From: Octopus vulgaris
Taxonomy: Eukaryota
Reading direction: 5' to 3'
Length of the DNA stretch: 64,000 bases
NCBI GenBank assembly: GCA_951406725.2
Contig: OX597815.1
Coordinates: 177,444,001 to 177,508,000, forward strand
A program made the translations under genes and the position numbers. Positions 1 to 64,000 of this stretch are shown here, in pieces. Below the pieces are notes generated by a model. That model saw only the letters and a program-made list of their open reading frames with translations, was not told where the DNA came from and did no database searches. How positions within the stretch are numbered: the stretch's first letter is position 1; every line of letters starts with the position of its first letter.

Positions 1-530
1 CGATGCAGTGGTGCAGTCACACACTCTAACAGTCTGGGAAATTCCTTTCACCTGAACCGCTTTCTTTCTACTCGTTCTCATTCCAAGATACAAACACCAA
101 CATAACTGATTGATGACAATAACAAATCGCTTTCAGGTTGCACCATGAAAGAAATGTGTTATAACTTATAGCTTACTTTTTAATCGTTGGCAACTGTGAA
201 GTAGCATAAAATTTATTTATTAATGCATTTAAATGGATTTCACAGAATATTAAAAAAAAAAGCAAGGCCTATTTACAGAATGCGTCACACTGCACTGACT
301 TCAAATTCCTCATATGTACAACACAATTTCTCCCCAATAATTTTCAATGTTTATTCATCTTGCAGAAGAGCTGCTTAAATAGATTGTTAATCAACTTTAT
401 ACAAGTTTAAAACATTCTGCTATAAGTAAAACAACTTTATTATTGATAAGAGCGATAATGTACATGTTCAAAATTATATAATTTTTCGTTTCCCTTTTTT
501 TTTTAACTGAGGACTTTGCAGCTTGTCCAA

Positions 531-947
531 TACCTATTTCTTTACCACCCACAAGGGGGTAAACACAGAAGGCACAAACAAGGACAGACAGATGGATCAA
601 GTCGATTACATCGACACCAGTGCGTAACTGGTACTTAATTTATCGACCGCGAAAGGATGAAAGGCAAAGTCCGCCTCGGCAGAATTTGAACTCAGAACGT
701 AACGGCAGACGAAGTACCTATTTCTTTACTACCCACAAGGGGCTAAACACAGAGAGGACAAACAAGGACAGACAGATGGATCGAGTCGATTACATCGACC
801 CCAGTGTGTAACTGGTACTTAATTTATCGACTGCGAAAGGATGAAAGGCAAAGTCAGCCTCTGCAGAATTTGAACTCAGAACGTAACGGCAGACGAAACA
901 CCGCTAAGAATTTCGCCCAGCCTGCCTGTTTCTGCCAGCTCGCCGCC
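531..947 (-). mobile_element. tRNA-derived SINE family A (cephalopod-type), internally duplicated (~184-bp unit)
   Basis: On -: head GGCGGCGAGCTGGCAGAAAC, B-box-like GAGTTCAAATT, body GCCTTTCATCCTTTCG..GTCGATAAATTAAGTACCAG. Unit repeats at 531 and 715. Many copies in window. Confidence 0.85.
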
Positions 948-1316
948 TCAGTTTGTCCAATACGTTGATTTGCAACCTTATTCTGGCTTTAAATTCTAGA
1001 ATAGCTGACGCAGTCTTCATTATATATGACATTCAATTGTACATTAACACTTGTATAGATTGTATTCGATCGCATTGTGCTGTTGAATCGGATTGAAAGA
1101 AAGGAAAATGGAACGTGAGAAAAGATTTTCAGGTAACAGAGAACACTCTGGAAATGAAGAGTCTACAATGGTTTGGAAGGAAATTTGTAGAACCCAGTTT
1201 CGATATCACTGTAAACGCTTCCATTTTCTCTCGTTTCTATGAAATGACTCGGTAACCTGGAATCTATTTCGTGTTACTCCTGGTGTTCCACTGAAACTCT
1301 TTCTATATAATTTTTT

Positions 1317-1377
1317 CTGCTGCTGCTGCTAATACGGGTACCACTACTACAACTACTACTACTACTACTACTATTAA

Positions 1378-1452
<75 letters not shown>

Positions 1453-1535
1453 CATCACTACTACTACTACCATCACTACTACTACCATCACTACTACTAC
1501 TACTACTAATAATAATAATGATAATATTAATAATG

Positions 1536-1587
<52 letters not shown>

Positions 1588-1694
1588 TAATAATACCACC
1601 ACAAATATCAGCAGTAGCAGCAGCATCATCACCAATACACTTCCTCCTTCTCCTCCCCCTCCTCCTGATGCTCCTCCTCCTCCTCCTCCTCCTT

Positions 1695-1725
<31 letters not shown>

Positions 1726-1730
1726 CAATT
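1317..1730. repeat. compound trinucleotide microsatellite (CTA)n/(TAA)n/(CCT)n
   Basis: Seen directly. Explains the poly-S/I/V/L ORFs. Confidence 0.95.
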
Positions 1731-2029
1731 TTATCGTCACGGTCCTTTGTTTCTTTCTTTGCTGACTTTTTCACTTTCTCTCTTTCTCTCTGTCTGTCTC
1801 TCTATCTCTGTCTCTCTCTATCTCTCTCCCTCTACACACATACATTTATAATCGACTAGTCCCTTCCCCCAAAATTACAGGCCTTGTGCCTATAATGGAA
1901 AGGAATCTTCTTTTTCTTTTTCTTTTTCTCCTTTTTCTTTTACTTTTTCTTCTCTTTTTCTTCTTCTTCTTCTTTTTTCCTCTTCTTCTTCTTTTTCTTC
2001 TTATCATCCCCACCCAGCACAAAGCTATG

Positions 2030-2075
2030 TCTGTGACCGTACAGTTTCAGGATTATTTCCCTTCGTCGGCACAGA
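2030..2075 (-). ncRNA. type I hammerhead ribozyme motif (CCGACGA core variant)
   Basis: UCUGUG-CCGACGA-AGGG(AAAUAA)UCCU-GAAA-CU(GUAC)GG-U-CACAGA. One nt short at the cleavage junction relative to the sister copy. Confidence 0.7.
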
Positions 2076-2390
2076 ATAACTCTTCGGCTGAGATGGCGCT
2101 GCTAAACACCGGTCTAAAAATATATATGATTCTCTAAGTGACTCACATTCACTTATCTAATAAAATAGAAACTTTGTCGTTACTAAATCTCTCAACGGGA
2201 GATATTCAGTAGCAGCACTTTAAAGTAGTGATTTTTTTGCCAAGCAAATGTGGCAGTCCCATTTTGGCGCGAATGCTACTATTGTTTGGTCTCAGGAGAA
2301 TTCGTCTTCAGCTGGCTATACAACATACGATCTGTGTCCTTATATTTTCGAACATGAGCGGTTAGCACCCCCACCCAGAAATATGCAATA

Positions 2391-2437
2391 TCTGTGAATC
2401 GTACTATTTCAGGATTATTTCCCTTCGTCGGCACAGA
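2391..2437 (-). ncRNA. type I hammerhead ribozyme motif (CCGACGA core variant)
   Basis: UCUGUG-CCGACGA-AGGG(AAAUAA)UCCU-GAAA-UA(GUAC)GA-UU-CACAGA. 6-bp helix I, palindromic helix III loop, AUU triplet. Confidence 0.7.
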
Positions 2438-2815
2438 ATAACTCTTCGGCTGAGATGGCGCTGCTAAAAGTAATATATGGCATTATATATCATTGCACTG
2501 TTTTACGATATTGAGTACGGTTTTTTACAACATCATATTGACCCGTGTACATACTCTGCTGTGTAATGTGTTGATTTTTATACAACCACATGGTGAGCTC
2601 AAATATGTTCGCGTTAAAAGATGTAATTTGAAGAAACTTTACGTCTAAATACGTCAAGGTATATATTGTTTTTGGTTGGAGTTAGCGTTTCCCGCCGATA
2701 TAAACATGCACACTTGTATATTAGAAGCGAGTGAGTAGATTTGATTGTATGGATCTGTGGAGTTCTCATCATCTAACGTTCACTCACATCCCACGTTCAA
2801 TACATATGTACTTAC

Positions 2816-2925
2816 ACAAGAAGATGCAGAGAAACTGCGAATTCGGAACCACCGCTGAGACATGGAAACTCCTCTGAATCGATGCGGAAATTTTAGAAGG
2901 AGAGTTGGACTCAATTGGCATCCTC
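2816..2925 (-). CDS. candidate internal exon of an unidentified host gene
   Basis: Acceptor TTTCTTCTCTACGTTTTAG, donor GT|GTAAGT. Open phase-1 frame GCQLSPTLLLKFPHRFRGVSMSQRWFRIRSFSASSC. Confidence 0.5.
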
Positions 2926-4427
2926 CTAAAACGTAGAGAAGAAACTCAATTATGTTTAAACTGTTAACCATTTTTTCGCGATCTCCAGGGAAGGACAACA
3001 TCAAAACTAAACCAGTCACTAATATGTGAAGAAAACATCACTTAAAAAGACATATACGTATGTATTTATGCGATTCATTGTGTGAAGCTTGTTAACCTAC
3101 TTCTAGCTATAGCTATCACGTGGCTAACGATATGTGCATTAACATTCTGCTGACCTCACAATATTAGGCACCTGGCAGAACTACGTTCTTAAGTGTTGTT
3201 TCTAAATAGAAATATTACTTAAATAAAATGCAGCTGTTTATAGTTTAAACCATTATGGAATCAAAGAAGGCGAGGAAGTTCACTAAGATTGCTATGGTAA
3301 TGTATTGAGTCACTTAAAAAGAATATAACTTTATTCAAACCACGGAAAGGAGATTACTGTAGCGCGTTCTTATAGAATGAAATACAACTAGTGTTTTGAT
3401 CGAACGTCTCTGAAAACAGCTGGCTTTATACGACTTAAATCGCTTTTACACTATTCTCTGTAATAATATCTTTCTAAGGCAGCTGGTTTCCAAGTAAGGT
3501 TATAAGGTACTTCGTGATATATGGTGTTATTAATGTAATTACATATTTGCGTGACTGTATGGTTAAATAATTTACTTTGCGGCTATGCACTTTCCTTCTA
3601 TCTAATATCCCTGAGGCATTTGAGTGATTTCTCTTTTCTTGAGGCATAAAAAGAGCGATTTCGATAAGGTTATTAAACTTCAATGTGCAACTATGAGACA
3701 GGATGCGAATTATATACGCCTGATTCTATATTGAGAAACAAAATCTTGAATATGAACAAAGATTTGAATAATCTAAAGGTTTAATTGGCCTAATGAATTC
3801 TGCAAAACGTCTATGGAGATGCCAAAGTCAATAATATGGGATAAGAAAAATCAGATTCAACAGATTTTACAGTTCCAGGCATCATGTGAAAGAACAAATA
3901 TAGAACAATTAAGCCAGGCTGTTTGCAAGGAATAATTAAATATGGAGTAGCGTTTTATGTCATGGTTAAGATTTTAGAGTCCAAGAAGAGGAGAAATAAT
4001 TTTCTGTTCAAGCAATAAACTAGTCCAAATGTTTGCCAAAGAGTTTTAAAGATGCTTTAAGCGTTTATTACAGTGTATAAATTTGCAAGATGTAGGCTTA
4101 AACTATATAAGCAGGTTACCAATGTATTGTGAAAATCTAGGATCTTAATCCAATACTTGACATATCATAACATCTTGATAAAGCGTTATACGTAATCAGC
4201 AAACTTTATTAAGACTTCAAAGAATCATTGACCGAACATTGATTACGTGTATATAAATTTACTTTATAAAATCTAATCAAACCCATGTCTATTTGGAGGA
4301 AACGCCTGGTAATTGCTAAACGATAGCCTAGAAGCAATAATTAACTTTGGATAATTGTGCGTAAAGTTAGCATAAGGACAATCAATGTAGCGTTTAAATA
4401 TACTCCTCATAAAGCTATGTCTATCTA

Positions 4428-4563
<136 letters not shown>

Positions 4564-4959
4564 CCAAATTAATAGGGAAGAACATGAGAAGAAATCATTG
4601 AGGTAATCCAGGTAATATCAAATGTAAACTGTAAATCGAAGGAAGAGTATCGATTATATGCTTAGTGCATTCATTCCTGATTTCAATAAAAATAAATAAA
4701 TAAAGTCGGAAATATTCCATATTCAGTCTGCAAAGATCGCTTCAGTTCTCAATAACTTCTTTTATCGATAATCGCGATGGGTTCTACACATAGAAGTTAC
4801 GTAAATGCATTCGATATCAGACTAGAGTGCCTTACTTCACTCTTCCTACTTGCTACAATGGTAATCTTGAAAAAATATATTGGTTTACATAATGCATTTA
4901 ATTTCTTACGTATAGTCCTTTATAATATAAGTAGAGGGTGTGGATTTTGTGTTGAGGGG

Positions 4960-5092
4960 GACATTCGATCACATCTACTCCAGTATTCAACTTATCGACC
5001 CAGAAAGCGGAATTTGAACTCGGAACGTAACGGCAGACGAAATACCGTTAATAATTTCACCCGGCGTGCTTACGATTCTGCCAGCTCCCCGA
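4960..5092 (-). mobile_element. SINE family A fragment
   Basis: GGAATTTGAACTC.GAACGTAACGGCAGACGAAATACCG matches other copies. Confidence 0.75.
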
Positions 5093-5130
5093 CTTTATTT
5101 CCACTCGGAGTATAAACTTATAGCCTTAAC

Positions 5131-5197
<67 letters not shown>

Positions 5198-5199
<2 letters not shown>

Positions 5200-7165
5200 G
5201 TTTCTTTATGAGCCACACAGAGCTGCACACATACGGGACAGATTACAAAGTAGCGCTTTTCTTTTTTGGGAAAAAAAAAGAAGTGGGGTAGGTTTTCGAT
5301 CAAAAGGGATCGTAAAAGGGGAAGAAGAAAAAAAAGAAAAAAGGAAAAGAAACAAAAGAAAAGAAAAAAGAAAAAAAGGAAAAAAGGGGAAAAACGATGA
5401 ATAGGGATCGTGTATCACAGTGTCATGATGTAAGGCGTAAAAGGGGAAACAGATAAGGTTTATCCGAGGGAAGAAAAGCCTACGGAAAAGACCACGGTAA
5501 CCTTGGTCAATATTGTTACATGTTACCACATTTGTTTCCAAGTGGGTAACCCTCTGTTTTAAATTTCCGGGTTCATAGGATTATGCTCAAGGTGGCTTCG
5601 TCATTCATACGTGCCATCCTTGCTGCATTCACCCATCTTTTTTAAAAACATTCGCTAGACAAAACATGCTTCTCTACTCTCACTTTCCTTTTCAAGTGAT
5701 ACTTGAAGAAGGTTGAATGAGAGATTGACCAGAGAGGAAAGTGTTTGTCTCCAATCCTTTCAGACGCGTCCACCAGATACATTGTTACGCCATAGCCACA
5801 AGTATGATGAAAATAGCTCTTCCTTCCCGTTTGAAGGAAGGGGGTGTGACAATATTGACCATAGACTCGGCTGATAAACCGACTCGTCCCACCCGTGACA
5901 GCAGTCGTTCGACATATGCCCACAGGTCGGAGATTGTTGGACACTGCACGAGTGCGTGCAAAACGGTTTTGTCGCTCTGACCGCATCTCGGGCAGGTCGG
6001 CCCTGTGTTTCGCGAGCCGTGTCTGTAAAGCTTATCCCGAACGGGTAGCGCTTCTCGGTAGCACTGCCAGGCCAGGGATCTCTGGAAGTTGTCCTGAACA
6101 GGCGGGTCAGGTATTCCTCGTCGACGTCCAGGTTCGCCCCGAGCTCGTCGTCGTACCTCCCCTCCACTATTCCTCTATAGAATGCTTGGGTTGTGTTGGA
6201 GTCACTCAAGGTCGACCCAGGACGGCAGAGTTGCTTGAGAGCAACGCGACACTCGCGGTGCCATTCGCCCTTCCTCGGCCTCTTTTTGATCCACGACTGC
6301 GGTTCAGTCATGGAGACGAGTTGCGGGAGAACGTGCCTCACAAACGGCGACCACACCTGTTTACCGTCGTCTACATAGAGCCGGAGATGTCGCAGTCTTA
6401 GTGCGTGTCTGCACATCATCAACCACGGTATGCCCAGTCCTCCTTTTAACGGGTGTTGACAGCAAATGGATCGCCTGACCATTGGGACGCATCCTTTCCA
6501 CAAGAAGCGAAAGAGAATGCGTTCTAGTTTGGTGATGGTAGGGTCGGGACAAGGCACGACGGTCAGGCGGTAGTAGATGACGGACGCGATGTACGCGTTC
6601 GCCACCTCCGCCCGACCTTTTAGGGACAGTTTCCTCTCGGCCCATTGCCCGGCGAGAGTCACCACCCTACTCGTTATCTCATTCCAGTTCTTCTCCGGAG
6701 GTCCGGAGGTCCGGACCAAGCCAGACCCTGAGCAACTCGACCGGACCGTCGGTTCAGCGTCCGACAACGGAGGCGCTGGTGGACGGCATGGGGTAACTTC
6801 TCCAGGTGCCGAGTCGCAAGCCCACTGATTTTTTCCCCGTTGATTTTCGCTCCTGTCACCGCTTCGTAGTTTTTCAGTGTCTCGCCGACCTGCTCGATGT
6901 GCTCGTGGCTAGACACTATGACGGTGACGTCGTCCGCGTATGCAGACGAACTCGTCCCGCATCCCAGTTCTCGCGGTATGCCCCTCAGAGTTGCCAGCTT
7001 CCGCAATAATGGCTCGAGAGTCAATACGTAGAGAAGCGACGATGTCGAAAGGTCTCGATAGATGTCCATTTACGCGAATTACCGAACGGATGCCTTTCTA
7101 CAAAGCGGCTATCCAGCCGCGGAAGACGGGTCCGAAACCAGCCGCTCTGAGGACATCTTCCAAGT

Positions 7166-7166
<1 letters not shown>
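5198..7166 (-). mobile_element. 5'-truncated Tx1/L1-clade non-LTR retrotransposon (frameshifted RT 3' half + 3' UTR)
   Basis: Peptides YLEDVLRAAGFGPVFRGWIAAL, LLYVLTLEPLLRKL, SAYADDV, W..RKLSLKGRAEVAN, HPLKGGLG. Flanked on both sides by (GATA)n. Confidence 0.9.
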
Positions 7167-7258
<92 letters not shown>

Positions 7259-7894
7259 TATAAATAGACAAGTAGATATAGCGTCATAACTACAGATTTG
7301 TAGCGCACCAGAAATTTTTGATTCATAACTTCCAGCAAAAGATATACCTCTTAACGAAATTTTCCACAATTACCGCTGAGTTGCTATGGATGAAGAGTAT
7401 ATCAAGATTTATGAGAAAGAATCTTTCCGAGTGGGTGCGCAGAGGAGTTTCGGAAAATTCACACAATTCGAATTTTTTACTTCATAACTTTCAGGAAAAT
7501 TAATATCTTTTAATGAAACTTTACTCAAATACCTTTCAAACGGCATAGATTACGAAAACTTTGACGTCACTCAGTTTTGATGGGGATTTTCTCCATTTTT
7601 TTTTTAACCAAAGCCTTCGAAATAATATGGAATTTTTGTCTAGAACTCCACCCAGGAGCCTTTTCGGTAAAAAATATTTTACGAATTGTTAATATTTTCA
7701 GAGGGAAAAGTGAGTTATTTAAGGCAGATTTAATAAGATAAAATTATGAAGAACACTAGAAAAAGTTTGACTAAAAACAAACATAAGATCAAGGAACAAG
7801 GTAGTGAGTAATGTTTTCCTTATAACTAACACATATAAACACATACCAACAAACATACACATACAGGGAAAAGAATTTACATGACGGCATCGAC

Positions 7895-7933
<39 letters not shown>

Positions 7934-8369
7934 CACACAGACACACACACACTTACACGCACACAGACACACACACAGACACACACACAGACACACACAC
8001 TGAGACACATGCATGTATGTATATATGTTGATGAATATGTTTGTCAGTTGTATTAAGGTAAGACTATAAATAAAATATTTGCCTATAAAATACACACATA
8101 AATATATGCATGACACACACATGCACGTATGTAGTTTGATGATTACGACGAACAGTTGTATTATGGCAAAGATATAAAAACATACATGCATATAAACTAC
8201 ACACAGTGATACACACATAAACACACACATACATGCATGTATGATGATTGTGATGATCAGCTGTATTAAGGTAAAATTATAAGATACATGCCTATATGCA
8301 AGCAGTGTGTGCATTTATGAATATCGTTAAAATGAAAATGAACAAGAACTCAAACATTTCTAGCATTGT

Positions 8370-8600
8370 TATGAAAAAATTGACGGATATTTGAAATTTG
8401 GTCTTTTCCTCAATAATGCAACAAACATGTCAGTGTGAATTGATTTATATCTGGTTCTGTTTTGTGGCAAATAAACATACTCTTGTCCACATCCTGCCAT
8501 TTTAAACGTACCACCTGCTTGCACATAATACACATTCTGAGGCTGTTTGGCAGTTAAACAAGAGGCATTTATATATTTATGTAAGTCTTTGTAGATATTG
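8370..8600 (-). mobile_element. possible Penelope-like GIY-YIG remnant
   Basis: Frame INASC...NVYY...AGCGQEYVY resembles the PLE endonuclease C..viY..C..C..YiG pattern. Degenerate. Confidence 0.3.
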
Positions 8601-10314
8601 TTTATTTCTCTTGGATAGATTTACCATGTGAAAAAGAAAATCATTACCGATACTTTTTTTTTTCACAATGGAACAATTTTTCCCGTCATTTTTATAATTG
8701 TCCTTTTAGTCTTCTATTTTGACATATAGTTCATAAACCGCCAGAAAGTGAATGATTTACATGCTATGAGTGTGTAGGCCGATTGAATGTAATAGGGGGC
8801 GCTACGTACGAACAGTACGGTTTGAATTGAAATTCTACGCAAATTGAGTTTGTTTGTCAACATCAAGGATCGATAAAAGACTGCCACTCACACAGTTGAT
8901 CAAGATAAAAAAATATTGCAGAAAAATTTAATTCTTCAAATGTACGGCTGCCTAAAATTTCCGTGGAAAAACTTGGGTTGGAATACTAAATCTCTTAACT
9001 ATATGATTTTATGGTTTAATTTCGAATATATGCTTTATTAATCCTATCTGCATTCACGTCAACTTTGTTGTTCAAGTGTTTACGTTTTACTAAGTTGTAC
9101 AAATCATAAACCTGGTTTATTTGAATATCGATTTTAATAATCGAAAGTAAATTAAACTATATTTCATTTAGTGAAAACAATACCGAATATGAAAGTCAGT
9201 ACTTTGGATAGACTGAATAGATATGTATAATATGTCGCAAATTTGAAGTCAATTCTCAGTTTCATGTTTGGTCCACCTGCTCATGAATGTACACACAGCA
9301 GTCGTAAAACAGACCAACCCGGATGAACATCGGTCAGAATAATCTGTCAAACCGTGATAGTGATAGTAATCATCATTCACACTATAAAGAGCACCAATCC
9401 GCTCAGGCGCACACACACGCACACAGACACACGCTCTCTGAGTGCTCTTGTTATTATTATTTCATTTGTGTATGAGCATTATTCAAACGATCTTTGTTAT
9501 ATACTTTGATCAAGCAAATATATCTGATCTAACATAAGGAAGAACAGTCATATTCGAAGCACTTTTCGTATTCTTGTTAAAAGAGGAATTAGACAGTATA
9601 TCTACCTGAGACTAATTGACAATATTGCCAGCGATGAGAATTCAGATGAATACATTTCTATCAGTAATTGAATATAACGGAGAAAGTTGCTTATTAATTG
9701 GTTCGAATTATGTAACGTTTAGTAAGAGACACCAATTATTAGAGGCTAAACTGGCCCAATTTTTTTTATACATTTCAGTTTTGGTATATATATATTTTCA
9801 TTGAATATTTCAAGTAAAATCTTCAATCACAAATCTCATTCAATGCCATATTTCACTTTTCTGCGTGGTGGCGTCTTCTAACGTCTGTTATAATTCTGGA
9901 AATATGAAGGTAACCCAAATATTTGCCACGCTAATTAATCCAAATTATAAGTTTGCTCTAGTATTTAAATTATATTGATTGCAATATATTTTCATAATTT
10001 TTGAGTCGTGTAGAAGAAATAGAAATAAGTAAAAGAAGAGTGGTTTAATTTCCATCAATTCAGCAAAACTACAGACGTTTGCCCTCCCCCTTTTCCCTTC
10101 TCCTATGTATCAGAAATCGAGTATATTTTAATGGGATTTTCAAAAAATTACTTTCGGATTGTTGTAGATTACTATTATAACGGAATTCAATGGGAAAAAA
10201 AGAAAAAAGGCTAAAGCGCTGGGATTTGTACTTATATAGCATGGCCTGCTGAGCACATTTTATGAAAATGAGAACTAACATACACACATAAAAACCAAAA
10301 AATAGTTAAAATAC

Positions 10315-10350
10315 CTTCGTAGTATATAATGGTGGCAAATTTTACATCAT
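10315..10350 (-). CDS. candidate 36-bp exon (phase 1-1)
   Basis: ACTAAT branch-like site + GCCTTTTCAG acceptor, AG|GTATTT donor. Encodes DVKFATIIYYE. Phase-compatible with 2816-2925. Confidence 0.3.
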
Positions 10351-10569
10351 CTGAAAAGGCATTAGTTGAACTATTTAGTCCGTTTGCATTCTGGGGTGGA
10401 AGGTATCGGAGTGTTTGAATGACATTAGACAAACAAAAATCAGTGATCACATGAGTCTCAATATGTAAAACAAAATATTTGTAATTAAAACCCGAAAGCG
10501 TTAAGAAAACCAAGTCAAACTGCATGACATCTTCCTCCATATTTTTCATATGAAATCTTCATATAATAG

Positions 10570-11030
10570 GCACAGATGTGGCTCTCTGGAAACGAGTGTG
10601 CTTCACAACCACGTCCTTCCAGAATCAGCGCCACTATGTGGCAATTTGGGCAAGTGCCTTCTACTAGGTCATCGAGCCAATCAAAGCCTTGCAATTGGAT
10701 ATTGTTCAAGGAAACTGAAAGTAGCTTGTATACTTATATGTGTGTGTGCGTGTGTGTATGTGAGTGTGTGTGTCCCCGGGTGTGATTCTGTGTGTGTGAG
10801 GCAGAGAGAAAGAGATTTTTTTATGTGTTCGTGTTGCCTCCAACGCTTGATAACCGGTGTTCGTGTGTTAAATCCCCGTAATCTAGCGGTTTGGCAAGAT
10901 AGTCGGATATAATAAGTACCAATATTTGAAAGAAAAAAATATTTGTAAGGAGTCGATTCGTTCAACTAAAAGTTATTCAATACAGTACTCCAGCAGGACC
11001 GCAGTCTAATGACTGAAACAAGTAATTGAT
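10570..11030 (+). mobile_element. degenerate SINE family B
   Basis: TTGGGCAAGTG, GGAAACTGAAAG, tail CAGTCTAATGACTGAAACAAGTAA. Confidence 0.75.
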
Positions 11031-12613
11031 TAAAGATGTCATGATTTACACCTTCTGGAAATTATTTTTATCGTTCACTTGTTTCAATCATTAGACCGTA
11101 GCAATGAGGAAATAAATTTGAGGTGTGTGCATTGCCTGAAACGTCTCTGCTACAAGGTTTCCCCCCATATATTCCAACATATTTAGAATCGACATCATCT
11201 GAAAATTATTTATAGAAACTTTCATCAATAAATATCCATTTTGCAGAATATTACGAGCAAACAAAATCGTTGGTGCACTTTTCTATAGTTATGTTCCAAT
11301 TTACTGCGTGAGTGGGAATTATTTAACGAATAAAGCATTCTATGGAGAATTTGACCATAACATATTAGAAAAATTACGCAAATTGGCAATCAAATGTGTA
11401 ATATTAATAGAAGTTTATCTATTTATGAAACAACAAGTTTTCTCTCATTTTGTTTAACTCTGTCTCCAAATAGTTCCATTGCAGGACGCTCAGAACCATG
11501 ATTCTTTCCTAATGTCTCTTGTATAATAAAGGTTTGACCGAACGTGTAGCGTTACAAATTGTAGAACTGCATTCAATGTTTTGGTATGCATTCGCAATTA
11601 TTCAAGACGATTTTAAAATATAAATCAGTACGAGTTACCATTATACACTCATTATATATTATACTATTATAGGTTTTTGCTACACAATATGTCCTTCATA
11701 GATTATACCTTGGAAGATTGTCCTATCGATGCGCAAGGAACCTGTAGTTTCATTATGGCTCTTGTTTTGTTTTTTTATTCAAATCTGGCGTGGTAATATC
11801 ACATTTAATGAGGTTTTCTTGTCATTACCTTAAAACTGGTGTGAAAATTTCCATTAATTTGCATAACAAATGTTTTTGTATTTGAATTGGCTGCAGTGCT
11901 ATATTCTTAAAATAATATTTACTATTCTCCATTTCTTCTTTACAAAACCTCCTCTACAATACGATAATTATTTTCTTGTTGCTATTTAAAATTATTTGGG
12001 CTTTTTTTCTTATTTTGCAACTCTATACTATTTATTGCGTAAAAAATAACCTAATTGTGGAAGTCAAACGCCTCTTTAAATTTATGTTCAATATAATCTT
12101 ACCGAAACTGTTTTCGCAAGGAGTTGCTCTAATGACGTTAGGAATTTATTCCTTTAATTTTATGGTAATGTTCATTATTTCTTTTCCCTGGTCATTAAGT
12201 TAATTATGTTTAAAGAAATATTGCTGAAATTTTAAAATGTTTTTGTAACTCTATAATATTCAGTTAGAAAATAATTATAACAAACAACTTTAGTTTAGGA
12301 TATTATTTTGCACATGAAGAAATATTCTTATATCGTGCAGTATTTTATTTTTATTAACTCTATTGATGTGCAGCTTGAATTACCGTTTCTATTTATTTCT
12401 TCGTTGAGTTTACACCAGTTCAAGTTCCTTTCATTGTATGTAATGCCAACCATAGTTTCAAAAACAGCATATAAAAGCACCCTTAATGGCTATCACATTA
12501 GCTGACTCTTCTGAAAGATGGCAATAATGCATTTAGTGTAATTAACCATCTTAAGATTACTTTATATAGGAAGATGACGAACTACAAGCAGAAATTTAAT
12601 ATCAAGGAAATAA

Positions 12614-12668
12614 AATTCAACAAGACACGCACGCATTCATTCTAAACATACCCACGCGCACAATCACA

Positions 12669-12708
<40 letters not shown>

Positions 12709-12709
12709 T

Positions 12710-12742
<33 letters not shown>

Positions 12743-12826
12743 CATATATGCTATAGAATTCAACAAGACACGCACGCATTCATTCTAAACATACCCACAC
12801 GCACAATCACATACTATATATATATA
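12614..12826. repeat. local tandem duplication of a ~60-bp unique segment adjoining (TA)n
   Basis: AATTCAACAAGACACGCACGCATTCATTCTAAACATACCCAC at 12614 and 12757. Confidence 0.9.
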
Positions 12827-13739
12827 GCATATAACATATATGTGTGCGCGGGTGTATAACCACACGTGTGCATAGTGGAGGGCGCATGTCATTGTTTCAC
12901 TTATAGATCCATGATATTTACTTACATCAGACTTTTGCAGAACGAAATCAACAAACGTGATTATTTTCCAGCCTTTCTATTGCGTATTTGTATTTTCCAG
13001 CAAGCTCTGTGTTCTGAGACAATATTTGTACATGTTTGTCACGTAGCGCACTAGTCATAATTTCAATTCTTTTGTGTGACATAACATTCGTCTTTTAAGA
13101 AATAATTTAATTGTGTTATTTGTTTACTGTATTTTTGAGGTTGTCAAAGATGCGTACAGCATACGTGAAAATGTATAAGTTCTAGTGTTTGGTGAATCCC
13201 ACATTGCCATCACTTTCATGAAACATTTAAAATACATGTTTATGTATTTCAAAAATATAAAGGAAGATTCATGCTTAGTTTAATCATCTCAAGAAAGAAA
13301 TAAAATCTAAAATTTCAGTCGATGGTGACATATTTCTCTTATAATAACTTTGGCGACTTAACAATTCTTTCGTTGATACAAGAAAACGACAACAGAAAAT
13401 TCTGTTTGATTTATTCACTTGGAAAGGGAATTCTGTAAAATGAATATATATTAGTGAAAAAAATAAACATTTTAAAACTCTATAGTCTTAGATATTTTGT
13501 TTCGGTTTTCTTTCGGATACATCTTTTCTTTGTGTCTCATTCGGTATATTTTGTTATGGTTATCTAGCGACAAAAAGTTTGTCTATTTTACTTATATAAA
13601 ATACATAAGACTAATTTGAATAACCCACTTATGCTTTGTATATGTTTTAAGTATCTTGATAATATGTAAGGCATTTATTTATTGAAAAGGGAAATTGGAA
13701 GGTTGGACGAGCATATCTTACCTAAGTCATTAATGTTGA

Positions 13740-13902
13740 TTTCATATTTTGACACAAGGAAGAAGTGGTTAAATAGATTACAAAGACCCAGTACTCACTT
13801 ATTTTATCGACCTTGAACGGATGAAAGGCAAGGTCGACGTCGGCGATATTTGAACCCAGAACGCAAGGACGCGCGAAATATCGCTAAGCAATTTTGCCCG
13901 GC
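13740..13902 (-). mobile_element. degenerate SINE family A fragment
   Basis: TTTATCGACC..GAACGGATGAAAGGCAAGGTCGAC. Confidence 0.75.
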
Positions 13903-14224
13903 ATTTCATAGCACATCTAGATTGGTGATCCTCCCCACATTAACATGTTCGTGTTTATATGGCGCTTACGTTATTTTAAGGCCTCCAAGTAATACAGTGA
14001 AAATTTAAAAAACTACACAGAAAAATGCCTGGGATGAGACATTTTTGGTGGGCAAATGAATAATCAAGTGAAAATTTAAGAAATGGATGGGGGAGAATTA
14101 AAATTTTGAAATGCATTTTTTTTTGCAGATTCGGATTCTCCGCCCTCGATATAAAGTGTTCCTGTAAAAGAAAAAAACAAAAAAGTTCCATAGGGGTGGG
14201 TCCATGATCTTTACCTCTGCCCAG

Positions 14225-17030
14225 GCGATCAGCATCTACTTTTGGATGGTGCATGTTCTTACATTTTTCTTGTCTTCCTGTCCAGGCATTGGAGCTCTGT
14301 AAAATTCCATTTAATAATGTTAAAACTATATCGAACAACTGGAAGTGCCAGGCTTCGATGCGAGTTTTAGAGTTGAGTTCAGTATTGAGTATGAGTCTTA
14401 TTCTCCTGTAATTTTTTTTCCTATTTTTCCTTCATAGTAGCATGTTGTAAACCACCCCCCTTCGATTATCCCCAGGTATTTGTAATTTTCTTGTTAGTCA
14501 ATCTTTTTGATGGTAGCGTCGGTATCTAATTTAATGGAAGTTATTTGCCTAAGCATGCCTCTTACACATGTTGCTTTAGCACACTTTTCAGGTTCAAAGT
14601 CCATCCCGATGTCATTGCTGAACTCTTTAACAGTTGTTAGCAGCCCAACTAGCACTTTGTCATTTCTAGCAAGCAGCTTCAGGTCGTCCATATAAAAGAG
14701 ATGGTTTATGGTCGTATTGTAAACTTTGAATCCATACTTGGTGTTACACAGTTCGTTTGAGAGTGGGATCAGTGTCATATAAAAGAGTAATGAGGAGAGG
14801 GGGTCACCTTGAAAGATGCCTCGTTTGATGTTAATTTGGCTCATCCCATTACAGTGGTTTAGAAGGTGACGTGTGTTCTACTTGGTCATGCTGCCTTTTA
14901 AAAATTTGGAGATGTCAGGAGGGGGAAAGAGAGAGATCTTATATAGATGAAAGGCCTTGAGTATCCAATTACGTGGGACACTATGAAATGCTTTCCTCCG
15001 GTCTATGCATGCCATACTCAATTTTTTTTAATTTTTGCTCCGGCAAGCCGACTACAGTCGCTTTACTTATGAGTAATTGATCTTTGCACCCATAAGAATT
15101 CCTTTTACACCCTTTCTGAGCTTGTGGAAGAATAGATATCTGTTCAAAGAAAGCGTATATTCTGTCAGTTAACATGGATGTGAGAATCTTGTAGTTCTTT
15201 CGATTGTTTGTTTCTTCAGTTTTTCGTAGTTATCCAGGCCAGTATTTGCTTTGGATTCTGGATGACATCCGTCCGAGAGGCAGCTAAATGCTGGTGTACT
15301 TCTGTCAGACAATTTAGCCAGAAGTTAGGAATTCGGTCAAGTCCTGGAGACTTCCTAAGAACAAATCGCAGCTCTTCTATCCCTATTGCTTGCAATTTCC
15401 GCTCTTCAGCTTCACCTAGTCTCACTTTCTCACGTTCTAGCCAGTCAGCGTCAGCATTATAATCTTTTTTGTTGCTCCATATCTTCTTGCAGAACTCTTC
15501 CATTCCTTGACTCTTAGGTGGTTCCTTTACTTCTATCTTGTGTTTGCCAATTTTCCTGTAAAATTCTTTTGCATCCGTCCTGAATATCTTGTTTTGTCGA
15601 TAAAATTTTATTCTAATGTTAGACCTTCGTTGGGCTTTCAATTGTATTCGTTATTTCAATTGTTCCTTAGTTACAGGGAGGTATATAGAGTCTTTCATTT
15701 TATATTTTTGCTTGTTTTTTTCCATCTCGTTTCGTCTTAACATCTACTCCTCTAGCAAGTTCATCGAGTAATGACATATTCGCCCGCAGAGATTCAATAT
15801 ATTTTTGTATTGTTACTTTCCACTTAGGAGGTCTATTGACAAGGTTGTTGCTTTTATGTGTCGTCCTGATATCTATTTGTGCAGTTACGACTTTAACGGT
15901 GAAATAGATGAGATTATTTAAGGTTGTTAGGTTGTTAGGTCATTTCCCTTATTACTTAAGATCTGTTTAAGACCAATATCATATATCATGATTATGTTGG
16001 GTTTTTTTAAGCTGTTTGAGAACTTTGCCAGTTGTTCGTTATTAATTATATCAGTAAACTCATACTTGCTGAGTTCTCTGATGATATCTTCTTTTGCTTC
16101 TATGATCTTGTCTTCATTATTCACTCCAAATTCCGTTTCACACTTATTCTGATGTTTTTGAGGTAGGTTTCGTTTGTCCTCTTTTCCCGCTTATATGCTT
16201 TTCGCTATTCTTTTCCAGCTTCCTCCTTGGGATGTAATGCTCGTATACTAGGTTCTCTACATGTTACCTCTTTCATCTGTATTTTGGCTGTTTTCATTTG
16301 GTATACCATGAGATATTTGTATCCTAATTTGGCTAATTTCAGTGTCAGTCAAATTTTTATTCTTAATGATGTCTCAACATACATCACTTAGTTTATTTGC
16401 ATCTAAATATGTGTCTACTACATTGTCTAGTAAATTTCTCCATAAAATTTATTATTGTTTGAAATTAGTTGGGCTATATTAAAAGCTTTCAACTCTGTAG
16501 TCCATTTCATGCGTTTTGCTTTAGGTGTTTTTGGTGGTGTTAGCACATGCCTAACGTTAGAGTTATTCTGGATCTTGTTACCTAGTACATTGTTTATAGA
16601 GTTTGTTCCAGCAGCAGACTTTCCGAACTCAGTTTGGTTCCCAACTGAGTAACGCGGCCCTTGTTGACCCGGGCGATGACCGATCCGGCGTGAGTTTTGG
16701 CTTATCATTAAGGCATTGACAGTGACAATAGGAGACGGGTCTGTTTGTTCAGTGTTGGATTTCTGACTTGGCACCTTTTCCTTATTCTTCGAATGGATAT
16801 ATTTATCATATCGTAGGCTGATAGATCGAAAATTGCCTTTATTATTTGTTTTAGTAAAGATATCCATAAAGACACTATATCAGTCGATAGACTAAAAAAG
16901 ACCTTCATAGAGAAAACCATCCATGTTCCCACTGCAGACGTGCCACTCACAGCATTACAAACACGGCTTGTATACCCACCTTCATATTCCATGACTACTA
17001 TTGGGATCGATCAGTTACCAGGCAAGGATT
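14225..17030 (-). mobile_element. R4/Dong-like (RLE-type) non-LTR retrotransposon pseudogene, N-terminus + RT, 3' part missing
   Basis: KSPGLDRIPNFWL, QKGCKRNSYGCKDQLLI, GIFQGDPLSSLLF, HLFYMDDLKL, MHHPKVDADRL. Many stops and frameshifts. Confidence 0.88.
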
Positions 17031-17289
17031 CTGGATTATTTTCCCGTTTATTTTACTTAATTTTTGAGAGGTGTTGGGTTCATTTTTAGTATTCTCGTTT
17101 GTGAGAGCAGTCGAGTTTATTTCAAATATTCTCATTCTAAAAACCATCTCTGGCTAATCGTTCAGAGGACATTGGTGTTGCATTGGCGGAGGTTTGCATT
17201 CTCTTAGTGCTCTTGTTATAAATGATTTGATTTAGACTCGTTTTTATTCCTGGTAAAATTCATGCAGGTAGCATATTGCGACTTATAAC

Positions 17290-18230
17290 ACTAGACATCC
17301 ACAAGCTTTCTGTAGTCTTTCAAGTGGTTAATATCCTCCTGACATTTCTAGTCACTACAAGGCAGACTTTCTGTAGAAACTGTTCTGGATATTCTATTTT
17401 AACCCATATTTTTTCTCACAGTTCGCAATTCACCAATTATTATACGTACAAACTTTACAGTTCTTATACTCCAAATTCTTGTAATTTCAAATTTCAAGAA
17501 ATTGTCATTAAAAATTTTTTTTTCATTCTCGTTCTTTACAATCCCGGAGTCAAACAGTCATTCATAATGGATTAATTAGTAAGCAGATTCGCTTTTCCTT
17601 ATGTATTATTGTTATGTCCGGTCTATTATTTTCTGGCTATTTTTAATAGGAATGTTCCATAAAACGTTTGCCTTTCTCCAGAAGACTTTCAGCCCGTTCA
17701 ACATTCCACGTACCTCCAGATTCAAATACGAATTTCTGACAAGGTTTCCAGTGTAAAACGTTCACAACTTGATCAAATCTCCATTTCTTATATTCTCAAG
17801 ATTCTGCAGCAATTTGTGTCACTGTCTTTTTTCCAAATTCCACACACTCTACATTTTTCTAACTCCTTCTCCACATATACATATTTTCTTAATTTGTTTG
17901 CATCGTTTCATCTTGAACTGCTATAATAAGACTCTCAACTTTTTTGAATTGCCCTTTTTCAAAACCACGTCCAGAATTTTATTTCACATACATTCTCATT
18001 GGCTTTTCAAAATTGACCATACAAAGGTTTCACTTCAATCTGTTTAACGTATTCTCTTCGAATTTCATTCTTGCCCCTTTTTTGTCTTATTTCACAATTG
18101 ACCGCCTGTTCCTTATTCACTGTCTCTCTAGTAAAAAAAAAGTGGGGGTGAGAAAATCGACCCAGAAGTACCATCTTGTTCATTAAAATTTATAGTGGTT
18201 TTCTCAAGTGTTTTATCTTCTTCATGCTTC
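17290..18230 (-). mobile_element. R4-type RLE retrotransposon C-terminal remnant
   Basis: Read across frameshifts: KPLYGQF, SLIIAVQD, CRVCG, NRPDITII, LKFEITRIW, FLQKVCL (zinc knuckle + restriction-like endonuclease). Confidence 0.75.
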
Positions 18231-19904
18231 ACATATTCAACCTCCTGTATGTATAAATTGTTTTATTGCCTCCACATCTAATTCTTGACTGAATTACCCC
18301 CTACTCACGTGTTAACTAGAACGCATTATAGCCTTTATTCGAATCAAATATCATTGCGTTTGTGTTTTGGGTGTTTTTCATTATCTCAATGAATTAGCAT
18401 TTACATTAGCAACGCACACATTCGTCTTTGGCCAAGAATTTGTTAAATATATAATTAGAATGTTGAAGCATTACAACATCAGAATGTAAACATTAAACTG
18501 AAACATCTTGAAAAAGCCAGAAGACATAAACACATTATATTGTTTTAAGAAACAATATTTGTAATTTGATCGTCTGCAACTAGGAAATGCATCACTGTTA
18601 TGAAACGACCACTTTAGCCAATGATATACCTGTAACCCTTTCCCATAACTCTCAAACTGCACGAGATCCAGAGTTGGGGCCTTTTCTTCAGGTTTCACGG
18701 AAACCTCAACCCTGTACTCGCTTTCGTTGTTTCTTTTTTTATCTCTCTCTTCCTCCCCCCTCTCTCTCTCTCTAACTCTCCCCACTATTTTCCGTTCTCA
18801 TTTGAGCCTGCAGCATTGAAAGAATTATGACATGGATGATGATAAATATGCGAAGAAACACTGGAATAAAAACGAAGTGTAAAAGACGGGGTTGGGACCA
18901 GAACAAAATAACAATACGATAATAATAATTATCTCTAAAATCATGTTTATGATTCTGAGATTAATCCGACTGCTGCAGATATTTCTACTTGGTTAATAAT
19001 TCTTGTAATCTACCCATTTCACCGTGTATGAACATCATGTTTCGTTATTAAATGTTTGCACTGATCGCACGAATTCGACACATACATAAGCTGTACTACC
19101 GCAGACTTGTTATGTATACATCGACTGTGCCAAAGCAAACATTCCAGAATCATTTGGCTACCGTGTGACACTAACGTTACGACTTCACCAACCGGATGTA
19201 CACTTGTAAAGACGGGGAGTAAACTGGATAGCCAAGTTGACAGGTTGGATTTTTAGGTGAGCCGATATACTGTCTTACGGAGTTAAACTAATCTGTCATT
19301 TAGCTGTAAAATATATTTCCTTATCTTTTTCCTTCAATACACTTTATCCACTACAGCATTTTTTACAGCTCTGCAACTGCTGATAATGAAGCTAGGAATA
19401 TAGCATGTTGTGGAGCAACAGAAATATTGGACCATGTTTTAGATACACTTAGTGTGAAACCAATATTTACTGATTCTATCCACTCTAGAGTGATTTATAA
19501 AAATAATAAATGTAGCAACGAAAAGTAAAATTGCTGAAAACATAATAACCTGCATTTATATCATGGATATATTTATAATGAAGCATACCAACCCACACAG
19601 GAATATATTCACATACTTGCTTATGTATGTATGTATGTATGTACGCAAGCAACTATGCGTTTATGTACGTATATATGAGAGCGAAATACACATTTTTAGT
19701 AAATATAGAACTTTACTCTCGCCATAGACTATAAACAAATTAGCTGTGCCAATACTATAGCTTCCCCTGCACAGAAAACAACAAAAAAAAAGAACTAGAG
19801 AAATCAAAGTGAAAAGTTCGTAGCCTTGCTGGGTCATTAAAAGAGAAACCATATCCACTGATAAAATAATATATTTATTTATATTACAGGTTGTCTAAAA
19901 GACA

Positions 19905-20110
19905 GAGATGTGGCAGACTCGTTAGCAGGCTGGTGCAAGATACTTAGCGGCATTTCGTTTTTCGTTATGTTCTGAGTTCAAATTCCGCCGAGGTCGACTT
20001 TGCGTTCCATCCTTTCGTGGTCAATGAATTAAGTGCTCGTTAAACGTTGTGGTCGATGTGATCTTCTACAAAGTTAAGTTACCAACCTCGTGCCAAAGTT
20101 TGAAACCAAT
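19905..20110 (+). mobile_element. degenerate SINE family A
   Basis: GTTCTGAGTTCAAATTCCGCCGAGGTCGACTTTGCG.TCCATCCTTTCG. Confidence 0.8.
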
Positions 20111-20112
20111 AG

Positions 20113-20984
20113 TCTTTTCTACTCTAGGCACAAGGCCCGAAATTTTTTGGGGGGGAGGGGCGATTCGCTTAGATCGATACCAGTACGCAAGGGGTACTTA
20201 ATTTATCGACCCCGAAAGGGTGAAACGCAAAGTTGACCTCGGCGGAATTTGAACTCAGAACGTAAAGATAGACGATTTAACGCTTTGCATTTCGCCCGGC
20301 ATGCTAACGTTTCTTATCTCTTTATTGCACACAAGGGGGTAAACATAGAGAGGACAAAGAAGGACAGACGGAGGGATTAAGTCGAATACATCGACCCTAG
20401 TGCGTAAATGGTACTTAATTTATCGACCCCGAAGGGATGAAAGGTAAAGTCGACCTCGGCGGAATGTGAACTCAGAACGTAAAAACAGACGAAATACCTA
20501 TTTCTTTACTACCACAAGGGGCTAAACACAGAGGGGTCAAACAAGGACATACAAGCGGATTAAGTCCATTGCATGGACCCCAGTGCGTAACTGGTACTTA
20601 GTTAATCGACCCCGGACTGATGAAAGGCAAAATCGACCTCGGCGGAATTAGAGCTCAGAGCGTAGCGGCCGACGAGCTACCGCTATGCATTTCGCCCGGC
20701 GCGCTAACGTTTCTGTCAGTTCGCTGCTTTTCTATGATTAAATATATGTTAATTATTTCTTTACTGCCCACAAGGGGCTAAACACAGAGGGGACAAACAA
20801 GGACAGACAAACAGATTAAGTCGATTACATCGACACCAGAGCGTAACTGGTACTTAATTTATCGACCCCGGACGGATGAAAAGCAAAGTCGACCTCGGCG
20901 GAATTTGAACTCAGAACATAACGGCAGACGAAATACCACTATGCATTTCGCCCGGCTCGCTAACGTTTCTGCCAGCTCGCCGCC
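20113..20984 (-). mobile_element. tandem array of four SINE family A bodies
   Basis: Body motif TATCGACCCCG..GGATGAAAGGCAAAGTCGACCTCGGCGGAAT recurs near 20200, 20420, 20605 and 20860. Confidence 0.88.
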
Positions 20985-21239
20985 TTTCTCTGATTAAATA
21001 TATATTAATCCAAGGTTTCATCACACGTGAAGACATGCAAATAAGAGAGAGACCAGGCAAGACGGGAGGCTGTTTTGTATGTAGGCGTACAGGAAATAAA
21101 TAGGTTATAGGTGTGTTCATTTGAAACAGACGAACGAAAGTTCGAAAAGATTCTTTGCTATTTTGATAGATCCGATATATTGGCTTCTAAACACCAAGTC
21201 AATGATGTGCTGATATATCGCATGCGACATGGTTAGAGT

Positions 21240-21545
21240 ATAGTATAGAAAGAAAGAAAGAAAGAAGGAAAGGAAGGAAGCAGACTAACGCCGTTAGTAG
21301 GAGAGGTTAAAAAGGTAATGGAGGAAGATGAAGTACTGTAAGGGAATAAATCAAGGGGAAGGTCTTTCCATACTTTTTTACTTTTTCAATTTTTTTTCAC
21401 TTTTTCTCGCTCCTAAGTAATGTTAATTTCTTTTAAGTTCTCCTAATTTCGGTTTACAATATTTCATCCTCCTCCTTTATCCTCGTAACGTCTCCTACTG
21501 ACGGCGTCCTCCTGTCATCTTTCTTTCTTTCCTTCTATACTACTA
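21240..21545. repeat. imperfect inverted repeat / fold-back element (~100-bp arms)
   Basis: TAGTATAGAA..ACGCCGTTAGTAGGAGAGGTTA..GATGAAGTACTGTAA versus reverse complement of 21453-21543. Confidence 0.75.
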
Positions 21546-21590
21546 CAAACCGATGTTTTCAGACTTCCACTAATGCAATCCAAACGATAT

Positions 21591-21761
21591 GGCGCAGGAG
21601 TGGCTGTGTGGTAAGTAGCTTGCTAACCAACCACATGGTTCCGGGTTCAGTCCCACTGCGTGGCATCTTGGGCAAGTGTCTTCTGCTATAGCCCCGGGCC
21701 AACCAATGCCTTGTGAGTGGATTTGGTAGACGGAAACTGAAAGAAGCCTGTCGTATATATG

Positions 21762-21792
<31 letters not shown>

Positions 21793-21986
21793 ATGTTTGT
21801 GTGTCTGTGTTTGTCCCCCTAGCATTGCTTGATAACCGATGCTGGTGTGTTTACGTCCCCGTAACTTAGTGGTACTGGGCTTACAAAGAATAAATCCCGG
21901 GGTCGATTTGCTCGACTAAAGGTGGTGCTCCAGCATGGCCGCAGTCAAATGATTGAAACAAGTAAAAGAGTAAAAGAGTAAAGAGA
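21591..21986 (+). mobile_element. tRNA-derived SINE family B, full length
   Basis: Head GGCGCAGGAGTGGCTGTGTGGTAAG, B-box GGTTCAGTCCC, internal (TA)/(TG) tract, (GTAAAAGA)n tail. Near-identical to 35353 and 48000 copies. Confidence 0.92.
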
Positions 21987-23750
21987 TACTCTTCCAGTCA
22001 GCCATGTCCGAGGCTTTTTAATTTGTCTTCCCACTCTGGGGATTTTTTTCGGCATAAAAAACTTTTGCTAACATGAAATTTGTTCAGACAAAATTTGTAA
22101 TATTGTGTAAATAATATATATTCGAAAATGTATGTATGTATAATATAGATCGAAATTATGTAGGGAAATTAATTGTTCCTTCCATTCTCCTTGTTAATAA
22201 TTATGCAGTGATGATAATGTCTATGAGTGATGTAAGTAAGAATAAATTTATGCACGCTTATCATACACACATTTTAATGTATACTATTTGTATTCGGGTG
22301 GGGGTTATTAAATATATGGTTTGCGTCATGTGATGTTGCTGATTGGAGGTTTTGTAATATTCATTGTGATTTACGTAACAAGTGTTACATACGTATTATA
22401 TTGCACACTATGTGAAGCAGTATTGTTATAATTGTTTGGCTATATTGCTTGTTGATTCTGTGAACTGATTGTGTAGTCTCTTTGAGTACATGTGCGTGTG
22501 AGTGCGTGTGGTTGCGCATGCGCTTGTGCGTGCCTGTAGGTGTGTATGCGTAGATGACTGTACACATACGCATGGGATATAAGGAGATTTCTTTATTGCC
22601 ATCTATATTGAATCAGTTATCATTGTGTTAGTGCTTTGATCATCTGTCAGCTTCTGAATGAATTAGCAGTTACATTAGCAACACACATATTTCTCCTTGG
22701 TCAACAATTTGTAAGTGTTAAATATAACATGAGAATTTTGAAGTATTTCAATATGCGAGTGTAAACATTAACCTGAAACGTCCTGACAAAGCTACAAGAC
22801 ATAAAACATGCTATTGTTTTACGAGACAATATTTGCATTTTCATCTTATGCGATTAGGAAATGCATAAACTACAGAAACTATTACTTTAAATCAAACGAA
22901 AATCGATAATATTCAGAGAATAATATTTTATATTTATAATTATTTTTTCTCACCTTCACAATCATGATATTCGTTGTTGTCGCCATCATCTTTCTATACA
23001 TTGCCAACATAGCATATTGGCTGAATCAGTAAAGCAACTAACGAATGATTTTCATATTTATTCTGTTTTTCCGCGTCTTTCCGATATGGGTTCCAATCCC
23101 ACTTTGGCCAGTTTTGCGATTTCTCCTTATGAGTTTCATATAATGGTGAGAGTTACGTGCCAGAGTGGATGACATCGCCAGTTAAACACCTTCCAAATGT
23201 GCTTTATAAAGATTATCTCATTAAGATTACCAACTGTTTTCCACATTTCTGTGATTTCCGCTGCATTACAAGGAGATAATAGTGTCGCCGCATCTGTTTC
23301 AGCTTCTGGGGTTCTTTATTCTTTCTGTTGATACGTTAATGCTTCGTCTCTTTGGCTCAGTAGGATATGACATGTACTATGCGAAATAGGATACTTCATA
23401 GGACGGTAATTGTGATCTGAGTTGTTTTAATATATAATGGTGTTTATATTTTATATATACTATGTATGCTGTGTATACCGTTATATTAATGGAAGAAGCA
23501 TGTAACATATAGAAGCTGTGGGGTATGTCTTTGATGATGCTATATTATCGGCAGAAGATCTTGGAAACTATTTTCTTCCTTTATTAGCTGATTATCTGGC
23601 TCAGCGGGTACAGTGTGGGAGGGCTTTTGTATTGTGTAATGATTTTGTAGTGTGCATTACATGAGATTTGATATTTTGTGGGAAACATGTTTCGAAAATG
23701 TGACGTATGACTTGTAGTGAATTGTGTCACGTAGGTTATAAATTATACAT

Positions 23751-23819
<69 letters not shown>

Positions 23820-24324
23820 AATACTTAACATATAACATTACGATTTTATGGCTGTCAATTTCAGGTCATTCAAAACATTTTGAGATTTACATTTGTTAAT
23901 TTTCAATGAAAATACTGCAAATTACTGTAAGATTTGTAGCTCTTAAGTTGCTGCTCGTTCCCATATTTGTATGTTGAAGTTGCTGTATGAAGTTACTGAA
24001 AGGAAAGTGGAAAGCAAACCTATGGCCACGATAATAGTACAAGTGTAAACTTCGAATTTACGAAGGTTACTCATACTCTTATGACAAAAGGAATAACAAA
24101 ATGGAGTAAAGTATAACGGAAAGGCGTCGCTGTGAGGTGACACAGGAATATAAACACATTGGTCAACTGGAGTGTTTCTAATATTCAATTCTCTTTCCAG
24201 TTCTTCATATTTTCCCTGCTTAATCCATCAAATTGAATAGACTTAGATATCAAGAACACATATGTTCACGCATCCATATATTGATGCACTCTAGTACCGT
24301 TACCTACCTCTAGCCATCAGAGCA

Positions 24325-24790
<466 letters not shown>

Positions 24791-26539
24791 TAAATGTGTG
24801 TGTGTGCGTATGCATATATCCATGCATTTATAGGCAGGCAGTGTACAAACTAAAAGTGTTTTGTTGTCGGAAACTTACTTTTATTTTTAGCACTTGTCAA
24901 ATCTAATTTTCCCTGGAAGTGGTTTTATGATTTGAAGTACGTTATGAGTACATGCAGCGAAGCCTTTATTTCTATATTTGTATTACCGTGATACTTTGAT
25001 GTAAATTGTACTGCATAATAACAGCAACGCATATGTAAGAGACGAGAAACAACTCAATACAGGTGATAATATTGTAGCATTGTCACCTGCATATTTGCAT
25101 TAAATGAAATCTACTTCTACCATTAAAACATCGATTCCATGCATTTTAGGTTACACAAATGCACAAGATAAAAATACGTTTGGATGACAGAGTGCTCGTC
25201 TAATATTCTTAGATTCATATTCCCGTAAAAATTACGATTATATGACGAAACTCAGAGAAATGTCTGAATCAATCCTCCCGCATCGCATAATGTTCTATTA
25301 TGTTGTTGATAAATGGCTTACCGTTTGCTATCGCACTTTCTTTATGTTTAACTCCATTTTGTTATTCCCTTTTCGCGTGTCTGCATAAGTGCCTGTTTGA
25401 ACTTTTCTATGTATATGTATAAGATGCAATCTGTCTATTGAAAGATATTATGAACTACCTTTGTCACACCGAATGATAAAATTCCGATTGTAGCGATGAA
25501 TAAAGAAGAAAATATTTCAGAGTAAGAATACAAAGATTCTATCGAATGCAATGCAAAATTCGGCATGCTTTTCCTTTTTATTCACTTTCATTTTTCGTTC
25601 AAATCGAACACGTTGGTAGAGTAACCGCTCCTCAATACATTGTCTATCACATTCTTTCTTTTCTTTTCGACTGGTAGTTATGCCCTTTTAATTTATACAG
25701 CATCAGTATAGAATTCTTTTTCATCATTGCGGGTTTTTTTAATATAATGACAGTCCATGATCCTGGGAAACCTTTCTATCATATATTAGAGAGTGTTCGT
25801 TGATGTCAACTCGACATGCCACACCTATTACAATAAATAACTTTTCCTTGTCGCCGATTACAATGTGAATCCTTTGTGTCCTATACTTTCGTTTTCTACA
25901 GGAAAGGCCTACAGCAACCTTATTTCAAAGCTATCCAGTATTTCTGTTTCTATCAGCTGAAAAGGATTTTTCTGTACATGTGATAACAAAATTCCCGCGA
26001 ATTCTTGCAGCAATCTTATCATGCCAACACATATCTCGCATTCTATCGGAGTATTCTTAGTCAGCTCAGAAACCAACTGCAAGCATTCCGGTAGAATATA
26101 AATCATAATGTTTATCTCAACCATGGTATACTCTGCATTTGAGTAAGCGGTCATCTTCATATAGCGTGCGCTTGATCCAATTTACCATTACAGTCCGTTC
26201 TTGTGCAACCATAGCCGTTTTCGTCTTCAATATGCATTCTTCTCACCACGCCTGACTTCCGTTTTCATCATTCATCTTTTGCTGCTGAAAATGTTTGAGT
26301 GAATCTTCTTTCTTTTAAACTTGCATTCATTTTTCCCATTTTTGGATTCTGCACATTCTATAAATGGTCATGTAATTGTTTCTGTAAGGTGAGAACGAAG
26401 TAGAGAATTGGTTAAGCGGAAATTGTTGGAGAATAAACGTTAACAACTTACGGTAGTTATCCATGAAAAGGTTACTACATTCGAGCCAATAACGTCTGCT
26501 AATTAAATAGTGATAGAAAAGTACAGTGTAAGTGGAGCA

Positions 26540-27900
26540 CTGATTAGGAACGTTGAAGAAGCAATGGGTAAAGCATTGCTGGTGGTTTGTTGAGGGCGAG
26601 ATTAGACCTGAACAAGTTAGGACGCGTACTCAAAGACATGCAAGAACGAAAACTATTTGTTGGACTCGGGTATACGGAACACAACGTGTCGACAGTGCAC
26701 AATTCGGTTTTTGACAGATCAGAATGGGAGAGTGTTATTCGATTCCAAGCAATTATTTTGCATATTTCCAGTAGCACTTCCCTCTGCTCCGGGTCTGAGA
26801 TAAGTGTTCACTTTACTGCTTAGTTTGACAGCCTGTTGCGGTCCTCAGCTAGAGACGAACACTTGAAGGGAAGGCTGATAACGGCTGACGAAACCAGAGA
26901 AGCAATGGTCATCTGAGAAGTCGCTTTGATTGGTGAGTCTACTCCACGAGATGTATCTTCATGTGCAAGGACATGTGTTGGATATGGCAGGTGTCTACTG
27001 TAACTGGAAGTCAAACGAGAGAGTTCCCAGAACTGGGAAATGAGGTGGACCACTGTTGTTGAGAAAGGATTCCAATATGGGGATTATTTTTAAAAGTTCA
27101 GGCCCGTAACTCTGCTAAATGCTGAGTTGAAGAACTTGGCCATATTATCAGGTAAGCCGGTGGCGTTTGTTGTCAATATTGTGGTAGGCCACACACTGAG
27201 ATGCGTCATCCCAATCAGTTTTATGTACGAGAGCTTTCGCCTCACGCAATACAAATAGACATACTTAGCGGTGGTGACGTCTGATCAGTACAAATCAGTA
27301 GAAAGTTTTCTATGGCGTTGATTATGAATACCTGGTGGTTGTTCTTACTGCGGTTGGTTTCCATCCTGTTTTATGTGATCGCTGCCATGTACGACGACAT
27401 CTGCTGAATGGTCAAAGTAAATACGCATCTATCGGAACCGTCCAGTTTCAGACTTTCGGCCTGTAACTTTGTCTCTCTCACAGCCACATTATATGATGGT
27501 GTCCGAGCTAGTAATGCTGAAGTGTTGGAGATCGATGGCATACCTGATCAACTAGAATGTAAGAGAAGTTGGCAGCATTTGCGGACGACGTCAGCCTAAT
27601 GGCGTCGGGTACCACAGACATCAACGTGCTTGGCATTGTTCGGACTCTTATGAATCGGTGAGATGAGCAACAATTACACATCAAACGTCGATGATTCTCC
27701 AGCTCGGGTGCTGGAGATGCACATCCATGCTATCCGACTGCACTGTTTCGGGGTGCTACTCGAACGAAACATTTGAATTGTTCAGAAGTTTAAGTGGGGA
27801 AGTAGTGGAATGAGGTGACGAGCAGGACAAGTTTTATAATTAATTGTATGATATACATGATCGGGGTAACGGTGAGGGCAAATGTGGGATGACGTAGGAT
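26540..27900 (+). mobile_element. old degenerate Tx1/L1-like RT remnant
   Basis: FRPVTLLNAELK, VDYEYLVVVLTAVGF, MVKVNTHLSEP, AFADDVS. Collinear with the 5198-7166 family. Confidence 0.75.
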
Positions 27901-28619
27901 TGCATAATAAATCTGTCACTACGCTGCCATCTGAAAGTTTAACCTTTCTATCCAAAAGTTCGAAGTTAATTTTGGAAAAACGTAACGAGAATTTTATGTT
28001 AGACTTCAAGTTATAGTTTTGTGCGAAACAGTTACAGTAACACACACAAAAAAAATCTTGCATTCTTTCCCACACAAAAATGGGACGTCATCAATACACC
28101 AGAATATTGGTTTATGACCGCGAAGAAATTAACTGTTTCAAAATTTCTTATGAAAACTTTTAACTGCCTTAGGGTTATTCATGGCGCGTCCATTTGTCTG
28201 GTGTTAAAATATTTGTTTAAACTTTATTGTGTTAGACTTTAACATAAACTTCGATACTTAACTACGGAAATTTGAGGAAAGCATTTCTTTGACCGTTTTT
28301 CAAAGATGCAAATTGTTAGCCATATGTAGTTTGGAAGGGCTGTACACAAATACAAAAGGATGTCTTAGAGAAAGACTTAATGCAACCTGGAATAAAGTCA
28401 CAAACTGCCAGCATAACACACTCCATCATCTAGCGAGTAATGATTCTATTTTTCAAACGTCAGATTGGGGGATGCTATTGTAATTATAGACAAAGATGGA
28501 GATATTTAAACTCGTGTACAAGTTAAGCCCAAACACAATTACAGAAAGGAACTTGACAAAAGAACTTTGAGAATAGAGGAAGATGATTTCATAAATGGCA
28601 AGAAACAAGGATTTTGCAG

Positions 28620-30700
28620 TCAGGGCAAAAGAAGAAGAAAGAAAAGAAAACACCTGTATTTATGTCCGTCCAAGATACACAAAAAAAGTTTAAACATTTC
28701 CTCCATCACACGCACCTTCCAGTGTCGATATGAATGGTGTAGGCCACGGTTTTAGAGTGGTCGGATTATTTGTTTTGCAGGTTGTAGCGCAAGATTGGTT
28801 TTAATATTCGTAGTACGTTTCTTTTTTTTTTCCAAAATTAATAATTATTCTCAACACATATCATTAGGCATTCTCTTTTCTGTTATACGTCATAATATCT
28901 GGTCTTCGCTATTTCAATGGTTTTGTTCGTCTGAAAGTTATCCATAAGTGAATAATCGGTGTTACAGTTGTTTGGTTTTCACCTGAAATGCCCTCCCCAT
29001 AATTTTTCCACGTGATAGGTGTAAAATAATACAAGCCCTGTCATGATCTCGTTTGCATAATTTCCGTGCAAGCATTTTGTTGGCTGTTATAATGATTGAT
29101 ACTTGCCAGTCTCTGATTACACACGCGGCAAATGCCGTTAAAACACCGGTATAATCATCCTTACCCTGTGAAATACCTTATGTACTGGAGTAAGCACAAC
29201 ATCTTTTCCATTTTAGATTCAAAGCCTTCTCTCGTGGCGAGTCAAGATCTTTCGTTTTTATATTCACGGTGTTTCTTTGTGAAATATCCATGTAACTACA
29301 TAATTTCCAGTTTCACGTTCACAAATGCTGATCTTTGCTATCTATTTTTCTTTTCCATTCATCACCAATATGTTATAGTTCTACTACAGTAGGTTTATGT
29401 AATTCTTTGGGCATTCTTCAGAGACCTTTGTTCTGCAGTAACACTTTCAGGAAAGCTGATAAGCCCACTACCTTCAATCCCCTATTTCATGTAAATACGG
29501 TTGATATATTTGTTTTCGGGTGAAAGCTAGGATTTTTCTTGTTTCATCCAACTCACATTTCTAGAACTATTAATGCATCTGACAAAACGCTCACACGCTC
29601 TTCTCATTTATCATATTCTTTGAATTATACTTCGTCTTTAATACCTTCTCTTCATTTGCTGGCGTGTAATATCGTTGAGTTCCATTTTATGGAGACACTT
29701 GAATCCATTATCATTTGGTTCTTAATCTGCTCTTCTGATGCACATTTCCAATTAAAATTGTTTCTTTGCTCTTCGGTCACGAGCAGAGCTCTACAGTATG
29801 ATGTTCGACACTCATACCATTGCAGCATGCCGTTCCTCTCTTAGTAAGTCAACTGAACTATTTTCCCGATTTCATGTCTTCCATGGAGATTGGATTATTT
29901 AGACCTGGTGCTTTCCTCCATAGTTTGTATTTCAAGTTGGATTTTTGTTTTTACAATTTAGATAAAGAGTAAAAGCAATCAGAAATTACAACCAGAGAAA
30001 GAGGCAAATTAGAAGAAACATCTTTTAATGGCAACACGTCACTGAGATTGTAGGTTTCCCATGAAGGTCGTTTTGAATCCGTTATCCTAGTAGATAGAAT
30101 TTTGAGAATATTTTCAGCTGTGCTATTCCAACTGAAGGCAATATGCTGCTGTAACCCATTTGAAATTAGTGTGCCATGCTGAGGTAAGTTTGTCGTCTCT
30201 TCCAACACATCATTAATATTTTGTGAATCTTAGTCACCCTTGTCTTCTAATCGTTTCTTTTCTAATGATGTCTCTCGGGGAAATATTAGTAATTTCCATA
30301 AAAGATTGATGTTTAGTGATTGTCGATAATTTTCTACTGGTTTTCTTTCGTTTGGTCTTTATCAAATATTTTCCTTCCTTAACTATGCACTCCACTAAAT
30401 TTGTTATATTGCACACCTATTCAAAAACATCGCGATTTATCCGTGTAAGGATCTCATGTTTCATCCCAAACCGGTAATGTCTTTGTCTGCTGCAGAATGT
30501 TGTACTTAGTTATAGATGTTGCTTGGTACAGCTCAAGGACTTATAAAATGATTTGTTTCTTGTAATTCCATTACAGTTAATCGAGCAGCTTATAATTCCT
30601 ATCCAATGTGTTATTGTCTCTGCGCATTTGGTCCTATGCTTCCGTTGCTTCTCTTGTCTCATTTTATAAAAACGAAAACCTCTGCGCAAAATAAATTGCA
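28620..30700 (-). mobile_element. degenerate R4-type RLE retrotransposon
   Basis: FHPKT..RIY...EGSGLI (cf. HPK..RLY..GGRGL), CRVCNQRLASINH..RDHD, RRPDI. Confidence 0.65.
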
Positions 30701-31039
30701 AATACAGCTCAACTATTTATCTTGGTTGCTTTTACACATAATCCTTGCCGGCTAAGTTTAGGCATACATACATACATATATGTGTGTGTGTGTGTGAATT
30801 CTGGCAACCAGATCGCAAATATCATGGTAAGGCCAGATAGTAATAGTAAAAAATGGTAATTACAAAGTGTGACGTTGAGGAGAACTGGGGGTAGCTGCTA
30901 AACACATACAACAAACCATAACTAATGCTCCTGCTGGGATAAAACAAAATGCCCATTGAAGAACCACTGCATGAGTCGCAACGTTTTATATAAATGCACA
31001 AAAAAGTAGGCCCTTACACGTGCTTAGGTGCAGCGGCTG

Positions 31040-31405
31040 ATTTGTTAAAAAATCGCACGACAGAGCTGCACCGCATCTGAGATATTGTGGATCAAGATTT
31101 CTCTCCTCGGGGCCAGATCGGCATTCGAGAGTTCTTCTGCGAGGTTTTGAACCGTTCGTTGGAGGATATTCGGTGAACCGGAGGTGTGGAGCGCGAAGAG
31201 TTGAATTACTTACGATGACAATGCTCTGTCACCGAGCTCTCATCACTCGTAAGGTTCTCGCCATAAACAGCATGCTATTGCTTTCGCACCCAACTCCCAC
31301 TATTCGCAGATTTAGCAAGTGCAGACTTCTTCTCATAAAGAGGAAAATGCAGCACAAAGGTCGCTGTTTCCACACCATTGCCGAGATCCAGAGCAATCAG
31401 CTCTG
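31040..31405 (+). mobile_element. mariner transposase C-terminal remnant
   Basis: DNA..HRALIT, degenerate HPxYSPDLAxxDF (TATTCGCAGATTTAGCA..GACTTC), KGRCFHTIAEIQ. Confidence 0.7.
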
Positions 31406-32213
31406 AAATACGAAAATATACAATACACAGTAAAATACGGGCGAATTTAATGTCATTTGGGACAAAAACATCATAAACAGGAAGAATGAAGGGGAAATTT
31501 TAAAATGGGTATGAGAAATATCAGGTGTGAAAAACTGACTGATTTTTTAGAAAGTAGAAACTTTGAAATTATTAACAGATTGTTGAAGATTAAATTAAAT
31601 TGACAAATCGTTCAAAAACCGGAAAAGAACAATATATTGTATACCGTAAATAAACGCATAAATTAGCCACTTGAAAACATTATCCTGTTGTAAGGACAAT
31701 ATGTATGCTTAAAATAAGATAATAACAGAATTGGATTAGAATATCCGTGGGAGTTGGATTCCTCTCACAGCTGTCGCCGAAATTCTTGTAAGATGAACGG
31801 ATTGTACGCAACGTGAACTAAAGTTTTTCATTTCAAAACAAAACGTAACTGAATTTCGGAAAATTGAATCGACAAAATATTGGCCATGAACATACACTTA
31901 ATAGGCGATGCTACGCGCTTTCTCTTCCACGGTGTGCTTTGGTAAATAAGGTGATACAATGAAATGATGTAGTATTCGAGTTGTGTATTTTACCAATCTC
32001 GTGCCTTTAGCAGACGTATAGATAAGGATTAAAAACTATAGCACGCAGGCGACATGCAGCGAAAGATCATGGACCTCTAAAAATGACAGAACTTCTTATC
32101 AGTAGAGTATAAAAGGTGGAAGAAAACTGAAAATATACCATAAATATAGAAAGAGAGTAAACAGAATAAGTGCGTCAAACAAATGATTAACATTTATGTT
32201 AGAGAATGGAAAG

Positions 32214-32259
<46 letters not shown>

Positions 32260-32344
32260 CAGACAAGAAGGTAATACTTGGAACATGGTATAGCCGTGAA
32301 AACAGCATAAATATTGGATATTTTACCGTTATAAAACGAAAAGA

Positions 32345-32428
32345 GTTGTCAGCAAACAACGACGGGACTCGAACTCGCACCCATCTGATACTGGCTGATT
32401 ATTCTGACATTAAGCTAAATTATCCGCA
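32345..32428 (-). mobile_element. tRNA-like SINE head remnant
   Basis: TAGCTTAATG A-box-like and GTTCGAGTCC B-box-like motifs. No intact cloverleaf. Confidence 0.45.
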
Positions 32429-33347
32429 AGCATATATATATATATACATGTTTACTTTATTGTAAAAAAATATTCCTTCAATATTTATTGTGCGCCCCTT
32501 GTCTCTCTTTCCTCGTACTCTATCTCTTTCAACCTTTATTCTTACTCTCTCTTTCCACCCTTGCTTGCTTACTCTTGTACCTTTCTCTTCTTTCTTTACC
32601 ACTCTGTCTTCATTTCCTCTACTCCTTCGTTCTCTCTCTCTCTCTGTATACCATTTTCTCTCTATATATACTTCCCCTTCCCTACTATGTCATCGATTTC
32701 CAGTGAAGGTGGTATTGTCCTTTTTCACACTACCTTTCACCAGGCTGATCATGCTGGTCTGGGCCCCAGCTACGTCCATCAGGACTTACTCCATTTCGCC
32801 CTGCGCAACCCAACTAAGTTCGTTCGATAGATGCAAAGCTTTTTTCTGTTACTGCTTGTATTAAACTTATTCTTATTCTTAGCTTCTGTTTTATATAGTC
32901 CTAAGGCTTCGTTCTATTACACAGACACAATTGTGCGTTTGTTGTATTTATATAATGTCTTGTTTGTTTCTATCTCAGTATACATTCGCTAGCGTTTTCT
33001 CAGTAGCTGAAGGATAATGGCACGAAAAACTACGATGATATTTTGGCTCCTTGGTTGACGAGGCAAACTCAGCTACGAATATTACACGTATTGTGTCCTT
33101 GTCTATATACCCCGTTCGTTAAATTTTCGTCCACTTTTCCATTTGCTCTGCTTTCGTCTAAATTTTTCCCCCTGTGTTTTGTCTGTTCAACTCTTGATAT
33201 ATATGAGGCTAAGGCAATATTGGTCAGACATGTTTTATCCACCGTAACAGCAATAAATTTGTTCTTAAAATTTGAAATATACCGTAGATATATATTAAAT
33301 AACCTCAAGTTCGCTTATGCTGAAATATTGCTTGGCCTTGATACTGC

Positions 33348-33409
<62 letters not shown>

Positions 33410-33419
33410 GAAAAGGAAC

Positions 33420-33860
33420 ACACGAGTTGATATATATGAAAAAACAAGTCAAAATAGGAAATGATAAAATAATTTTATAAAGAACATTTCAGTACCGGTT
33501 TGGGTCATTTTGAGACCTTTTCAACTTTAACGATTAAATAATTAAATTTAGAAAAATTAAAAGAAAAGTTTTTTTAAAGGAATATTTGTATAGTGTTCAA
33601 ATATAAGTGGCATTCTGCCTTTCTCTGTCTCCCTTGTTTGCACTTGTGTGTTCGAGGCCGTTGTGAATTCTTGGTAGGGTAGAAGAAGAAGAAGGTTGAT
33701 GAGGAGAGGGGGTGGAAAAATTTGGGAGTGCCTTGATGGTCGTATTTTGAATGGTCAGTGGCGGCTAGCAGTTGCAGTTCAATTCAGGAGAATATTTCTA
33801 TTGAAAGGTTTGTTTATGGAATTTGCGTAGGTGTTCTACTAAAAAGCATTAGTGATAAAG
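33420..33860 (-). mobile_element. Penelope-like 3' fragment with degenerate hammerhead (33488-33529)
   Basis: KYSPELN-type terminus followed by UUGAAAA-GGUC(UCAAAAU)GACC-CAAA-CCGG-UA. Core is mutated. Confidence 0.45.
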
Positions 33861-34018
33861 TTAAGAAGTAGAAGGTGGAGCAGAAGAAGAAGAAGAAGAA
33901 GAAGAAGAAGAGTTAATCCAAACAAGAAAACACAGAAAAAAAGAGAAAAAAACACAGGCAACGCGAGGACGTGGAACAATTAAAGTATTATTGACACTCA
34001 GGAAAGAAGGGAAGGCGG

Positions 34019-34053
34019 GTTTAACGTTTCGAGCGGAGCTCTTCGTCGGAAAC
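34019..34053 (-). ncRNA. minimal hammerhead motif (Penelope-type, loop-less palindromic helix III)
   Basis: GUUU-CCGACGA-A-GAGC(UCC)GCUC-GAAAC-GUU-AAAC inside a ~200-bp repeat (33910-34117). Confidence 0.6.
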
Positions 34054-34112
34054 AAGGAGAAGGAAAGATCCCAAGAAGGGAAGACAGAGGAAAAATATTT
34101 TTGCTGGTGGTG

Positions 34113-34994
<882 letters not shown>

Positions 34995-34995
<1 letters not shown>

Positions 34996-35262
34996 AAGTA
35001 CCAGTTACGCACTGAGGTCGATGTAATCGACATAATCCGTTTGTCTGTCCTTGTTTGTCCCCTCTGTGTTTAGCCCCTTGTGGGTAGTAAAGAAATAGGT
35101 ATTTCGACTGTCATTACGTTCTGTGTTCAAATTTTGCCAAGGTTGACTTTGCCTTTCATCCTTTCGGGGTCGATTAAATAAGTACCAGTTACGCACTGGG
35201 GTCGATCTAATCGACTCCTCCTCCCTCAAAATATCGGGCCTTGAGCCTAGAGTAGAAAAGAA
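34995..35262 (+). mobile_element. SINE family A tandem fragment carrying both tail types
   Basis: ...GTGGGTAGTAAAGAAATA|GGTATTTCG junction, then body ending GGGCCTTGAGCCTAGAGTAGAAAAG. Confidence 0.85.
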
Positions 35263-35352
35263 TATATATATATGTGTGTGTGTGTGCGCGTGCGCGTTAG
35301 GGAAAGTGAAAGAGAGAGAGTGTGTATATGCATGTATTCATTTACGTATGAA

Positions 35353-35580
35353 TTTACTCTTTTACTCTTTTACTTGTTTCAGTCATTTGACTGCGGCCAT
35401 GCTGGAGCACCGCCTTTAGTCGAGCAAATCGACCCCGGGACTTATTCTTTGTAAGCCCAGTACTTATTCTATCGGTCTCTTTTGCCGAACCGCTAAGTGA
35501 CGGGGACGTAAACACACCAGCATCGGTTGTCAAGCAATGCTAGGGGAACAAACACAGACACACAAACATATACACACACA

Positions 35581-35620
<40 letters not shown>

Positions 35621-35785
35621 TACGACAGGCTTCTTTCAGTTTCCGTCTACCAAATCCACTCACAAGGCATTGGTCGGCCCGGGGCTATAGCAGAAGACAC
35701 TTGCCCAAGATGTCACGCAGTGGGACTGAACCCGGAACCATGTGGTTGGTTAGCAAGCTACTTACCACACAGCCACTCCTGCGCC
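35353..35785 (-). mobile_element. SINE family B, full length
   Basis: Reverse complement of the 21591 copy. Confidence 0.92.
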
Positions 35786-36611
35786 TATAGAATACATATA
35801 TATAAATAATATTATTGTCATTGTCAACAAAGTTGTCGTTCAACCATTAGTGTCACGATATTGCCAGTGTGATGTATATGGCCGTTCAGTTCCTGGTAAT
35901 CTAATTCATTTCCAAATTTCAAACAATACTCGTCTAAATTCATTAGAAGTAATCCTGTTCTTCGCCCTGATGTTGTAAAAATCGATCTAAATTTGACTCA
36001 AAATTCCATGGAGGCAATCAATTGTTCAAGGGCGCATAGTTCAATCAACCAATTCACTAATTCACACAACATATGTTCACCATAGCATGTGTGAATTGAT
36101 TTGCATAGACTGCGGTTGATAATATTATTATAGTAATGATAAAGATCACTCATATGTAGCCATTCAGTCACAAACAAGGAGCGGCAGCTGGTCCGTGCAG
36201 TAGATTATTATACATATATATTATTATACAAACATACATTTATATGTATATTTATACAGACACGGAAACACCTACACATATACACACACTCATATAGACA
36301 CACTGCCTTATAAATATGTATGTGTGTAAACTTTTCACTAATAAAACATCATGTATAAACTTATTAACTTGATATTTCACAATAGTTTTGGAACCACTGA
36401 CGGCAACCCTGTCGATAATACATAAAAATTCAGCGTTACCAATGCTTACACACACGCATACTCACACAAGCGCGCACACAGATGCCATCTGATGACAAAG
36501 TAAAACCAGTAGTTAAGAAATGACATTTATTTGTGAAGAATATTTTTAACAGATTTCCTACCGGAAATGTTCGATCTTCTATCAGATATTTTTTACACTA
36601 CTAAGGTACAG

Positions 36612-37290
36612 TATACGCGGTGCATTTCAAATGTTTTGAGCCATTTTCTAAAGAGACGTTGTTACAATTATCCTCGTTTATTGTAATATAATTACATCAT
36701 TACAATACATGTAATAAGCTGACCTGCCATTTTTATATTTCAGATTGAAAGGATACGAACGCGTCATCAATTCTAACAGACCCTACCAAATACATGTCAC
36801 AGATGATTTGTGTGCAGAATGCAGATGAAATGCTGGAATATTTGTGTTAAAGCGGGCAAAAATGGTACAGACATTTATGAAATGCCCCCGGCTGCTTATA
36901 AGATTGACTTCCGTGAGCTGAGTTCAGATTTTCGCTGGCGCAAGAGGTTAAAGTACTATAAAATGGAGGGGAAACGTAATGAGAGGTTGAAAAGAGGGAC
37001 GAAGACTGACGTTTGTCTATAAAGAGGAGAAGACAACATATTGGAGCTGGTGTAGAAGCTGCACATAAAGTTATTTAATGAAGATCTGAACATTCGCAAA
37101 AACTGTGCAGGGTTTTTTTTTTCCGAGAGGACTCAGTGACAAAACGGAACGATGCAGTGACAAAACGGAACGAAAGCAGGGAGGTTGAGCTCAATAGCGC
37201 CACTCGAAGAGTATTCGAGTCAGACGAATAGTGTATCTACTGTTATGATTCAAAGACCAAGAGACCGTGTTCCAAGCAGCCTGATCTTGG
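36612..37290 (+). mobile_element. mariner transposase remnant (N-terminal HTH to first catalytic D)
   Basis: CVKAGKNGTDIYEM..AAY..FRWRKR, then SDE*CIYCYDSKTKR. Confidence 0.7.
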
Positions 37291-37383
37291 TAATCTTTTA
37301 CTCACATTTATTCTTTTCTACTCTAGACACAAGGCTATACAAGCGCTAACCTCTGTCTCACACACAGAGAGGCACACGCGCAT

Positions 37384-37384
<1 letters not shown>

Positions 37385-37442
<58 letters not shown>

Positions 37443-37615
37443 TGTTTGTGTTTGTGTGTGTGTGTGTATGTTTGTGTTTGTGTGTGTGTGTGTGTATGTG
37501 TGTGCGTGTATGTTTGTGTTTGTGTGTGTGTGTGTGTATGTTTGTGTTTGTGTGTGTATGTTTGTGTTTGTGTGTGTGTGTGTGTCTGTGTGTGTCTGTG
37601 TGTGTCAGTGTGTGC
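37385..37615. repeat. (TA)n/(TG)n compound microsatellite
   Basis: Seen directly. Confidence 0.95.
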
Positions 37616-37999
37616 AAACACACACATGCATACTCACTCACATACACAGAGAATGAAATAAAACCAATAGCAAAATTCGGAATACATTTCATAAGTACGT
37701 TTCGGATAATTGCATAATAAATGCAAATAGAATTTCATCTCATACGCAAAATCATCTTCAGTTAAGACATATCTAACTGTCTAGATATTGTAATGTGTCT
37801 TAACTGAGAAAGATATTTCGTAATCGTAGAAACTGCGCAATTATCAGAAACGTACATATTGAATACTCTGGCATTATCATTATGTTGTTCGATTTAATTA
37901 TTTTAATTATTATACCTTAACAACTATATACTGATAGTAGCTAGTCAGTTCTGCCTCCATCGACACAGATTCTATAAAAAAGAACTGGGGTAGTTTGTT

Positions 38000-38396
38000 T
38001 TATTATTTTACTTGTTTCAGTCATTTGACTGCGGCCAGCTTGTTGCACCACTTCGGGGATGCCAAGCGAATAAATCGACCCCATAACATTTTCCTCTGAA
38101 AACCTGGTACTTATTCTATTAGTCTCTTTTAGCCAAATCACTAAGCTACGAGGACATAAACACACCAACACCGGTGTGTGTGAGGCATAGGCACAAAGAC
38201 ACACACACGCAAACATACATATGTATACGGCGGGCTTTTTTCTGTTTCTATCTACTAAATCCGCTCACATGAATTTGGTCGGCCAGGGGCTACAGTAGAA
38301 TACACTTACCTCATTACCACGCAGTGGGACTGAAACCGTAACCATCTGGTTGGGAAGCAAACTTATCACACAGCCACGACTGTGCCCGTATTTGTC
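38000..38396 (-). mobile_element. degenerate SINE family B
   Basis: TTACTTGTTTCAGTCATTTGACTGCGGCC tail and CACACAGCCAC head on the + strand. Confidence 0.8.
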
Positions 38397-38463
38397 TGTG
38401 TGTTTGCGTATGTACACATCTCTCTCTATATATATGTATATGTACATATACATATATATATAC

Positions 38464-38521
<58 letters not shown>

Positions 38522-39234
38522 TTGCATGTATGTATGTATGTATGTCATTTTTCAGTTTTATTTCAAGATTTCTTGCCAATACAGAAAGTGTCGGTTTCTA
38601 ACCTAGATCCAAGGCTCCTTCATTAGAATTCCAGAGAGTATATTTGTTGTTTTATGTGTATGTCCAGATTTGTATGTGTTGTTTTATATATGTCTTCTCA
38701 TGCATATAGTTACATATCTAGATATGCTCATATATATTTAAATGATAAATTCCTGGAAAGTTTTACAGATTTTTACAGTTCCAGTGATGGATTGGATCAG
38801 AAGTCTTCGAATTAGCTTTCTCCTTTCTGTTTTTTTAGAATCTTTATGTATGTACGTATGTAAAGTTTATTTTCTGATCAAAACTAAGGGAATATTCTGC
38901 TACCAAAATGATGCGAAATTTTGTGATTATAGTCCAACGCTACATGATCAGAGACAACGTGTCTCTGAACCTATACTTTAACTTATCGCTGTACTGTAAC
39001 TTTAAATATACCACAGAAATTATTTTAAAAAATGAGTCTAACTGATGACATGTTCAATGATTTTATAGCAAGTATTTTGACACGTAATAAATTGATAAAT
39101 GGAAATTCTGGCCGGAATTTAATCACAAGTAAAATCAGTAAAACTAATCGCTCCTCAATATATTCGCTGACAGCCCCGAAGTGTTGACGTTCCACCCATT
39201 ACCAAAGCATTATATTTAAAATATCACATTTTGA

Positions 39235-39288
<54 letters not shown>

Positions 39289-39726
39289 GAGTGAGCGAGC
39301 AGAGCATGCCATCAAAGTGACACTGGGGTAAAATATACGAAGCCCAGTATACCCATCATGACTACCTGTCTGATAAGGGTACACTAGGCACATGCATCAC
39401 AACCATATGTGCGCGACATGGTGATCTCATATCAAGATAAAGAGCACATGACCTTGCAGGTGGGGCCCAGTTAGAATTTTCTTCTGGTTGAGTAACCCAT
39501 CCCGCTCAAAAGGTCCCTGAATAAGGGTTGTTTAAGGATGTTGAACGAACCACCCATGTTTCCAAAGGTGAATTATTCAAACCCCAAAGAATCCCTCTCA
39601 ACACATGGCTATGATGCTCCCTCACTACTTCTGCTTGTGATCAGAGATGCACATATCATCAGCCACTAAGGGACATGTTCAACTAGTTACGGTCAAACAA
39701 CTGACAAGCAAATCTATGGTACTGAG
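39235..39726 (-). mobile_element. non-LTR retroelement 3' UTR fragment ending in (TAA)n
   Basis: GC-richer ~440-bp block with a (TAA)n tail on -. Family not determined. Confidence 0.5.
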
Positions 39727-40309
39727 ATGATATATATACATATATATATCTGAAATGTTGATGAACGTCTAAATGGAGACTTGAATGATGGTATACTAAT
39801 AGAAAAAAATGGAACATTTTATGAAGACGAAATTAGCATTTTCGGTAACAAGTACGAGTAAATATCTACTAACATACACCAGCCAGCTGGATGTTAGATT
39901 TTTCTGATATAGATTAACCTTATTATGCTTCAAACCCATCATTGTTGTTTTTAAATGAAAAATAAATAAATAAACAGATTGTTAATTAAAATATTATGAA
40001 TTTCGTTTGATCTCTTGCTATCACCCATAACTGGCGGGTTAATTACTGGTGTACCAATCAAAGAATTCGGAAGTTATCTCAATATCTTTCGGCGTATTTT
40101 CCACTTTCTCGGTAATAATAATGATAATATTATCATCAGTATTATTACGCCATTGTAGTCGGAAATATATGTTAAATTCTTTGAGAAAACTGACAAAACT
40201 TTAGCCTATTACGAAAACAGAAGAATATATAGTGAGAAACCGAAAGATTTTTTTTCGTGAATTTTATCCTTCGCAATGTCCTGAATGTATTGATGGTTAT
40301 TATCTAGTA

Positions 40310-40578
40310 TTAGTTTCAAATTTTGACACTAGGTCATCATATTTGGAGGAAATGTTAGTCAATTGCATCGACCCCAGTTCACCTCTGGTACTTTATCGAC
40401 TTGGTGTAATTTAAATGAATCGGTGAGACGGACCACGTAGGGCTGGGTTGCTACTTATTTTATCGACCCTAGTGTATGAAAAGCAAAGCCGAACTCAGCG
40501 GAATTTGAACTCAGAAGGGAAAGACGTATGAAATACCGGTAAGCATTTTGCCCGGCGCGCTAACGATTCTGCCAGCTC
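40310..40578 (-). mobile_element. degenerate SINE family A
   Basis: GGAATTTGAACTCAGAA..GAAATACCG..GCCCGGCGCGCTAACGATTCTGCCAGCTCG. Confidence 0.8.
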
Positions 40579-40879
40579 GATGACGTGTTTTAAGATTAAA
40601 AGCAAAACAAAAAAACCAAATCCTGATGTAGTACTGATAAAGTCATAGGAGCTGCATTATATATACATAGATAGACATACATAGAAAGGATAAGGGAAAT
40701 TATAGAAGGAACACCTCCAGGCAATCAATACAAATTCCAAAGCATAATTTAAAACACACAACGAAATAAATATAAATTTATAAATCAGTGAACGAAATTA
40801 CATGTAAATGTCATATGTGAAAACTATGCATCATGTACGTTGGTTTCAAGTACCAAATGGAGGAGTGAAACAAAAATTC

Positions 40880-41700
40880 GATGTGCGGGCTTCAAAAAGC
40901 ACTTCCATGGACGAGTGGTGAGGAAGAATAAACCAAATCGAAGGAAGTATTTAAATGTCTTACTGGCAATGTTGCGAAAAGCCCATAGCAGCAGCAAAAG
41001 TTCCTAAGATGGTTGGGCGCCTAATGTTTAATTGCCTTGCTTGGATGGTCTTGCTTACTTCAGTATTCTAGACGAGTGTGCAGACCTCTTTGCCGATATC
41101 TTCTGAGTCTAGCGTACAATAGAAGAGTTATTTGCCATGGAGAGTTATTTTGGATGGTAGCCATGAATAAGTGGTGCATGTGTGTATTGTTCTTTAGTTG
41201 AAGGAGGAAATTGGACACGTCATCGAATGGAAGTAGCATTCTTGTCCACAGAATCCGTATATTTCCATGTTTAAGATTTCAAAGGATCGCCGAGGTGTGT
41301 AAAATATTTGTCAACCACTCTGATGAAGGATTTTATACAACACTTCCATATAGAAAGATTTTAAATTAAGTACAACGTAAAGGCCTCGTTCAGCTGAGCA
41401 CTTAATGTCGGAAGATATTAATTAAAACCACTAAATTGCGGGGGAGGCATGATATTAATCTAGGACTTGAATCTAGTGCCCAGTGAACGGTGAATGCAAC
41501 ACACCAGCCATAATCTACAAAGAAAAATAGCATCAGCCTATTCCAACTATAAACGTACGGAAAGAGTCGTAGCAACAGCGACATCGTTTAAGGCTACGCT
41601 TCGTAATCACATATCTCCTTTCAGCCTATGCCACACCATTAGCCAGCTATATATGGCCATGTGAAAAGGATGTGACGCCTTATAACATGAAATAGTACTT
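40880..41700 (-). mobile_element. possible Gypsy integrase remnant
   Basis: Scattered motifs in integrase order: SHP..VWHRLKGD, GYHP, LLWAFRN, SFDLVY. Heavily decayed. Confidence 0.35.
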
Positions 41701-43348
41701 ACTGGAATGGTCTAACCGAATAGCAACAAAAGTAGGAGGGTAGACAGAGCTTAACAGGAGAAGAGAACTATTCTAACACGATATGAGCGCCCTCTTGATA
41801 TCGATAATCGAACGTTTGAATTACAAATGATTTGTTATAGCACACTTGCTATAATGTTTTATACTATTTGATCTAAGGTCGTGAATTCAATCAAATAGGC
41901 GAGGGTAAAGTTGTGTGATTCATCTCTAGATTATGTAGTTCGTAGTTAATGTTACATTTCAACGATTATAAAAACATCTGAACTTGAATTTAAAATTTTG
42001 TGTATGAACAATGTATTCGTATTTCTACTATATATCCTTGTGTTTATGAAATTTGCATTCTGAATTGGTTTCAATAAGATATATCGAAGAGATTTTCTCT
42101 TCGTAAGTTACGCTTAAGTTGATTAAATATTCAGAGAATGAACATAGGGCGCAGGCCGGGACCTGGCACTCAAGAGGTTATTCGGTCTGTATACTCTTGT
42201 GATTCAAGGACCCCACAAGTAAATTATATGGTAAAAGGAATGAATGTTGTTCGCTTTTTTAAATGTTTTGTCAGAAATATCTTTAATATTTAAATTGCAA
42301 TTTTACAATGTACGTAAATGTACATAACAAATTATATGGAATATGAATATTTATAAATGTAAATTATATGTTAATGATATGAAATAGATAAATTCTTGAA
42401 AGGAATATGATCGGTGTTACAGTTCTTATCCCATTGCACATTTGAATGAAACAAATATGCTAACTAGCAACATATGTCGAAGATTACGTTTAGCCTTTTT
42501 AAATATAGACTGAGTGACATTATGTCGATGAAGCGCATGCGTATGCTAATGGTTTCTCTACACACCCTTTTAGAGAATTTCCTTACAGGTCTAACAAGAT
42601 ACACAGATATACGAATACATGTACACAAGTAAGTACACACACACAGGCACACATACAAATACATACACACATGTAAACACCCACATATCACACACAAAGA
42701 CACACAAATTACACATATTCATACATATACACACTCATAAACACACACATACATACATATACGAGTATCTTCGTATTTGTGTGTTTAATTGCTTATTCAT
42801 GAGTATTGCATATATAACAGCAATTATATTATTTTAAAGCAAAATGTACCATGACCACCTTTCATCTTTTCCATATTGGTAAATGTTTCACCGAGACGCT
42901 TAGTAGTGCCATTTTAATAGTTTATAAAACCTGTGTAAATCGTTGTTCTGCCTACCAGCTGAACATCGGGGTTCGATTTGATCGAAATAGGCGCTCCCCC
43001 AATCCTGCAGGCCTTGCGCCGAAATTTGAGACCAATTGACGACGCGGGCGACGCGTTGGAAGAAACGTTAGAACGCCATGTCAAATGCTTATCGGCACTT
43101 CACCCGTCTTTACGTTCAACATGACCCTAATTCCTTCCCTTCTTATTCATTAGAACGTGTCGGTATTACTTGTCTGTAACATGCGTCAATCCTTGTGTAA
43201 TTTCCTAGTTCTTCTAACCGATTTCTATACTCTTCTTGTTTATTCTTCCATCTCAAAATATAATGCTACCAACATACAACGGCTCAGCAGTTTTTTTTTT
43301 ATTCTTGTGCATCATCATTGTTTATCTGTTAGTAGATATTAACTATTA

Positions 43349-43705
43349 TTGCTATTGTTAATAAGCTTGTCACTGGGTAGTATTGGAATCTTAAACTGTT
43401 CATGGAAATTGTTAACCAAACCAGAGGACAAAAATATACAGATTGTTGTCGAAAACGCTGTGGGAATCGTTTTAATTCATTTCTTTCACGCAGTGAATGA
43501 AAAAGCGTCTGCAATAATTGGGAGAAATCATCAAACTCAAAAGCGTTTACACCCCGCATTAGAACTCGCCGTCAATGCATATCATGGTGTCATATATAAA
43601 TATGAACACTGCTATAAGATGAAATATTTTTTTTCTGAAAATATCTATTGCACCATTCCAATTAACAAACTGGGAGTTCGACACTTCATAAAGAATCCGA
43701 ATTAA
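43349..43705 (+). pseudogene. possible Penelope-like C-terminal/GIY-YIG remnant (118-aa open stretch)
   Basis: GVIYKYEHC and RHFIKNP resemble PLE viYkf.C and qHl.eNP motifs. The YIG motif is not evident. Confidence 0.3.
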
Positions 43706-44135
43706 TTCGACGACACGATCGAATAGAGAACCCAAATATATATTGAAAAATATTCCCAAGAGAAGATAATTTCCTACCCTATCATCACTTACGTTCTATT
43801 TAACAGAAATGCCGTCAAGTATATGCGGCTAATTTCATGGCATAATTTCGATATGTATTCAAACCACATCACAGACGTAAGTGCTGCGATCTTACTGTGC
43901 ACATGGTTAAGGCTAGAATGATTGAGTAAATTATTGTGAATGGAATCATAAATGACCAATGGCATATATCTCCAGGGATCGATAAATCATAATATATATA
44001 TTTCGCATCTTTCTCGGAAACATAAATTGTATTGATTCCTCTAGGTTTACATGTGTGTGTGTGTGCTTCACGCTAATATACATATAAAAGTATGTGTGTT
44101 TCTGTGTACGTGTGTGTGTGTCCATACACATGCAT

Positions 44136-44203
<68 letters not shown>

Positions 44204-46690
44204 TATGTATATATGTATATATGTCTGCTGTGTCTATTTCTGTGTGAATGTGCGTGACTGCTTTTTGCGGATATGTGCGTTCGTAAACAGACAAATGCAG
44301 CAAAGTTTTGAAAGTAACTTTATTTATGATTTATAACGATTGTATTAGTTTTGATGGAGCGCGGGATTATTTATCAGAAATAATTTCCCTAAAATACCTG
44401 ATGCTAATTATTACTGCGTACTTTTTGAGTCTGCGCTTTTCAAATCACTCCACATTTATTTTTTCATTATATGGTTGCCGCTCATCAACTGCGTGCGGTG
44501 CTACCTTAATGCAAATGCGCAACTGATAAGAAATTGATGATTGATATTCATATTATTCCCCCATCATACTTATTCCGATGGAAATCTAGCTTGATTCATG
44601 CCTAATAGCATTCAATTGTTCGCAGGTAATATACAGCAAAATGAATGTTGTAAATAGTCTACTTGTTAGAAAATGCTATTTGGGAAATGTATTTGGCAAC
44701 ATGTATTATTGTCGATTAAGGTACGATATTACAAATCTTGGAGAAAAGGTAAACGTTTCGTTTTTATCAATGCGTCTGAAGATAATAACAGCGTGAAAGT
44801 ACACAAAAGTTGATATCTGATGTCGAAAGTATTGAACTTACTTTTATACGCATTTCTTCATGGGTTCAGTTCTCCCCAAAGCAACTCATTGTGTTTCTTG
44901 CGGAAATGCTATATTCTAAGTAGTGTGTATTCCTTTTTATTTTTTTTTTCTACTGACTGCCAAAAATCAGAATCGAATAAGGGAATAACATCTAATAACT
45001 GTGGATCTCTCTTGAGGAAATTCCCTTAAATTAATATTATTTCCAGTTATTAATCTCAACTTACTAAAGTTTGATGCATAAAACTAGTACGGACATTTAC
45101 TCCAATAATCAAAACCAATATTTGATATGATGATTAATTAGAATAACCCGTAATACATGTGTGTATCTGAATGCACAAAAAATGCATACGAAAACAATAT
45201 TAATTTCGATTATTTTCTGTGAACTAGAATATAGATGGAGAGTAGCAAGCAGAAAGTACAGAGGCGCTTGGCAACCATAACGTTTGATGTTTTCTGACCT
45301 GCAATGCTCAACAAAGTATAGACTATAGCTTGCGGTTCCGTTTTCATGTAGGTATATGATTTAGTTTGCTAGCATTCTCGAAAAATTGTTAAACACGTGT
45401 AGGTTTAGACTTCCGTTTTTGTTAATATTATTTTTGTCTCGTTTGACTTTTGGCAATCTGAACAATTGCAAGTGCCGGTTGCGTCGATTTTTGTAATTTC
45501 TGTTCGGTGAGTTTTGTAGAATTCCACTTAAAACGCTATAGAGTTTTCAAGTGTTTCTATACATCATTGCTTTAGAAGAGACGTAATCCTCTAAGACGTT
45601 CACTTCTGCAATGTATGCCTTTACAAACTACTTCGGAGAAAGTAGCTACCTTGCCTCTTGCTTTAAGTCGTATGAAGCGATGTTATCCGATCAAGATTAG
45701 CCTCTCTTAAATTGAGTATCTTTGAAGAGTATTTACACGAACCCCTTGTTATTTACACATTGAAACGCACGCTAGATCATCTTACTAGCCTTCGTGCTCT
45801 TTCAGATGCATGAACAATGTGTTCTTTGTAAGTAAATTGCTCTATAAATCGCATTCTTTGTATTGCGCCGCTATTCTCTTTAACAAGTCTCTATGTCATA
45901 GCATGAATTACATTTATGATGCCAGTAACGTTTTTCCCTACGCTCGGTGGGGGGAAAGGTTGGAATTCTTAATTTTGTATATAGCTTCACTTGACTTTCT
46001 ATATGGCGGGTGTTTGCCGGTAGCTAAGTCTCGTTTTATACTAAAATGTCTAATGTGATAACGGAGTTCTTTTAATTGATTTCACGCAATATTTTAAACC
46101 TGTACATTCGAAAACTCTCCATGTCATGGCCGTTTACGTTATATGACATTGCTAAGCAAACATTTCTCTCTATTGTAAGAAAGGGGGGAGGTGTTATTCT
46201 TTATCTAGAAATTTAAACTGAAGATTACTAAAGGTAGGTCTCACTCCAGAGAGTGTTGCTCATCCTTCCTTAATAATTCTGAATCCTTATGCAATGAAAT
46301 AAAATTCTAAGCCTTTGTTCTTATCCTACTAGGCAAAGGTCTAATTCTTCTGATGATAGAGAAAAGAATTTAGAGGAAAGGTAAACAAGGTACCAATTCG
46401 ACAATTTGCAGAGTTTAATGTCCCTGATGCATCAACACCAATTAATGACGATGGCATTGCAGCTCTGTTGCGCTATTCTTGCAGAATTTCATGTTCTGCA
46501 GTTTATTACGCATGTGTGTTTGCGGTTAAAATTCTCAATTTATTTTTGAAGCGGTTTTAGACGAAATTTTCTTTGTCTACCTTACGAAAGATGTACGATT
46601 TCAGCATGCCATGTCTCTGTATGAGAGATTGTAATTTCAAATGACATGGGAGTTCTTACTCTTCAAACACTAAAGGGTCTCACACACGTA

Positions 46691-46726
<36 letters not shown>

Positions 46727-47440
46727 ACAAAGTTATTTTATTCCACAGGCGTAGAAATATAGGAAAATCGGGAGTTGAAAATGCACTGAGAATAGTTAAA
46801 TTAAATTTGCTATCATTGTGTTTAAAGCTTTAACCGGTTTCACAGTTTACACTTATTTTCAAAAAGTTGAAATAGAAAGACGTCGCTTATGTCACAGCTG
46901 CTTTGCTTCTAACTAGTGTTTGAAACTTGCTCTATGTATTCTTAAACATCCAGGATGGTCCAGATACAAGATGCGCTGGTCACTATAACAGAATAACTTG
47001 TACGACGACGGTGTGTTCAACCGGACGTTGCATAATTTGCGTCTGAATCTGTTTAGAGTTCTTAAGAGAAAAAAATATTCACATAACAGTTTCAGATTTT
47101 GTTGAACACGGTGCATATAAACACTTTTTATTTATTGACAGTTATTAGCACCGATCATCAGACGTTTTGTCAGCTGAGAGTACAAACAAAGCAAGGAGTT
47201 TCGTTTAAGCGCAGAGTTCCGGTAGATTTCGCCTGACGAGACACAATTCAAAGGACCGGTGGTCATGAATCCCGTGCGACAGTGAGCTTCGTGTGTTAAA
47301 CCCATAGTCGTCGCAAAATGTAGAAGTTCTTATATACAGCAGTGGCCAGTATATTTTGTGTCTGAATCTGCTTAGAATTGTTAAGAATAAATACATGCTT
47401 AACAAGATTCTAAATATTAATTTTCTGCAAATTGATAATT

Positions 47441-47490
<50 letters not shown>

Positions 47491-47999
47491 GTATAATTAA
47501 TTTTATGCAACAGATATCGCAAATGTTTTACATAATATGAACATTTCTGTGAAGTTTTAATATCACATCTTTCTAATTTAAAACAGTTTCAAATTATTAA
47601 ATAAAATGTGTTTTTCCTAATAGTTGTATACCGTACATTTTTTGCATTTGTTATACGCATAATTATTTTCTGAAAGTTTAGCAAGTTGGTGAAGCGATCC
47701 GTTTTAAATATTATACACTTTAATCTACAGGATTTAACAAGGTAACTGAAATGTGTAATTAATTAATGTTTGTGTTTTACGAGCCGATAAATTGGTTTCG
47801 TAAATTAATGCTACTCATCTTCGCAACCAGTTATATTTGTCGTTGTTTTTACTTGTTTGAGCCATTGGACTGCGGCGGTGCTGGAGCACTGCGGGAGGAG
47901 TTTTAGTCGAACAAATCAACCAAGGGTCTTCATATATAAATTAGGCTTTAGAAATAGCTTACACACCTACCATTTTCTTAATTTCGATTAAAGTATATA

Positions 48000-48402
48000 G
48001 GCGCAGGAGTGGCTGTGTGGTAAGTAGCTTGCTTACCAACCACATGGTTTCGGGTTCAGCCCACTGCGTGGCATCTTGGGCAGGTGTCTTCTGCTATAGC
48101 CTCGGGCCGACCAATGCCTTGTGAGTGGATTTGGTAGACGGAAACTGAAAGAAGCCCGTCGTATATATATATGCGTGTGTGTGTGTTTGTGTGTCTGTGT
48201 TTGTACCCCTAGCATTGCTTGACAACTAATTCTGGTGTGTTTATGTCCCCGTTACTTAGCGGTTCGGCAAAAGAGACCGATAGAATAAGTACTGGGCTTA
48301 CAAAGAATAAGTCCTGGGGTCGTTTGCTCGAATAAAGGCGGTGCTCCAGCATGGCCGCAGTCAAATGACTGAAACAAGTAAAAGAGTAAAAGAGTAAAAG
48401 AG
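48000..48402 (+). mobile_element. SINE family B, full length
   Basis: Near-identical to the 21591 copy. Confidence 0.92.
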
Positions 48403-48771
48403 TATATAGTAAGAAATAGAATTTAAAAACAGTTTATGAAATATTTTGCGCATGCGCATTTATATATTCTGCAAAGCTTGTTTCACTATTGTTTTAAATG
48501 GAAATGATAAAAGCTAAAAAGAATAACAATTTAATAAGAACCAATAAACAATTCCACATCCACTATGTAAACATGGCGTATGTGGGTATGCAGTTGCTTG
48601 ATACAGATTTTCCGGCAAGCAGGTTCAGAATAAACTGCTATGTTCCAACTGTAACCAGTACGTCATCTTAGATGGGCTATCATTATTTCCCGACCAAAGA
48701 TTCGGAACAAATGTGGTTATATGCCTTTATGCGAGTAGGATAAGCGTGGACAAAAAATGAAAATTATGCTT

Positions 48772-48818
<47 letters not shown>

Positions 48819-49431
48819 GTGTGTGTGTGTGCGTGAAAATACACATCGTTTCTATTATGATAAACTGTAATATGTTCCAATTTGGCCAAATGCATTTTTT
48901 TCAATAATTATGTTTTCTTGTAACAGCCAGCTCTTTTGATAAAAAGTATCGTATCTCCAGCTGTTTCAGACGCTAAGATAGTACAAAGGTTTTGCTATAG
49001 AATGGGGAAACACATTTTTAAAAGAAATCCGAAGTATATATGCATGTATATATGTGTGTGTATATGTATGTATGTGTGTGTATGTATATATGTATGCATG
49101 TATGTATGTATGTATCTATCTATGTGTGTATGTATATATGTGTGTATGTGTGTATGTATGTGTACGTTTGCATATATGTATGTGTATGCGTGTGTGTATA
49201 TGTATGTGTACATATGTATGTATATCATTGTCTTTCATCTTTTACTCATTTTAGTCATAAGACCGTGGCCATGCTGGAGTACCTCTTTGAAGCATGTTAG
49301 TCAAATGGCTCCACCGCTGTACATATTTTCGTTTAATTTCAACTGCCAGGTTACAGGGTCTTAAACACACCTACACCGGTTGTCAAACGGTGGATGGAGA
49401 AACACACACGCAGGAGCGCACACATTTATAT

Positions 49432-50560
49432 TTAGGGCAGCAAGATATATTCGTTTGTTTCGGTCCAATGTTATTTGAATTTATACGAAAAGTCATTTTA
49501 TCGTATTATTTTGTGGTCTCTATAGTATTGAAGTGCCATTCAGCTTTTGTTTATCGATTTTGAAATTTGAATAAATTTTACATCTTTTCAGACATATAAC
49601 AATTGAGTGCCAATTTGGAATAAATGAAGATTTACGACAACCTGGTTCTCTTCCAAAGCTGCGAAATCCGCTCGGGACCTTGGCGCTGTGTACGGAGAAT
49701 ACGCTATTAAAAACCGAACTGCACAGAAATAGTTTTTATGATTCAGGTAAGGAAAATATAATCTCACGCGCACAGTCTGTGTTCGGGTCCGACTGCGCAG
49801 TTCAATGAGAATCGTTTGAACAACCTTATCGAAGAGGATTCACGTCAGTCTACTAGGTAAATGACTTAGAAGCTGGGATTCTTTCATGGAACAGTCGACT
49901 ACCATATTCACTCGATGGGTAAATTCCAAATAAGTTGTCTACGCCCGACACACTCTGAACAAAAGAGGAAAATTCCAGCGCTCTGCAATCGCCTCCAGGT
50001 TGCGCGATCGATCCCACGCTACCCATGACCACACGCAGATATTCATTTACTGCAGCGTCACCTGCGATGGAAAAAGGTGACCTTACCTCAATATGATGTA
50101 GAGTAAATCATGGTTCCGAATATGTAAGCATCGTCTTAGATGAAGCCAGAGTTTCAGTTTTGCAAGACAACGGGTTGGGTGGAATTAAGTAGAGATTAAA
50201 GGCGTGCTTTTCCAGCACCACTACTCAAGTGGATAATTTGAGCCAAATTTTAAAAGCTCGACTGGGACGTTCAAGGGTGAGCACCGTATTCACATTATTA
50301 ATTTTCCGATCGGTCTCGAATAGACTGTGAGTGTATCTTCCGTTCAACAACGCCCTGGAGTTGAAAAGATGACACGGTGCAGTCTTAGTGTCAAGGCTCG
50401 TTTCTGCCGCTAAGGCACTGGCAAGCCATCGGAACGGTGGCATGAAGTTGCGAACTGTGAAGGAGAATGTGTTTATTAATCGATTTGTTAAAATTTAATG
50501 TTGAAAAGTTAAAAATAAACATTAATAATAGGGAAAACCTGTTGATCTGAGAAACCAACA
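49432..50560 (+). mobile_element. mariner transposon remnant
   Basis: NRLNNLIEEDSRQSTR, YHIHSMGK, VTCDGKR*PYLN (cf. TGDEKW.Y.N), ERWHEVANCEGEC. Confidence 0.8.
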
Positions 50561-50841
50561 CAATACACACACAAACACACACACATTATGTGTATAATTA
50601 TTCCCCGACAAACTAAAAAACTGGTGGTGTGTGAAGAAGACATCTAAAAATCGATAAAAATAGTAGAGAGAACTTGGTGTGGAGAGTGGAAAATGGAACG
50701 CTTTGGACAGTCACCTTTTGCAAGTAGAAGTCTAAAGGAGAGAAATTAAGGAGAGACAACTGAGGTTTACATACTGTACATTGCAATAGAAATTTCTGCA
50801 GACAGATGTGTGAGTGTGAGTTTGTGTTGATGTATGTGTGT

Positions 50842-50898
<57 letters not shown>

Positions 50899-52481
50899 TG
50901 AATGTTGTGTGTGTGTGAATGTGAATGTGTGTGTGTGTGTGAATGTTCGTACGTATACATACAGGAAAGAAGCAACTTAGAATAAAGAATTCAAAAGTCT
51001 GGAAATGAATCGACATTTATCCCTAATCGAATACGGATTTTAATGGAAATATAACACCCCACCCTACACAGACATACACATACACAAGCACTGACACATA
51101 AACTGTCACACACGCCCAAGCACACACTCACATACGCATATACATTGTTGTATATATTTTGAGCACACAATCTTTGAAAAATTTAAGCCTTACGTAGGAA
51201 GGAAATATCTAAATGCATAGATTTTAAGAAGATATTTATGTGATTAATCATTATATTTTTTATAAAATTTAAATTTTCAAATATGTGTATATTTGTGTGT
51301 GTTTATATTTATGAGAGAGAAAAAACTATTCATGCCTTCTATATTGTTTTGTATGGCATATGCCTAGTCAGGATACGCGGGGGATTCCAACTCACTAAAT
51401 TTATTATCGAGTCGTAAAATGATTGCTCTACGTAGTTGTTTTGAAAGCTCGCTATAAATATTCAGTAACTTAAATTCACAAATTACGGTGGACATAGACG
51501 CAACTGGTGAAATAATTAAATACTTGAAGCTCGTTATAAAAATGGAACAGTTTGAAATTCAAAAGAAACAATTTGCATAGAAATAAAATTCATAAACCTA
51601 TTTTCTCATTCTCTCATTCTGACAGGAAATTAAAAGGGAACAATAACGTAGGTTTAATGAAAGGAAATCGTTAGTGGTACCCTACATTTGAACACTATAC
51701 TATGCCTAGTTATTGCCCCATACAGTACTTATTCTACTTACACTCACAATGCACAAATATAAATATTATTTCTTGGTTGCTATGTTCGGTTGCATCTAGT
51801 GATGATATGCACTTCCAACTACATCGGAATCAGTTTCTAATTATAGAAATGTTTCCAGGATCTTTTCGCAGACAAATACTAGAGTTTTTCCATGATACAT
51901 ATGGCTGCAGAAATACTAAAGATTTGTGTTGGTGTATCTCCGACAACATGGTTAGAGATAACAGAATAAAGCCGTTCCTAGGATCGGTAGGGGGGAACAT
52001 GAGAGGAAATGTAATAAAAATATAAAGTAAATTAAAACAGATACGATAAGGGGGGTGGAATAAGATAAGAAAATGAAGTAAAACAGCACAAAACACATTT
52101 CCACTTTTATTGTATCTTAATCTGTTTTATTTTATTTGTTTTCATTTTTCTCCCTACATATCCTAACAAATGTATTACCCTGTTAAAGATTTCTAGAATA
52201 TCTGTATTATTGATGCAGCGAAATCATGTCTAATACTTATATCTCTTGAATACCTTCTGTATATTTGGCCGTCAGAAACGTTTATTAAATTTCAGAACCT
52301 TTTGCTGTGTTGGGCTGATTTAATGTTAAGAGATATCTGCAAATAAATCAAAGAATATTACAGCAATTCTGTTTTTCTTTTGACGGTTCAAAATTACGGA
52401 GATATCTCTTCATATCTTTGAATACGTTCACTTTTGACACCTCTGTATTCCATAAATCTTCTCTGCCAATGAGTTTCTTAC

Positions 52482-52704
52482 TTGAGGGCAGATTCAAAGT
52501 CATTTAATTGTAATTTGCATGTGGATTTTGAGTAGCAATTATGTAATATTGCATACGTAATCTTTCCATTTCCAGGCAGAAATATTTTCAGTGTGTCTGT
52601 ACTTGAATTTTGTTTGAAAAGTGGTAGTCGTATATGGTTTAGTTCGTCGTTATTGAGTTTTAAGACATGAATGACCGAAGAATTAAGCATACGATTCGAA
52701 AAGT
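52482..52704 (-). CDS. candidate 223-bp internal exon (phase 1-2) of an unidentified host gene
   Basis: Acceptor TACTGTCCCTTACAG, donor AA|GTAAGA. 73 open codons FSNRMLNSSVIHVLKLNNDELNHIRLPLFKQNSSTDTLKIFLPGNGKITYAILHNCYSKSTCKLQLNDFESAL. Confidence 0.5.
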
Positions 52705-53033
52705 CTGTAAGGGACAGTAATTGGCAATTTTATAGAGAGCTAGTCTGTCGTATCGATAAAAGCCAGTGAATGGAAAGTGAAATATTTTATTTATTGTACC
52801 TAACGAATAGGATTAAATAAGATGGCAATACATCAAATTTAATTAGGCAGCCATATATTTATATATGAAGAGAAAGTGTTCTGCACTGATCTGTTAACAC
52901 TGGTAGCGTTCTTTCAAAAACCGGGTCCCCTTAGATAGAATTATAATTTCAATGTCACCCGTTGCTACAGTTTTCTAAACTGTTATCAGAAATAATTTGT
53001 CCGTATATTATTAGTAATATAAATTTGAATGGC

Positions 53034-53097
<64 letters not shown>

Positions 53098-53117
53098 TAT
53101 ATATATATATATATGTA

Positions 53118-56100
53118 AAAACTTAGAAAACTTAGATATGTTTCGACCAGAGATTGGTCCAGGTCATGTCTAACTTAATAGCACCACCTGATAGGATTAT
53201 TCGAATCCTGTTTAAGTCAAGTTTTGTTCAAGTAGTGAGTTCTTGTTGGGTGAGTTGTATCCAGTTTTGTTCAAGTAGTGAGTTCTTGTTGGGTGAGTTG
53301 TATCCAATTATGGGTGGCTTATCTGGTATTCTTTGAAGGAATCTATCCAGACTCTGTTTGAAGTTGATGGGATCCTTTTCCTCTTTGATCTCCCTCGGGA
53401 CAATGTTAAATAGGGCAGGGCCTGTTGAGGAAAAGAAATTATGTTGCAGTGTACATGTATGTTGTGATCTTGAATTTGGCAGGGGACGTATAGCCCGTGG
53501 TCCAAGTCTCGGATGAACCTTGAAGCTAATGTTTAGGTCGTTTGGGCAAAGTTGGCGGTATATTTTCCACATCGTACAAATGATGTACCGCTCACGGCGA
53601 CGCTGGAGGGAGTAAAGTTTCAAGGCTTTAAGGCGATCCCAATAATCGAGAGCAGCCATGCCTTCAATTTGTTTAGTGAGAGCCCTCTGGGGTGACTCAA
53701 TTCTGGAGATGTTTTGTCTTGTGTGAGGAGACCACAGTGGGCAGCAGTATTCAAGGTGTGGCCGTACAAAGGATGAAAAAAGTGGTATGATGACACCTTG
53801 TTCTCTGGACCGGAAAGTTCTTAAGATCCAGGAACTCATCTTACGAGCTGTATCGACCTTCTTGTTGATGTGTGCACTCCAACTGAGATCGTCATCAACA
53901 ATTACACCCAGGTCTCTGATATTGTTAGAGGCTGTGAGCGGTTCCCCTGAAGGAAGAGAGTATGGTTGTTTTAGTGAGGAATTTCTTCCAAAATGCATCA
54001 GCTCAAATTTTCCCTCATTCAGTTGCATTTTGTTTCTGTCTGCCCATTGACTCACAGCATATAGGTCAGACTGGAGTTGAGTTCGGTCTGCTTCTTCATT
54101 GACGATTTGCTGGAGCTTAGTGTCATCAGCGAATATTTTCACTTTGCAGTGATGTACGACACTGGAAAGGTCGTTTACATAAATTATGAAGAGTAGCGGA
54201 CCCAAAACAGTTCCCTGGGGAACACCGCTGGTGACTTTTGCTGGGTTTGAGTGGACTCCATCAACTACAACATGTTGTGTTCTATTCGCTAGGAAATACT
54301 GAATCCAGTGTAGAACTTTTCCACGGATTCCAACATTTGCCAATTTTGAGAGTAGGATGTTATGGTCTACCCTGTCGAACGCTTTACTGAAGTCAAGGTA
54401 TATGACGTCAGAGTTCGAACCTGTTCCCAAGGCTTTGAGTACATCTTCAATGTGGTGTAAGAGCTGTGTTAGACAGTCCCTGCCACAGCGAAAGTCATGC
54501 TGATTTGAATTTAAGAGTTTGTGGGTCTCCAGGAAGTCAGCTATCCTTGATCTTAACACTCTTTCAAACACTTTAATGATGTGGGAGGTGAGTGAGATTG
54601 GGCGATAGTTGACTGCGAGGGATCTGTTTCCCTGTTTGAAAACCGGGATGACCGACTGGGATAGAAACTTTTTCGGTATATAACCTGCGTCTAACGAGTT
54701 TCTCCAGAGGTTGGTCAGAGGGACTGCAAGTTGATATCTACATTCCTTCAGGAGACTGGCGGGAAATCTATCAGGGCCTACAGCAGAGTAATGTTTGACC
54801 TCATTTATTGCTGCTACGATGTCGGTGGCAGTGAAGGTTATGTCTGCGATTTTGTGTTGGGAGTCAGCTTCGTTCGTTTCCCTCACATCAATATCAGTGG
54901 GAACACTGAAGACAGAGCAATATTGTTTCTGCAGTATTTCTGCCATTTCTTTAGCATCGTGTTGGGGAATGCCGTTTTCATCAATCAATGGCCCAATAGG
55001 TGAGACAGTGGTTCTATGCTTATTTGCATAAGAATAGAACACTTTTGGGTTCTGTTTGATGTTTTTGATTACCAATTGTTCCTCCACAGCTCTTTGATTT
55101 TCAATGGAGGTTTTCATGTTAGTCTGCAGATGAAGTTTTTCCAGCTCTAGTCTTTTCATTGTTGCTGAATGTGGATGTTGCGTGTGGGAATATTTTAATT
55201 GGTTGATTTTTTTGTTGAGTCTTTTGATGCGCCTGATGAGTGTTTTTTTCTTTTTAGGGAGCCGGTTTCTGTTTGTGTTAGTAGATTTCTTGGGAGCGTG
55301 TTTAGAGCATGTGTCGGTGACAATGGTTTCAAAGTGCTGCCACGCGGTCTCAATATGAGGGGAATTGAGAGTAAAAGACCAGTCGATGGAAGACAGATCC
55401 TTTCTGATTGTTCCCCAGTCCGCTTTGTGGAAATTTATGTTGTCAAATGGGTGCCATGGAGTGGGATTGGCTGGTTTGGTTTTTATACGTCGGGAATTAA
55501 GATTGCAGAGTACCATGTCGTGGTCTGAGAGAAGAGTTTTTTCGACTGAAATGCTGTGAACGTAGCTAGAGTGATTGGTCAGTACCAGATCCAAGATCGT
55601 TTTATTCTGTCTCGTTGGTTCAAGCACTAGCTGAGTCAGGAAATACTCATCCATCAGATTAAAGAGCAGTTCTGCTGCTGCCCTATCTGATGTAGAGCAC
55701 TTGCCTAACTTCGGAGTATTTGTAGGCCAGTTCACATGAGGGAGGTTAAAATCACCCATCACTATTATGTTTCCGGAGTGGTACTTCCGAAGGAAGGACT
55801 TGACTTTGCTAAGGCACTCTTCAAAGTACTTTAGAGGTGCCTGGGGAGGCCTGTAAAGACCAACAATGGTTATGTCCTTGGCTTTGTTGTATACTGATAC
55901 CGATTCACAGTAGCCATTGGAAAATGTGTCCTTGGCATCAAGTGAAAAGGAGTCATGGATAAAGATGGCTGTCCCTCCCTTATTTCGGTCTGTGCGATCC
56001 GCACGAACAATGGTGAAATCTTTTATTTTCACCTCTGCGTCCATATGGGTGTTGTTCAGGTGAGTCTCGGTAAGGATAAAGAAAGGGAAGCAATGTGCCA

Positions 56101-56305
56101 TTTCGGCAAGCCAACTCTCTATATATGGGATCTTCCATTTTTGGGCAATAATTGATGGGTTGATGCCACGTACATTTAACAGGAATGTCGAGGTAAGGGA
56201 AGTTGGTAATGGGTGAGTGGTCCTTGTGATTTGCATAGATGGTTGGTGATGGCTCGCTGGATCTCCTGGCTTAGGTCGGCCTTCATATATATCATTACAT
56301 GGATC
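53118..56305 (-). mobile_element. CR1/L2-group LINE, ORF1 absent, inserted in TA-rich DNA
   Basis: Uninterrupted ORF2, 3' UTR hairpin GACCA-ATCTC-TGGTC, (CTAAGTTTT)2 tail. Confidence 0.93.
53228..56236 (-). CDS. LINE ORF2: AP endonuclease + reverse transcriptase (~1000 aa)
   Basis: APE motifs LNVRG, LTETH, YRPP, GDFN, LDLV, SDH. RT motifs YRPISLTS, DFSKAFD, GVPQG, FADD. C-terminal RPHLEYCCPLWSP. The first ~30 aa of the listed 1054-aa ORF are flanking microsatellite. Confidence 0.93.
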   Translation of the reverse strand: MQITRTTHPLPTSLTSTFLLNVRGINPSIIAQKWKIPYIESWLAEMAHCFPFFILTETHLNNTHMDAEVKIKDFTIVRADRTDRNKGGTAIFIHDSFSLDAKDTFSNGYCESVSVYNKAKDITIVGLYRPPQAPLKYFEECLSKVKSFLRKYHSGNIIVMGDFNLPHVNWPTNTPKLGKCSTSDRAAAELLFNLMDEYFLTQLVLEPTRQNKTILDLVLTNHSSYVHSISVEKTLLSDHDMVLCNLNSRRIKTKPANPTPWHPFDNINFHKADWGTIRKDLSSIDWSFTLNSPHIETAWQHFETIVTDTCSKHAPKKSTNTNRNRLPKKKKTLIRRIKRLNKKINQLKYSHTQHPHSATMKRLELEKLHLQTNMKTSIENQRAVEEQLVIKNIKQNPKVFYSYANKHRTTVSPIGPLIDENGIPQHDAKEMAEILQKQYCSVFSVPTDIDVRETNEADSQHKIADITFTATDIVAAINEVKHYSAVGPDRFPASLLKECRYQLAVPLTNLWRNSLDAGYIPKKFLSQSVIPVFKQGNRSLAVNYRPISLTSHIIKVFERVLRSRIADFLETHKLLNSNQHDFRCGRDCLTQLLHHIEDVLKALGTGSNSDVIYLDFSKAFDRVDHNILLSKLANVGIRGKVLHWIQYFLANRTQHVVVDGVHSNPAKVTSGVPQGTVLGPLLFIIYVNDLSSVVHHCKVKIFADDTKLQQIVNEEADRTQLQSDLYAVSQWADRNKMQLNEGKFELMHFGRNSSLKQPYSLPSGEPLTASNNIRDLGVIVDDDLSWSAHINKKVDTARKMSSWILRTFRSREQGVIIPLFSSFVRPHLEYCCPLWSPHTRQNISRIESPQRALTKQIEGMAALDYWDRLKALKLYSLQRRRERYIICTMWKIYRQLCPNDLNISFKVHPRLGPRAIRPLPNSRSQHTCTLQHNFFSSTGPALFNIVPREIKEEKDPINFKQSLDRFLQRIPDKPPIIGYNSPNKNSLLEQNWIQLTQQELTT

Positions 56306-56554
56306 AATATATAAATATATGATATTTATACATATATAAATATATAAATATATAAATATATGATATTTATACATATATATATATACACCCATACAGGCAT
56401 AAATACACTACATTATATTAGATTATTAGATTATAATATATATATATATAATAATGTTTTATAAGCTTAATGAATTGACGAAGGTAAATAATTTAATATT
56501 GGGGCATATAATCCTACCATAGAAAAAGTAGGATTGTCCGTTTGCGTGGGTTAT

Positions 56555-56635
56555 GGGTTCTTTGGTGTAACGGTAGCACACCTCCCGCGAAAACATAGAG
56601 GTGTTACTTCGGATCCCATGGGTACGGACAGCGCT
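56555..56635 (+). mobile_element. tRNA-like SINE head remnant
   Basis: TGGTGTAACGGTAGCAC A-box-like. T-arm degenerate. Confidence 0.4.
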
Positions 56636-56732
56636 CATTTTTCTTTTCTGTCGAGGAATTATTTGCCTCAATATTAGACTATTTACCTTACTCAATGCAC
56701 GGTGATCGCTTATAAGATTTAAGATTGTAAAA

Positions 56733-56910
<178 letters not shown>

Positions 56911-57438
56911 ATTTGTACAGATTTCTAAAATCGACACCGATCCCTCCACCAAAATATCATCGCATATATGTGTGTGTGTGTGAGTGGGTGTGTTTGTGTG
57001 TGTGTGTGAGTGTGTGTGTGTAATTTCGTGTTTTCGCTCCATATTTCGGACGTTTATGAAAACTGACGTATGAGATAGAGAGGCATACATATTGAATATG
57101 TAAAGAGGCTTTCATCATATACAATTTGAAGCAAGTAATTTATTGCTTTGCTGTATCCGTCTTGTATCAATCTAAATATGAGAATGCAGTTGTTTAATTC
57201 ACCGTGAAAGAACAACAAATGTAAACGTGTGCATTGAAGAGAAAATATTCCGAGTATCTACGCTTACACATGTGTGTGTGTGTGTGCGTGTGTGTGTATA
57301 CATTATGCAACATAATTTGTGTGCATTTTCCTTTTCTATAAGTTTTAAATACAATTCATCACGTGGAATGTCTATCTTCTATTTGGAATCTTTTCACTAC
57401 ACACACAGACGCAAAGACACAGACACACAGACACACAG

Positions 57439-57479
<41 letters not shown>

Positions 57480-57549
57480 CGTTCTTACATATATGCATGC
57501 ATGAATACGTAAATATGAATATATTATATAGATATAATATATATATATA

Positions 57550-57913
57550 ATAATAAATATTAGGGAATAAATCCAAATTTACAGGGAAAAATCAGATTTA
57601 GGATTGAATCCAATTTTATAGTAAAATATTATATTATATTAAATTAGAGACAAAACCACTATTATGCAAATCAAACAAAGAAAGACTTAAGCCAATGCAT
57701 AAAATTATTTATATAAATTAAATTTAATTAAAATAACCACTACTATCGTTTCGTGTCAGCACTTCTATGAGACATTCTTCAGGTGGTTTCAAAACCTTCT
57801 TTGCAAGTTTTAAACTATGAAATTAAATTTAATTTATATAAATTATTTTATGTATTGGCTTAAGTTTTTCTTTGTTTGATTTGCATAATAGTGGTTTTGT
57901 CTCTAATTTAATG

Positions 57914-57920
<7 letters not shown>
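57550..57920 (-). mobile_element. fold-back element: ~100-bp inverted repeats around a hammerhead
   Basis: Arms 57631-57729 and 57821-57919 are near-perfect reverse complements. Confidence 0.8.
57735..57788 (-). ncRNA. type I hammerhead ribozyme motif
   Basis: AACCAC-CUGAAGA-A-UGUC..GACA-C-GAAA-C(GAUA)G-UA-GUGGUU. Confidence 0.8.
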
Positions 57921-57967
<47 letters not shown>

Positions 57968-57994
57968 ACAAAAAAGATATATACATACTTACAG

Positions 57995-58303
57995 AGATTT
58001 TGTTGGATGGGCGTTGACTGTTCAGGAGTTCATCCATCCTTTGACAGGTCATATTTTTTCATCCTGCAGTGTGTCCAACAACACCCTCCTCACCAACCAA
58101 GCCTCATGGTGCTGCCAGTTTAGTCGCTGGCGACCCGACCATGTTGCAGGTGGTTACTGGGTTAAATTTTACCAGTAGCACTCAAGAACGATCTGTGGAA
58201 GTCTTTCCAGAACTTTGGTTTAAAAAACCACATCATACGCCATGATGGTGCTAAGGTTTAGGTACAGGAGGTGGTCAAACTCTGTATAAGGAATAGAGAA
58301 CCA

Positions 58304-58306
<3 letters not shown>
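57995..58306. mobile_element. unclassified GC-richer repeat fragment between (TA)n tracts (possibly a LINE 5' region)
   Basis: Composition jump bounded by TA runs. No diagnostic ORF. Confidence 0.35.
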
Positions 58307-58349
<43 letters not shown>

Positions 58350-58497
58350 TGATATTTCGCAGAGGTATAGAGTGACTAATAGTTTGGTGTAGAACTCAAT
58401 ACATGACCCAGAGCAGAATGTTATATGAGTATAGATTGGTTATAGAAAACAGCAAGTTGACTTCGTAAATTGCAAATGTTGCGTAATGAACTTTATT

Positions 58498-58578
58498 AGC
58501 TTACATCTGTTTCTCCAATAAGATGCGGTGTACTCTTTGCTGAGTACCAGGATAACATCCCATAGCTTCATCAGAGCC
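58498..58578 (-). ncRNA. degenerate type I hammerhead with long helix II
   Basis: GGCU-CUGAUGA-AG-CUAUGGGAUG..GUACUC/GAGUAC..CAUCUUAUUGG-A-GAAA-C(AGAU)G-UA-AGCU. Confidence 0.55.
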
Positions 58579-58800
58579 TTCAATCTGATGTGCACCTTAT
58601 TCTGGTAAGTTACTGTTTCCCAATATACAGGCGTTATAATATGTCAAAATTTATATTGATGGCTTATGTGGATAACCATGCACATAAAATGTCTCACTCA
58701 CAACCCCTGTAAGTCTTGAAAATGTAACTTTGTCAAATAAAGTGCACTTCATATTCAAGGCTCTGGTAAAGTGAAAGGAAGTTATCGTCATACTCAACAA

Positions 58801-59275
58801 AGTGGTACAACAAAGCACCAACATTTACTGAAAATGGCAGTCGATAATTTACGACGCTAGAGTAAAGCTTCACTGCGTATATACTGGCAAAGACGTGTGA
58901 GTGCAACAGACATGACAAATTTTGACTTACCTCCGGGAAGAACATTCGATAAATAGACAACCCAGGATCTGATAATCCAGTACCTCAGTTTCGGACACTT
59001 CAAATACGTTTGTTAACGAAAAATCGATTAGTCTTCATCAGCTGGATTTATCTGGATAATACTTCAAATATTCCTACATCAATGCCAGTATACTCGCCTG
59101 AACGCTTAGCCGTTAAAAGAAACGAGAACAGTGAAAAGGTGTTCAAAGAAAAACAAAATATTGCAATATAAATGGATTACTTTCCAGTAAAATAAAGCAC
59201 AGTAAAGCTTTACTATAGCGTCGTAAATGCATCGACTGCTATTTCCAGGAAACATCGGTGCCTTGTTGTACCACT
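58801..59275 (-). mobile_element. second fold-back element: ~75-90-bp imperfect inverted repeats around a hammerhead
   Basis: GTGGTACAACAAAGCACC..GCAGTCGAT..TTTACGACGCTAGAGTAAAGCTT versus reverse complement of 59200-59275. Confidence 0.75.
58974..59048 (-). ncRNA. type I hammerhead ribozyme motif
   Basis: AAUCCAG-CUGAUGA-A-GAC..GUC-C-GAAA-C(UGAG)G-UA-CUGGAUU. 7-bp helix I. Confidence 0.8.
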
Positions 59276-59331
59276 ACTCTATATTTGTACTTCTACCTTT
59301 GTACCACTACTCTATATTTGTACTTCTACCT
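59266..59331. repeat. perfect 33-bp tandem duplication
   Basis: TTGTACCACTACTCTATATTTGTACTTCTACCT x2. Confidence 0.95.
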
Positions 59332-59392
59332 TGTGGTGCTTGATTTTACAGCAAATTAATACATTTGTATTGCAATATAAATATATATATAT

Positions 59393-59941
59393 AGCAATAA
59401 TAAATCTCTGAACGAGATGTAAACAGTAAGCGCGCTCGACAATGCAACGTATACTAGCCATCTCAATATGGCTAACCACTATAGGTGGGTGTTACTGTAG
59501 CTTTTTAGCCCCAGGAGATCATCGTCTCCAGCTGGCTTTAGACATAATTTCTGTGCCCTTATGATATTTGCAAAGGGAGGTCATCCCCTCTCGTAAACCT
59601 AAGTGATATGCATGGACTGCAGTTTCGAGATTATTGTCTCTTGTCAGCACACGGTAATCACCGGTTTTCGGTGAGGAGAGACCTGTTTGCGAATATCTAT
59701 TTAATGTTTTTCCCAGTAACCACTGTCACTGATTTCGAAACACGGTCTGAAAGCAATAATAAATCTCTGAACGAGATGTAAACAGTAAGCGCTCGACAAC
59801 GTAAAGTATACTAGCCATCTCAATATGGCTAACCACTAGGGGTGGGTGTTACTGTAGCTTTTTAGCCCCAGGAGATCATAGTCTCCAGCTGGCTTTAGAC
59901 ACAATTTCTGTGCCCTTATGATATTTCCAAAGGGAGGTCAT
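59393..59941 (-). mobile_element. retrozyme-like tandem element, 359-bp unit (~1.5 copies)
   Basis: Direct repeats starting 59393 and 59752, central HHR, homologous to 2007-2468. Confidence 0.78.
59610..59652 (-). ncRNA. type I hammerhead motif with G8A core mutation
   Basis: GUGUG-CUGACAA-GAGA(CAAUAA)UCUC-GAAA-C(UGCA)G-UC-CAUGC. Confidence 0.75.
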
Positions 59942-59976
59942 ATATTTGTATATATATATGTATATATATGTATATA

Positions 59977-61102
59977 GGAGTCAGGCGGTAGTGGTTAGTG
60001 GAGCCACCTCTATGAACACACAAATGGTGAGCGGTGTTCCACAGGGCACTGTCTTGGGACCACTGCTTTTTATAGTGGCCCTCTCAGATATGCCCTCAAC
60101 TGCCCGGATAGCCACTCTGGCCAGCTATGCAGACGATACGAAAGTCTCGCAGAAAATACAGAACCCCAGCGATGTTGCACACCTGCAGCAGGAGTTGGAC
60201 TCAATCTACAGATGGGCTGAGGATAATAATATGCAGTTTAATGCTGAAAATGTCCAGGCCCTGCGCTACCAGCATCCAAAACTGAATATTAAACTTACAG
60301 GATACACCGGTCCACAGGGAAATTCAATCCCAGAGCCTAAGTCTGTGAGGGACCTGGGTATCGACATGAGTGATGATGCCTCTTTCCAAGTGCACATTAC
60401 TAGGATGGTAACAAAATGCAGACGACTGGCTGGGTGGATCCTGAGAACATTCAGAACCAGAGATAAGGAAACCATGATGGTCCTCTGGCTGACATTCGTC
60501 CTCAGTCGCCTGGATTACTGCTCACAGCTATGGTCACCCACCAGTATAAAATTAACAGCGGACCTTGAAGCAATCCAGAGAAGATTCACAAAGAAGATCG
60601 TCTCTTTGCGACAGCTCAGTTACTGCGAAAGGATGAAACAGCTAAGACTCTACTCCCTGGAGAGAAGACGGGAGAGGTATGCAGTGATATATGTCTGGAA
60701 GATCCTGGAAGGAATTGTGCCAAATTTTGGCATTGTAAGCTACACCAATGCTAGAACGGGACGACACTGCATAACGCCAAAGATGCCAGCAATGCCATCA
60801 CGCTTCAGGACCGGCTTCTGCAACAGCCTGGGTTTCAAGGGCTCACAGCTTTTTAATATTCTCCCAAAAAGTCTGAGGAACTTGCACAAAGTAGATGTAG
60901 CGGTTTTTAAATCAAAGCTGGACACCTTCCTGTCAAGAGTCACAGATTAACCTACCTCACGACAAGAGGTGCAAATGAGAGTAGCTGTATCAAACTCCAT
61001 TCTTCACCAAGTGCCACATATTAGACGAGGTTCGTCGTAATAACAGTGTAGCACAAAACGACGGTGCATCAGCATGGCTGCAGCTCTGAGCTGAAACTAG
61101 AG

Positions 61103-61132
<30 letters not shown>
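59977..61132 (+). mobile_element. 5'-truncated CR1-like LINE (RT C-terminal half, 3' UTR, poly-A) within (TA)n
   Basis: GVPQGTVLGPLLF, YADDTK, VRDLG, RLDYCSQLWSP, LYSLERRRER. A-tail at 61103-61132. Confidence 0.92.
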
Positions 61133-61403
<271 letters not shown>

Positions 61404-62234
61404 TCATACACCCATATTTATACCTGTGAGGAGAATGATAATACGATTGCGGTGTGACTGATGTGCAAATATGTAAAATGCCAATATGTGAAAATGTGAG
61501 AGAATATCGAGGTTGATGAATGTACAAAGTTAATGCAAAATTGAAATCTACAGAAAGAAGGAAAAACATATCAAAGAAAAATTCTCTTGTATAATTAACA
61601 AGAAGATAAACTTGAAACATATCTCAACATTTGAGAAAGAGGACACGCTGAAGTTCTACCTGTTGTATCCATGTGAAACCAATATTTGTAGAATGTGTAG
61701 ATGTAGGTTTCAACAAGTTACATTCATGTTTCGGATAACCTGATAACCCACATTTGGTTCCTAAATAAAATGTAGTCGGAAGTGTTTTTGTTTATACAAT
61801 TTTATTTCAAATGCGATCTGAATTCATTTTGCCTGAAATCAAATACCTTTGTACAAATTAATTGAAATTTTTCCTGTGGCAGTCTAAAAGAAAAGTCAAG
61901 TTCACACTCTAGTCTGCAGAACGTGTTAAGAATAGCTGTACATATCATTACTTAAAAGAATGAATATGCTGATAGACGCAAATGTTGAATCTCTTTTCAA
62001 TTATTGTTGTTTAATATACAACTACACTGCTCTTGGTCATGTGTACCATGATACAATAAACGAATGCTTTCGAAAGGCAATTGTTATTGAAATGAAATAT
62101 TCTGCGTGTAATGCGATTTCACTCACAAGTGGAATAAAGTTTTAGAGTTTATTCCGACTAAATGATCTAAATGCAAAAGCAAAAGTTTTACAACAAGAAT
62201 GGTTAAATTTGACTCAATCATTGTGCAAAACCGC

Positions 62235-62273
<39 letters not shown>

Positions 62274-62334
62274 TGTGACTTCTTGGAGTGTAAAAACAAA
62301 TCACGTATCGGAATCATTAGACGATCTCTCATCG

Positions 62335-62680
62335 TTTACATATTTCAGTATTTAGACTGCGGCCATGCTGGTGTACAAGATTCAAGAGTTTAATAGAACA
62401 AATCCACCTCAGTCTTGTTAAACGTGGATGTTATTAAATTGCTTTCTTTTACCGAACGGCTAATTTCCAAAAGCTTAATACAACACTGGTCGCCATGCGA
62501 AGGACGACATGCACAAACACAGAAGTACGTATATATATATATATATATACATGATATGATTCCATCAGGTTTTCGTGTACGAAATTCTCTCACAAGATAC
62601 TGATCACCACAGCACTCTAGTATAAACAAGATGCCGCGCGGTGAGGCTGAACCCAACGCCGCATATTTACAAAGCAAGCA
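62335..62680 (-). mobile_element. degenerate SINE family B
   Basis: GACTGCGGCCATGCTGG tail motif, CAAGATGCCGCGCGGTGAGGCTGAACCC head motif. Confidence 0.65.
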
Positions 62681-62912
62681 TGGATGACTTGTATGTATGT
62701 GGTATTTCCTTATGCCACCATAATATACTGCAACGCAACCTAAATGTCTTTTCTTTTATAAGCCCATATCACGTTCTACTGCGTTAGCAGTGCTATATAC
62801 TTTATTTTGTTAAGCTTTTTTTTTATCTACATTATGTTAAGGTTATTTCTACAGAATATTATAAAGTAAGCTTCTTAATCACATCGGTGCCTGTTATTTG
62901 TTCTTATATTGA

Positions 62913-63128
62913 TATTGGTTTCAAATGTTGGCGCAGCGACATCAGTTTCGGGGGAGAGGCTAAATCGATTACATCGACCCCAGTGCTCAACTGGTACACA
63001 TCTTATTGACTCTGATTGGATGAAAGGCAAACGGGACGTCGGCGGAATTCGAGCTTTGGGCATAAAGACGGACAAGATGCTGTTAAGCATTGTGTCCGAC
63101 AGGCCAACGATTTTGGCAGCTCGCCGCC
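62913..63128 (-). mobile_element. degenerate SINE family A
   Basis: TCGATTACATCGACCCCAGTG..GGATGAAAGGCAAA..CAGCTCGCCGCC. Confidence 0.8.
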
Positions 63129-64000
63129 TTAATATCAATTCTTATACTGATATTAAAGATTGAATTACCTCAGTTATTTCTGGACCAAACCTTCTGCTTT
63201 AATCTAGTGTGATATTGAAAACCATCTCACTCGCCGCCATACGGAGAGTATTATAATAATAAAAATAGGTCTATTGAAGGAGTGTTCATCAGAAAGCAAT
63301 GCAGAAGATATTATATTAATATTTAGAATTAAATTTGGTAGAATTATTGGCAGGTCATGGTAATGGCTGCCTATATCAAATAATAAATCACTAGCTTGTC
63401 TTCGACCACAGAATTTCTTTGAATCAAATTTGAAAGTGATATCGAAAAGATTCAATATACGGACAATATTATCAACGTCCTTTCTTAAAACGGTATCACT
63501 AAAATATTTATTAATCTTTCTAATTTATAAACTATTTATGTTTCAGGAGAATGATGTCGTCATCTGTGTGATTGCCTCCTGTTGTTATCGAAACTTTTAA
63601 TCGAACTCTCTGAATTATAAAATCTCTTTTTTTGAATTTTGGAAAAATCGACCCCATTTCCCTACCAAGAACGACATCAAACAATTCGCCTCTGCTATAT
63701 AAAAAGGAGGGATTGCTTTATGGAGCGATACAAGATTAACATCGAGCAATGTAAAGGGAAAATATCATTTCCTCTAACGCTGCTGACGAAATATTCCCAT
63801 AAAATATGGCTTGTAACAGTTATGAATATATATACAGACACATATTAATACACGCACAGACACACACAGACATATTAATACATGTATGTGGACAAGTGTA
63901 TGTATACGTACGACACAACGCATGCACATATGTATGGATATTTATATATATATATATGCATATGCATGTACATGCATATGATGTATATATGTATATATAT

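What the first reader, a model, noticed from the sequence alone, without database searches (positions are those of the whole stretch)
2007..2468. Cephalopod retrozyme-like unit: a ~362-nt monomer bracketed by two hammerhead ribozymes
Seen: two ~100-bp direct repeats 362 bp apart, each folding on - as a type I HHR (helix I UCUGUG/CACAGA, helix II AGGG/UCCU, GAAA, short helix III with a palindromic GUAC loop). Established: non-coding 150-400-nt tandem repeats with one type I HHR per unit are metazoan retrozymes, which give abundant circRNAs in coral, mussel and salamander, and palindromic helix III loops favour dimeric cleavage. Inference: transcription through this locus could release a ~361-362-nt monomer (2396 to ~2035) able to circularise. 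I know of no characterised cephalopod family but cannot verify novelty.
Basis: partly seen in the sequence, partly recalled or inferred. Interest (0 to 1): 0.85.

Follow-up and report, generated by a model that had tools for sequence, protein, structure and literature searches.

The report
Decayed hammerhead retrozyme copy, Penelope-mobilised family
This is an old, mutated copy of a dispersed ~360-base repeat with a hammerhead-ribozyme motif, likely spread through this (probably octopus) genome by Penelope retrotransposon enzymes copying a predicted RNA circle; this particular copy is unlikely still to cut itself or circularise.

Summary
The repeat is real: 2001-2106 and 2362-2468, 89% alike, 361-362 apart, each with a type I hammerhead layout on the minus strand. 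It is not a monomer bracketed by two working ribozymes. It is a 1.3-unit insertion of a dispersed, ORF-less 350-362-nt family, 10% diverged from its subfamily majority. Both cores read CCGACGA (U4C, ancestral in this subfamily). The upstream site has decayed to AUU with a broken helix III; the downstream site lacks one C. The family itself looks like a true metazoan retrozyme. Four variants keep a palindromic helix III, and two subfamilies share one circular fold with compensatory changes. Insertions carry a Penelope signature: 3' ends at two internal sites (102 of 135 pieces), scattered 5' ends, runs up to 3.1 units, and 45 outward versus 0 inward inverted pieces. Best reading: a fossil of a non-autonomous, Penelope-mobilised retrozyme family, probably copied from an RNA circle. 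Cleavage, circles and the partner enzyme are untested. New member of a known kind; the recurring C4 core is the unusual part.

The parts
2001..2468 (-). Whole insertion: 469 nt, 1.3 head-to-tail units of the family (subfamily S1), 47 differences from the subfamily majority
2107..2468 (-). One complete 362-nt unit (unit position u = 2469 minus coordinate)
2391..2437 (-). Upstream type I hammerhead motif: core CCGACGA (C4 at 2430), decayed helix III, AUU site with predicted scission between 2397 and 2396
   Evidence: sequence
2030..2075 (-). Downstream hammerhead motif: core CCGACGA (C4 at 2068), one C missing at position 17/1.1
   Evidence: sequence
2362..2467 (-). Long interrupted stem extending helix I around the upstream hammerhead; compensatory changes between subfamilies
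2036..2396 (-). Would-be cleavage-to-cleavage monomer (361 nt); circular fold weak, z -1.56
2219..2240 (-). First of two internal sites at which family insertions end (inferred reverse-transcription start site), around u239
2158..2179 (-). Second internal site at which family insertions end, around u300
1906..2002 (.). TCT-rich simple repeat abutting the 3' end of the insert; this end (u107) is off the family's two usual sites
59401..59938 (-). A second, much older member of the same family in this window (63% to the S1 majority), with a degenerate hammerhead at 59601-59661

Best explanation
The locus is an old, mutated 1.3-unit copy of a dispersed, non-coding ~360-nt repeat family with one hammerhead motif per unit, likely mobilised by a Penelope-like reverse transcriptase and probably copied from a circular RNA monomer; this copy is predicted to be inactive. 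Inferred cycle: source copies with two or more units were transcribed; the hammerheads cut, likely helped by dimer formation through the palindromic helix III; a host ligase would close the monomer; a Penelope RT/GIY-YIG protein nicked AT-rich or (TA)n DNA, started at one of two internal sites about 165 and 230 nt downstream of the cleavage site, and ran on for 0.2 to 3 rounds, often adding an inverted second piece. Shown: family, anatomy, end statistics, decay. Inferred: cleavage, circle, identity of the enzyme.
For: Multicopy and dispersed: 79 matches from 40 of 1853 candidates scored; 279 exact matches to a 31-nt hammerhead pattern of the sister subfamily S3. 3' ends fall in two 21-nt windows in 33 of 50 S1/S2 pieces and 69 of 85 S3 pieces (maximum of 500 random draws 19 and 27), while 5' ends do not cluster (15 of 50, 25 of 85). 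44 of 86 distinct loci carry an adjacent inverted piece, 45 junctions pointing outward and 0 inward. Craig 2021 describes this arrangement for PLEs, and Frangieh 2024 shows two internal RT start sites. Contiguous runs reach 2.2, 2.5, 2.65 and 3.1 units with no ORF between. Helix III is a perfect palindrome in all four variants seen, of 10, 8, 8 and 6 nt, with a C-G to U-A swap at 15.2-16.2. S1 and S3 majority units fold as circles at z -8.6 and -7.8. They share 80 predicted pairs, with 6 two-sided changes (null 1.8 +/- 1.2) and 11 broken pairs (null 20.2 +/- 2.8, minimum 12 in 2000), one swap lying in the stem that closes across the unit junction. Neighbouring units of one insert are more alike than units of different loci in 22 of 25 S3 loci. 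Decay of this copy.
Against: No autonomous partner sharing sequence with the unit was found. The young 784-aa Penelope family has no similarity to it, and only 3 of 128 loci screened, besides the query's own, have a fragment of that ORF nearby, none contiguous with a unit. End sites and inverted pieces show Penelope-type copying but not a circular template: a multimeric linear transcript gives the same pattern, and Frangieh 2024 found hammerhead cleavage dispensable for insertion in vitro. In S1 the within-locus similarity signal is absent (5 of 10 loci), and in S3 local duplication or gene conversion can explain it. The number of pairs with a two-sided change in the 35-copy alignment (6) does not exceed shuffles (6.2). 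U4C lowers activity in vitro. This copy's own 3' end (u107) is off the two sites. All loci are top-scoring hits, not a random sample.
Confidence: 0.62

Rival explanations
1. The family is a Penelope pLTR-derived, SINE-like element copied from linear multimeric transcripts. The hammerhead is a passenger under relaxed or protein-dependent constraint, and no circle is made.
For: The same end statistics and inverted pieces. Insertion does not need hammerhead cleavage in the anole PLE. S1 and S2 amplified with a C4 core. 8 of 9 Xenopus retrozyme dimers did not cleave in vitro.
Against: The palindromic helix III, the NUH site and helix I are kept across four variants, and a junction-spanning stem covaries. 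The largest subfamily has a canonical CUGAUGA core (55 of 64).
Confidence: 0.26
2. One reading: read-through transcription of this locus releases a 361-362-nt monomer that circularises today.
For: Two motifs at unit spacing with helices I and II pairable. The upstream motif passes a lenient test. The downstream site could be read as GUC with a shifted helix I.
Against: U4C in both, AUU upstream, a deletion downstream, weak helix III duplex (-5.5 against -17.8 kcal/mol), weak circular fold, and 47 differences in 469 nt, consistent with neutral decay.
Confidence: 0.07
3. An ordinary dispersed repeat whose tandem pieces arise by DNA-level duplication, with a chance hammerhead likeness.
For: No Rfam hit. 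Four S3 loci have near-identical neighbouring units.
Against: Fixed 3' ends, 45:0 polarity of inversions, conserved core and palindrome, structural covariation.
Confidence: 0.05

Closest known systems
Metazoan non-LTR retrozymes (Cervera and de la Pena 2020, PMC7229834; mussel repeats of 350-390 bp)
   Same: Unit size, GC below 50%, one type I hammerhead per unit with 6-bp helix I and short palindromic helix III, no ORF, self-paired predicted circle.
   Different: Here mostly dispersed partial tandems with inverted pieces rather than clean dimers to 62-mers. C4 core in two subfamilies and an A-G or A-A mismatch at 10.1/11.1 in others. No young copies among the hits examined; expression as circles not shown.
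Penelope-like elements and their pLTR hammerheads (PMC4209133, PMC8557442, PMC11167929)
   Same: Partial tandems, 5' truncation, inverted upstream piece, two internal 3' end sites, AT-rich or (TA)n targets (24 of 63 S1-type pieces).
   Different: No RT/GIY-YIG ORF. The two sites are about 55-60 nt apart against a 30-40 nt tail. The hammerhead is canonical in size, not minimal.
Vertebrate retrozymes as PLE derivatives (Li, Clavereau, Pollet, bioRxiv 10.64898/2026.07.22.740005)
   Same: Non-autonomous, PLE-linked, mostly few units per locus, many dead copies.
   Different: That link rests on co-occurrence and pLTR homology in vertebrates and four invertebrate outgroups (no mollusc). Here it rests on insertion anatomy, and no homologous pLTR was found.

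Membership tests
Metazoan non-LTR retrozyme | 150-450-bp head-to-tail repeat with one type I hammerhead per unit | tested here: met
   Units 337-369 nt, up to 3.1 in a row; mostly partial tandems
Metazoan non-LTR retrozyme | GC below 50% and no coding capacity | tested here: met
   GC 0.35-0.42 in 17 monomers; longest ATG ORF 30 aa in majority units
Metazoan non-LTR retrozyme | No LTR, PBS or PPT | not tested
   Insert ends do not behave like LTRs, but PBS and PPT were not searched for
Metazoan non-LTR retrozyme | Stable self-paired circular fold | tested here: met
   Majority units z -8.6 and -7.8; 15 of 17 natural monomers below -2; this locus -1.56
Metazoan non-LTR retrozyme | Self-cleavage as monomer or dimer | not testable with these tools
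   Needs in vitro transcription
Metazoan non-LTR retrozyme | Accumulation as abundant linear and circular RNA | not testable with these tools
   Only contigs of runs guessed to be RNA were on offer
Active retrozyme locus (Li et al. 2026 criterion) | Two consecutive complete hammerheads | tested here: not met
   Downstream motif fails, upstream passes only with C4 and AUU allowed
Canonical hammerhead (Rfam) | CUGAnGA core; Rfam model score | tested here: not met
   CCGACGA in both copies; no hit
Penelope-type insertion | Fixed internal 3' ends, 5' truncation, outward inverted piece | tested here: met
   Family level; this locus has no inverted piece and an off-site 3' end
Autonomous Penelope-like element | RT plus GIY-YIG ORF between pLTRs | tested here: not met
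   No such ORF contiguous with units in 128 loci or the window

The most novel reading that the evidence does not exclude
A cephalopod retrozyme lineage whose thousands of genomic fossils record rolling-circle reverse transcription: a Penelope RT starting at two fixed internal sites of a ~355-nt hammerhead circle and running up to three rounds. In addition, U4C hammerhead cores, crippling in vitro, were fixed in the source elements of at least two unrelated repeat families of this genome, one with over 7000 near-identical motifs. That would mean C4 ribozymes work in vivo through dimerisation or protein help. A young, intact Penelope ORF in the same genome would make the open question of how retrozymes are mobilised directly testable.
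Probability: 0.3. Interest if true: 0.7.

Novelty: new member of a known kind. Interest (0 to 1): 0.45.

Why it matters
Retrozyme mobilisation by Penelope elements is proposed from co-occurrence and sequence kinship, and the mechanism is stated to be open. This family adds insertion-level evidence (two internal start sites, strict inversion polarity, multi-round copies) and names the sites to test. It would extend retrozymes to cephalopods: I found no description in searches, and 'octopus', 'cephalopod' and 'squid' do not occur in the main text of the defining paper, whose supplement I could not read. The recurring C4 core suggests that descriptor and Rfam searches undercount hammerheads in such genomes. 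The locus itself is an unremarkable dead copy.

Tried and rejected
Rfam: no hammerhead at gathering score or at E<=10. Expression: no RNA holder listed for this locus. Contigs of runs only guessed to be RNA match family pieces (57 and 12 laid on the window stretch; 527-976 per run on an S3 locus), are short and include opposite-strand joints; they cannot show strand, level or circularity, so no verdict. A joint seen in two such runs traced to one rearranged genomic copy, not to a new subfamily. Autonomous partner: the 784-aa RT/GIY-YIG family shares no sequence with the unit; Penelope fragments near L051, L064, L070 and L025 look like separate insertions. This screen used two protein queries only and would miss distant clades. 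Long satellite arrays: no more than two motifs at unit spacing among the 42 pattern hits, and at most 3.1 units in fetched loci; 179 of 279 S3 hits were not listed. U4C as a lesion of this locus: rejected. Positions 4-5 read CG 27, CA 9, TG 4 in 40 S1 copies, the pattern of CpG decay from ancestral CG, though the S1 copies were found by similarity to this locus. No target-site duplication was evident by eye at this locus. A whole-genome covariance-model census was not available, so counts are lower bounds. Earlier scan notes: nothing found. Papers PMC3376415 and PMC10886601 (passages) added nothing.

Full report
Observation. The two repeats exist as described, and on the minus strand each has the layout of a type I hammerhead. 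Three defects were missed. Both cores are CCGACGA, so U4 is C. The upstream motif (2437-2391) has an AUU site and a helix III reduced by four substitutions. The downstream motif (2075-2030) has lost a C at the cleavage site. Rfam finds no hammerhead, and the isolated motifs do not fold as hammerheads at minimum energy. The host being a cephalopod is my recall plus genome size, not a test.

The family. The stretch belongs to a dispersed repeat. 79 matches came from 40 of 1853 candidates; further searches scored 40 of 651 and 40 of 3274 candidates. I fetched 30 loci per search, with 1.5-kb flanks, so all statistics below are on top hits. 116 distinct hammerhead copies fall into S1 (40, this locus), S2 (11), S3 (64) and one unclassified; three more loci show a fourth helix III variant. 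Median identity to the subfamily majority is 87.7% for S1/S2 and 91.2% for S3, with no piece above 96.1%. A 37-nt S1 motif has 0 exact and 42 near matches genome-wide; a 31-nt S3 motif has 279 exact matches. The family is therefore old, and S3 is larger and younger. This copy differs at 47 of 469 positions. With a lenient rule, 8 of 40 S1, 1 of 11 S2 and 23 of 64 S3 motifs remain intact.

Selection on the source RNAs. Helix III differs between variants in length and sequence but is always a perfect palindrome, with a C-G to U-A swap. This fits dimeric cleavage as described in PMC4209133. In 35 aligned copies 89.8% of cells pair, and two-sided changes number 34 against 17.4 in shuffles, but only 6 pairs carry them (shuffles 6.2) and relatedness inflates such counts. 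The S1 and S3 majority units (293 of 349 columns identical) fold as circles far better than shuffles and share 80 pairs, with fewer broken pairs than any of 2000 random placements of the same substitutions. The structure was predicted from these same sequences, and the S1 majority includes S2 pieces. C4 is ancestral in S1 (CG 27, CA 9, TG 4) and probably S2, while S3 is canonical (TG 55 of 64). Perreault 2011 notes that U4C considerably lowers activity in vitro yet permits viroid infectivity.

How it moved. 3' ends of inserts cluster at two sites, near u239 and u300 (33 of 50 and 69 of 85 pieces; random maxima 19 and 27), whereas 5' ends scatter. 44 of 86 distinct loci have an adjacent inverted piece, 45 junctions outward and none inward, and 24 of 63 S1-type 3' ends abut a dinucleotide microsatellite, against 8 of 63 at 5' ends and 3 of 76 in S3. 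These are the features reported for Penelope-like elements, whose RT starts at two internal sites of the RNA. Runs reach 3.1 units without an ORF. Neighbouring units are more alike than units of different loci in 22 of 25 S3 loci but only 5 of 10 S1 loci. That is compatible with repeated copying of one circular monomer, and also with local duplication. The two hammerheads at this locus are thus a by-product of a 1.3-unit insert, not terminal repeats. Its 3' end at u107, beside a TCT tract, is off the usual sites (2 of 50 pieces end there), so it may have been truncated later. The genome holds a young, intact 784-aa RT/GIY-YIG family, but it shares no sequence with the unit, and no partner was identified.

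Mechanism, by status. Shown: repeat, family, decay, end and inversion statistics. Inferred from known families: Penelope RT as mobiliser (likely, about 0.85); hammerhead cleavage and a circular intermediate in the source elements (about 0.65); inactivity of this copy (about 0.9). Untested: any cleavage or RNA.

Comparison and novelty. It works like a metazoan non-LTR retrozyme, and the family meets every sequence-level feature I tested; this locus fails the two-intact-ribozymes criterion. Papers seen: PMC7229834 (abstract, sections 13, 14, 17, passages; supplement unreadable and may list cephalopod repeats); bioRxiv 10.64898/2026.07.22.740005 (parts 1-3 of 5); PMC11167929 and PMC4209133 (parts 1-2 of 4 each); passages of PMC3088659, PMC8557442, PMC6962438 (235 hammerhead-1 hits in giant squid, so cephalopod hammerheads are not unknown), PMC3376415 and PMC10886601. 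Searches found no description of a cephalopod retrozyme family, and searches 19 and 81 none of family-wide C4 cores; the library lacks most subscription papers, and repeat databases were not available. Verdict: new member of a known kind, dead at this locus, interest 0.45, raised by the insertion-level link to Penelope and by the recurring C4 core.

Noticed in passing
window 34018-34049 (-): A minimal type I hammerhead of a second, unrelated ~200-bp repeat family, usually flanked by (TA)n, also with a CCGACGA core. 7374 exact matches of a 32-nt pattern in G000; 77 of the first 100 listed have C4 and 23 have U4, the U4 copies among the 15 fetched sharing other diagnostic letters. U4C was thus carried through a very large amplification.
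   Followed up: partly
L155 (G000:C9:10671000-10680999); 132 matches: A very young Penelope-like family: 784-aa RT plus GIY-YIG ORF, many copies 100% identical in protein, tandem period about 4.43 kb, long TCT/TCA-rich 3' UTR, an upstream open stretch, and no hammerhead found within the element by my loose scan.
   Followed up: partly
window 33400-33900 (-): An older (87%) copy of the 3' untranslated end of that young Penelope family, directly downstream of the 34049 hammerhead element.
   Followed up: partly
L155:216-255 (+): A third hammerhead-like motif with a CCGAUGA core, in another repeat beside the Penelope array.
   Followed up: no
window 59401-59938 (-): A much older member of the same 360-nt family, about 1.5 units, 63% to the S1 majority.
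   Followed up: partly
window 501-950, 4983-5094, 20315-21009: Partial tandem copies (period 184 and 256) of another common repeat, recalled as an octopus SINE-like element; not tested.
   Followed up: no
window 5760-7070 (-): Broken reading frames resembling the reverse transcriptase and C-terminal region of a LINE (resemblance recalled).
   Followed up: no
S3 subfamily, e.g. L085, L096: The first pair of helix II is an A-G mismatch in the S3 source (AG 34, AA 25, AT 4 of 64, consistent with CpG decay), and the cleavage triplet is AUA in 61 of 64.
   Followed up: partly

Follow-up and report, generated by a model that had tools for sequence, protein, structure and literature searches.

The repeat at 59393-59941 of the window (the whole 64,000-nucleotide stretch of Octopus vulgaris DNA analyzed here, positions 177,444,001 to 177,508,000 of contig OX597815.1) contains an apparent hammerhead ribozyme, and raises the question of whether it is a copy of a mobile element with a life cycle of its own or a piece of something larger, and whether its ribozyme could still act. 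The reading we favor, at a probability of roughly 0.7, is that it is a dead copy of a non-LTR retrozyme, belonging to a subfamily with a U3-A8 core pair and copied by a Penelope-like reverse transcriptase. The features at this locus (subfamily A) and at a related one near 2 kb (subfamily B) are collected in Table 1.

Table 1. Positions of the repeat units, their flanks and the ribozyme elements in the window.
Feature	Positions	Strand
Subfamily A locus: 1.53 head-to-tail units of a 359-bp non-coding repeat	59393..59941	minus (inferred RNA sense)
One full unit; left end common to many family contigs (putative 3' end of insertion)	59393..59751	minus
Partial second unit, 190 bp, without ribozyme, running into (TA)n tract; probable 5' truncation	59752..59941	minus
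(TA)n tract, left flank (target site)	59375..59392	none
(TA)n tract, right flank; no distinct target-site duplication readable	59940..59976	none
Short stem-loop adjoining the shared end; candidate priming signal	59404..59418	minus
Hairpin with one compensatory change between subfamilies	59456..59475	minus
Predicted long imperfect rod extending helix I; no covariation support	59560..59697	minus
Type I hammerhead	59609..59653	minus
Helix I	59653-59648 with 59614-59609	minus
Hammerhead core CUGACAA	59647-59641	minus
Core position 3: C here, U in 99-100% of family depth; C3.A8 mismatch	59647	minus
Core position 8: A, the subfamily state	59642	minus
Helix II, GAGA/UCUC round CAAUAA	59640-59627	minus
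GAAA	59626-59623	minus
Helix III, C-UGCA-G, with UGCA palindrome	59623-59616	minus
GUC triplet; predicted cut between 59615 and 59614	59617-59615	minus
Subfamily B locus: about 1.3 units of a 361-362-bp repeat, two hammerheads (cores 2431, 2069)	2001..2468	minus

At the 59-kb locus 59393-59584 and 59752-59941 are copies of one segment, 94.8% identical across 192 nt and spaced by 359, a distance that becomes 357 after a 2-nt gap, which bears out the 359-bp tandem unit proposed in the initial annotation. The resulting layout is 192-167-190 bp, with a single hammerhead. The longest open frame beginning with ATG is 57 aa and GC is 43% (41% for subfamily B), as expected of retrozymes, which have no coding capacity and a GC content below 50%; the head-to-tail units with their type I hammerheads, 359 bp here and 361-362 bp in subfamily B, likewise fall within the 150-450 bp described for the tandem, low-GC units of non-LTR retrozymes (PMC7229834). 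The right (TA)n tract is adjoined by a 5'-truncated fragment of a LINE reverse transcriptase (59978-60950, plus strand), which lies on the opposite strand and shows no link to the element. Perfect tandem duplications of 33 bp and 43 bp are present at 59266-59331 and 53220-53306, respectively.

Three helices surround the ribozyme core and helix I is open-ended, the arrangement that defines a type I hammerhead, and the invariant bases U4, G5, A6, A9, G12, A13, A14, A15.1-U16.1 and C17 are all present in the 59-kb copy. The dimensions (5-6 bp in helix I, 4 bp in helix II, and 1-2 bp in helix III with a palindromic loop) agree with the canonical metazoan type I motif as described in PMC4209133. 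The minimal hammerhead of Penelope-like elements, by contrast, is reported to have a long helix II, an extra base between positions 9 and 10.1 and little or no helix III (PMC4209133); here helix II has 4 bp, the extra base is absent and a C15.2-G16.2 pair carries a tetraloop. In the subfamily B copies helix II is AGGG/UCCU round AAAUAA and the palindrome is GUAC. A relaxed type I descriptor matches twice in the window, at 59647 and 2431 (it misses the copy at 2069), as against a mean of 0.015 matches in 200 block shuffles of the window, none of which had two. Searched with E values up to 10, Rfam recognized no hammerhead at the two loci, and it reported none in the window, which is a matter of the library rather than a mechanistic criterion. 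Searches of metagenome contigs with the family motif and of viral contigs with the ribozyme pattern each returned 0 matches, and 119 loci with a 17-nt pattern were rejected as chance, the best nhmmer matches being short and seed-centred with a top score of 10.7.

The alignment of subfamilies A and B runs the full length of the unit: 215 of 311 aligned bases agree (69%), and the score of 411 compares with a mean of 110 for 500 dinucleotide shuffles, the highest of which reached 186. The stretch between the ribozyme and a shared 51-mer scores 184 by itself (shuffle maximum 135), and each of three sub-regions scored separately lies above all 500 shuffles. The 51-mers that the initial annotation had quoted are located at 2293-2343 and 59512-59562 (blastn with word size 7, E = 5.5e-5). 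Its view that the two loci are homologous, and that they represent divergent subfamilies of one element, is therefore upheld on the very ground where it could have failed, a formal alignment finding similarity far beyond the shuffles. The 2-kb locus is permuted oppositely, its repeated part being the one with the ribozyme and its other half occurring once, and it ends 35 nt past its own cut site rather than at the end shared by subfamily A (see below). Both of its ribozymes have a C3-G8 core pair with U4C (2431-2425 and 2069-2063, minus strand), a substitution with which a viroid hammerhead reportedly retains some activity (PMC3088659), and the copy at 2069 is missing one base at the cut site. 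The two repeats at this locus differ at 8 of 36 positions 3' of the cut and at 2 of 69 on the 5' side (Fisher p = 0.003, for a boundary picked afterwards); with divergence changing at the ribozyme cut, the locus could be a chimera of two different monomers.

Within the window, nhmmer and a covariance model recovered the known pieces only; the next covariance-model match, at 32280-32317, has no core, and weak matches at 3.3, 8.9, 19.5 and 28 kb are within shuffle range. Two short unit-like motifs in the right order at 3345-3431 score 186, also inside the shuffle range (maximum 198). Other repeats are plentiful. A 1059-codon open frame with endonuclease and reverse transcriptase domains (53228-56407, minus) marks a near-intact LINE, the best database relatives of which are only 47% identical, and two broken LINE remnants with reverse transcriptase matches are found at 5760-7069 and 14494-15650 (minus), presumably of L1/Tx1 and R4/Dong type, judging by eye. 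Another abundant repeat, presumably an octopus tRNA-derived SINE, occurs in tandem at 531-897, 20315-21009 and ~35000-35340 with periods of 183-256 bp. A weak NRF domain match at 13979-14431 (minus; E = 0.0006, below the cut-off) is possibly a host exon.

Public contigs bear on how the element inserts. Of 24 listed runs, 20 contain part of the stretch, and contigs were taken from four of the 24, covering three (A, B and C) of the four organism labels A to D, and placed on the permuted unit 59450-59808 at 80% likeness; 3222, 3066, 1839 and 101 contigs per run were aligned. In the public run contigs the family is present under four organism labels. A large set of contigs (61, 67, 52 and 7 per run) ends its match just left of the equivalent of 59393 (before 59751 on the permuted unit), and the sequence beyond this shared end is mixed and AT-rich, with a flank agreement of 0.50-0.55. 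On the RNA strand it is a 3' end, 222 nt downstream of the cut site. Summed depth, which is not a copy number, peaks in the 170 nt after the shared end and falls 56-, 70-, 327- and 142-fold from there to the lowest bin in the ribozyme half; part of the fall could come from subfamilies less than 80% identical in that half, and some depth extends left of the shared end. By analogy with Penelope-type elements, the shared end together with the fall in depth suggests that priming is internal and that copies are truncated at the 5' end. One 225-nt contig, from run X10, spans both ribozyme and head-to-tail junction and reads U3. Joints that appear to go back from 59806 to 59450 reflect the permuted reference and do not count as evidence of circles. 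Among the runs listed as containing the stretch none is labelled RNA; run X10, guessed to be RNA and available as contigs, has a profile like the DNA runs and was counted neither for nor against expression. As to long arrays, the copies observed have 1.5 and 1.3 units, the contigs being too short to show arrays. A third variant, between subfamilies A and B, was seen as loose ends in 56-62 contigs of two runs and 7 of a third, at the equivalents of 59787 and 59503; other loose ends show internal deletions, so that the family has more than two subfamilies.

The shared end is also what makes it conceivable, if unlikely, that the repeat is the pseudo-LTR or start region of an autonomous Penelope-like element, the loci being truncated insertions or local duplications with no life cycle of their own. 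Penelope elements characteristically show a fixed end, insertion at (TA)n and truncation at the 5' side, and animal U3-A8 ribozymes were first seen in association with such elements (PMC4209133). In a preprint (10.64898/2026.07.22.740005) vertebrate retrozymes are connected with Penelope pseudo-LTRs, which also speaks for the reading we favor; the Xenopus retrozymes had 22 Repbase matches, all but one of them (21) Penelope-like termini. Yet both loci, at 69% likeness, keep a 359-362-bp head-to-tail period with no open frame between units; unit sequence continues past the junction in 45-65 contigs per DNA or unlabelled run (59741, 59744); and the ribozyme has the canonical short helix II described above. 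An autonomous Penelope-like element would have an open frame with reverse transcriptase and GIY-YIG domains between its pseudo-LTRs. No such arrangement was found, and the GIY-YIG domain is absent from the 9 window ORFs scanned. By the same token no autonomous partner turned up among these ORFs, which counts against the retrozyme reading.

The depth profile bears in turn on a second alternative, in which the 190-bp ribozyme-free half would be a separate SINE-like element moved by a LINE, and the ribozyme half a rare insert between two of them, of LTR-like or composite nature. The roughly 50-300 times higher depth over the ribozyme-free half speaks for it, the 192-167-190 bp layout resembles direct repeats round a core, and LINE reverse transcriptases do exist in the window. 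The opposite permutation of the 2-kb locus, where it is the ribozyme part that is repeated, does not fit, however; nor does the depth, which falls gradually with no single edge. Nor was any tRNA detected in the window, or a poly(A) or simple-repeat tail belonging to the unit, and we consider this explanation very improbable.

The retrozyme reading still has to account for the core of the 59-kb ribozyme, in which positions 3 and 8 form a C.A mismatch. In the family contigs U stands at core position 3 (59647) in 99.6%, 99.2%, 100% and 100% of depth (26, 31, 15 and 1 contigs, respectively), and position 8 is not among the best 40 of 51 variant positions. It follows that A8 is the subfamily state and that the lesion is at position 3: the core pair is U3-A8 in subfamily A and C3-G8 in subfamily B, and the change of U3 to C in the 59-kb copy is private. 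A Watson-Crick 3-8 pair is accordingly present in the family and in subfamily B, and absent from the 59-kb copy. Natural ribozymes in which this pair has covaried to U-A are on record and are reported active in vitro (PMC3088659), and some 1,300 U3-A8 motifs accompany Penelope-like elements in Schistosoma (PMC4209133); the variant is thus already in print for other organisms. The initial annotation had instead an ancestral CUGACGA core whose G8 was lost in this copy by CpG decay, a version for which the C3-G8 pair of subfamily B and the CpG formed by C7-G8 speak, but which we find scarcely credible, given that in the family contigs of all four runs U3 makes up 99-100% and G8 is not among the best 40 of 51 variants, and which could at most describe a distant origin of the subfamily, in an order not readable from these data. 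Changes of CpG type do occur in the 59-kb copy, at three positions of helix I (59609, 59613, 59649) but not at G8.

The same annotation took this copy to be probably inactive, and here it fares better, on other grounds: with the 3-8 mismatch and only one ribozyme at the locus, the copy is probably dead. Single mismatches of this pair (C3G, G8C) abolished cleavage in a Poseidon ribozyme (PMC11167929), and by analogy C3.A8 would do so here, and a single ribozyme can form no double hammerhead in cis and release no monomer. An active retrozyme copy has been defined as at least two consecutive intact ribozymes per locus (10.64898/2026.07.22.740005). The 59-kb locus has one, mismatched, and the 2-kb locus has two with U4C, one of them missing a cut-site base, which lowers the standing of both as active copies and not their membership in the family.

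Whether the RNA has been under selection for its structure can be judged for the ribozyme and for the rest of the unit separately. Over the three ribozyme copies in the window, 36 of 38 cells are paired and 4 of 13 pairs are changed on both sides. Two of these four fall in helix II, which, as had been pointed out, stays paired in spite of its different sequence, both sides having changed (GAGA/UCUC vs AGGG/UCCU). These counts were matched by 7 of 500 shuffles, which is not a probability, and slid controls fall short of them; drawn from three related sequences, they are suggestive and do not amount to a statistical test. For the other half of the unit 33 pairs were predicted, of which 1 shows covariation and 11 do not hold up between the subfamilies. 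Eighteen family variants affect paired positions of the monomer fold, and 11 of them disrupt the pairing; structural selection on the whole RNA finds no support in these counts. The claim of selection on RNA structure made in the initial annotation thus holds up for the ribozyme and lacks support for the remainder. The monomer of subfamily A folds better than all 100 of its shuffles (z = -4.2), and that of subfamily B, matched by 8 of 100, is not outstanding. A further count of 16 double changes among 52 pairs of a two-sequence fold was discounted, two sequences being unable to test covariation. The arms of the 59404-59418 stem recur in subfamily B, at 2185-2201, round a longer loop.

The family variants, which come from contigs and are therefore unphased, are broadly compatible with a maintained ribozyme. 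Ten of the best 40 of 51 variant positions fall in 59608-59654, and none of the ten, position 3 excepted, alters an invariant core base; this lack of other core variants is insignificant alone, about 1 to 1.5 being expected at the overall rate. Two of the ten lie in loops and one at the end of helix I. Single variants at 59609, 59613, 59637 and 59650 keep a pair or gain one, and those at 59630 and 59649 keep theirs only with the partner variant, whose share was as large in 7 of 8 run comparisons. The variant at 59609 (83-97%) makes helix I longer by a C-G pair, where subfamily B has U-A, and that at 59650 turns G.U into A-U; pair 2.2-1.2 is C-G or U.G in the family and pair 10.4-11.4 is G.U or G-C. 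At pair 2.2-1.2 CpG decay on both stem strands can mimic a C-G to U-A covariation. In one loose end loop 3 is a further palindrome, UAUA.

Folding predictions touch on how two such ribozymes might act together. A self-duplex of the helix III strand is predicted at -11.1 kcal/mol, and the predicted misfold of the monomer pairs the first core bases with the helix III palindrome. As a rough sum, the open dimer comes to -32.3 kcal/mol against -29.4 for two misfolded monomers when the family letters (three in number) are set in, whereas the 59-kb copy itself favors the misfold (-39.6 against -33.7 for the open dimer). Such a self-pairing lock was not accepted as evidence, being a folding prediction that about one palindrome in four would permit.

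In the life cycle that we propose for the retrozyme, intact tandem copies would be transcribed from the minus strand, and two ribozymes would pair via the palindromic helix III, cut after GUC and release 359-nt monomers that may circularize. A Penelope-like protein would nick AT-rich or (TA)n DNA, and reverse transcription would begin internally, the preferred starting point lying beside the small stem-loop, about 222 nt downstream of the cut. Most cDNAs would stop within some 200 nt, short of the ribozyme, and a few, such as the one that gave rise to the 59-kb copy, would pass one unit on a multimeric or circular template. The ribozyme would be under selection in the source elements, and it is there that the C3-G8 and U3-A8 versions would have diverged; the 59-kb copy would have decayed later, its one mismatched ribozyme releasing no monomer.

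A more ambitious account is held tentatively, at somewhat less than even odds. In it the locus belongs to a very abundant retrozyme family that records priming at one internal site, 222 nt from the cut beside a conserved stem-loop, as in Penelope-like elements; with such a site, most insertions would be ribozyme-free, SINE-like stubs, and rare read-throughs would seed new source elements. The 3-8 pair would have been swapped wholesale (C-G vs U-A), U3 weakening the self-pairing lock and tuning cleavage to dimers. PMC7761336 treats the priming of animal retrozymes, and the enzyme responsible for it, as an open question, which becomes testable with a family whose copies share an internal end in AT-rich DNA. 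The core pair has a practical side as well: searches based on CUGANGA, and Rfam, miss subfamily A, so that hammerheads may be undercounted in such genomes.

The element type is already in print, and the locus represents a new family and not a new kind. In the literature covered, mostly open-access papers, no description of this family was found, nor of a fixed internal end in animal retrozymes. Penelope-like elements account for 6.83% of the O. vulgaris annotation (PMC13282606), in whose available text and supplement ribozymes are unmentioned; in the giant squid, 235 type I hammerheads had already been counted (PMC6962438). The closest likeness is to the metazoan non-LTR retrozymes of PMC7229834, among them those of mussels, whose units of 350-390 bp are expressed as circles: a type I hammerhead, a short non-coding head-to-tail repeat, GC below 50% and a monomer predicted to be self-paired are common to both. 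The octopus family differs in its core, with U3-A8 fixed in subfamily A and U4C present in both copies of subfamily B, in its partial tandems and in the preferred internal end with many ribozyme-free stubs, which the available text of PMC7229834 does not describe.

The hammerheads of Penelope-like pseudo-LTRs, including Cercyon of Schistosoma, are also of type I and share the palindromic loop 3 and the U3-A8 pair (PMC4209133), but the octopus ribozyme has a 4-bp helix II, a helix I of up to 6 bp in the family and no extra base after position 9, and no reverse transcriptase ORF is attached to it. In Anolis the Poseidon element PAc cleaves AT-rich target DNA and initiates within a stem-loop located 3' of the hammerhead cut (PMC11167929). 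It resembles our family in its internal insertion end 3' of the cut, near a stem-loop and in AT-rich DNA, as judged here from contig ends; PAc, however, is an autonomous element whose starting point, about 85-92 nt beyond the cut, falls within its ORF, whereas the octopus unit is non-coding and the distance is 222 nt. Naiads, Penelope-like elements of octopuses, share the preference for insertion at (TA)n but, in the accessible text of PMC8557442, are without canonical hammerheads, and an exact search for four 11-nt motifs of the unit found none in the published Naiad/Chlamys/Hydra consensus file. Finally, the satellite hammerheads of newt and axolotl, which act as dimers, have the same one-pair helix III with a palindromic tetraloop and likewise need a double hammerhead, as is predicted here (PMC7229834, PMC6155905); the octopus family differs from them in its invertebrate-type host, in its other core pair and in that no long arrays were seen.
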